From: an uncultured archaeon
GTDB taxonomy: Archaea; Asgardarchaeota; Lokiarchaeia; Sigyniarchaeales; SOKP01
Assembly: GCA_964493715.1 (NCBI GenBank)
Contig: CAZBPC010000030.1
Coordinates: 1-32,862, forward strand
Direction: 5' to 3'
Length of the DNA stretch: 32,862 bases
Shown here: positions 1-32,862 of the stretch, in pieces
Numbering within the stretch: position 1 is the first letter of the stretch
How the letters are laid out: the number at the start of each line of letters is the position of its first letter
Translations under genes and position numbers: made by a program
Notes under the pieces: model-generated
What the model was told of the DNA's origin: nothing
What the model saw: the letters and a program-made list of their open reading frames with translations, nothing else
Database searches by the model: none

Positions 1-145
1 AATTGATTAACCCCTCCTCTTTAAATTGCTCTAAAACAGGAGTTAATAATTTACACGGTCCACACCATTCAGAAGATAAATTAACAATAAGCTTGCCCTC
101 AGTAGGGCCATCAATTCCGTATTTTTTTAAATCATCAATTTTCAT
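1..145 (-). CDS. trxA: Thioredoxin, 3'-truncated by the window edge and absent from the ORF track
   Basis: Manual translation from ATG at 145: MKIDDLKKYGIDGPTEGKLIVNLSSEWCGPCKLLTPVLEQFKEEGLIN..., with the canonical WCGPC active site. Confidence 0.9.
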   Translation of the reverse strand, partial: MKIDDLKKYGIDGPTEGKLIVNLSSEWCGPCKLLTPVLEQFKEEGLIN

Positions 146-150
146 ATACT

Positions 151-159
151 ACCCTCCTT
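151..159 (-). promoter_or_regulatory. Shine-Dalgarno site for the thioredoxin gene
   Basis: Minus strand reads AAGGAGGGT 5 nt upstream of the ATG at 145. Confidence 0.7.
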
Positions 160-310
160 AACAAATTACATGGTTTTTTTAGCTCATGGAGCAATTCAGA
201 AACCGAACATATTAATATAATCAAACAAAATTAGATATTTAAGGATTATGAATTATCATTCAAAACGAATTAGAATTCATCAGTGGAATTTAATTTTTAA
301 AAAAAAAAGG

Positions 311-865
311 TTAGATTTTTGAACCACAATTTTCGCAAAATTGAGCACTTTCGCGAAGTTGCTGGCCACAATATACACAATAATTTTTATTATTTGTCGG
401 TATAGGGGCTTCTATTTTTTTAGGGGGTGCAATAAAATCATTTGAGACCTTGTATTCAACTCCTTCTCCTAACTCAATTTCTCCACTCTCTGAATTGAAT
501 TTATATTTGACATATCCTTTATCTCGTAGATCAACTAATACTCTTAGTACATCTTTTGGTTTTATTCCTACCTCTAATGCTATGTCTTCTAATTTATGAT
601 TACCTTGAAAATCTCTATCCATTAAAGCAACTCTAACTGCTTTTTGAAATTTCCGATTGGTATTAATTTGTGTAAATCCCCCAATCATTATGAAAAAAGC
701 TGGGATAAAGAGCCAATATCCCCAATAACTTAATCCTATAAAGTCGATTCGGAAAGTCATTAAAATAAGGGAAATCACACCGACAATTAAGAAGACAATA
801 CCTACTCCAAAAGTCTCCATTGGAGCCTCATATTTTTCTTTTGAATAATATCTTTCCTTGACCAT
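311..865 (-). CDS. Membrane protein with 2 TM helices, a winged-helix (PCI-like) domain and a C-terminal zinc ribbon
   Basis: Two hydrophobic N-terminal segments; LEDIALEVGIKPKDVLRVLVDLRDKGYV is wHTH-like; ends in CVYC-x10-CENC. Confidence 0.7.
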   Translation of the reverse strand: MVKERYYSKEKYEAPMETFGVGIVFLIVGVISLILMTFRIDFIGLSYWGYWLFIPAFFIMIGGFTQINTNRKFQKAVRVALMDRDFQGNHKLEDIALEVGIKPKDVLRVLVDLRDKGYVKYKFNSESGEIELGEGVEYKVSNDFIAPPKKIEAPIPTNNKNYCVYCGQQLRESAQFCENCGSKI

Positions 866-981
866 TTTATTTCACAATTAATAGTTTATATCACTATAAG
901 TTAAGTTTGTTAAAAAAAGGATCATTAGACCAATTTTAGAGATAATTAGACAAAATCAGATTAAAAAAATATAGAAAGGAT

Positions 982-2601
982 TTAGAAGATATTCATGGCC
1001 TTTCCAAGCCAATACACTACTAAATAGGAGTTAGGAATCACTTGTTTTAACCCGTCTCCAGATATATCACCACCCATTCCGGCCAATTTGCCATGTTCCC
1101 ACAGAAAGTGATGTACTCCCATTTCTGATACAGTTAAGGGTTTTAAATAGGTAGGCTCGTCAAACCCAAATTCGTCACCAATCCATTCGAATAAACTTCC
1201 AAAAGGGTGATTCGCAAAGAAATCATTCCATTTAGCTTTATTTGGTTCTATCTCCATCAGTCTAATTTCGGGGTTAAGGCTAGTATCACGGGTTGAGTTC
1301 GGACGCACTGACAAGTTATAATTCCTAATTCCTTCACCCCATCCTGAAGTATTATAGCGCCATAATTGATCAAGAATATCCCACTTAATTGTATCATCAT
1401 TATAGTCTGGATCTTCATAAACTGAAGAATCTGGGATCATTGACATGAAAGTTAAATGAACGATATTAAAAAAGGCATTACGATGATAACGTAAATAATC
1501 ATAAAAGCCATTTTCGAAATTTTTGATATAATGTTGTTGTAATTTGGGATTGTCTTCTAACATGATTAATGAAAACATTACATCCATGCTAAATGCTAAA
1601 GCGTATGTATCATAAAACGTATTTTGAGAACTGGAGCTCCCTGCCCCTACCATTGACATTACTTTTGTAGCTTCATATTGATAAAGCGAGTCGTATTTTT
1701 CAGGTGATGCTGTTGCACCGATTCGAAGTAATGTGAGACGCCATACGGTATCTGGAAAATAGACATTAAGATCCGATCCCACAGGTTCTCCTTCACCTCC
1801 TAAAACTAACCAATTGGTTTTTTTAAAACCTTCGATCATTTGTTCAGTTAACAGTCGAACTCTTTCCACGCACCATCGACTATCCTCATTTGCAGAGGGA
1901 TCAATAAATTTAAGTACACTTGATAGTCCCAAATAATAACCCGCTAATTCATCTCTACTTGTATGTAACCTCACACGCCAATTTTTATAAGGTCCTGTCC
2001 CATTAAAATGTCTGGGATCTTCTTGAAACAACCACTCATGATATTTTCTATTCTCTGGAGAAGAGACAAATCTTGCAGGCATCCCTGGATAATCGGGACC
2101 AATACCACCATTAGGTGCAGCTAACATGTTGCTGAATCCCGTAACACATTTCTTGACCATACGTGTAGCATTTGCTAATTCGTCAACATCCATCGAATCT
2201 AATGCTGTTTTATATCGAAAACATTGAGATGCTAAAGTATATCCCAAATGAAGGGCTCCATTATCAGTTCCCTCCCAAGAGGAGACTTCGCTATATGTAT
2301 CATTAGTAAATGTTACATCAACGCTTATATTAGAAGGCATGTGAAATTTTTCAAGTTGTAAATCGAATAGATCTGCCATTTTTTCCAAATTAGTTGCATT
2401 TCCTTCAATTTGAGCAAGGGGGATAAAATAAGCAGTATTAGGAGGATCTAAAGTATAGGTAAAGGATGCTACATCATCAATTATATAAAAAGCAAAACCC
2501 ACATAAGAAAAAAAACCAATAACAGGAAGAGCTAACAGAAATGAAACGACTATATATTTGTAAATTAGATGTTTTCTGGCTCGGATTCTCATATTAATCA
2601 C
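982..2601 (-). CDS. Membrane-anchored extracellular protein, possibly an alpha/alpha-toroid carbohydrate-active enzyme (start could be ATG 2592)
   Basis: 539-aa ORF with one N-terminal TM; motifs DNGALHLGYTLASQCFRY and TSRDELAGYY; aromatic/acidic rich; the fold is inferred. Confidence 0.5.
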   Translation of the reverse strand: MINMRIRARKHLIYKYIVVSFLLALPVIGFFSYVGFAFYIIDDVASFTYTLDPPNTAYFIPLAQIEGNATNLEKMADLFDLQLEKFHMPSNISVDVTFTNDTYSEVSSWEGTDNGALHLGYTLASQCFRYKTALDSMDVDELANATRMVKKCVTGFSNMLAAPNGGIGPDYPGMPARFVSSPENRKYHEWLFQEDPRHFNGTGPYKNWRVRLHTSRDELAGYYLGLSSVLKFIDPSANEDSRWCVERVRLLTEQMIEGFKKTNWLVLGGEGEPVGSDLNVYFPDTVWRLTLLRIGATASPEKYDSLYQYEATKVMSMVGAGSSSSQNTFYDTYALAFSMDVMFSLIMLEDNPKLQQHYIKNFENGFYDYLRYHRNAFFNIVHLTFMSMIPDSSVYEDPDYNDDTIKWDILDQLWRYNTSGWGEGIRNYNLSVRPNSTRDTSLNPEIRLMEIEPNKAKWNDFFANHPFGSLFEWIGDEFGFDEPTYLKPLTVSEMGVHHFLWEHGKLAGMGGDISGDGLKQVIPNSYLVVYWLGKAMNIF

Positions 2602-2673
2602 GTTATAGAGCTATGGTAATTATTTGTATTTATTAATATTTAAACTTTTAAAAGTAAAGATGGGATTAATCAC

Positions 2674-3774
2674 TTAATATATTTCCACACCATTACTAGT
2701 TTTAAGAATTTCTGCTTTTCCTCCGACTTTTTCAATAGCACTTATTAAAGCATCTTGGTCAGCAAGTGTTAGAGCAAACATTGTCCCTCCAAATCCAGAT
2801 CCATTAATTTTACCTCCCAGTGCACCTGCTTTAAGACTTGCTGATATCATATCATCAATTTTTTGAGTGGAAACTTGGATATCATCCTTTAAATTTTGAT
2901 GATGTAAGTTCAATAAATTACCTACTTGAACATAAAAATCTTTCAGTTGATTAGAATTTACTTTATTTATGTTCTGATAGTATTCATTGATTAAATTAAG
3001 AGCTATTTTAGTTAGATCTCTATTTCCCAAATTCCCAATTATATTTTTTCTGTATCTTTTTTCTATGCTTGGTAAGAAGGGAAGGACTTCATCAATCAAA
3101 GTTTTAAAGGGGTTGAAACTTGGCATGGATTCTTTTAATGTACGGAAACCTTCTAATGCCGTTTTTTTTATATTAATTAAATCTTCCACAGTACTCTTCT
3201 TTTCAAGAGAATTTCCCAAAACAAACCCTTTAAGTGATAAATCAAACGTAGTGAGATTGGGTTTTGAATTTATTTGTTCTAAATATATTAATTTCCCAAA
3301 TGCAGCAGTAAAATGGTCCATCATTCCCCCAGCTTCATTAAATTCCCTAACCTCTGCATTATACCCCTCAAGTGCTAACTGAAATTTACTCAGCGCATGG
3401 TAGGTGATGTGATTAAGAAAATACAACCAACCGATTACTAATGCTGAAGAACTTGCTACTCCGGCATTTATAGGAATATCTCCTGTTATTGAAATTTCAT
3501 ACCCTTTTTGAAATCTGATTCCCATTCTTAAAAATAGATTATATGCACTCTTGATGTAATCCCTTTTTGATTGATATTCTAATTCCTTTTGATTCAAGAT
3601 AACTTCAATCTTTTCATTAGTATCTGGTAAGTTAATTATCAGTTTTGGTTCTGTTATTCTCTTTGCTTCGATGTAGATGTATTTAGATATAGCTAGTGAA
3701 ATTACAGGATAACCCAGATAATCTTGATGTTCACCAAAAAGGCATATTCGTCCGGGAGATTTTATTTTAATCAT
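2674..3774 (-). CDS. galK: Galactokinase-family GHMP sugar kinase
   Basis: PGRICLFGEHQDY sugar-binding motif, IPINAGVASSSA ATP loop, GSGFGG motif. Confidence 0.8.
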   Translation of the reverse strand: MIKIKSPGRICLFGEHQDYLGYPVISLAISKYIYIEAKRITEPKLIINLPDTNEKIEVILNQKELEYQSKRDYIKSAYNLFLRMGIRFQKGYEISITGDIPINAGVASSSALVIGWLYFLNHITYHALSKFQLALEGYNAEVREFNEAGGMMDHFTAAFGKLIYLEQINSKPNLTTFDLSLKGFVLGNSLEKKSTVEDLINIKKTALEGFRTLKESMPSFNPFKTLIDEVLPFLPSIEKRYRKNIIGNLGNRDLTKIALNLINEYYQNINKVNSNQLKDFYVQVGNLLNLHHQNLKDDIQVSTQKIDDMISASLKAGALGGKINGSGFGGTMFALTLADQDALISAIEKVGGKAEILKTSNGVEIY

Positions 3775-3955
3775 AACACACTAATTAAAAGAGTTTTATA
3801 TGCAATTTAAAAGTTCATACATATTATCACGATATCACATTTTTTTTTCTTTATGAGAACGTAAAAATTAATGTTAATATGTTAGCAGGTTTTATTTCAC
3901 TTTTTAAACATATTTTAAGAATACACATGAACCAAATTGAATTGGAAAATAACCC

Positions 3956-4705
3956 ATGATACACGACTTCATAATTATAAAAGATGGATTACCACTTTTA
4001 GTAAAGAATTTTTCCAATCCAAGTAATGTTTTTTGTCACAGTGATTCTTTAATTATGATATCTGGGTTTTTCACTGCTTTAAATTCTTTCTCCGATTCGT
4101 TTGAGGATTTAGGTACCATTAGTGAACTAAAACTATCAAATAATGAATTAAAGTTATCGTTTTTAAAGGATGGTAGTATCCCAAATTTAATTTACCTCGC
4201 AACTTATGACGATTCTTCAAAAGCAGTAAATGTTCAAAGAGTTTTACGGAAAATCTCTAAAACTTTTTTAAAGAAATATAATATCAATCAAATACTGAAC
4301 TGGAATGGAAGGAGAAATGCTTTTAAGTCTTTTGATGAGACTTTAGAAAATTATCAATATGAAGAAATCGAAGAAAATGACGCAAACTTCAAAGAAAGAG
4401 TAATAGATCTTTTCAAAAATGTAGAAGAAAAATTAAATGAAGAATCAAATTTAATAGCTTTAAAAGGTAAATTAGATCCTTCATCTGATTTACCATATTA
4501 TTGCAATCAAATTCCCCGTTTCATAATTACAAAAAAAATTAATCCAAAATATTATCTCACAGGTGAAACGTCACACAACGTTTTTTATCAAATTAATGGG
4601 ATGAAATCAATTGAACACATTTCAAAAAGTTTGGATTTAGAATATCCTCAAGTATATAATATTTGTAAAAACCTCATTAAATTAGGTTTTATAACACTGG
4701 ACTAA
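3956..4705 (+). CDS. Longin-like domain plus C-terminal winged helix (NPRL2-like architecture)
   Basis: N-terminal FIIIKDGLPLL...MISGFFTALNSFS longin-type pattern; C-terminal QINGMKSIEHISKSLDLEYPQVYNICKNLIKLGFI wHTH. Confidence 0.7.
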   Translation: MIHDFIIIKDGLPLLVKNFSNPSNVFCHSDSLIMISGFFTALNSFSDSFEDLGTISELKLSNNELKLSFLKDGSIPNLIYLATYDDSSKAVNVQRVLRKISKTFLKKYNINQILNWNGRRNAFKSFDETLENYQYEEIEENDANFKERVIDLFKNVEEKLNEESNLIALKGKLDPSSDLPYYCNQIPRFIITKKINPKYYLTGETSHNVFYQINGMKSIEHISKSLDLEYPQVYNICKNLIKLGFITLD

Positions 4706-4712
4706 TCTAAGA

Positions 4713-5015
4713 TTAATGAATTCTTTTTTGATGTCTTTTTTTACTCTTTCGCATTTTTTCTTCAATTTCGTCTGTGAGAGCTTTTAAAGCTTGAGCATCT
4801 TTACTTTCAAGTTTAAAAACCCCCTCAATTTTACTTTCTTCTTTGTCACCAGACTTGCTTATTTTTTCGAATGATAGTTTTACTGGTTCTTTTTGACTTA
4901 TAGCAAGATTTAAATAATTAATTAATCCAATGTGTTTAGAAGGAGCAATGGTGAATTTAATAGAAATTTCACTTCCATTATTAGTTGTAGTTGTAAGAAC
5001 TAATCGTAATTTCAC
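4713..5015 (-). CDS. Small hypothetical protein, paralog of 5027-5251, with an extra basic C-terminal helix
   Basis: GTG start with GGGGA upstream; collinear similarity to the neighbouring ORF. Confidence 0.8.
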   Translation of the reverse strand: MKLRLVLTTTTNNGSEISIKFTIAPSKHIGLINYLNLAISQKEPVKLSFEKISKSGDKEESKIEGVFKLESKDAQALKALTDEIEEKMRKSKKRHQKRIH

Positions 5016-5026
5016 AATTATTCCCC

Positions 5027-5251
5027 CTAGTTTTCAATTTTATGCAGATTAAAGGTACCTTCTATTAAATTTTCTTCTTTATTGCCAGATGTATCGATTT
5101 TTTCAAGTGATAATTTTACAGATTTATTTTGAGTTAAAGCGAGATTTAAAAAATTAATAAATCCCAGATGCTTGGAAGGAGTAACATTGAATTTAATTGA
5201 AACAGGTTTACCTCTCTTAGTTAATGTCTTTAATACTATACGCAACTTCAT
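5027..5251 (-). CDS. Small hypothetical protein, paralog of 4713-5015
   Basis: Shared MKLR.VL.T, SIKF...PSKH.G.IN.LNLA, VKLS.EKI..SG.KEE..IEG.F.L. Confidence 0.8.
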   Translation of the reverse strand: MKLRIVLKTLTKRGKPVSIKFNVTPSKHLGFINFLNLALTQNKSVKLSLEKIDTSGNKEENLIEGTFNLHKIEN

Positions 5252-5356
5252 TTGTGCATAATCCTAGATTTTAAATTATTACTATCAAAAAAAAATATAT
5301 TACTGTATTAAATAATAAAGTATTATATAAATTAAAAAGAATTTCAAGATTTCAAC

Positions 5357-6148
5357 ATGTCTTCTAATCTATTTACGTATAAATTCAAAAATGACCAATG
5401 GCATAATGCTGACGGTATCAATGAAAGTGATATTGTTGTTATTGTAGATTCATCTAGGAATATAATTTGGTATTTTGAAGGGAGAAATAGTTCTGCTAGA
5501 AAACGAATTAATGCTAGAGGATTATTAGGAGAGCTTAAAAACAAGCATGCAGGATATAAATTCAAAAAGATAACGAGGAATACTCCAAGAGATATTATAC
5601 GAGAAATTCAGATTTTAAAAGAACAATTTTTTGCATCAACAATTAAACACCTAAATGTCGATATATCAAAAATTTCTAGGATATATTTCTATTTAAATGC
5701 ATTTGGGAATCTCCTTATCATTATATCTCTTACAATAATTATTCTCTTAATAGGAAATCCTGGAACTCGAATTTATGAGAATTATATGCATTTCTCAATC
5801 AGATTTGTTGATTTTGAAATGGTATTTACGATTTTATCGTTGCTTTCATTGATTTCGTTTTTATTATTCATACTTTCTGGTTTTATTGTTTTAATTCTCA
5901 AACAAAAAATTGTTGCAACCTATAATATATTTGGGAGCATTCTCGTCTTCATAGCGTTTTATATGATTAGTACGTGGTCTAATATTCTTTATTTCGAAAT
6001 TGATTATCAAATTATTTTAATCAGAATAGATGTCTTCACATTATTTGTACTTACCCTTGCTATTTTGTACATAATAAGTCTTTTTATAGGTTTTGTGATG
6101 AGTATTATTGGATTTAAAAAAGTCGAACATGCTATTGAAGAAGAATAG
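5357..6148 (+). CDS. Gelsolin-like domain fused to about 4 transmembrane helices
   Basis: INESDIVVIVDSSRNIIWYFEGRNSSARKRINA resembles the gelsolin repeat core; hydrophobic C-terminal half. Confidence 0.6.
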   Translation: MSSNLFTYKFKNDQWHNADGINESDIVVIVDSSRNIIWYFEGRNSSARKRINARGLLGELKNKHAGYKFKKITRNTPRDIIREIQILKEQFFASTIKHLNVDISKISRIYFYLNAFGNLLIIISLTIIILLIGNPGTRIYENYMHFSIRFVDFEMVFTILSLLSLISFLLFILSGFIVLILKQKIVATYNIFGSILVFIAFYMISTWSNILYFEIDYQIILIRIDVFTLFVLTLAILYIISLFIGFVMSIIGFKKVEHAIEEE

Positions 6149-6171
6149 ATATTATAAGAGTTTATGATATT

Positions 6172-6792
6172 ATGGGTTCTAAATTCCGTTTGCGAAGACT
6201 TTTTAAACCAATTATCAACTTTTTGGCTAGAACATTAAGTAAAATTGGTCTATCTGCGAATGGTGCAACTATTACGATGTTAACATGTTCAATCATCAGT
6301 TTTTTAGTGCTAATTTTTTTTTCTAATTATGTATGGTTTTCAATTTTTGTTTTTTTAACAGGTATGTTTGATGGAATTGATGGTGCTATAGCACGATTAA
6401 GAAATAAGACATCTCGATTTGGAGGAGTATTTGATTCAACAATGGATAGGTTAAGTGAATTTTTTATATTCCTCGCTCTTTTAATAAATCGTTGGGATGA
6501 ACATTTATGGATTATTATCGATATGAAGTTGATAATTATCCTTTCTTACTTCGCTTCAATAATGATTAGTTATTCAAGATCCAGAGCCCAAATTTTATAC
6601 AATGGAGACTTTGATATTGGTCTTATGGCAAGGTCTGAAAGATTATTCTATATTTTCGTCACTACATTAATTTCATTTTATTTTGGTTATTTTAATGAAT
6701 TAATTCTATTATTTTTATTGTTAGTTATTGCTACAGCAATATTCAGATTTTTAAAAATTTATAAGGTAATATTAAACTCAGAAAAGAACTAA
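6172..6792 (+). CDS. CDP-alcohol phosphatidyltransferase (archaetidylinositol-phosphate synthase/PgsA family)
   Basis: DGIDGAIAR...GGVFDSTMDR signature; SYSRSRA and ARSER. Confidence 0.9.
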   Translation: MGSKFRLRRLFKPIINFLARTLSKIGLSANGATITMLTCSIISFLVLIFFSNYVWFSIFVFLTGMFDGIDGAIARLRNKTSRFGGVFDSTMDRLSEFFIFLALLINRWDEHLWIIIDMKLIIILSYFASIMISYSRSRAQILYNGDFDIGLMARSERLFYIFVTTLISFYFGYFNELILLFLLLVIATAIFRFLKIYKVILNSEKN

Positions 6793-6801
6793 TAATAGAT
6801 A

Positions 6802-7506
6802 TCATTTTTTATAGAACTCGATTATTAATTTATCACCATCTTTTAAATTAAATAAATCTCTTAAATATGGTTTAGCTAAAATTTCAATAGTATTCTTATC
6901 GTGATGAGTTCTCTGTATGTCTAATATTGCTGCTTTTCTTCGCAGATTTCTATCATCTAATCGTGATATAAACACATCGTAACATTTTACCGGACCATAT
7001 TCTCTATTTTGATCTTTAAATCCTTCAATAATTACAGGAGCTATAGTATCTAATTTTTCTCTCAAAATTGAGATACCTGTATCACTCAATAGCAAATTTA
7101 AAGTACCCTTGAATGGTTCAAATCCTAATTTATTTTTAAATTGATCATAATAACCTTTAATAGACACATAATAACCACCTTCATGCATACCCTCACGAAC
7201 TACACCAACAATTAGGATTGATTCAAGTAGACTTTTAAGGTTTTTATATATATTCAGCATCACAGTCGATCCTTTTTTAGTGATAGAAATTGTCTGAGAT
7301 TTTCCCTCAACTTTTCTTTCTATCCATCCTAATTGATCTAAATCATTGATTCTCCGATTTGCCGTCTGTTGACTTAGATTGAGCAATTCTCCAAACTCTA
7401 TACTACTTATTTGAATTGACTTTTCGTGTTTTATTAGTTGGCATAATTTTAATAAAGCAAACCAATTAGCATAATTATCAGGGGAAATTTCTTCATTATT
7501 TTCCAT
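6802..7506 (-). CDS. ribK: CTP-dependent riboflavin kinase with N-terminal HTH (RbkR-type)
   Basis: SQQTANRRINDL HTH; GMHEGGYY, LGFEPFKGTLNL, EILAKPYLRDLFNLKDGD. Confidence 0.92.
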   Translation of the reverse strand: MENNEEISPDNYANWFALLKLCQLIKHEKSIQISSIEFGELLNLSQQTANRRINDLDQLGWIERKVEGKSQTISITKKGSTVMLNIYKNLKSLLESILIVGVVREGMHEGGYYVSIKGYYDQFKNKLGFEPFKGTLNLLLSDTGISILREKLDTIAPVIIEGFKDQNREYGPVKCYDVFISRLDDRNLRRKAAILDIQRTHHDKNTIEILAKPYLRDLFNLKDGDKLIIEFYKK

Positions 7507-7518
7507 GATTATTCAGAG

Positions 7519-7971
7519 CTATTTAATTCGAAATCTTTCTAAAATTTTTTGCTTTATTAGTCGAGAAGAATGTAATTCACATTTATCATAATAAGATTGA
7601 AGACGTTGAATTTTTATATGTGCTAACCCATGATCTTTTAATCCCTTCTCTAAGGTAGCTATATCATATTTCTGATTGGGACCTAATAATATAATATCAG
7701 GATTAATTTCTTCAACTGTTTTAAGAGTATCGTTATCACTTCGACCAAGTCTAGCAACTTTTACATTTTTAATTCCTTTAATCACTTCCAATCTTTGCTC
7801 TTGAGGAACAATTGGAGCTTCACCCGAATATAATTCCCGATTTTTATCGGTTGATACAATGACACAAACATCTCCCAGTTTCGCGGCTTCATTGATTAAA
7901 AAAAGATGTCCGGGATGGATTAAATCAAATGTTCCAGCAACTAATATCTTTTTATTCATAAATTCCATCAT
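7519..7971 (-). CDS. ribL: Archaeal FAD synthase (HxGH nucleotidyltransferase)
   Basis: AGTFDLIHPGH, PDIILLGPNQ, SSRLIK; adjacent to ribK. Confidence 0.85.
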   Translation of the reverse strand: MMEFMNKKILVAGTFDLIHPGHLFLINEAAKLGDVCVIVSTDKNRELYSGEAPIVPQEQRLEVIKGIKNVKVARLGRSDNDTLKTVEEINPDIILLGPNQKYDIATLEKGLKDHGLAHIKIQRLQSYYDKCELHSSRLIKQKILERFRIK

Positions 7972-8020
7972 TCAGTCTTAAGTATTAATCTGTAACTCTA
8001 ATCAAAGTAATATTAATCTT

Positions 8021-8644
8021 TTATTTTTTGAAATCGATATTTTTTTCTATACAGTTTTTTAAATTATTCATTTGGAGCGTTATTGAAATGTCTCCTCGTG
8101 TTTTTTCTATAATTCCTCTTACTTTGTCTGTTTTTTGCCTTAAATCTTGAGTTAACCCAGAAGGATAATCAATTGAAAAGAGTTCTGTATAAATTTCATC
8201 CATAGAGTCCAAAATTCTTGTTAAATCTTGTATATTTGAATCGCGGATATTATCTAATACATATCTTCTAAGTTCTCCAATTACATCAGCTAATCCTAAT
8301 GCATAATTAAGAGGATCAATTTTTAATTCGCTAGGGGAGGGAAGGTCTTTGTTATTAATAATAGTATATAATGAAATTGCTTCAGCATACTCTTGTTCTG
8401 GCACTTTTAGATATTTGGAAAAAGCTCCAACGTCTTTAGCAATAAGCTGTTGTAAGTTTATCAAATTCAATTGAATACTATTAATTTTATCTTGATAGAG
8501 ATTTACTTCATTTCTATGTATATTCTTAATTGCAATACTACAATCTCGAACAATTTGCCGAGATTTCTTCAGAATTTCTTCCCTACCATTATCTAGTTTA
8601 TCTAAAATTTCTATTAATTCAGAGAAAATTACTTTAAGATTCAT
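8021..8644 (-). CDS. Translin/TRAX family (C3PO-like) RNase
   Basis: REEILKKSR, QEYAEA, YALGLADVIGELRR, LRQKTD. Confidence 0.85.
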   Translation of the reverse strand: MNLKVIFSELIEILDKLDNGREEILKKSRQIVRDCSIAIKNIHRNEVNLYQDKINSIQLNLINLQQLIAKDVGAFSKYLKVPEQEYAEAISLYTIINNKDLPSPSELKIDPLNYALGLADVIGELRRYVLDNIRDSNIQDLTRILDSMDEIYTELFSIDYPSGLTQDLRQKTDKVRGIIEKTRGDISITLQMNNLKNCIEKNIDFKK

Positions 8645-8761
8645 GTGAATAGATAAATATTTTAGTTATTATTAATTTGAAAGTTAATTGTAGGTAATTA
8701 TCAAAAGTATTTAGAATTTTTTATAATTTAATGGTAAGAGTCGCAAAGAAGAGAGAAAATC

Positions 8762-10819
8762 ATGAAAATTTTATTAATTCACTCCGATGGTGTAGAAGTT
8801 GTTAAAAATAAACAAGCTACGAGCAATCCACAGGATTTTCCCGAAAAGATCATAAAAATGGATGGTTTAGTGCTTATTGCATACGTGTCTGTAGAAGACC
8901 AAGACACTTATGATACAGATATGATTGCTAAACAAGGTAGTCAAGTAATTGAAGATGCAATATTGCAGATATCAGGATTTCCAGAAAAAATAAGGCAAGA
9001 GAATGAAGAAATAAGAGAACATAATAAGAAAATAGAATCAAAAACGATTAAAGGGACCCTAAGAAATGTAAAAGAATTAATTAAAAAACCTGAAATGTAT
9101 AGGGTTGATCAAGTATTAGTTTACCCTTGGGCCCATTTAAGTAAATTCCTAAGTAATGAAGCTAATGCAATGGAAGTATGTCCTAAAATTGCTCAAAATC
9201 TAAAAAATCGGGGCATTGAGGCCTTATATTCTCCTTTTGGGTGGTACAAATCTTTCAAGATAAATTGTATCGGTCATGAAATTGCTGAAATGTATAGAGA
9301 TGTAAAATTATATATTCAACCAGCAGAACACATCACTAACGCTGAATTTAAAATATTATTCCCCTCAGGAAAGGAAGAAAACATAGAATTTGATGATGAT
9401 GAAAATATAAAACCTTTAGAAAATATAAAAGATGAAGATTTCTTCCTATTCATCAAATCAGAGCTTGGATCAAGGAGAGAGGATAAATCAATAGAACCGG
9501 TTCATATTAGTGTCATGAAAGATTTCGAACTTGTCGATTTTGATCCTAATAGTGATAAAGGTATTTTTCGTTGGTATACAAAAGGAATGATAATGAAAAA
9601 CCTTATCAAAAATTTTATTGAAGATCGGTTAATTGATTATGGCGCTTTACTTATCGATACACCGATAATGTATACGGTTAAAAATAAGAAGCTAACGGCT
9701 CAAACTGCTCGTTTTCCAGCACGAACTTATTGGGTAGAATCTGGGAGAGATCGATTTTTATTAAGGTTCGCATCTGATTTTCTACTCTTTGATATGGTAA
9801 GCAAAATGGTTCTAAAACCACATTATTTTCCCTTAAGATTATATGAATTTGAACAATATGATTTTAGAAGAGAAATGGAAGGGGAGTTAAGTGGATTGAG
9901 AAGGCTTAGAGGATTCATGATGCCAGATTTGCATACTTTATGCAAAGATCTAGATTTAGCAGTTGAGGAATTCATCAATCAGTATAAATTAATCAGAGAT
10001 TTAGAAACTGATTTAGGAATTGAATCAAATGTAGTTTTTAGAACCACTAAAGAATTCTATAAAGAAAATAAGGATTGGATTGTAAAACTTTTAAAATCTG
10101 AAAGTAAAGCGGCTCTTTTAGAATTATGGGAAGAGAGATACTATTATTTTATCCTAAAATTTGAAAGAACTGTTTTATCAGCACAAAATAGAACCGCAAC
10201 ATTAGCTACTAATCAAATTGATGTAGAAAGTTCTTTAGAATACATGGTTGATAATGAGGGAATAAAGCGACAGAAGTATGATATAAAGTTTACGGATGTT
10301 GATGGAAAGCAAAAATATCCAATTATTCTTCATAATTCACCAACTGGAGGAGTGGAACGTATCCTTTGGGGTTTAATTGAATCTGCAATAAGAAATAAAG
10401 ATAAAATCGTACCAGGGTTTAAAACTTGGTTATCACCTATTCAAGTACGCATTATAACTATCAGTCATGAACAAACTCAATATGCTGAGAAAATACTAGA
10501 TATCATTAATAAGGAGTCTTATAGAGCTGATTTCGATGATCGTAATGAAACTATGGGTAAAAAGATTAGACAAGCTGAAGTTGAGTGGATTCCGTACGTC
10601 ATTATAATCGGTAAAAACGAACAAGAAAATCAAGAAATTTCTATAAGAAAGAGGTTAATAGGAAAACCTTTCGGTCCCAAAAAAGCTACTACCGAACAAT
10701 TTAAAAACTGGAAATTAAGCAAGTTACTAAAAACGTTAGAAAATGACACGAAAAGCTTTCCTAAATACAAATTACCAAAACCACTTCGGAAATTTTCAAC
10801 CAAAGTATCTTTTAGATAA
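8762..10819 (+). CDS. thrS: Threonine--tRNA ligase, archaeal type with N-terminal editing domain
   Basis: MKILLIHSD, YPWAHLS, SPFGWYK editing domain; FRRE...GELSGL.RLR.F.MPDLH; LHNSPTGGVER; anticodon domain WLSPIQV...KKIR. Confidence 0.96.
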   Translation: MKILLIHSDGVEVVKNKQATSNPQDFPEKIIKMDGLVLIAYVSVEDQDTYDTDMIAKQGSQVIEDAILQISGFPEKIRQENEEIREHNKKIESKTIKGTLRNVKELIKKPEMYRVDQVLVYPWAHLSKFLSNEANAMEVCPKIAQNLKNRGIEALYSPFGWYKSFKINCIGHEIAEMYRDVKLYIQPAEHITNAEFKILFPSGKEENIEFDDDENIKPLENIKDEDFFLFIKSELGSRREDKSIEPVHISVMKDFELVDFDPNSDKGIFRWYTKGMIMKNLIKNFIEDRLIDYGALLIDTPIMYTVKNKKLTAQTARFPARTYWVESGRDRFLLRFASDFLLFDMVSKMVLKPHYFPLRLYEFEQYDFRREMEGELSGLRRLRGFMMPDLHTLCKDLDLAVEEFINQYKLIRDLETDLGIESNVVFRTTKEFYKENKDWIVKLLKSESKAALLELWEERYYYFILKFERTVLSAQNRTATLATNQIDVESSLEYMVDNEGIKRQKYDIKFTDVDGKQKYPIILHNSPTGGVERILWGLIESAIRNKDKIVPGFKTWLSPIQVRIITISHEQTQYAEKILDIINKESYRADFDDRNETMGKKIRQAEVEWIPYVIIIGKNEQENQEISIRKRLIGKPFGPKKATTEQFKNWKLSKLLKTLENDTKSFPKYKLPKPLRKFSTKVSFR

Positions 10820-10935
10820 TAAGTGAATAAGCCCTTTTGAATTGAAAAAGAATTTTTTTTGAATTTATTATAAAGATCATATTTTAATTACATATTCGAT
10901 TACTATTTTTCATCAATTTAGGTATATTTCAGAAA

Positions 10936-11559
10936 ATGACAATTAAATGCATTATTTTCGATTTAGGGGATGTTATAGTTGAATTGGACTTTGATCAATT
11001 CTTTAACGAGGTTATCACACCATCTCCCTTGAATAAACCTAAAACACCCATTATGCTCGAATTTTTCCGCCAGTCTGATACATATCATCAAGGAAAAATA
11101 AGTGATAAAGAGTTTTACAATCAAGCTTGCGAATTGTTGCGAGTATGTAATTTAAATCAAAAAGCGTTTTATACTGCTTTTAACAGTATCATTTCAAAAA
11201 TAAACATGGAGATGGTCGAGTTGGTTAAGAATATCAGAAAGAATAATACACTCAAACTAATATGTATGTCAAACATCAATTCTAGTCATTGGAAATATAT
11301 AAAGAAAATGAAGTGGAATATATGGGATCTATTTGATGATTTTATCCTGTCTCATGAAGTTCATCTAACCAAACCTGATAGTAAAATATTTGAAATCGCA
11401 ATTCAAAAATCGAGATGCAAACCAGAGGAAATAGTATTTATTGATGATGGTTTTAATAACATCAGAGCCGCATTAGATTTAGGGATAATTGGAATTCGTT
11501 TTGTAGATATTAATGAACTAATTAAATCTCTACATGAACTAAATATTAAAACAAACTGA
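10936..11559 (+). CDS. HAD-superfamily phosphatase (YihX-like)
   Basis: IIFDLGDV motif I, SN motif II, KPD motif III, FIDD motif IV. Confidence 0.88.
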   Translation: MTIKCIIFDLGDVIVELDFDQFFNEVITPSPLNKPKTPIMLEFFRQSDTYHQGKISDKEFYNQACELLRVCNLNQKAFYTAFNSIISKINMEMVELVKNIRKNNTLKLICMSNINSSHWKYIKKMKWNIWDLFDDFILSHEVHLTKPDSKIFEIAIQKSRCKPEEIVFIDDGFNNIRAALDLGIIGIRFVDINELIKSLHELNIKTN

Positions 11560-11566
11560 AACTATA

Positions 11567-12085
11567 TTATTCTGTTATTCCTTGTAAACACGCTTTTGCA
11601 ATTGTTTCAAATGCTAATTCTACATTGTCTCCGGTCTTGGCCGAAGTTTCAAGATATTCGCAATTTAATCTGCTTGCTAGATCTTCCGCTTCTGACCTTT
11701 CCACTTGGCGTTCAAGATCAGACTTGTTCCCAATTATTATCATCGGAATGGTTTTTTTGACAGACTTTTTAATACTACTAATCCATCCAGGTAATTTTAA
11801 TAAGGACTGGGGATTTGTTAGATCAAAAACTCCAAGAGCGCCATTACTCCCTTTAAAATAGATAGTTCTTAGCTTCGCGAATTGCTCCTGACCCCCAATA
11901 TCCCATATTAGTAAGCGAACGATAGTGTCCTCCTCCATCTCGACATCTTTAATTAAAAAATTTGATCCAATGGTTTGTTTTAAGTCATTACTAAAATAAT
12001 CCTTTATGTACCTTATTAGTAAGGATGTTTTACCTACGTCTCCGCCGCCGAATAATGTTATTTTGAATTTATATGTATCAGAAAT
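11567..12085 (-). CDS. Rab-like small GTPase, 172 aa, extended upstream of the ORF-track start to a probable ATT start
   Basis: In-frame upstream sequence SDTYKFKITLFGGGDVGKTSL (G1), QTIGSNF (G2), then WDIGGQ (G3), NKSD (G4), ETSAK (G5); no C-terminal prenylation motif; exact start is inferred. Confidence 0.9.
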   Translation of the reverse strand: MSDTYKFKITLFGGGDVGKTSLLIRYIKDYFSNDLKQTIGSNFLIKDVEMEEDTIVRLLIWDIGGQEQFAKLRTIYFKGSNGALGVFDLTNPQSLLKLPGWISSIKKSVKKTIPMIIIGNKSDLERQVERSEAEDLASRLNCEYLETSAKTGDNVELAFETIAKACLQGITE

Positions 12086-12231
12086 TTTAATTACCTAATT
12101 TATTTAATTAATTAAATTACTAGAATCCTCGCAAGTATATTTGATATATTATGTTAACCATATTTATATATTTATAATGAAACGAGTAAATATGAAAAAA
12201 TTATAATATTTACTTTAAAAATAATATAAAT

Positions 12232-13611
12232 TTAATCCTTTTTATGCTTGATTTTTTGCACAGATTCTTTAATATCATCTTCAATAACATGAATTTCCTT
12301 TTTCACATTATGCGTCGTTTTTTGTCCTATGCGCCCAATTTGTACCATAATCCATTCTGGGGATCCCACACCATTATAAAATTCCATCCAGAGAAACATA
12401 AAGAATCCCATAAATCCTACATAACTTATTACTACAATTACATATGTAAAAAAATCAAGGGCTCTGAAAAATAACGTGACATATATATAATGTACTAGGA
12501 AAAGGCTTAACGAGATCCTTCCATAATATTTTAACATGCTGATAAAATAATTCATTTTCTCTTTAATGTCAATGATATAGAAAAAAATTCCAATCAGGAG
12601 TAATGCTGCACCCAGATTATAAATCATATTCGGACCTCTTCCACGAATAAGAAACTCCCACATTCCAGGATATCTTATATCTGGAAAAAACATTTGGGAA
12701 TTCATATCATGTAATAAAGACATGAGAGGATACTCTTCTAAAGGTAGGGTTCCGATGTAGTTATAATCAGCGATATCCCATATATTTCCTGGTATGTATA
12801 TTTGTCTACCTAACCACATTCCCCCAAGTACGAAAATTAAACCCCATAACATGAAACTTCGAAATAATTTAGTATAGTCTTTTTTACGTCCAGCCATCAT
12901 GGCATCGTGTAATAATTCACCAAAGATAGTAGAAATGAAACAAACCGCAAGCCAAGGTAGAAGAGGTGTCATTGGAGAGGGAGACACAACAATATAATGG
13001 ATAAAAGAAATAATAGGATTACCCGCTTCTTTTCCGATAAATAAAAATTCACGTATTCCATCAGAAAAGTATATGATAATTACCCCAATCATTGCTCTTG
13101 TCATTTTACTTAATTTAAGGGCGTATAAAGAAAAAATTTGAGAAAATCCGATGAACATCAAGATATTCCAACCCCATAAGTTTAAAGGAAATGGATATCC
13201 TGCAATTGTAAATTCAAATGAGAAAATGTTGAATAAAACTCCAATGAAAATAATAGTTCCCCCTCTACTCAAAATTCGATTCCGAACTACCTTTTCTGAT
13301 AAAGATCTTGTCTTTTTTTTTATACTAAAAACAACACTTAAAGCTGACAGAAATACAAACAACGAGGGTCCAAAAATATCCATTGCTGTATAAAGTAGCC
13401 CATAAATAAATATCCAATCTGAATTCAGCCAAGATCCAGCGCAGTGGGCGAACATAATCATGACAATAGCAAAACCCTTTACAAAATCAATACTATGGAT
13501 CCTTTTAAGAGACGCATAATCCCGTATTTCTTCAATAGGGATCACTGTTTTTAAATAATTTGATAGAGGGATGGAATCTAAATCGTTATATTCTTCATCT
13601 TCAGACGACAT
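12232..13611 (-). CDS. Integral membrane acyltransferase (DUF1624/HGSNAT-like)
   Basis: RIHSIDFVKGFAI..M..H, PLLPWL, GRISLSLFLVH; about 11 TM helices. Confidence 0.75.
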   Translation of the reverse strand: MSSEDEEYNDLDSIPLSNYLKTVIPIEEIRDYASLKRIHSIDFVKGFAIVMIMFAHCAGSWLNSDWIFIYGLLYTAMDIFGPSLFVFLSALSVVFSIKKKTRSLSEKVVRNRILSRGGTIIFIGVLFNIFSFEFTIAGYPFPLNLWGWNILMFIGFSQIFSLYALKLSKMTRAMIGVIIIYFSDGIREFLFIGKEAGNPIISFIHYIVVSPSPMTPLLPWLAVCFISTIFGELLHDAMMAGRKKDYTKLFRSFMLWGLIFVLGGMWLGRQIYIPGNIWDIADYNYIGTLPLEEYPLMSLLHDMNSQMFFPDIRYPGMWEFLIRGRGPNMIYNLGAALLLIGIFFYIIDIKEKMNYFISMLKYYGRISLSLFLVHYIYVTLFFRALDFFTYVIVVISYVGFMGFFMFLWMEFYNGVGSPEWIMVQIGRIGQKTTHNVKKEIHVIEDDIKESVQKIKHKKD

Positions 13612-13733
13612 AGGAATCAGTTTCTATCTACATTCGATTTGTACAAAATTTTGAAATTAAATTAATATTATCTTATTATTTTATACTATTTGAATGTTTA
13701 TATATTTCAAATTTTAACTGCTTGGAGAGTAGC

Positions 13734-14162
13734 ATGAATATTAGAAAGTTTATTGATTTGAGACTAATTGGAATCGTTGGTTCTTGTCTCTTGATTATGT
13801 CTCAATTTTCATCGTGGATTTCTGGATTAACCTTGATCAATATATATTTGATCACGACATCTGTATCAATTGAGGATTCATTTTTGTACCTGTTTCCTTT
13901 AATCAGTGGGATAATTTGTTTTATTGGCACATTTCTTGTCTTATATAAATTGGAGTACAAACTCAATTCAGTAATCATCAACTTTATCGGGTTAGGATTT
14001 TTCTTAATTTTTATATTTAAATTTATACCTAAAGAAGTCCCTTACATCAGTAATCCTGAGATAGGTTTTTATTTTGCGGTTATTGGAGCTCTTTTGATCT
14101 TATTAGATATCTTAAATGTTTTAAAATTGAATAATAATCTTGAGGAAGGGAGTAAAAATTAA
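13734..14162 (+). CDS. 4-TM hypothetical membrane protein
   Basis: ATG at 13734 preceded by GGAG, preferred over TTG 13722; four hydrophobic segments. Confidence 0.7.
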   Translation: MNIRKFIDLRLIGIVGSCLLIMSQFSSWISGLTLINIYLITTSVSIEDSFLYLFPLISGIICFIGTFLVLYKLEYKLNSVIINFIGLGFFLIFIFKFIPKEVPYISNPEIGFYFAVIGALLILLDILNVLKLNNNLEEGSKN

Positions 14163-15036
14163 TACTGATAACAAATCAACGAAAATTAAAGATGGAACGC
14201 CAGATTCGGAATCAAATTTCTACTATGCTTTAGGGCATAAAATAAGAAGAAAAATTATAATGCTAATTGGCATAAATGGTTTTTCTTCATTTACAGAATT
14301 GAAAAAGGAATTAAATGTTAGTACAGGCACAATCTATCACCACCTTGATACACTTTCGACTTTAATCAAGCAAAAAGCAGATAAAAAATACTATCTTACA
14401 GAATTGGGAATACGAGCATATGATTCGATTAGGAACAATATGGGATCTACATCATTTGATATTTCGAAAACAGATTACAACTCATTTCTTCTGAGAGGCT
14501 TGATGCATCTCACACCAAAAAGAATCATAGTTCCCAACAAGAAACCAAATCTTCTTGTTATCATATCTTCTATTATGATTTTAATCTTAGGGGGGATATT
14601 TTGTGCATTAAATGGATTATATCCCTTCTTTTTATTATTTGGGACTATTCCAGAAATGCCCTATGCGCCTCTTTTTAATATCGTTTTCTTTATATTCAAT
14701 TTTTTTGTTTTCTTTTTTATCATTAAAACAATTTGTTGGATTTTTTACAAAAAAAAAGGGAATACAATCGAATTCTTGAACACGTTTGCTATTATTTTTA
14801 TCCCTTCAGTAATGTATCTGATAATTCATTATTTCTTTATAGTTTTAAATATTATTGAATTCACATTTATAGGGATATTAGACAACATAATCATGATATT
14901 ATTCCAAGTTTGGTCACTATGGCTGCTTACATACAGTATAACAACTTATAATAGATTAAAAATTGAAAATTCACTTATAATTTCTTTGCTGTTGCATTAT
15001 GGGGGATTTTCTATTATTTTAATGATATCTATTTAA
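14140..15036 (+). CDS. ArsR-type wHTH fused to a Yip1-like multi-TM domain (start TTG 14140 or ATT 14158)
   Basis: ALGHKIRRKII, SFTELKKELNVSTGTIYHHLDTL, YYLTELG; C-terminal TM bundle with WSLWLLTYSI. Confidence 0.7.
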   Translation: MRKGVKINTDNKSTKIKDGTPDSESNFYYALGHKIRRKIIMLIGINGFSSFTELKKELNVSTGTIYHHLDTLSTLIKQKADKKYYLTELGIRAYDSIRNNMGSTSFDISKTDYNSFLLRGLMHLTPKRIIVPNKKPNLLVIISSIMILILGGIFCALNGLYPFFLLFGTIPEMPYAPLFNIVFFIFNFFVFFFIIKTICWIFYKKKGNTIEFLNTFAIIFIPSVMYLIIHYFFIVLNIIEFTFIGILDNIIMILFQVWSLWLLTYSITTYNRLKIENSLIISLLLHYGGFSIILMISI

Positions 15037-16321
15037 TAACTATGAAATCCTTTTTCTCTAAAGCGTTAATTAAGCGATTTTTCTGTTTCTCTGATTCTTT
15101 CATATTTTTTCCTTTAGTCGCAACGAAACACGTAAAGACAGAATCTTCATTCAATGCTAATGGAGGTGATATGATATAAGGAATTTCTTTTATTATTAAA
15201 GGTATTAATCCTTCATTTACTTCGGTTAATGAAAGCTCCCCTAGATACCTTAAATGTAAGTGAAAAAAGTGAGAAAGATACTTATGTGTAGAATCTACGA
15301 CATCATTGACATCAATATCTGGTTCTGAAATTAATAAAAGCGGATTTTTCTTGGTGATATTTCTAATTCCAATATAGGATGTAGTCAATCTAGGGTTAAT
15401 TTCTATGAAACTTAATGAACTATCTGTTTTTCTAATAAAATCTATTCCATAATACCCTGTAAATCCTTTCAAACCTAATTGTTGACATTGTTTTTTTAAT
15501 TTTTTTTTAATATTTTCATAATCCGATATGGGAGTATATCCCCCTAAGTAAGATGATTTATTATTTAATCTATTAATTTCAACAAATTGAGCATTTATGG
15601 ATAAAATGTTGATTCCCTGGGAATTTCCTATTAATGATACGCTCAAATCTTTTCCAGGAACATATTCCTGGAAAATGTAGTCTCTATCTGATTCAAAATG
15701 GCTACGGTCAGATGTGAGGAATGAAGAAATCTGAGAATTATTTTCAAAATAGAAAATAGATTCAGCACCAACACCATCCTCAGGTTTAATTATAATAGGA
15801 AAATTTAATTTTGAAGTAACTTTCATGATATGATCTTCATGAAGTAAATGGGAAGGGAGATGATAAGTAAGAGGTGTAGAGAGCTCTTGAGTTTTAAAAT
15901 ATTTATAGGTTTCAAATTTAGAGGAACCTAATTTGATAGCTTCTAAGTTCATGCTTAGAATTGCTTTATCCTGATCTTTCATTATTTTAGTCAAGTTATA
16001 TAGGATGTTAGAAAATTCAGGGGCAATTATGAATACGTACTTACAATCTTTAACTGCTTTCTTTACTTCAAGGAAGATGTCCATGCTTTGATTTATTTCC
16101 TTAGTAAAATCAGCTTTTAAATATTTAATCATGTGTTGAATTCTATAATCTATTAACGTTTTAATTTGGAAACCAAGATTTTTAAAATCTTCAACTATCA
16201 CCCTTAACATTCCAAAACCTTCAGTAAATAAAGATATAGGAATGTCATCGTGATTGAATCCCCCACCTGATATAAATTCAAAAATAAAAATTCGATTAAC
16301 TTCTATATTGCTCACTTTCAT
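15029..16321 (-). CDS. mfnD: ATP-grasp ligase, tyramine--L-glutamate ligase (MfnD)-like
   Basis: IFIFEFISGGG, EGFGML, IIAPE, IIKPEDGVGA, GYYGIDF, IEINPRLTTSYIG. Confidence 0.7.
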   Translation of the reverse strand: MKVSNIEVNRIFIFEFISGGGFNHDDIPISLFTEGFGMLRVIVEDFKNLGFQIKTLIDYRIQHMIKYLKADFTKEINQSMDIFLEVKKAVKDCKYVFIIAPEFSNILYNLTKIMKDQDKAILSMNLEAIKLGSSKFETYKYFKTQELSTPLTYHLPSHLLHEDHIMKVTSKLNFPIIIKPEDGVGAESIFYFENNSQISSFLTSDRSHFESDRDYIFQEYVPGKDLSVSLIGNSQGINILSINAQFVEINRLNNKSSYLGGYTPISDYENIKKKLKKQCQQLGLKGFTGYYGIDFIRKTDSSLSFIEINPRLTTSYIGIRNITKKNPLLLISEPDIDVNDVVDSTHKYLSHFFHLHLRYLGELSLTEVNEGLIPLIIKEIPYIISPPLALNEDSVFTCFVATKGKNMKESEKQKNRLINALEKKDFIVIK

Positions 16322-16493
16322 CTATCCTTGAAATTGATAAAGCAAGTGGATATTATAAATTTTATAATAGTTTTAAAGTTCCATAAATTATTTTTATGAA
16401 CATAAAAACAAATATAAAGCAAATGATTAGTTTAGTTTTAAAGGGATAAACGAATTATTTTAATTAACTTAGATTTAAAAAAAAAAATTAATT

Positions 16494-17729
16494 ATGCCCA
16501 ATTATTTTCCAGAAGAGGTAATGCAAAGAATTCGTTACCTCCACTTTAAAATTAATCACCTAGATGACGCATTAGGTAAAGAAGAAAGTTTTACTTTGGA
16601 TGATTTAAGTCTAGTATTAGAATATACTAAGATCTTGAATGTTAATTACATGAATGAAAAGCATTCTCAGATCTTAAAAGATTTAGATATCACGCATGTT
16701 TTTCATGATCCCAGTGAAAATAATCGAGAAATAGAAATTAAGGATCTCATGGTTGAATGTGCAAGATCATTATGGGTTATGGCGAGAGCTTACAGCAATC
16801 TTTCTGAAAAGTTCGAAGAAGAAGAGGATTGGGAGAATGCTGTCGTTGCAATGGTAGAATGCAGCAAGATGTATAAAACTGCTGCTTATTTTAGTGCTGC
16901 AAGTACCTATCAAGATGATATTGGTACAACTCTCTCATCTGAGAATTTAGAAATGAACTCTGAAGAAGCGAGAGTTTTAGCTCAAAGTATTGCAGCTCTT
17001 AGGGAAGAAAATAAAAATAACAAATATTTTGCATCAAAATTATATGCTGGGCTTTCACAGCTTTCAAAAAGAATTTTTTATCTTAGAAAACATGATGAAA
17101 AAAAAAAGCAACAGTTAAGGGCTCAATTTCATTATGATATGGGAAAAGCATGCCAACTTAAAGCTCAAGCATCTTTGGATTCTTCAATAACTCCATTAAA
17201 TATGGATAAAATTACTCGCCTTAAACAGAAAGCAAATTTCTATTATGACAAGTCAAAAACTATTTGGAATGAAATGCTTGAAGATTTAACTGATCTTTCA
17301 GGAGAAGAAAAAAACAATCTTAAGGTTAATTTATCTGTCGTTGAAACTTTAATGAAAGAGAATAATGTAGAAATCCTAGATTACGAGGATATAAAAAGAA
17401 TTCAAGATCCCGAACCTATTATTGTAATACCAGAAAATTTGGCTCCATTTGTTCCCAAAAGCACTATTTTTCTTACAAAATTTGTTCCAAAGGATTTAAA
17501 TGTTAAGAGGTTTAAATCTTTCACGCAAAAAAAGCTAGAACAAAAAATACCCTATAGTAAAAAAGAAAAATTGATTGATCAAAAAGCAGGGATAGTTCGA
17601 ACAATTAATGAATTAAAGTTACTACGAGAAAACAATGAAATTACCGTGGAAAAATATGCTGAACTAATGGAAAGATATTCTGTGAAACTTAAAATGATAG
17701 AAACCGCGATAAAAAAATTAGCAAAATAA
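16494..17729 (+). CDS. Alpha-helical protein, candidate Bro1-domain protein with a C-terminal steadiness-box-like hairpin
   Basis: 411-aa ORF; collinear resemblance to recalled ALIX Bro1 motifs (see findings); assigned by eye. Confidence 0.55.
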   Translation: MPNYFPEEVMQRIRYLHFKINHLDDALGKEESFTLDDLSLVLEYTKILNVNYMNEKHSQILKDLDITHVFHDPSENNREIEIKDLMVECARSLWVMARAYSNLSEKFEEEEDWENAVVAMVECSKMYKTAAYFSAASTYQDDIGTTLSSENLEMNSEEARVLAQSIAALREENKNNKYFASKLYAGLSQLSKRIFYLRKHDEKKKQQLRAQFHYDMGKACQLKAQASLDSSITPLNMDKITRLKQKANFYYDKSKTIWNEMLEDLTDLSGEEKNNLKVNLSVVETLMKENNVEILDYEDIKRIQDPEPIIVIPENLAPFVPKSTIFLTKFVPKDLNVKRFKSFTQKKLEQKIPYSKKEKLIDQKAGIVRTINELKLLRENNEITVEKYAELMERYSVKLKMIETAIKKLAK

Positions 17730-17749
17730 TATTCTTATTTTAAAGTTCC

Positions 17750-18226
17750 TTATCTATTTTTGTAATACAACTTTTGGTTTTTTTCAACTTCAAATTTAAC
17801 TTCTGATTCTTCTTTAAAAAATAAGTCAATAATTTCCTTGTAGACTAGACCTATCAATATCATTTCCATAATGATATTTAAAAGGACAATTAAAATTAGC
17901 AGGTTTTGTAACTCTTTTGTAAATAGAAAGAGCATAAAAAACAGATGGGGTGTAAAAATAATATTTATAAAACCAAGTAATTTCACAAATCTTAAAATAT
18001 TTTTCAATTCTAATTTGAAAACACTTTTTGTTTTGAGACCAAAAAAAAAATAAATTACTGAAAAGATCAAACTGATAATGCATAGTATTACAATCAGATT
18101 TCGATCACTAGGTTCCAATGATAAATATGGTTTGAATACGATGGCCCCCGTCATTAGTGTGGTAGAAAAAAGTAAAATTGTGATTGAGGATGATATTAAT
18201 CCATCATGAAAAACCTTAAAATCCAT
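17750..18226 (-). CDS. 4-TM hypothetical membrane protein
   Basis: 158-aa ORF filling the gap, with four hydrophobic segments. Confidence 0.7.
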   Translation of the reverse strand: MDFKVFHDGLISSSITILLFSTTLMTGAIVFKPYLSLEPSDRNLIVILCIISLIFSVIYFFFGLKTKSVFKLELKNILRFVKLLGFINIIFTPHLFFMLFLFTKELQNLLILIVLLNIIMEMILIGLVYKEIIDLFFKEESEVKFEVEKNQKLYYKNR

Positions 18227-18334
18227 ATGATCATATTAGTTTTTTAGGGATTAAAAATGTTTAATGAAGTCTAAATTTTTTAAAGATTAAAAGTAAAGAT
18301 AATATATTGCTAAATATAGAAATGTGAAAATCCC

Positions 18335-20026
18335 ATGAGCTTATTAAGTAATCAAGAAATAGAATCTTTAAAGGAGGATTATCCAAAAAAGAAAATCTTA
18401 CGATTTATATTCTTGACAATAGGACTTGTATTTATACTTATTGGATTCTTATTTTTCATCTTAGGTTTCGACTTTGATGTCATTATCTTGGATATGAATT
18501 TCTCCTTAGTAATTGATATCATTATAATATTAATTGGAATGATAATTACTTCAAAATATTTCATTACATCATATGAATTACGAGAAAACTCAATTGTCTT
18601 TAAGAGAATGAGAGATATGAGAGAACCCATCGATAAACATATTAAATTCAATTCATTTGCATTTACCAGATTAGCTGCTGCCATATTATTAACGATCGCA
18701 GGGTTACTATCTCTATTGGTATTTGGAACGGATATTGGTCATGAGGTCCCTTATGGGAGTGCTGTTTTTTTGGGAGGTCCTTCATGGTTTTACGTGACAG
18801 GGATACCAGCATTAGGATTTGGATTAAGTCTTTTATTATATTGCTTTTTAAGCTTATTTTGGGGCATATTTTCACATTCAAAAAATTTTTTTTTTTTCTA
18901 TGAAATTAGACCAGGATTCCCGTGGTTAACAGAAGTTCCAACGAAAGATATTGAGGCGATTCGATATCAAAATAATCATTTGGGTCCAAAACTTACGTGG
19001 ATTCCAGCTTTATTCCCTTTTATAGTTATGCAACTTATGACAGCAATACCGCTATTTAGTGCTGAACGTGCTGCTCCTGAACACGTATTATCTTGGGTTT
19101 TTGTTATAATATCTATCTTGGAAATAATCGCTTTATTAATTCTCGTGTGTTTCCAACAAAATTTTTTTGAGATTGCTACAGAATCTAAAGTGTATGAGAT
19201 GTGGTTTTCACCCATCAAATTTAAGAAATTATCTCGTTTTAAAGATCATTTTAGCACGTTTTTAGGATGTGATGTTGATGTTCGAGAAGGTCAAAAAACA
19301 AATATCGGAACTTTTGAAGATTTAGATAATACACATCTTCAAACGTTTAACTTGGAATTTGGTTTAATCTTGGTAATATTGTCTCTGATCATGCTAATAA
19401 ACATGCTTTTCTTTGGTCAATTAGTTTGGTGGCTAGCTTTAATATATGGTTCTATTTTGCTCCTTAAAGCTTTTAGCTATGATTTTAGTGATAAAAATGG
19501 AGATGTTTTCATTTATAGCGAGAAATCAAAAGAATTTTCCTTTAGAAGAATATTCCAATATAAATTTCAATATATAACAGCCAAAAATGTTGAAGCCATT
19601 TCTGTTAAAAAATGGTTTAGAAAATTAGATGCATTTGATATAGTATTCATTACAGGGCTGCTTATTTTCATAGTCTCTCAACAAGGTTTTGGATGGTGGC
19701 TCGCAGATTCATACACATTAATTTTAGATAATATCTTCAGCACTATAATTTTGATAATCATTATTATAGGAATTTTCTACTTTCTTTGTTTCCCAATTGA
19801 CGTGATTGAATTTAAAACGGCAACCATAAAATATAGGATACCAGTCACCACAAAATTAAAATATGATAATATATATGATAAATATGTAAAAGAATTTGCT
19901 AAATTTTTAAAAAGCAATCAAGATAAAGATATGAAAAAAACCTTTTTCATACGATTAGGAGTGCTGAGCCTAATCATTGTTGGAGTGGTTTTATACGTTT
20001 TGATCTTTTTTCTATTTTTCTTCTAA
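18335..20026 (+). CDS. Multi-pass membrane protein with an apparent internal duplication
   Basis: About 11 TM segments in pairs separated by beta-rich soluble stretches. Confidence 0.75.
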   Translation: MSLLSNQEIESLKEDYPKKKILRFIFLTIGLVFILIGFLFFILGFDFDVIILDMNFSLVIDIIIILIGMIITSKYFITSYELRENSIVFKRMRDMREPIDKHIKFNSFAFTRLAAAILLTIAGLLSLLVFGTDIGHEVPYGSAVFLGGPSWFYVTGIPALGFGLSLLLYCFLSLFWGIFSHSKNFFFFYEIRPGFPWLTEVPTKDIEAIRYQNNHLGPKLTWIPALFPFIVMQLMTAIPLFSAERAAPEHVLSWVFVIISILEIIALLILVCFQQNFFEIATESKVYEMWFSPIKFKKLSRFKDHFSTFLGCDVDVREGQKTNIGTFEDLDNTHLQTFNLEFGLILVILSLIMLINMLFFGQLVWWLALIYGSILLLKAFSYDFSDKNGDVFIYSEKSKEFSFRRIFQYKFQYITAKNVEAISVKKWFRKLDAFDIVFITGLLIFIVSQQGFGWWLADSYTLILDNIFSTIILIIIIIGIFYFLCFPIDVIEFKTATIKYRIPVTTKLKYDNIYDKYVKEFAKFLKSNQDKDMKKTFFIRLGVLSLIIVGVVLYVLIFFLFFF

Positions 20027-20075
20027 TTTAATTTTTATTGGAAAAGATTTAATCTTTATTTGAACTAATTTTTTC

Positions 20076-20348
20076 ATGTCAGATCAATTAAAACTAGTTA
20101 TGTATCTTAAGACAATGATCTCGGATTTGGTCTACATTAATAGTATTATGGCAACTGAATTAATTAAGATCAATGAAAATTTAGCTGTTCTTAGACACGG
20201 AGAAGATTTTTTAAAAAATAGTACTTGTATTGCTGAACACGCAGCTATTTCAAAACATATAATTAAGATTATTGATAAATATAATAAAAGTGATAGTGAT
20301 CTCTTAAGGAAAGAAGATTTAGAGAAACATGTCCTAAAACACGATTAG
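20076..20348 (+). CDS. Small helical hypothetical protein
   Basis: 90-aa ORF, co-oriented, 5 bp before the next gene. Confidence 0.7.
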   Translation: MSDQLKLVMYLKTMISDLVYINSIMATELIKINENLAVLRHGEDFLKNSTCIAEHAAISKHIIKIIDKYNKSDSDLLRKEDLEKHVLKHD

Positions 20349-20353
20349 AAAAA

Positions 20354-21076
20354 ATGAAAGAAATGATTATTACAGAAGAGAAGGTTGATATTCCAATTAC
20401 AGGAACCAATTTAAATTTGAAAGGTTCAATCTATTATTCAGATCAAACTCCAAATAAAGCACCATTCATCATTAATGTTGCAGGATTAAATCAGCATAGA
20501 GGGAAATTCTTAGAAAAATTCTATTCAGAGCAATTTGCTTCAAGAGGATATTATGTTTTAGGCTATGATCACAGAGCACATGGTGAAACAAGCAAGCAGA
20601 CAGGTTCTATATGGCTAAAACATTTAAATGAGATTTTCAACGATATTAATCGTGTCATTACGTGGATATTAAAAACTCAGACAAAACGTCTTTTAAATGA
20701 TCAAATCGCCATGTTTGGACGAAGTTTAGGAGGTGCCATGATTCTAACAAAAGGATATTCCGATGATAGGGTTCATAAATTAATAGCATTATGTGCTAGG
20801 TATGATTATCATACCACACGAGTCAAATTTCCCGAGGATGTTATATTCAATATCAGTCCCATGAATGTTTTAAAAAGAGAAGTTGATAATAATTCAAGAA
20901 TTCTAATTGCACATTGTAGAGATGATGAATTTATACCTTTTGAAAATTTAAAACAAATAAAAGATCATTTCGGTCTAAGTGATAACAATGTTATTGAATA
21001 TGATACTGGAGGACATACTTTTAGTGGTCATAGAGAAGAAATAATTCAACGTGTAGTAGAATTTCTTAAATTTTGA
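20354..21076 (+). CDS. Alpha/beta hydrolase
   Basis: YDHRAHGET, nucleophile elbow GRSLGG, D in DDEFIP, H in GGHTF. Confidence 0.9.
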   Translation: MKEMIITEEKVDIPITGTNLNLKGSIYYSDQTPNKAPFIINVAGLNQHRGKFLEKFYSEQFASRGYYVLGYDHRAHGETSKQTGSIWLKHLNEIFNDINRVITWILKTQTKRLLNDQIAMFGRSLGGAMILTKGYSDDRVHKLIALCARYDYHTTRVKFPEDVIFNISPMNVLKREVDNNSRILIAHCRDDEFIPFENLKQIKDHFGLSDNNVIEYDTGGHTFSGHREEIIQRVVEFLKF

Positions 21077-21127
21077 ATTAAAAAATAAATTAGAAGAACA
21101 CTATTCTAATATATTGAGGTTTAAAAA

Positions 21128-22036
21128 ATGGAGAAAATTTTAGTAATTGGCCCAGCATCCCAATTGTTAGGTATAAGAATCAGAAGAGAATTAGGAATAA
21201 AATCAGTTAATACCGAGACAAAAATTTTCCCCGATGGAGAAAATTATCTGAGGATTAATGTTGATGATGAAAACCTTATCAAAAATAAGGAAGTTATCAT
21301 CCTCCAATCGATGGGACCAAGTTCCAGAGTGAATCAAAATGCTCGTTTTCTTGAATTATTAATGATGATTGAATCGGTAAAAGTGATGGGTGCATTTAAG
21401 ATAATTGTCATTGTCCCATATCTCGCATATGCTCGCCAAGACAAGCTATTTAGGGTTGGAGAGTGTACATTTGTAAAAAATATTCTGAAAATTATCAATT
21501 CATTTGGTATCGATGAATTTTTAACTGTAGATATTCATAATCCTGAGGTATTAGAAGAACTATCATGCAAAGCTATTAATATTGATTCAATGTCTATACT
21601 TGCTGAATATATCCAATCACGTGGAGCAAAAGATATTGTTGTTGTGTCTCCGGACAAGGGAGCTATCGAGAGGTCTAAAGCTTTTGCGCGTCATTTTGGA
21701 GAAAAAGTTCCTGTCGACTATTTTGATAAGATCAGAGATGTAAAAACTGGAGAAATCACCATGAAGGGGCAATTAAGTTTAAAGAATAGAGATGTGATTA
21801 TTGCCGATGATATAATCGCTACTGGTGGTACAATGGCGCAAGCAATAAAAATAACTAAAGAAAGTGGAGCTAATAAAGTTTTTGCCGTTGCTACACATGC
21901 ATTGATGTTACAACAAGCTACATATAAAATACTAGATGCAGGAGCAGATGAAATAATTGGAACTGACTCTATTGATAATGAAATGGCAAAAGTATCTCTT
22001 GCTAAAGTTATTATAGATTATCTAAAAAATAACTAA
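21128..22036 (+). CDS. prs: Ribose-phosphate pyrophosphokinase
   Basis: FPDGE, PYLAYARQDK, VDIH, SPDKGA, DDIIATGGTM. Confidence 0.95.
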   Translation: MEKILVIGPASQLLGIRIRRELGIKSVNTETKIFPDGENYLRINVDDENLIKNKEVIILQSMGPSSRVNQNARFLELLMMIESVKVMGAFKIIVIVPYLAYARQDKLFRVGECTFVKNILKIINSFGIDEFLTVDIHNPEVLEELSCKAINIDSMSILAEYIQSRGAKDIVVVSPDKGAIERSKAFARHFGEKVPVDYFDKIRDVKTGEITMKGQLSLKNRDVIIADDIIATGGTMAQAIKITKESGANKVFAVATHALMLQQATYKILDAGADEIIGTDSIDNEMAKVSLAKVIIDYLKNN

Positions 22037-22047
22037 CTTAAATTTTC

Positions 22048-22584
22048 TTATTGAATTAATTTTTTAATCAATTCTTTTGTCTTTATTTTTAAATCTGCAA
22101 TATTAGTATTATTTTCAATAGTATAATCAGCATTTTTGATTACTTCTTCTAAACCAAAACCTATTTCTCTTAGATCTCTTTCTTCAATATCAGATTTCTT
22201 ATTTGAATCATCCATTCGTGCCCTATTACTTATCCATTGGTATCTTAATTGATCATCTGCTACGATAGCTATAACGAGAAATTCCCAATATTTTTTAAAC
22301 ACGTTGACTTCAGCCATAGATCTTATACCATCAATGAAAATCGGGGATTTTTTATAGTTCTTTATAATCTCAACACATTTTTCAGCAACTATTTCGTCTC
22401 CGCCATTCTTACGGAGCTCTTTAGCGATTTTCCCTAAATTTTCATCTGTGGGCAATATTCCATTTTTTCTTGCTTCATTTCTGATAACATCTCCCATCAT
22501 TATGATTGTGCCTAATTTTGAAATTGCTTCGATGGCTGTTGATTTCCCAGAGCCCGGAAGCCCACAAAAGCCTAAAACCTTCAT
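22048..22584 (-). CDS. UPF0200 P-loop nucleotide kinase (archaeal dephospho-CoA-kinase-like)
   Basis: GLPGSGKS, MGDVIR, IDGIRS..E, ERD.RE..FG. Confidence 0.8.
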   Translation of the reverse strand: MKVLGFCGLPGSGKSTAIEAISKLGTIIMMGDVIRNEARKNGILPTDENLGKIAKELRKNGGDEIVAEKCVEIIKNYKKSPIFIDGIRSMAEVNVFKKYWEFLVIAIVADDQLRYQWISNRARMDDSNKKSDIEERDLREIGFGLEEVIKNADYTIENNTNIADLKIKTKELIKKLIQ

Positions 22585-22689
22585 ATTAACTAAAACTAAT
22601 TAATCATAAATATAAAAAATACTATAAAAGAATAAAAGGAATTCACATTATAATTAATTTGTCAAATTAGTTAATCGGTTGAATCTGGT

Positions 22690-23949
22690 ATGAAGAAGGA
22701 AAGCATTAAGCAAGAATTAGACGAACAAACAACAGGGCCAGAAGATAAACCAAATAATCACTTAGAAAATGGTTTTAACCAGAAATCCTCAGAATTTGAT
22801 GAATTATTGATTAACAATATGTTAATTGAGAAAATAGATCCACGAGTTTTTAAAACACCAGTCAAACTTACGATTAAAGCCTACACACGTATTATTAGTT
22901 ATGCTTTGAGATACGCTAGTGAGGCGATTTCAGAAAAGAATTGGAGGGAGGTCTATGGTATTCTTATTGGTTCAATTGATAATAACAAGATAGTTATAAT
23001 TAAAGATGCCATCCCCATGGTAGTTGGGGAAAGGGCAGGTGTCAAATATGAAAATAAACAGTACGTTGATATGGCTCAAATTGATGAATCTATCTATGAA
23101 CGCTCAATTCGAGATAAAAAGAATGATTTTATTATTGGTTGGTGGCATACTCATCCAGGATTTGAGTTTAGATTTTCAGATATCGACACGCAAACCCAAC
23201 TTGGTTACCAACTTCCAAATCCACTTGCTATCGCGCTAATCTTTAATCATTGTAAATTAAAATCGAATAAGTTTTTTCTCGGATTAGCAGCATTAAGATT
23301 ATTAAACCCAGAGAAAGGAATGTTTTCTAGCTATGATTACATAAAGTTGGAACTCGAAATAGAACAAGAACAAATGTTAAATGAAGCTCAAAAAATTGTT
23401 AAGGATAATGTTAAAAATCTTCCTAAAATCCTTAAAGAAATTAAATATGTTGACGATATTTTGCGAAAGAAAGCTCTTGCACAGTTACAAAGGAATTTTG
23501 GACTTATATTAGTGCCAAAAAGCGATATAATTATCACAGATAAAGAAAAAGATGCGGAAGAAGACGAGGGTTATTTATATGAATGGAATCCTGAATTTTC
23601 TAAGAAAAGCTTTCGTATTCCTAAATTTAGAGAAAAAATCGAAGAAGAAATCAAAGATTATGAAAAAATTTTACAAAAGATGCTTGAGTTAAACGAACTT
23701 AAAAAATTCGAACAAAAAAAAGATAAATTCAAGAAAAAAGTTCTTGCGAGATTGTCAAGACCAAATGATTGGTTTAACAAACTAAGTTCGGAGTTTACTA
23801 AAAGGATTGAAATCATATATCCTTATTATGATTATTTGGATACTAGTGAGAGAAAAATATTAGAACATTTTGAAAGTAGAAGTTTAGACTATAATAAAAT
23901 TTTAGATTCTCTAAATACCCGAGCGCAATTTAACCTAAGTTTGAAGTGA
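22690..23949 (+). CDS. MPN+/JAMM metalloprotease (Rpn11/CSN5-like) with a long helical C-terminal extension
   Basis: EVYGILIG plus GWWHTHPGFEFRFSDID, an intact E...HxH-x7-S-x2-D motif. Confidence 0.88.
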   Translation: MKKESIKQELDEQTTGPEDKPNNHLENGFNQKSSEFDELLINNMLIEKIDPRVFKTPVKLTIKAYTRIISYALRYASEAISEKNWREVYGILIGSIDNNKIVIIKDAIPMVVGERAGVKYENKQYVDMAQIDESIYERSIRDKKNDFIIGWWHTHPGFEFRFSDIDTQTQLGYQLPNPLAIALIFNHCKLKSNKFFLGLAALRLLNPEKGMFSSYDYIKLELEIEQEQMLNEAQKIVKDNVKNLPKILKEIKYVDDILRKKALAQLQRNFGLILVPKSDIIITDKEKDAEEDEGYLYEWNPEFSKKSFRIPKFREKIEEEIKDYEKILQKMLELNELKKFEQKKDKFKKKVLARLSRPNDWFNKLSSEFTKRIEIIYPYYDYLDTSERKILEHFESRSLDYNKILDSLNTRAQFNLSLK

Positions 23950-24050
23950 AAATGTAAATTAGAATAACTTTTATATTATTTGTATTATATTAATTACCTA
24001 GACTTCTTTTGCATCCCAATTAAATTAATATTTTAACGGTTAACTACTCA

Positions 24051-24407
24051 ATGCCTATTGAAACTACATATATAATTAAAAATCGCTCTGACAAAGACAA
24101 GGCTATTAAAGATGCCATTTTTGCGTTTTCTGGCGGCACTCGATCCTTACTCATAAAAGGAGAAGGAGATGAAATTTCAACTGCGGTAGAAGTGGCTGAA
24201 ATAATCAAAAATAGGATGTATCCCTCTCTAGAGATTGCTAACATTTCACTGGGAAGCCGACCATATTTTAACAACAGATCTCGTAGCTATGATAGGAATA
24301 ATAGAAATAATAGGAATAACAGGAATGATAGGAATAACAAGAATGATAAAAATTCCAAAGATTTAATATCTAAAATCGAAATAAAACTATCAAGGTCTAA
24401 TCAATAA
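24051..24407 (+). CDS. Divergent Alba-family nucleic-acid-binding protein with an R/N-rich insertion
   Basis: LLIKGEGDEISTAVEVAEIIKNR, NISLGS and ISKIEIKL match the Alba fold pattern. Confidence 0.8.
   Translation: MPIETTYIIKNRSDKDKAIKDAIFAFSGGTRSLLIKGEGDEISTAVEVAEIIKNRMYPSLEIANISLGSRPYFNNRSRSYDRNNRNNRNNRNDRNNKNDKNSKDLISKIEIKLSRSNQ
24291..24353 (+). repeat. Seven imperfect 9-bp tandem repeats encoding (D/N)-(R/K)-N
   Basis: gataggaat aatagaaat aataggaat aacaggaat gataggaat aacaagaat gataaaaat. Confidence 0.9.
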
Positions 24408-24408
24408 A

Positions 24409-24591
24409 ATGTCGTTTGAAAAACTAGGGCCATTATTAGGAGAAGCTAGAACAAGCAGTGTATGTATGATTTGTAACAATTTCATTTATAAAAGAATTTA
24501 TCGTGATGAGAATTCCTCGGGCAACCAAAAAATAGTGTTTGTTTGTAAAAACTGTCTTAGGAACAATCACCAAGCAGAGAATGCAGAATAA
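24409..24591 (+). CDS. Small zinc-ribbon protein
   Basis: CMIC...CKNC; starts 1 bp after the Alba stop. Confidence 0.7.
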   Translation: MSFEKLGPLLGEARTSSVCMICNNFIYKRIYRDENSSGNQKIVFVCKNCLRNNHQAENAE

Positions 24592-24606
24592 ATAAAAATT
24601 CTACAA

Positions 24607-25413
24607 CTAATTTGATAATTTCTTCTCTTGACGCTTATTGAAATATTTATCCCAATTAAAGGTCAAGATAAAAAACATCACACTCAGAGTTACTAATAAA
24701 AACATTGCTTCAGTAATTACGCTAGAGCTATCATTAATGTCTATGCCACTAGCAGCATATCCTAATATGAGGAATAATGGAAGAATAGCATAGAAAAAGG
24801 TAGTAATATTCTTGCCAAGCCATCCCCAAATTAAACACTTCGTAATATTTATTTTCTTATCTGACATGCCAAGTGCAATCCATAAAGGATCGTCAGGAAT
24901 GGGTAACGCTGCTGCTATAAAAATAAATAAATACATACTTTTTGGGTGTTCTAACAGTAATCTTCCAAATCCCTTGACATTTTTAAAGGTTTGAGTAGAA
25001 GTCCTTTTAACAACTTTTTTTGTCCCCAATCCTAGTAAAAAACTGAACATTTCTCCCAATATACTCCCTAAACCTCCAACAAAAGTAATCCCTAAGATTT
25101 CAAGCCAAAAAAAACCATTTCCAAAGATTTCACCCAAAAGCAAATATTTATAATAAATAGATTGTGATATGGAAAAAAGCACAAAAGGATAAGGTATAGG
25201 AAAACCAATACTTGCGTTTCCAATTAAACAAATGAAAAATGAGACTAGTAATGCAAGAAAATAATTCGATCCCTCAGTTAAAATTGCCATATTTTTTCTT
25301 GCATTGATAATTTCTGCTTGAAATTCAGGTATTGTTAAAAATAATAATAAATATATGATAATTGCTAGATAGAAAAACGTGAAAACAATAACTAATTTTT
25401 TAGGAACCGCCAT
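24607..25413 (-). CDS. DedA/VTT (SNARE-associated, Tvp38-like) membrane protein
   Basis: FPIPY, GSILGE..SFLLG, AALPIPDD, GWLGK. Confidence 0.75.
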   Translation of the reverse strand: MAVPKKLVIVFTFFYLAIIIYLLLFLTIPEFQAEIINARKNMAILTEGSNYFLALLVSFFICLIGNASIGFPIPYPFVLFSISQSIYYKYLLLGEIFGNGFFWLEILGITFVGGLGSILGEMFSFLLGLGTKKVVKRTSTQTFKNVKGFGRLLLEHPKSMYLFIFIAAALPIPDDPLWIALGMSDKKINITKCLIWGWLGKNITTFFYAILPLFLILGYAASGIDINDSSSVITEAMFLLVTLSVMFFILTFNWDKYFNKRQEKKLSN

Positions 25414-25435
25414 TATAAGGACATCATTATCATTT

Positions 25436-25825
25436 TTAACGTATTTTTGAAAATTTAGTATTTAAACCATTCTTAGCTTTCAGAAATAAATCTAGATTTT
25501 CTGTTACTTTTCCAATCTTACTAACTTTATAAGGCATCTCAAAATCTTCTAATAATATCAGCAATTCATCGCTTTTTGGATTATAAAGAATATCCCCTTT
25601 ATTTCCTTTTTTCTCTGATTTAGGATTTAAACCCTTATAGATTTCTACTCCTGGAAGAGACCAGTAATTCTTAGCATTAAAATTAAATCTTCCTCTCAAG
25701 GTAAATGGCATTTTTCTCAGAACGGCATCTGCACAAAATGCTGCAGAATGACGATTTATTACACCAATAATGCTACCAATGCCAAATAATTCAATTTTAA
25801 TAGAAACATCTCCAATATCAGACAT
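25436..25825 (-). CDS. Cyclophilin-like fold protein
   Basis: AVLRKMPF, KGDILYNPKSDELLILL, SKIGKVTENL pattern. Confidence 0.65.
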   Translation of the reverse strand: MSDIGDVSIKIELFGIGSIIGVINRHSAAFCADAVLRKMPFTLRGRFNFNAKNYWSLPGVEIYKGLNPKSEKKGNKGDILYNPKSDELLILLEDFEMPYKVSKIGKVTENLDLFLKAKNGLNTKFSKIR

Positions 25826-25915
25826 ATTCTATAATTATATGTATTTAGGCTATATATATTATTTCAAAAATTAGAAATTCATTTGGAGTAAATTTAGTAC
25901 CATGTAATAAGAACA

Positions 25916-25923
25916 TTTAAATA
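25916..25923 (+). promoter_or_regulatory. Putative TATA box for the intergenic RNA
   Basis: TTTAAATA preceded by purine-rich AAGAA, ending about 23 nt before the 5' arm of the closing stem; weak on its own in AT-rich DNA. Confidence 0.45.
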
Positions 25924-25945
25924 CCCAATTTGTTATAATAATAAT

Positions 25946-26416
25946 TGGACAATAGTAATGAAATTTGCATTGGTTTAAAGTTCATTAATTCGGTTTATCC
26001 TATAAACAAGTTATTGCTATTAATTTTATTGATTCATGCACTGTGGTATTGGTTTTAATCATCCCACCAATTCTCAAAACACACAGAGAAATTTAAATTT
26101 TTTACACACATCATTATTCGGTACATATTTACCGTAGTATGACCATGATATTTAATCTATAAAGCAGGATATAATTATTGAGGATTTATCTTTTAGATTT
26201 TCACGCTTGCTTTAATTAATGGAGAAATAAATGCCTTGATGCATAGAAATTTGAGCTCTTGTTGATATGAGATTTTTTTTTCATACTCGAGACAAATAAT
26301 CTTTAAGCATTTAAACGAAATTATAAAAAAGGAGCTTGAAAGTAAACGCTTCTGGAATATAAAGTAGTTCCGTACAATCTATGGTTCTTTCAAATTCGGG
26401 GCTACTATTGTCCACC
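25946..26416 (+). ncRNA. Candidate structured ncRNA of about 470 nt, family unknown
   Basis: No long ORF in a 579-bp gap; perfect 12-bp end pairing 25946-25957/26403-26414; many nested helices with G-U pairs favouring the + strand; upstream TATA and downstream T9. Confidence 0.55.
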
Positions 26417-27238
26417 TTTTTTTTTATTCAGATAATCCAGATCAAAAGACGTATCGATATCATAAAAGGATCCTGTTGAATTGATTTCGCATGCGATAAC
26501 TTCTTGGAGATTCCTTTTACAAACTTCATTCAAAATATCACTAATTTTATTAAAGCGAGACGATTTTAATATTTGAGAGATTAGTAGCAAGAACTCGTAA
26601 TTTAAAAAAAAGACTGGTATTACTTGATCGATATATGCTTTTTCATTAATACTAGAAAACTCAATCTCTTCGATTCGAATTAATGCCTCAATGTCCCGTT
26701 TTTTAATAGTTTTAATACAAGAAATTGTCTGCCCTTCCTTGTTAATGTCACTGGTTTTAACTCGATTGTAAAATACTATTGGTTTTCTTTGAAATTTCTC
26801 AATTTCCTTCATTATTGTTATTATAATTTCATTTATTAGATCTTGATCAAAGAGCGTATCACCTGGAAAGATTAAAAAATTATTGTCTTTTTTACTTATT
26901 TCGGGGTAATCGAGTATAGTTAAGAATGTAAAAAGTGGGCCTTTATTATAATCAGGATGAGCATTAAGAGTAGTTATTCGGTTATTAAGAAGAGAATTTT
27001 GACTTTTCATGTTAGAAATATAAGTTTCAATTACTTTCCCCATAGATCCTACGATAATGATTATATTTCTTAATCCTTGGCTATATAGATTATCGATAAT
27101 GATGTTTAATAAAGTTTTATTATCCATTGATTGTATCTGAATCAAAGATTTAGGAATAGTCGAGTTAATTTCTCGAAATCTAGTGCCTTCCCCAGCACAT
27201 AAAATAATGACTTGAAGTTTTTCTTTTAATTCTTTCAT
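26405..27238 (-). CDS. Sugar-phosphate nucleotidyltransferase (NTP_transferase family)
   Basis: IILCAGEGTRF...PKSL, FPGD, FYDIDT. Confidence 0.85.
   Translation of the reverse strand: MKELKEKLQVIILCAGEGTRFREINSTIPKSLIQIQSMDNKTLLNIIIDNLYSQGLRNIIIIVGSMGKVIETYISNMKSQNSLLNNRITTLNAHPDYNKGPLFTFLTILDYPEISKKDNNFLIFPGDTLFDQDLINEIIITIMKEIEKFQRKPIVFYNRVKTSDINKEGQTISCIKTIKKRDIEALIRIEEIEFSSINEKAYIDQVIPVFFLNYEFLLLISQILKSSRFNKISDILNEVCKRNLQEVIACEINSTGSFYDIDTSFDLDYLNKKKGGQ
26417..26425 (+). terminator. Oligo-T terminator for the candidate RNA
   Basis: T9 run just after the 3' arm of the closing stem; it also encodes Lys codons of the convergent gene. Confidence 0.4.
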
Positions 27239-27264
27239 TTTGAGCTAATTTTTATTTTATAGGA

Positions 27265-28179
27265 TTACTTAGTTGTTACAATAGTATTTCCATCTTGATC
27301 TATAACTATGGTATGTTCTTGCTGAGCGACTGGTGCTCTTGTTTGTTCAATTAATATAGGATAATGATCAAGTATCTTTTTCCCAACAAACGAATCTATA
27401 TATCTTTTAATTTTATCAACTGGAATGATGTTATGTTTTTCGATTAAACGAGGTGAAAAAGGTAATTTTTTGGTTAAAGAGTCTATTTTTTGCATAAAAG
27501 CTTGTTCCTCATAGGAGATATTCTTTTTTATTTTTCTGACTAATCTATAAATATATGAGGTATCTCCATTTACCACCTTTCCCGTTCCCGAGGTTGAAAA
27601 TGGTTCACAAGCATATGCTTGACCCGGTTTTATTACTTGATCATGCCTTTTATCTTTATAATTTGGAATAAATGGTCCTGCGTGGAGGTTAAATTGTTTT
27701 AATTCATGACCACCCAAATTGGTTATAGGTCGTAGTCCAAAACTGATGATTTTGTCCGCAATCGCTTCACCTAATTCATATAATTTGACTCCCGGTTTGA
27801 AAAGTTCAATAGCTGCTTCTAAACCTTCATCAGCAGCATCAATATATTTCTGTAAGGATGGATCTTCGTCTAAATTAATTGTAAAGGCTGAATCTGCAAT
27901 ATACCCGTTATGATGAGAACCAAGATCTATTTTCAACAATCCTTTTTCTGGAACTAGAGTCGAATCTGCAATTGGTGGACTATAATGAGCAGCTATTTCA
28001 TTTAATGATAAATTTATTGGAAAAGATAACTCACAACCTTTTTTTAGAATCTCTTCTTCACAGATATTTGCAACTTCTAAGTAAGAGATTCCCGGTTTTA
28101 TTATTTTTCGGGCAAGATTTTTTGCTGCAACAACAGCTTTTCCAGCTAAGATATATGATTGAATCCAATTTTCTGACAT
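27265..28179 (-). CDS. map: Methionine aminopeptidase type II
   Basis: AAHYSP, KIDLGSH.NGYIADSAFT, NLGGH, ACEPF, QQEHT. Confidence 0.95.
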   Translation of the reverse strand: MSENWIQSYILAGKAVVAAKNLARKIIKPGISYLEVANICEEEILKKGCELSFPINLSLNEIAAHYSPPIADSTLVPEKGLLKIDLGSHHNGYIADSAFTINLDEDPSLQKYIDAADEGLEAAIELFKPGVKLYELGEAIADKIISFGLRPITNLGGHELKQFNLHAGPFIPNYKDKRHDQVIKPGQAYACEPFSTSGTGKVVNGDTSYIYRLVRKIKKNISYEEQAFMQKIDSLTKKLPFSPRLIEKHNIIPVDKIKRYIDSFVGKKILDHYPILIEQTRAPVAQQEHTIVIDQDGNTIVTTK

Positions 28180-28215
28180 GTAAATAAATAATTGATTTTT
28201 GCTTATAAAATAATT

Positions 28216-29538
28216 CTATGGAGTTAATCTATCAGGTGTTCGGGGGTACATAACAGTTTCTCTAATATCATCTAATCCACATAAGAAGGTTATCCATCGT
28301 GCAATTCCTAAACCAAATCCCGCATGAGGTGGCATTCCAAAGTCAAAAGCGCTGAGATGAGATTCAAACGATAATGGGTTCAATCCTTTAGCCTCTAAAG
28401 CTTCTTCTAATTGTTTTCTAGAATGTACCCTAGTTCCTCCGGAGGTTAATTCTAACCAACCCATCTGTAGATCAAATGATTCGCTATATTTTGGATCTTT
28501 AGATGGCATAATGTAGAAGGGTTTTATTTTCATAGGCCAATGAGTAATATAATAATATTCTTTAAATTCTTCTCCTAATTTACGATAAGCTTCAGTAGAA
28601 ATGTCTTCACCCCATTCAAGGGGGATACCAAACTTGTTATTGATTATATCAATCATTTCTTCATACTTATATCGAGGAAATGGTAATTTCGGAATTGTTG
28701 TTTTATCTTCCATTTCCAGGAATTTTAATGCACTCATTTTATTACTTCTAATGTTTTCTATTACATCATGAACTAACTCCTCCAATAATTTTAATACGTC
28801 ATGCATATTCACGAACGCCATCTCTACATCTAAAGTAAATATCTCACAAAGGTGACGTTTCGTTCGGCTTTTTTCTGCTCTAAAACAAGGACTTATTTCA
28901 TAAACTCTCTCATAAACACCACTTAATTGTTCTTTATATAATTGTGCTGATTGAGTCAAGAATGCTTCCCTATCAAAATACATGATTGGAAACAACTCAG
29001 TTCCTCCTTCTGTTGCTGAACCTATTATTTTTGGAGTTGTTATCTCTGTAAAATTATTATTAAGTAAAAATTGTCGAATAGTGTTTAAAACTTCTCCACG
29101 AATTTCAAATATTGCTTGGTTTCGTGGCGATCTTAAATCCAAAGATCTATTATTTAATCGGATATCCAATTCTGAAAGAGTTTCACCTGTCATATCTATA
29201 GGTAATTTTTCGGGTGTTTTATTAAGAATCCTAAGTTCTGAAGGAATGATTTCAACTCCGCCAGGAGCTTTATCAAATGCTTTTACTACTCCCTTAACCA
29301 TAATGCAATATTGATATCCTAATTTTGTATTTTCAAATAATTCATCAGACACATTTCCTTTCTTTAAGGTTATTTGTCTTTCACCATATTTATCTTGGAG
29401 ATTAATAAACTTTAATCCACCAAGATCACGAAAATTTCTAACCCACCCCCCAAGTATAATCTCTTTTCCTGCTAAGTTAGCCGAGACATCTTTTGTATAA
29501 TGTGTTTTACGCCAAGTATCCATTTGTTCTATCATCAT
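28216..29538 (-). CDS. aspS: Aspartate--tRNA ligase, archaeal type, probably non-discriminating
   Basis: GWV...RDLGG, ATEGG, QSAQLYK, FRAEKS.T.RHL.E, GMPPHAGFGLG, PRTPDRLTP; Pro in the KAPGG loop suggests the ND type. Confidence 0.93.
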   Translation of the reverse strand: MMIEQMDTWRKTHYTKDVSANLAGKEIILGGWVRNFRDLGGLKFINLQDKYGERQITLKKGNVSDELFENTKLGYQYCIMVKGVVKAFDKAPGGVEIIPSELRILNKTPEKLPIDMTGETLSELDIRLNNRSLDLRSPRNQAIFEIRGEVLNTIRQFLLNNNFTEITTPKIIGSATEGGTELFPIMYFDREAFLTQSAQLYKEQLSGVYERVYEISPCFRAEKSRTKRHLCEIFTLDVEMAFVNMHDVLKLLEELVHDVIENIRSNKMSALKFLEMEDKTTIPKLPFPRYKYEEMIDIINNKFGIPLEWGEDISTEAYRKLGEEFKEYYYITHWPMKIKPFYIMPSKDPKYSESFDLQMGWLELTSGGTRVHSRKQLEEALEAKGLNPLSFESHLSAFDFGMPPHAGFGLGIARWITFLCGLDDIRETVMYPRTPDRLTP

Positions 29539-29628
29539 TATATCACTCTTATATTGAATATAAATATTAGAATAAATTTGAAAACGAAAATAACAATAAA
29601 TTCTTTGTTATATTATATATTGCTAGGT

Positions 29629-31131
29629 ATGCCAACTTTAAGATGGAAGGATAAAGAAAAATATGAACACTTAATCTCTAATACGCACCATAAAGATTTA
29701 ATATTTCACGTAAATGAGATGTTTCATAATATTTCATTAGGGAATACTTCTATAGATAAAGTTGATACATGGGAAAATATGTTAATTCTGGGAGATAATA
29801 AATTAGTGATGGAAGCCTTAATTAACAGTTCTCTTGAAAAGATTGATCTAATCTATCTTGATCCCCCTTTTGCAACTGGGGGCAAATTTAATTATAAAAT
29901 CCAAATTGGTGAAGACGGAGCAAAAGAAGTCGTAGAATCATATTCAGACAAATGGCAAGGAGGAATAGATGCTTATCTTAACTTCTTATACGAGAGACTT
30001 CTTTTAATGAAAAATCTTCTTTCAGAAAAAGGTAGCATATATTTACATTTAGATTGGCACGTAAGCCATTATGTAAAGATTATTTTAGATGAAATTTTCG
30101 GTGAAGCAAATTTTCGCAATGAAATAATTTGGGTTTATCCTGCAGCTTCTGCTCAAACAAGAAACTTTTTTATCCGATCTTATGACGTTATTTTATTTTA
30201 CACGAAATCTGATAAATATGTATTCAATGATGATCCCAATATATACATGGATTATTCTGAGAGAGTTAAAAATGCTCTGAAAGAAGATGAAAATGGAGTG
30301 TTTTATTATAGAGGTGGAAGTCATAACGGCAAAAAATTATCACAGAAAGTATACATCGAACAAGATGGCATCTTTCCGAGGGATTTTTGGCATGATATTC
30401 CATACGTGAGAGCTAATACTGTTGAATATCAAGGTTTTTCTACTCAAAAACCTGAACGATTATTAAAAAGAATAATTTTATCTTCTACAAATTGCAATGA
30501 TATAGTTGCAGATTTCTTTTGCGGTAGTGGTACTACTTTGGCTGTAGCTGAAAAATTAGGAAGAAGGTGGATAGGATGTGATTCTACAAATCATGCCTTA
30601 CATATGGGGCGCAAAAGATTGCTCAATATCAATAAGAGTAATGATCTTTTAAATTGGAAAACAAATTATAAGCATACTCTAAAGCCATTTAAAATTTTAT
30701 CATTAGAAGGAATGCATAATAGAGGTTTTCTAAATGATAAATTCATGGATGAAGGAAAAAATATTAAATTAGAGAATGTTTTAAAGACCATTAAACCAAA
30801 ATTATCGATAGAAATTCACCAAAATGGGCATAAAATAGTTCTTGAACTGAAAGATTATTCACTTCCCTTTATAGATAAAATCTCCAGTAAAATTAGAGAA
30901 AAAATCATAAAATTTTCAGATTGGATCGATTATTGGGCAATTGATTTTTGTTATTCTCAAAATATATTCAATGTTAATTGGACCTCATTTCGAAGTCCAA
31001 AAATGCGAAAATTAGAAATGAGATCTAAAGAACATACATACTTAAAAACCGGAAAATATCTCATTGCTGTTATGATAATTGATATTTTAGGCATTGAAAC
31101 AGTCCACACATTCGAAATCAATGTAGATTAA
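29629..31131 (+). CDS. Beta-class amino-DNA methyltransferase (type III Mod-like); start ATG 29629
   Basis: DLIYLDPPF (motif IV) precedes TQKPE and DFFCGSGTT (motif I); the ORF-track N-terminus overlaps aspS and is low-complexity. Confidence 0.9.
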   Translation: MPTLRWKDKEKYEHLISNTHHKDLIFHVNEMFHNISLGNTSIDKVDTWENMLILGDNKLVMEALINSSLEKIDLIYLDPPFATGGKFNYKIQIGEDGAKEVVESYSDKWQGGIDAYLNFLYERLLLMKNLLSEKGSIYLHLDWHVSHYVKIILDEIFGEANFRNEIIWVYPAASAQTRNFFIRSYDVILFYTKSDKYVFNDDPNIYMDYSERVKNALKEDENGVFYYRGGSHNGKKLSQKVYIEQDGIFPRDFWHDIPYVRANTVEYQGFSTQKPERLLKRIILSSTNCNDIVADFFCGSGTTLAVAEKLGRRWIGCDSTNHALHMGRKRLLNINKSNDLLNWKTNYKHTLKPFKILSLEGMHNRGFLNDKFMDEGKNIKLENVLKTIKPKLSIEIHQNGHKIVLELKDYSLPFIDKISSKIREKIIKFSDWIDYWAIDFCYSQNIFNVNWTSFRSPKMRKLEMRSKEHTYLKTGKYLIAVMIIDILGIETVHTFEINVD

Positions 31132-32517
31132 TTATTTCATCAATTCTCGTAAAACCATCGTAGCATAAGATCCTCTTGGAAGAGAAAATTCAATTTTTAC
31201 TTTTTGTTTATCCTGAAAAACATCGTCTTTACTCACCTTAAGGATTTTTGCATCTGAGAGTTTAATCACCATTGCTCTATGAGCACCTTTAAAATCATAT
31301 TGCCGAAATAATTCATTTTTAAAAATTGAGGAATCAATTTTTTCTTCATTTAATATATCTTCAAAAAATTGGTTCATAAAGGGATACTCATTCATCTCAG
31401 TATTATACCCTACCAGAGGTATTACAATATAGGCTCGATTCAAACTTATCGCTTCTTTTAAGTATTGATCATATCTTCCTCCATAAACGTACTTTATTGA
31501 TGTCAAATCTCCATTATCGTCATCTAAAATTACGATAACGTCTCCATTAACGGGTTCAAAAGGCGAGAATCCTTTTTTAATTCTTAACGTTAGCATTTTG
31601 TTAAAAAAATAGGATTGAAATGAACTAAACAGCAATTTTACCAAATAACTTGGAATTTTTTGCACGCTACCTTTAAAATCCTTTTCGTGGTCTATAAGAT
31701 GATGAATCATCATCCTTTCATAGTTCAGGCTTTTTGGAAAATTTGCATATGCCCATTCCATATTGCCATCTTTTCTTAATTTATTTCTTACTAATTGTGA
31801 ATCAATTGATTCTGAAGAGTAAGTATTTAGGACAAGCTCATTAAAAACATTTTCATACTCATTTCGCAAAATATACTTCGCGATAATGTGAGAATTAGGT
31901 CTAAATGTTCCAAACCGTTGAAGCCCATAATAATTTAAAAATCCTTTGCTTGATAATGTCTCGAAGACTTTCAAAATACGCGTTTCTACATCAATATCGC
32001 TATCTATATTCCTTATTATTACAGTAAAATGATTTCCTTTATTACTACCGAGTTGTATTGATTTTCGTGAAAGAGAAATATTTTTTATAAAAATATTCCT
32101 GAGTTTTAAATTATTTAATTTTTCTACATGATTCCCTTTAACTGTAACCTTTTGCACGCTAATGGAACATCTATCTTTTAATCCAGAATAACTAAGATGA
32201 GATATAGGAACCTTTAAAGCAGATGCTATTAAATTGAATGCTTTAAATGGTTCCTTATTTAATTTTACAAGATCAAACTCAGTGAAATCATCATTTTCAC
32301 CTCTTGAAAAATATGATTTTGTTGAAATATCCTTAATTCTGAGAATTTCTCCCTCTTTAGTAATTTCTCTAACAATGAAATCCTTGTAAGTATGCTTGTA
32401 AATGCCTCCTATTCCATCTATACTTGAAGTAGCATAAGAACCAACACCTGCAAACTTTTCGATTTCTTTCTCATTGTTGTTTTCAAAAATAATGATACTA
32501 TCTTGTTTATAAGTCAA
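31132..32517 (-). CDS. truD: tRNA pseudouridine(13) synthase TruD
   Basis: DFIVREI, SGLKDR, GNHFTVIIR, NYYGLQRFG, FSLPRGSYAT.VLRE. Confidence 0.95.
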   Translation of the reverse strand: MTYKQDSIIIFENNNEKEIEKFAGVGSYATSSIDGIGGIYKHTYKDFIVREITKEGEILRIKDISTKSYFSRGENDDFTEFDLVKLNKEPFKAFNLIASALKVPISHLSYSGLKDRCSISVQKVTVKGNHVEKLNNLKLRNIFIKNISLSRKSIQLGSNKGNHFTVIIRNIDSDIDVETRILKVFETLSSKGFLNYYGLQRFGTFRPNSHIIAKYILRNEYENVFNELVLNTYSSESIDSQLVRNKLRKDGNMEWAYANFPKSLNYERMMIHHLIDHEKDFKGSVQKIPSYLVKLLFSSFQSYFFNKMLTLRIKKGFSPFEPVNGDVIVILDDDNGDLTSIKYVYGGRYDQYLKEAISLNRAYIVIPLVGYNTEMNEYPFMNQFFEDILNEEKIDSSIFKNELFRQYDFKGAHRAMVIKLSDAKILKVSKDDVFQDKQKVKIEFSLPRGSYATMVLRELMK

Positions 32518-32538
32518 GGGCTTTTTCTCAACAAAATA

Positions 32539-32862
32539 TTATAATAATTTTAGATCTCCGGTTATTTCATCTAATTCTCGTGAAAGAGCAGGTCCGATAC
32601 CTAATGCAGTTGCTGTTCCGGGAGATAATTGAGTAAGTCCAGCATCTCTGACTAAAAAGTAAGGGATGTTTTTCTTTTCTAATTTAATTATTATGTCGCT
32701 TAATTCCTCCATACTCATTACCTTTAATACAACTTTTTTTTGCCCTGAATTCTTCCAATTCTTCCATATTAGCTTGTCTTTAATTCGTACTAAATCAGAA
32801 GTTGAAACTGAAGCATGGCAAGATTGAGCGCACTTTTTTCCCGTACCCATTTTTAAATCTGT
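32539..32862 (-). CDS. pth2: Peptidyl-tRNA hydrolase Pth2, 5'-truncated by the window edge
   Basis: [41 protein letters not shown]; frame stays open to the window end. Confidence 0.93.

Follow-up and report, generated by a model that had tools for sequence, protein, structure and literature searches.

The gene at positions 16494..17729 of the stretch of DNA analyzed here (the window; 32,862 nucleotides) encodes a protein of 411 amino acids that combines two modules related to the ESCRT machinery. Judging from its predicted structure, residues 1–322 almost certainly have the Bro1 fold, and the C-terminal hairpin (residues 356–410) is very probably homologous to the steadiness boxes of Asgard Vps23/TSG101 and Znr_PH_CC_SB proteins. 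The reading that we somewhat favor is a soluble two-module ESCRT adaptor made of the Bro1-fold domain, a linker (residues 326–354) and the steadiness-box hairpin. Because the Bro1 fold and the hairpin lie in one polypeptide, an ESCRT part thought to be absent from these archaea would be present in fused form.

Gene and Conservation

The ORF list and the translation place the gene on the forward strand, as do all features described below, with an ATG start and the stop codon included in 16494..17729. The ORF is real and the gene is under strong purifying selection. Its start position is common to the homologues in the family alignment A2, which takes in sequences down to 24% identity. Third codon positions of the frame hold 19 of the 21 differences listed for the contigs of a close relative, and the best 120 of 725 relatives of the protein are 71–100% identical to it. 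RNA run X24 has yielded four contigs of 151–214 bases that lie inside the ORF and are 92–96% identical to the window. They are not taken as evidence of transcription, since DNA may be present in the RNA library and the source of the contigs is a relative; those parts of the gene without RNA cover carry no meaning. The host belongs to the Asgard archaea and is of the Lokiarchaeia type.

A preliminary description of this DNA had set eight stretches of the protein beside human ALIX. All eight (LSLVLEY, ITHVFHDP, LMVECARSLWVMARAYSNLS, MVECSKMYKTAA, LSSENLEMNSEEARVLAQ, FASKL, KITRL, and LMKENNVEIL...IQDPEPI) are present in the translation of 16494–17726, in the order given there. The end that it assigned, 17450 (about residue 319), holds for the first domain and not for the gene, which runs to 17729.

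The Bro1-Fold Domain

The domain comprising residues 1–322 (16494..17459) was delimited with an AlphaFold2 model, VIA-align and Foldseek. The model of the 411-residue protein has a pLDDT of 87.4 and a pTM of 0.75. In VIA-align, a search of 48,161 chains that makes no use of Foldseek, the best match was HD-PTP (3rau_A, Z 22.2, 283 residues aligned, rmsd 4.2), followed by ALIX (2oew_A, Z 21.8), yeast Bro1 (1zb1_B, Z 21.7), and BROX (3um3_A, Z 20.7). The five Bro1 representatives reached Z 20.7–22.2 over 275–297 residues, as against 11.6 for the next fold. The top Foldseek match was 1zb1_A at E 5.3e-6. Bro1 matches spanned E 5e-6 to 5e-4 and made up 18 of the 18 rows listed at E ≤ 0.001; Foldseek tallies 21 matches at that threshold, the remaining three being further chains of listed entries. 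Identity to the solved Bro1 domains is only 9–15% in both searches. In the structural alignment, model residues 2..321 fall on ALIX 19..346, and the model has also been aligned to yeast Bro1 23..345 and HD-PTP 24..348.

DSSP assigns to the model 10 long helices, two strands (69–72 and 78–81) and an extended segment (301–324). The strands form a small beta-hairpin (residues 69–81; 16698..16736) that sits within the helical solenoid, between helices 57–64 and 85–109. Bro1 domains are known for a small sheet, probably at a comparable place. The domain is closed by a conserved extended segment, QDPEPIIVIPENLAPFVPK (residues 304–322; 17403..17459), identified from A2 and the model, in which P308, P313, E314, N315, and P321 are invariant in A2. 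This segment falls inside the range aligned to Bro1 domains; residues 301–324 lack regular secondary structure in the model, at block-mean pLDDT values of 81–91. The marks of a Bro1 domain, namely an elongated, TPR-like helical solenoid of ~320–370 residues with a small beta-sheet near the N-terminal third and an extended closing segment, and a structural preference over generic helical repeats, are all found in the model. The preliminary description had called this a candidate Bro1 domain and had set as its test that Bro1 be preferred over TPR-like solenoids, with a Bro1 fold and small beta-sheet in the model. AlphaFold2, Foldseek and VIA-align have borne out that call, the sheet being represented by the beta-hairpin.

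The densest run of invariant positions in A2 lies in helices 149–173 and 177–197 (16938..17084). L152, E157, R160, Q164, G186, L187, and R193 are invariant, and L183 is conserved in at least 90% of the sequences. Judged by this conservation, these two helices are a candidate partner-binding face. Bro1 domains bind the C-terminal helix of CHMP4/Snf7-type (B-type) ESCRT-III on their concave face, and in ALIX and Bro1p the groove that receives ESCRT-III has conserved hydrophobic residues.

Sequence Links to Bro1

The gathering cut-off of the Pfam BRO1 family (PF03097) is 35.1 bits, and none of 398 Asgard genomes contained a match above it. The 411-residue protein itself had no PF03097 match at E ≤ 10. 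One of 28 family members, P0153, which is 24–25% identical to it in alignments, matched Pfam BRO1 at E 3.2e-8 and 33.3 bits, its residues 9–182 falling on profile positions 33–208. The colinear ALIX register proposed in the preliminary description fits both this match and the structural alignment. L145, a Bro1-only relative from another class, also matched Pfam BRO1 (E 4.9e-4, 19.5 bits). Because these scores lie below the cut-off, the protein is placed in the Bro1 fold or superfamily only, and not in PF03097 as modelled. In the ESM Atlas, eukaryotic BRO1 families are the named clusters that come nearest (score 0.85), which is regarded as a lead only. Four further sub-threshold Pfam BRO1 matches in other genomes (L010–L014) were rejected; since they showed no detectable kinship with the family (hhalign E ≥ 0.13) and no steadiness box, they are regarded as generic helical-repeat proteins.

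Direct searches with the 411-residue protein gave nothing significant in Pfam (best E 0.086) or NCBIfam (E 1.8), and phmmer against the PDB gave a best E of 0.29 with no Bro1 domain among the matches. The HMMER profile A1 had 21 PDB matches without a Bro1 domain; they were mainly HhH proteins (NusA, RadA/Rad51) and also included one ribosomal protein and a designed CTPR protein. The A2 profile had six PDB matches, again without Bro1, the best of which was a designed CTPR protein (E 0.037). A HMMER search of the PDB with P0153 alone returned no matches.

The Linker and the C-Terminal Hairpin

Residues 326–354 (17469..17555) form a flexible linker. It is the sole segment of the model with pLDDT below 50, and in A2 it is weakly conserved and varies in length. 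It is followed by a helical hairpin of the steadiness-box (ESCRT-I core) type, residues 356–410 (17559..17723), characterized with the model, VIA-align and hhalign and composed of helices 356–379 and 385–410. Hairpins of this type keep the ESCRT-I headpiece together, in which they assemble with the Vps28 N-terminal hairpin and a third hairpin. The best structural match of the hairpin was the yeast Vps23 steadiness box (2caz_D, Z 9.6, rmsd 1.2, 58 residues aligned), with further matches to 2f66_A, 2p22_A, and TSG101 (6vme_B, Z 8.9, VIA-align). Helical hairpins are common, and many unrelated ones matched at Z 8.5–9.3, often no more than 1 Z unit away from Vps23.

Profile comparisons point to a common origin with steadiness boxes. 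Aligned with hhalign to a steadiness-box profile built from 30 Znr_PH_CC_SB orthologues, the hairpin reached Prob 93.3, E 2.6e-7 and a score of 39.8, compared with a mean of 11.0 and a maximum of 19.3 for 200 column shuffles, 7.2 for the reversed profile, and 10.4–13.8 in three control comparisons that used unrelated helical profiles. Taken singly, each branch of the family outscored all shuffles. A HMMER steadiness-box model scored 15.4–19.8 bits on the C-terminal hairpins of family members P0150, P0122, P0153, and P0174. In the host genome it scored 15.9 bits on the Vps28 hairpin and 19.9 bits on a second steadiness-box protein, with a background of at most 13.0 bits and at most 1.4 bits on 120 ESCRT-IIIB negatives. 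The hairpin positions of the family profile also matched Zn-ribbon/PH/steadiness-box proteins from other Asgard classes and the C-terminus of a UQ_con/UEV (Vps23-like) protein from another Asgard class, which matches Vps23_core over the stretch hit by the profile. The two marks of a steadiness box, a C-terminal antiparallel hairpin of ~60 residues and a sequence-profile relationship, are both present.

The short form represented by the 411-residue protein is linked to the steadiness box only via profile-profile comparison and the more divergent members. Plain HMMER searches failed in both directions: ORF 16494..17729 was missed by the steadiness-box model at E ≤ 10, and Znr_PH_CC_SB by the hairpin model. 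A BLASTP comparison of the protein with Znr_PH_CC_SB produced no significant match (best E 0.34), and hhalign against a single Znr_PH_CC_SB sequence found the right region at only E 0.01 and Prob 4. Pfam Vps23_core (PF09454, cut-off 26.8 bits) had no match in the protein at E ≤ 10. This model is too weak for Asgard sequences, since neither the known steadiness-box protein of the genome (best E 0.096, 14.9 bits) nor the Asgard UEV protein (18.3 bits) reached its cut-off. The preliminary description was right about the Bro1 domain and overlooked the C-terminal 90 residues with their hairpin, whose presence changes the likely mechanism.

Distribution and Gene Context

The family is present in 125 of the 132 genomes of the host's GTDB family, and none of 15 genomes from the two sister families of the order yielded it. 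Since it was not detected there, though ESCRT is widespread in Asgard archaea, the family is not a core ESCRT part. Paralogues within the host's GTDB family bear an N-terminal HhH domain, and each is followed by a small membrane-anchored winged-helix protein with two TM segments. The terminal part of contig C8 of the host genome, upstream of a homologue of the partner gene, was examined for a hidden long HhH paralogue, and its last 780 bases contain no such frame. Divergent Bro1-like relatives are present in other Asgard classes, where the domain bears other tails, such as a Zn-ribbon in L149 and a domain of unknown type in L145. The steadiness box is in turn found on very different heads (UEV, Zn-ribbon/PH, and CDC48_N).

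The gene had been described as lying away from any ESCRT operon, and this agrees with the host genome, where ESCRT-IIIB is on contig C3, ESCRT-IIIA and Vps4 on C24, Vps28 on C26, and the present gene on C30. Across related loci, ESCRT-IIIA, ESCRT-IIIB, Vps4, and Znr_PH_CC_SB were found within 10 kb in none of 80, so that gene context lends no functional support. The single B-type ESCRT-III of the host genome matches PDB 9fn1_U, a Vps20/32/60-like protein, at E 1e-91. Its conserved tail has a terminal amphipathic helix and ends in KLEDEIEKLRKELE. A control-free co-fold of the Bro1 domain (residues 1–330, with A2) and the ESCRT-IIIB tail (residues 150–216, with alignment A3), in which the partner was disordered, gave 0.00 against a mark of 0.32 and is neutral.

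Proposed Mechanism and Alternatives

The protein may function as an ALIX-like ESCRT-III adaptor. The hairpin would dock it into an ESCRT-I-type bundle with the Vps28 N-terminal hairpin, other steadiness-box proteins, or both. The conserved face of the Bro1 domain would bind the C-terminal amphipathic helix of a B-type ESCRT-III subunit. ESCRT-III polymerization could then be seeded straight from ESCRT-I, bypassing ESCRT-II, and the adaptor would amount to the eukaryotic TSG101-ALIX-CHMP4 route with parts of it covalently joined. In sister genomes, the HhH-fused paralogues may have an equivalent role at DNA. This pair of contacts (hairpin to ESCRT-I and Bro1 domain to ESCRT-III) is put forward tentatively, at slightly less than an even chance.

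Two alternatives concern what the modules are. The protein could be an ordinary TPR-like helical solenoid that resembles Bro1 by chance or convergence. It is all-helical, its identity to Bro1 domains is low, the family profile meets the engineered CTPR protein mentioned above, and TPR_8 matches 2 of 28 members (E ≥ 0.06), but ~9 Z units separate the five Bro1 representatives from the best TPR-type protein (Z 11.6) and designed helical repeats appear in Foldseek only at E ≥ 7e-3 with TM ~0.2. The beta-hairpin of the model also stands against a TPR solenoid, as do the Pfam BRO1 matches that P0153 and L145 reach by sequence, the former in a register that agrees with the structural alignment. TPR proteins are marked by regular 34-residue repeats, and no TPR family in Pfam matches the 411-residue protein. 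The TPR solenoid reading is largely refuted, and chance likeness is very improbable. The second alternative leaves the Bro1 domain in place and takes the hairpin to be a generic dimerization coiled coil, which would make the protein a free-standing, BROX-like Bro1 adaptor without a link to ESCRT-I. The scores of unrelated hairpins close to those of Vps23, the missing Vps23_core match and the BLASTP result would suit it, whereas the profile-profile score of 39.8 lies far above the shuffle maximum, and every branch surpasses all shuffles. Moreover, the steadiness-box model finds Vps28 and another steadiness-box protein with family members at an equal bit level, and the Vps23_core stretch of the UEV protein is reached with the family profile. 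We consider a generic coiled coil unlikely.

A third alternative accepts both modules and differs in the partner of the Bro1 domain. The steadiness box would make the protein an ESCRT-I-type subunit, and the Bro1 domain would bind a partner other than ESCRT-III, possibly cargo or a ubiquitin-like mark, membrane, or another regulator. The protein would then select cargo or sites, as has been suggested for other multidomain proteins with steadiness boxes in Asgard archaea. Makarova et al. (2024; PMC10936438) have proposed that the other domains of steadiness-box multidomain proteins recognize substrates. The variety of heads joined to steadiness boxes and of tails joined to Bro1-like domains would be in keeping with such a selector, and so would the lack of gene linkage to ESCRT-III at the 80 loci. 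Against it, a conserved amphipathic helix occupies the corresponding terminal position in the ESCRT-IIIB of the genome. To our knowledge, the eukaryotic Bro1 domains studied to date (ALIX, Bro1p, HD-PTP, and BROX) bind ESCRT-III tails, which also counts against a selector role. This alternative is possible, with perhaps something under one chance in three, and the two-module ESCRT adaptor is the reading retained below.

Comparison With Known Proteins

Solved eukaryotic Bro1 domains (PF03097) include those of ALIX/PDCD6IP (2oew, 2xs1, and 3c3o), Bro1p (1zb1), HD-PTP/PTPN23 (3rau, 5mk0, and 5mk2), and BROX (3r9m, 3um3, and 3zxp). The archaeal domain is like them in its common fold over ~280–300 residues, its small beta-hairpin, its extended closing segment, and its single-domain size. 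Features of the eukaryotic proteins that the archaeal protein lacks are the V domain, the proline-rich region, the phosphatase, and the CAAX-type tail. Orthology to ALIX or Bro1p was considered and rejected. The protein ends 90 residues past the Bro1 domain, with only the linker and the hairpin, it has no Pfam match to a V domain (ALIX_LYPXL_bnd), and full-length ALIX (2oev) is poorly covered (Foldseek TMt 0.28). As it is without a V domain and a proline-rich tail, it is not an ALIX orthologue. In the literature examined, the combination of a Bro1 fold with a steadiness-box hairpin was not found described for any eukaryotic protein.

The C-terminal antiparallel hairpin of ~57 residues is shared with the Vps23/TSG101 core (PF09454; 2caz, 2f66, 2p22, and 6vme). 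Unlike in the Asgard UEV and Znr_PH_CC_SB proteins (PMC10936438), it is joined to a Bro1 fold and not to a UEV or Zn-ribbon/PH head, and, unlike known steadiness boxes, the copy in the 411-residue protein is too diverged for plain HMMER. CdvA of Thermoproteota, a non-ESCRT-III protein thought to bring ESCRT-III (CdvB) to its site of action, would be a functional parallel. The hairpin and the CdvA filament chain 9s9g_A align at Z 9.1 with 23% identity, which is within the noise of generic hairpins. CdvA has no homology to the Bro1 part, and the protein has no CdvA Pfam match.

Earlier Reports and Significance

In the portions of the 2024 census covered here, Makarova et al. (2024; PMC10936438) have reported that Bro1/ALIX is not identifiable in Asgard archaea. 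The terms Bro1, TPR, HhH, and steadiness are absent from those of its supplements that were searched for them. The asCOG numbers cog.008524, cog.006040, and cog.009760 are likewise absent from the supplements searched for them and from the main texts of the papers examined. The Asgard gap is attributed to weak sequence profiles because Pfam BRO1 is above its cut-off in none of the 398 Asgard genomes. More recently, a structural screen (Nat Microbiol 2026; PMC12962969) has listed in Data S3 four Asgard models, three Loki and one Hel representative, with fungal BRO1 as the best Swiss-Prot match. Their BRO1 ranges are 177–540, 246–610, 247–613, and 253–574, and the Hel protein has a TIR domain at 14–172. 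These ranges fit the HhH-fused long paralogues, a correspondence drawn from the ranges alone as the table is without sequences. The main text of that paper has no occurrence of Bro1, ALIX, BROX, PDCD6IP, or PTPN23; the BRO1 rows stand in the supplementary table only, and the steadiness box, the short form, and the distribution are not described there.

The significance of the present protein is limited by the concentration of the family in one Lokiarchaeial family and by the BRO1 matches already in the supplement of the 2026 screen. Going by the covered portions of the fullest census (Makarova et al., 2024), among the widely conserved upstream ESCRT adaptors only Bro1/ALIX has no identifiable Asgard orthologue, and a Lokiarchaeia protein with a confidently predicted Bro1 fold closes this gap. 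It raises the hypothesis of a single archaeal polypeptide that bridges ESCRT-I and ESCRT-III. In vitro systems exist for Asgard ESCRT-III and ESCRT-I proteins (Souza et al., 2025; Hatano et al., 2022).

The protein is also relevant to the extent to which the ESCRT wiring of eukaryotes predates eukaryogenesis. A more speculative view, which we consider possible but rather improbable, is that a Bro1/ALIX branch arose before eukaryotes by way of a Bro1 fusion wired to ESCRT-I, that the TSG101-ALIX-CHMP4 route is derived from it or replays it, and that the HhH paralogues tether the machinery to DNA and membrane. If this were true, the HhH-fused paralogues would couple chromosome position to membrane scission driven by ESCRT-III, and the non-covalent TSG101-ALIX-CHMP4 bypass of eukaryotes would either go back to a fused archaeal adaptor or re-enact it.

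Gene and Predicted Fold

The open reading frame (ORF) of the window protein begins with ATG, spans 16494..17729 on the forward strand and encodes 411 aa. All eight stretches quoted for the candidate in the preliminary description are present in its translation in the order stated. The span proposed there, 16494..17450, was correct at its start and not at its end, for 17450 falls at about residue 319, where the first domain ends, and the gene runs to 17729. Judged from its sequence, the window itself is archaeal and Asgard-like; its gene content includes an archaea-specific ThrRS editing domain, Alba, PTH2, a CTP-dependent riboflavin kinase, a Ras-family GTPase and a JAB/MPN protein. Searches with the window protein gave nothing significant in Pfam (best E 0.086) or NCBIfam (E 1.8), and phmmer against the PDB gave a best E of 0.29 with no Bro1 domain among the matches.

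A confident AlphaFold2 model built from a 28-sequence alignment has a mean pLDDT of 87.4 and a pTM of 0.75, with values below 50 only at residues 326–354. It contains ten long helices, a small beta-hairpin (strands 69–72 and 78–81), an extended segment (residues 301–324) and a final helical hairpin (helices 356–379 and 385–410). Foldseek searches of the PDB with this model returned 21 matches at E ≤ 0.001, and all 18 among the matches listed are Bro1 domains, including yeast Bro1, BROX, HD-PTP and ALIX (TM 0.41–0.56 over 341–395 alignment columns). The next-best matches are designed helical repeats with E ≥ 7e-3 and TM of about 0.2. In a second, Foldseek-independent search the model was aligned to 48,161 representative chains and matched HD-PTP (3rau_A; Z 22.2, 283 aligned, rmsd 4.2), ALIX (2oew_A; Z 21.8, 285 aligned, rmsd 4.2), yeast Bro1 (1zb1_B; Z 21.7, 275 aligned, rmsd 3.7), ALIX again (2xs1_A; Z 21.6, 282 aligned, rmsd 4.2) and BROX (3um3_A; Z 20.7, 297 aligned, rmsd 4.5).

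The preliminary description had proposed a Bro1 domain and had named a regular TPR solenoid with no Bro1 preference as the alternative. That alternative is very unlikely, because the Bro1 matches outscore other folds in the structural searches, with Z of 20.7–22.2 vs 11.6 for the TPR-type NatC (7rb3_B; 199 aligned, rmsd 5.4). Arrangement alone can bring helical repeats to about Z 13 in the 48,161-chain search, and the gap of about 9 Z units together with whole-domain coverage places the modeled Bro1 match well above the helical-repeat level. The structural alignment sets model residues 2..321 against ALIX 19..346, in accord with the Pfam BRO1 register of P0153, a distant family member. The ESM Atlas feature search also placed eukaryotic BRO1 clusters nearest (score 0.85, 177–178 shared features), which at such a score is a lead only.

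Sequence evidence for Bro1 is thin by itself, with a Pfam BRO1 match in one of 28 aligned family members. This member is P0153, whose residues 9–182 match profile positions 33–208 (E 3.2e-8, 33.3 bits, cut-off 35.1) and for which a large database holds PF03097 as a precomputed domain. Across 398 Asgard genomes, Pfam BRO1 scored above cut-off in none and at E ≤ 0.001 in four, and the proteins of these four are not detectably related to the family.

Distribution of the Family

At E ≤ 0.001, a word-indexed search with the window protein yielded 725 relatives. The top 120 of these are 410–417 aa long, 71–100% identical and have no precomputed Pfam domain; the named records among them are hypothetical proteins of Lokiarchaeota/Promethearchaeota, one with a bacterial label. 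All 80 named relatives come from MAGs of uncultured organisms, most of them under the label Promethearchaeota or Promethearchaeia. Among representatives clustered at 50% identity, an exhaustive search found 55 matches. Full-length long forms (n = 14, 511–767 aa) carry the 411-aa module at the C-terminus, and ten of the 14 have an N-terminal HhH domain (PF14520; one weak, E 0.0037) and, after it, a lysine-rich linker. Three distant forms (P0150, P0153 and P0155), each of about 400 aa, share 24–26% identity with the window protein.

A profile of the 411-aa module, A2, detected the family in 141 of 398 Asgard genomes at E ≤ 1e-5. Within the window's GTDB family, 125 of 132 genomes matched, and the seven negative genomes are 64–84% complete in six cases and 93% in one. 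None of the 15 genomes from its two sister families within the order matched A2, and weaker matches occur in seven other families. Three kinds of match outside the window's GTDB family were recognized from five genomes inspected. The first kind comprises Bro1-only relatives 511 aa long (E 1e-21 to 1e-23), the second is a 371-aa Bro1-like protein with a terminal Zn-ribbon, and the third comprises hairpin-only matches on other steadiness-box proteins. The Bro1-like domains of these other Asgard classes thus carry different tails. In the product of L145:1333-2865 (+), one of the 511-aa proteins, the Bro1-like domain (Pfam BRO1 E 4.9e-4) continues into an acidic repeat linker and an unknown domain spanning about 90 aa, and the 371-aa product of L149:910-2022 (+) ends in a zinc ribbon or RING-like motif.

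Many family genomes hold two or three copies, namely one short form and one or two long HhH forms; the window's own genome has the short form only. In a maximum-likelihood tree of the module, which is indicative only as its rows are unevenly sampled, the 11 short forms group as a single clade (support 100/100) and have short branches (0.02–0.17 vs 0.19–0.72), and midpoint rooting on the branch to the distant forms nests this clade among the long forms.

The C-terminal Hairpin

Residues 349–411 find their best structural matches in the Vps23 steadiness box of the yeast ESCRT-I core (2caz_D, Z 9.6, rmsd 1.2, 58 aligned; 2f66_A and 2p22_A, Z 9.5), followed by human TSG101 (6vme_B; Z 8.9). Structure by itself is not decisive here, because many unrelated hairpins lie within 1 Z unit of the Vps23 matches. 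On contig C3 of the same genome, the ORF divergent from ESCRT-IIIB has a C-terminal sequence resembling the hairpin. This ORF is the published Znr_PH_CC_SB adaptor, an architecture described by Makarova et al. (2024, section 6; PMC10936438). A steadiness-box profile was made from the last 110 residues of 30 Znr_PH_CC_SB orthologues, and hhalign matched the family's hairpin columns to it with Prob 93.3, E 2.6e-7 and a score of 39.8 over 60 columns. As controls, 200 column shuffles of the profile scored 11.0 on average (sd 2.2, max 19.3), the reversed profile 7.2, the hairpin against an ESCRT-IIIB profile 10.4, and the steadiness box against the Bro1 part 13.8 and against the ESCRT-IIIB profile 13.4. 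The distant branch by itself scored 43.3 and the Loki branch by itself 26.3.

With a HMMER steadiness-box model, the C-terminal hairpins of family members P0150, P0122, P0153 and P0174 scored 15.4–19.8 bits, 120 ESCRT-IIIB negatives at most 1.4 bits, and the window's own short form low. Within the window's genome, the Vps28 N-terminal hairpin scored 15.9 bits over a background of ≤13.0 bits, and residues 408–465 of a 470-aa ORF at C39:9095-10504 (-) matched with E 2.3e-4 and 19.9 bits, which by sequence marks a further steadiness-box protein. The hairpin positions of the family profile match, in other Asgard classes, Zn-ribbon/PH/steadiness-box proteins and a UEV-type protein. The latter, 290 aa long (UQ_con 6e-19, UEV 5e-7, Vps23_core E 0.0023 at residues 238–282), has the Asgard Vps23/TSG101 architecture. 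The hairpin of the window protein is thus very probably a diverged steadiness box.

In another Asgard class, L150:1366-2217 (-) and L151:1369-2220 (-) encode 284-aa proteins in which CDC48_N and CDC48_2 domains are joined to a hairpin resembling the steadiness box and, at the C-terminus, a zinc ribbon, an architecture of which no mention was found in the literature examined.

Genomic Context

The gene stands away from any ESCRT operon, as had been proposed. The genome's B-type ESCRT-III (E 1e-91 to 9fn1_U) is on contig C3, the A-type beside Vps4 on C24 and Vps28 on C26, and across 80 related loci no gene for ESCRT-IIIA, ESCRT-IIIB, Vps4 or Znr_PH_CC_SB occurs within 10 kb. The flanks are simply syntenic, with an ATP-grasp gene in 64 of 80 loci and a TM158 gene in 59. 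A 419-aa JAB/MPN protein, possibly of deubiquitinase type, is encoded 5 kb downstream (22690-23949, +); its gene belongs to the syntenic block and is present in 53/80 loci. At 13722-15036 (+), the ORF of a 146-aa four-TM protein shares 23 bases with that of a 298-aa protein with an N-terminal winged helix (DUF7347, E 4.6e-4) and six TM helices; both are kept in 55–56 of the 80 loci. The 122-aa Ras-family ORF at 11567-11938 (-) matches only positions 46–161 of the 162-position Pfam Ras model. Its P-loop part seems to be missing, perhaps owing to a miscalled start or a truncated gene.

Long HhH paralogues (648–681 aa; loci L135, L136, L139, L140, L141 and L144) have a small membrane-protein gene directly 3' on the same strand in six of eight loci (as in L135:9263-11819), the called ORF being only 94–103 aa in two of the six. 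Its product, 167–177 aa long, has two TM helices at the N-terminus and a cytoplasmic part that resembles a winged helix. Upstream lie conserved genes of about 325 aa (8/8 loci) and about 270 aa (7/8), and neither these nor the two-TM protein has a Pfam family. The window's genome encodes a homologue of the two-TM protein (C8:72388-72933, -; 43–47% identical), yet searches for a long Bro1 paralogue there found none; the 780 bases between this homologue and the contig end hold no Bro1-like frame.

Environmental Sequences

The window DNA recurs in salt-marsh metagenomes. Four short metatranscriptome contigs lie inside the ORF and come from a relative 92–96% identical, which is weak evidence. As third codon positions hold 19 of the 21 listed differences in these contigs, the protein is, on this sequence pattern, under purifying selection. 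Contigs of DNA runs X3 and X4 join 16362 to 16502 and drop 139 bases of upstream intergenic sequence and first codons. A loose contig end shows a variant start region. The pattern suggests strain variation in the region of the promoter and start.

Relation to Earlier Reports

In the census of Makarova et al. (2024), Bro1/ALIX could not be recognized in Asgard archaea. Eme et al. (2023) stated that Asgard Bro1 homologues were identified. Their Table S3 has at least four 'Bro1' rows, for 75–180-aa proteins matched to PF18097; these are not Bro1 domains, because PF18097 is Vta1_C, a 38-position model. A 2026 Nat Microbiol structural screen (PMC12962969) includes, in its Data S3 alone, four representatives for which fungal BRO1 is the top structural match in Swiss-Prot, and its main text makes no mention of Bro1 or ALIX; nor does an October 2026 structural-clustering preprint. 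No description of such a protein came up in full-text searches on Bro1 in Asgard archaea and on ALIX in Lokiarchaeota. The Bro1 domain is known and its Asgard presence has been listed before without description, and no description of Bro1 plus steadiness box, or of HhH plus Bro1 plus steadiness box, was found in the literature searched.

Proposed Role

The window protein joins three parts in one conserved chain: a domain of Bro1 fold, a flexible linker and a hairpin of the steadiness-box type. The main rival to an ESCRT-III-directed role is that the Bro1-fold domain recognizes something else, so that the protein would act as a site or cargo selector of ESCRT-I; this is considered rather unlikely. 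The ESCRT-III-directed role is itself proposed tentatively and, taken as a whole, is somewhat doubtful. The hairpin would dock the protein, together with Vps28, into a hairpin bundle of the ESCRT-I type, and the Bro1 domain would bind the conserved terminal helix of ESCRT-IIIB. The ESCRT-IIIB tail carries an invariant tyrosine within DDLQYISEFD and terminates in KLEDEIEKLRKELE. On this scheme ESCRT-I would seed ESCRT-III, with ESCRT-II bypassed.

What the first reader, a model, noticed from the sequence alone, without database searches (positions are those of the whole stretch)
25916..26425. Unannotated large structured RNA in the biggest intergenic gap
Seen on +: TATA (25916-25923); 5' arm TGGACAATAGTA (25946-25957) perfectly complementary to 26403-26414; then CC and T9. 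Internal helices: 25956-62/25981-87, 25993-98/26002-07, 26017-25/26214-22 (enclosing 26041-45/26082-86, 26048-53/26066-71, 26119-23/26130-34, 26161-68/26206-13, 26179-88/26194-203), and 26228-34/26307-13 (enclosing 26266-72/26279-85). Several need G-U pairs that work only on the + strand. The 3' end (CAAAUUCGGGGCUAC + closing helix + CCU) is reminiscent of RNase P/MRP RNA ends, but I found no GGAAAGUC-type CR-I, no SRP helix-8 motif and no T-arm. Inference: a highly diverged known RNA or a new Asgard ncRNA class. Caveat: AT-rich sequence forms short stems by chance.
Basis: partly seen in the sequence, partly recalled or inferred. Interest (0 to 1): 0.75.

Follow-up and report, generated by a model that had tools for sequence, protein, structure and literature searches.

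The report
Orphan large RNA of Loki archaea
The gap holds a real, single-copy gene for a folded, roughly 470-base RNA that makes no protein, is kept throughout one large family of Loki-type Asgard archaea and matches no catalogued RNA family; it most likely acts as a protein-binding scaffold, but its job is not shown.

Summary
Real stand-alone RNA gene at 25947 to ~26417-26425 (+). A 5'-end model finds it in 115 of 133 genomes and all 13 genera of the window's family, nearly always one copy; nothing comparable turned up outside. Fixed parts in 108 delimited copies (343-790 nt): TATA box, a 10-12 bp helix joining both ends (1051 of 1080 cells paired, with compensatory swaps), a CANNG(G/U) motif (106/108) and a U tract. 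One metatranscriptome holds a 474-nt contig over 25960-26418 and nothing on the flanking genes. It is not RNase P, MRP, SRP, 5S, tmRNA or Y RNA: signatures are absent, and RNase P, SRP and a circularly permuted 5S gene lie elsewhere. Best reading: a closed-stem scaffold RNA of a ribonucleoprotein (about 0.45); partner and function not shown. This scan has reported the same RNA family on other DNA at least eight times; eight paper searches found no description.

The parts
25909..25923 (+). Archaeal promoter: purine-rich BRE-like stretch and TATA box (25916-25923)
   Evidence: TATA-type box in 108 of 108 delimited copies (it was part of the delimiting rule), 30-31 nt before the first helix base in 98 of 108; near-invariant columns in alignment A2
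25947..26425 (+). ncRNA gene, ~470 nt; predicted start G25947, 3' end in the U tract
   Evidence: Conserved in 115 of 133 family genomes; RNA contig 25960-26418; ends are inferred, not mapped
25947..25957 (+). Closing helix P1, 5' strand
   Evidence: 1026 Watson-Crick + 25 G-U of 1080 cells; double changes at pairs 1, 2, 4, 6, 10 in different genera
25967..25976 (+). Conserved, probably single-stranded CANNG(G/U) motif behind a variable A/U linker
   Evidence: 106 of 108 copies; no consistent local partner; deleted in L144 and L147
25977..26250 (+). Variable interior arms, several with U-rich loops
26251..26295 (+). Irregular hairpin arm with U-rich loop, conserved in genera g1, g25, g27, g28
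   Evidence: 74.6% of cells paired, 3 of 9 pairs with double change
26331..26402 (+). 3'-terminal arm (outer helix with tandem U-G pairs, inner hairpin) directly abutting P1; the window's own copy is a diverged version
   Evidence: Outer helix 86.7%, inner helices 81-82% of cells paired in 35 sequences; averaged pair probability 0.54
26403..26414 (+). Closing helix P1, 3' strand, overlapping the stop codon of the convergent ORF
   Evidence: Same nucleotides kept where the ORF ends in another frame (L015, L029, L031; 3 of 29)
26417..26425 (+). Oligo-T terminator-type tract
   Evidence: >=7 T in the 13 nt after the helix in 107 of 108 (>=5 was part of the delimiting rule)
25436..25825 (-). Divergent neighbour: cyclophilin-like ORF (PF18050, E 1.7e-5)
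   Evidence: Upstream in 30 of 30 same-genus loci, but not adjacent in genus g21
26405..27238 (-). Convergent neighbour: nucleotidyl-transferase ORF, end of an aaRS-MAP-NTPt operon
   Evidence: Pfam; downstream in 29 of 30 same-genus loci, missing in genus g22 where MAP follows directly
24051..24407 (+). Divergent Alba-family paralogue with basic R/N/D-rich insert; candidate partner only
   Evidence: 122 of 132 other family genomes, 0 of 26 outside at E<=1e-8, but fast-evolving probable orthologues exist in G041, G045, G044 where no RNA was found

Best explanation
A single-copy, independently transcribed housekeeping RNA of one large Loki-type (Promethearchaeia) family. Shown or strongly supported: it has its own TATA promoter, starts at the first base of a 10-12 bp helix that closes the two ends, ends in a U tract, codes for no conserved protein and exists as a discrete transcript. 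Inferred: it works like the scaffold RNA of a ribonucleoprotein. The closing helix shields both ends from exonucleases and, because its sequence is kept on both strands far beyond what pairing needs, is read by a protein together with the single-stranded CANNG(G/U) motif at its foot; the radiating arms vary freely in length and sequence and act as flexible tethers or secondary binding sites (U-rich loops for Sm-like proteins, irregular helices for Alba-type proteins). Confidence that it is a real RNA gene: about 0.93. Confidence in the scaffold mechanism: about 0.45.
For: Presence 115/133, 13/13 genera, 113 with one copy, plus four genomes missed by the model but delimited by synteny (L063, L083, L144, L147). 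P1 covariation and G-U tolerance. Independent of both neighbours: g21 keeps only the NTP-transferase side, g22 only the cyclophilin side. Nucleotides kept under frame change of the overlapping ORF. Control: 64 of 80 pattern hits with long flanks have the 3' arm; the 12 bacterial hits without Loki neighbours and 6 viral hits have none. Length 343-790 nt at genome-like GC (0.29 vs 0.31) fits a scaffold better than a compact ribozyme. Three LSm genes over cut-off in G000 and three Alba genes are available as partners.
Against: No partner is shown. LSm genes are equally present in the sister family. The nearby Alba paralogue has probable orthologues in genomes without a detectable RNA. The conserved motif is missing in 2 of 108 copies. 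RNAalifold found no consensus fold on the 3'-domain alignment and only 11 of 32 hand-set pairs show a double change (23 of 500 shuffles as high; slid registers give 8-13). Expression rests on one run of contigs, found with this stretch as query, with no strand or end information; DNA carry-over cannot be excluded.
Confidence: 0.45

Rival explanations
1. Decoy for the transcription or translation machinery (works like bacterial 6S or mycobacterial Ms1 RNA; recalled): the closed stem and the A/U-rich single strand at its foot mimic an open promoter and hold RNA polymerase or a basal factor during slow growth.
For: Invariant duplex sequence next to a single-stranded A/U-rich linker; strong promoter; RNA assembled where flanking mRNAs were not.
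Against: Multi-arm interior rather than a rod with central bubble; linker length varies 0-16 nt; no Rfam 6S/Ms1 match.
Confidence: 0.13
2. Degenerate or repurposed descendant of a known RNA, e.g. a tRNA-Arg gene at this operon end or a duplicate of RNase P/SRP RNA, that kept only its closing stem and a D-loop-like GG motif.
For: A tRNA-Arg(CCU) gene sits at the same place and orientation in two sister-family genomes (L207, L208) and its acceptor stem starts with the same four pairs as P1; two tRNA-Arg D-loops of G000 differ from the motif by one base.
Against: No T-loop, CR-I/CR-V, helix-8 or 5S loop-C signature (0-1 of 108); P1 is 10-12 bp, not 7; base after the helix is not conserved; ARAGORN finds nothing; G000 has its own intron-bearing tRNA-Arg(CCU) on C83; the tRNA was seen in 2 of 15 non-family loci fetched downstream of MAP. 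Short matches of this size arise by chance.
Confidence: 0.13
3. Base-pairing RNA: the single-stranded motif pairs in trans with a target (tRNA NCCA ends, as the T-box bulge does; an rRNA precursor; start-codon regions).
For: UGG(U/A) in 103 of 108 copies is complementary to NCCA; no local partner found.
Against: Middle positions of the motif vary; no target site in the 16S/23S stretches held and longest antisense matches of only 9-10 nt; an 11-nt match to 5S in G000 is not kept in 15 other genome pairs; motif lost in 2 copies.
Confidence: 0.1
4. RNA-only multimer like ROOL, GOLLD or OLE.
For: Similar size, stand-alone and apparently abundant (PMC12286853, abstract read).
Against: Those RNAs show covariation-supported ornate cores (same abstract); here the interior is unalignable between genera and A/U-rich.
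Confidence: 0.07
5. Not a trans-acting RNA: a cis element (3' end or terminator of the convergent operon, leader of the divergent gene) or a DNA inverted-repeat element (origin, MITE).
For: 3' arm overlaps the NTP-transferase stop; position fixed at the operon end; AT-rich core between inverted repeats.
Against: Promoter and U tract both point along +; G-U pairs tolerated in P1 (25 cells vs 6 A-C); either neighbour can be lost; single copy; RNA contig stops at the predicted ends.
Confidence: 0.05

Closest known systems
Large orphan bacterial ncRNAs OLE, ROOL, GOLLD (PMC12286853, abstract and outline read)
   Same: Stand-alone, several hundred nt, lineage-restricted, found by comparison, function open
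   Different: No Rfam match; archaeal; only the ends and a short motif are fixed, interior free to vary 343-790 nt; GC not raised above genome
Archaeal RNase P RNA (RF00373) and eukaryotic RNase MRP RNA
   Same: Size range, P1 helix joining the ends, own promoter and U tract
   Different: No CR-I or CR-V signature, no room for the P4 pseudoknot; canonical RNase P RNA present elsewhere
Archaeal SRP RNA (RF01857)
   Same: Terminal helix closing 5' and 3' ends, single copy
   Different: No helix-8 motif; SRP RNA present elsewhere
Y RNA / stem-bulge RNA (PMC4726728, abstract and outline read)
   Same: Conserved-sequence terminal stem, variable loop domain, U tail; modular scaffold logic
   Different: Four to five times longer (recalled size ~100 nt); no Ro60/TROVE gene in 5 of 5 genomes searched
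Flexible scaffold RNAs such as yeast telomerase RNA (recalled)
   Same: Ends paired, fast-evolving arms radiating from a central junction
   Different: No template or pseudoknot shown; no RVT_1 reverse transcriptase in G000 or G106

Membership tests
RNase P RNA (archaeal) / RNase MRP RNA | Covariance-model match to RF00373 or related families | tested here: not met
   No hit at E<=5 in the window, none at E<=1 or 2 in homologues; the model finds the real gene on C136
RNase P RNA (archaeal) / RNase MRP RNA | CR-I and CR-V consensus forming the P4 pseudoknot | tested here: not met
   Recalled signature patterns: CR-I 1/108, MRP CR-I 0/108, CR-V 0/108; the 3' stretch is paired in a terminal arm abutting P1
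RNase P RNA (archaeal) / RNase MRP RNA | Catalytic cleavage with Pop5/Rpp proteins | not testable with these tools
   Needs assay
SRP RNA | Helix-8 SRP54-binding motif | tested here: not met
   0/108; SRP RNA on C49
5S rRNA (expanded) | Loop C signature, and need for a 5S gene in the lineage | tested here: not met
   0/108; a permuted 5S gene is matched in 114 of 132 other family genomes
tmRNA | tRNA-like domain with T arm, tag ORF, SmpB | tested here: not met
   ARAGORN 0; T-loop 0/108; SmpB 0 of 5 genomes; indels break frames
Y RNA | Ro60/TROVE partner gene | tested here: not met
   PF05731 0 of 5 genomes
tRNA with long introns or permuted tRNA | 7-bp acceptor, T arm, splice motifs | tested here: not met
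   10-12 bp covarying helix, no T-loop; tRNA-Arg(CCU) present on C83
RT-template RNA (retron, telomerase-like) | Linked or co-occurring reverse transcriptase | tested here: not met
   PF00078 absent from G000 and G106; none in the window
OLE / ROOL / GOLLD | Rfam match and conserved ornate core | tested here: not met
   interior unalignable across genera
Box C/D guide RNA | Conserved C and D boxes / K-turn | tested here: not met
   Box C pattern 1/108; G-A pairs in the 26251-26295 arm not constant
Scaffold RNA of an RNP (functional class) | Specific protein partners bound at conserved modules | not testable with these tools
   Candidate Alba paralogue inconclusive

The most novel reading that the evidence does not exclude
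It is the RNA core of a ribonucleoprotein with no counterpart in described archaea: an Asgard 'eukaryote-style' scaffold RNA that assembles Sm-like and a dedicated, basic-tailed Alba paralogue (the family that supplies Pop6/Pop7 and Rpp20/Rpp25 to RNase P, MRP and telomerase RNAs; recalled) on variable arms, with the UGG-bearing single strand gripping tRNA CCA ends or another RNA substrate.
Probability: 0.12. Interest if true: 0.9.

Novelty: categorically new. Interest (0 to 1): 0.63.

Why it matters
Archaea have very few known long stand-alone RNAs (rRNA, RNase P, SRP). A 350-800 nt RNA retained in single copy through all 13 genera of the largest sampled Loki family implies a core job that nobody has assigned. 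Its design, fixed closing stem plus freely varying arms and U-rich loops, resembles eukaryotic scaffold RNAs more than compact prokaryotic ribozymes, so it gives a concrete object for asking whether Asgard archaea evolved such RNPs. The limit on importance: it was not found outside this one family, so it need not bear on eukaryote ancestry. It is also a usable high-abundance, family-specific RNA marker if expression is confirmed.

Tried and rejected
Expanded 5S rRNA: attractive because RF00001 passed cut-off in 12 of 14 sister-family genomes but in 1 of 35 same-genus genomes, that one behind a bacterial 23S gene; rejected when a permuted 5S gene was found. Replacement for a missing rRNA piece: the 23S gene of G066 matches the model end to end. 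tRNA-Arg replacement: gene present elsewhere. Antisense pairing with 5S, 16S, 23S: not conserved. Local bulged-G helix for the 5' motif: seen in some copies, no consistent register. Alternative 3' hairpin that would displace P1 using an internal copy of part of its 5' strand: 87% of cells paired but only 2 of 15 pairs with double change, 232 of 500 shuffles as high; weakened in the window's own copy; left open. Homologues outside the family: best scores 19.2 bits in 125 other phylum genomes and 23.7 bits in 26 other class genomes, against 30-66 bits inside; the ten best outside hits inspected were ORF interiors or unrelated strong promoters without a closing helix; 20 neighbourhood stretches from other families gave nothing; in G037 another ORF fills the spot. 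The model covers the 5' end only and its first look missed known copies (G066, G086), so a diverged homologue is not excluded. Alba co-occurrence: weakened. The 14 loose letters at the RNA contig's 3' end have no match over 11 nt in the genome or held loci. No 3'-domain or whole-RNA covariance model was built; R-scape was not available. Paper searches; none listed a paper describing this RNA. The library lacks most subscription papers; the COMPASS preprint (10.64898/2026.10.21.760802; passages only, no Asgard/Loki word in the main text) may hold it as an unnamed cluster in supplements or its web atlas, which I did not see.

Full report
Setting. The window is contig C30 of a 3.68-Mb genome rated 100% complete. 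Its genes (Ras-like GTPase, JAB domain, archaeal ThrRS, Alba) and the titles of records that carry the same element (mostly 'Promethearchaeota'/'Promethearchaeia') place it among Loki-type Asgard archaea. The family is coded f1 in the tools; that it is the GTDB family SOKP01 is my recollection, not a call result.

Observation. Single-sequence folding is modest: z -2.08 on +, +0.38 on -. Rfam gave no hit in the gap at E<=5 and ARAGORN none in the window.

Conservation. The 631-nt gap matched 31 of 35 same-genus genomes and 0 of 24 others by blastn. Using the neighbours as anchors I fetched the spot from more genomes: a rule (TATA box, closing helix, motif, U tract) delimited the RNA in 98 of 112 family loci; ten more were added by a looser scan, including three from genus g21, giving 108 copies from 13 genera, 343-790 nt, median 484, GC 0.22-0.37. 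A sequence-only model of promoter plus 5' end hit 115 of 133 family genomes, 113 once and 2 twice; four of the 18 misses are known copies (L063, L083, L144, L147). The training sequences match by construction. Outside the family the best scores were 19.2 bits among 125 phylum genomes and 23.7 bits among 26 class genomes; the top ten class-level outside hits were not homologues. An exact pattern over one genome per species gave 96 hits, and 6 in viral contigs. Of the 80 genome hits with long flanks, 64 have the complementary 3' arm; 4 more have Loki neighbours but are cut short or variant; the 12 bacterial hits without such neighbours and all 6 viral hits lack it; 16 hits had flanks too short to judge. 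One record titled as a bacterium carries RNA and Loki neighbours, probably misbinned.

It is an RNA gene in its own right. In the ten core pairs of the closing helix P1, 1026 of 1080 cells are Watson-Crick, 25 G-U, 6 A-C, 23 other (some of these from mis-set register in genus g28); double changes occur at pair 1 (g26, g29), 2 (g19), 4 (g18, g23, g25, g29), 6 (g24, g29) and 10. The first helix base lies 30-31 nt from the TATA box in 98 of 108, the usual place of an archaeal start site (established knowledge). The 3' strand overlaps the stop of the convergent NTP-transferase; the ORF ends in the same frame in 26 of 29 same-genus loci and in other frames in 3, with the nucleotides kept, so the constraint is on nucleotides. 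Neither neighbour is required: g22 lacks the NTP-transferase there, g21 is separated from the cyclophilin-like gene. One salt-marsh metatranscriptome was the only run returned; laid on 24600-28200 it gave a single 474-nt contig, about 96% alike, depth 30, over 25960-26418 and nothing elsewhere. This fits a discrete abundant RNA, but it is one run, contigs only, without strand or true ends.

Structure. Across the family only P1, the CANNG(G/U) motif (106 of 108) and the U tract are fixed. In genera g1, g25, g27, g28, averaged pair probabilities over 72 sequences point to small 5' hairpins, a U-loop hairpin, two irregular arms and a 3'-terminal arm that abuts P1. Counted on a 35-sequence alignment of the 3' domain, my hand-set structure pairs 80.8% of cells against 35-46% for slid registers; cells with double change 24 against 13.7 in shuffles (0 of 500), but pairs with double change 11 of 32 (23 of 500), no more than in slid registers. 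RNAalifold on the same alignment predicted essentially nothing. So the 3' domain is moderately, not firmly, supported. Two copies (L144, L147) have lost the whole 5' motif domain.

What it is not. RNase P RNA and SRP RNA lie elsewhere; their recalled signatures, and those of MRP, 5S, tmRNA, T arm and box C, are found in 0-1 of 108 copies. I seriously considered an expanded 5S rRNA, since standard 5S is nearly undetectable in the genus; the family instead has a circularly permuted 5S gene. SmpB and Ro60 were not found in five genomes, reverse transcriptase not in G000 or G106. Sixteen further homologous loci from other genera gave no Rfam hit over the RNA.

How it most likely works. Shown: promoter, paired ends, terminator-type tract, single copy, family-wide retention, a transcript of the right span. 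Inferred: P1 protects the ends; its sequence is conserved on both strands (most pairs keep one type in over 95 of 108 copies) although swaps are tolerated, which suggests a protein reads it along with the nearby motif; the arms are free to change twofold in length, as in flexible scaffold RNAs and unlike ribozymes. I therefore favour a scaffold RNA of an RNP (0.45). Candidate partners are weak: LSm genes are present but equally so in the sister family; a divergent Alba paralogue 1.5 kb upstream looked co-distributed (122 of 132 inside, 0 of 26 outside), but very diverged probable orthologues occur in G041, G045 and G044, in the same neighbourhood and without a detectable RNA. Rivals: polymerase or factor decoy (0.13), relic of a tRNA or other known RNA (0.13; a tRNA-Arg gene occupies the spot in two sister-family genomes), base-pairing guide (0.10), RNA-only multimer (0.07), cis or DNA element (0.05).

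Literature and earlier notes. Eight searches (listings seen) returned no description of this RNA. Read: PMC7812874, passages (Asgard only in a reference); 10.64898/2026.10.21.760802, passages; PMC12918454, passages; PMC4726728 and PMC12286853, abstract and outline. No supplements were read. After reaching the reading above I found that this scan had already reported what is evidently the same RNA family from at least eight other windows, and the permuted 5S gene from eight; these AI notes are not independent evidence, and the numbers here are from my own calls.

Verdict. Observation confirmed; new-class reading supported, RNase P/MRP reading rejected. A real, undescribed, family-restricted large archaeal RNA of unproven function. 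Interest 0.63.

Noticed in passing
G000:C8 about 73030-73250 (- strand), L050/L161; L162-L190: Circularly permuted 5S rRNA gene: the 3' part comes first, helix I is closed by a tetraloop, and the flanks form a long stem with a bulge-helix-bulge motif whose cut sites would restore loop C. Matched in 114 of 132 other family genomes, missed by RF00001 at cut-off. G057 (L047, another family) looks permuted at a different point. Already noted by this scan elsewhere.
   Followed up: partly
window 24051-24407 (+): Third, divergent Alba paralogue with acidic changes in the usual basic motif and an R/N/D-rich insert; single copy in 122 of 132 family genomes, fast-evolving probable orthologues in G041, G045, G044.
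   Followed up: partly
window 24409-24591 (+): 60-aa zinc-finger ORF directly behind the Alba paralogue, weak SNAPC3 hit (E 2.8e-4); a similar ORF follows the Alba-like gene in G041.
   Followed up: no
L207 546-619 and L208 1671-1744: tRNA-Arg(CCU) gene at the position and orientation of the RNA in two sister-family genomes, with a small unannotated CXXC ORF between it and the NTP-transferase.
   Followed up: partly
G000 whole genome: ARAGORN calls only 27 tRNAs in a genome rated complete; several missing ones appear to be multi-intron genes (e.g. C83 near 2270, C84 near 11559, C2 near 62200).
   Followed up: no
L001 (G000:C136:116-440, -): The RNase P RNA has a non-standard CR-I/P4 sequence with matching changes in CR-V.
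   Followed up: no
L032 (G000:C49:1715-2028, -): SRP RNA scores only 64.9 bits, under the 96.5 cut-off, and shows no obvious terminal helix by eye.
   Followed up: no
L015 1536-2325; L144; L147; L004: Extreme variants of the RNA: 790 nt with large insertions (L015), 343 nt (L004), and two copies lacking the 5' motif domain (L144, L147); useful natural deletion series.
   Followed up: partly
L044 (G015:C263): The only standard 5S hit in the genus follows a bacterial 23S gene: contamination of that bin.
   Followed up: yes
L225 about 1390-1500 and 1080-1170 (- strand), G059: Two related hairpins with C/U-rich loops in a ~780-nt non-coding gap behind a TATA box; no Rfam match.
   Followed up: no
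window 26418: 14 unexplained loose letters at the 3' end of the metatranscriptome contig; no genomic source found; adapter, chimera or tail undetermined.
   Followed up: partly
L205 about 960-1260: 21-nt tandem repeat array behind the NTP-transferase gene in G052.
   Followed up: no
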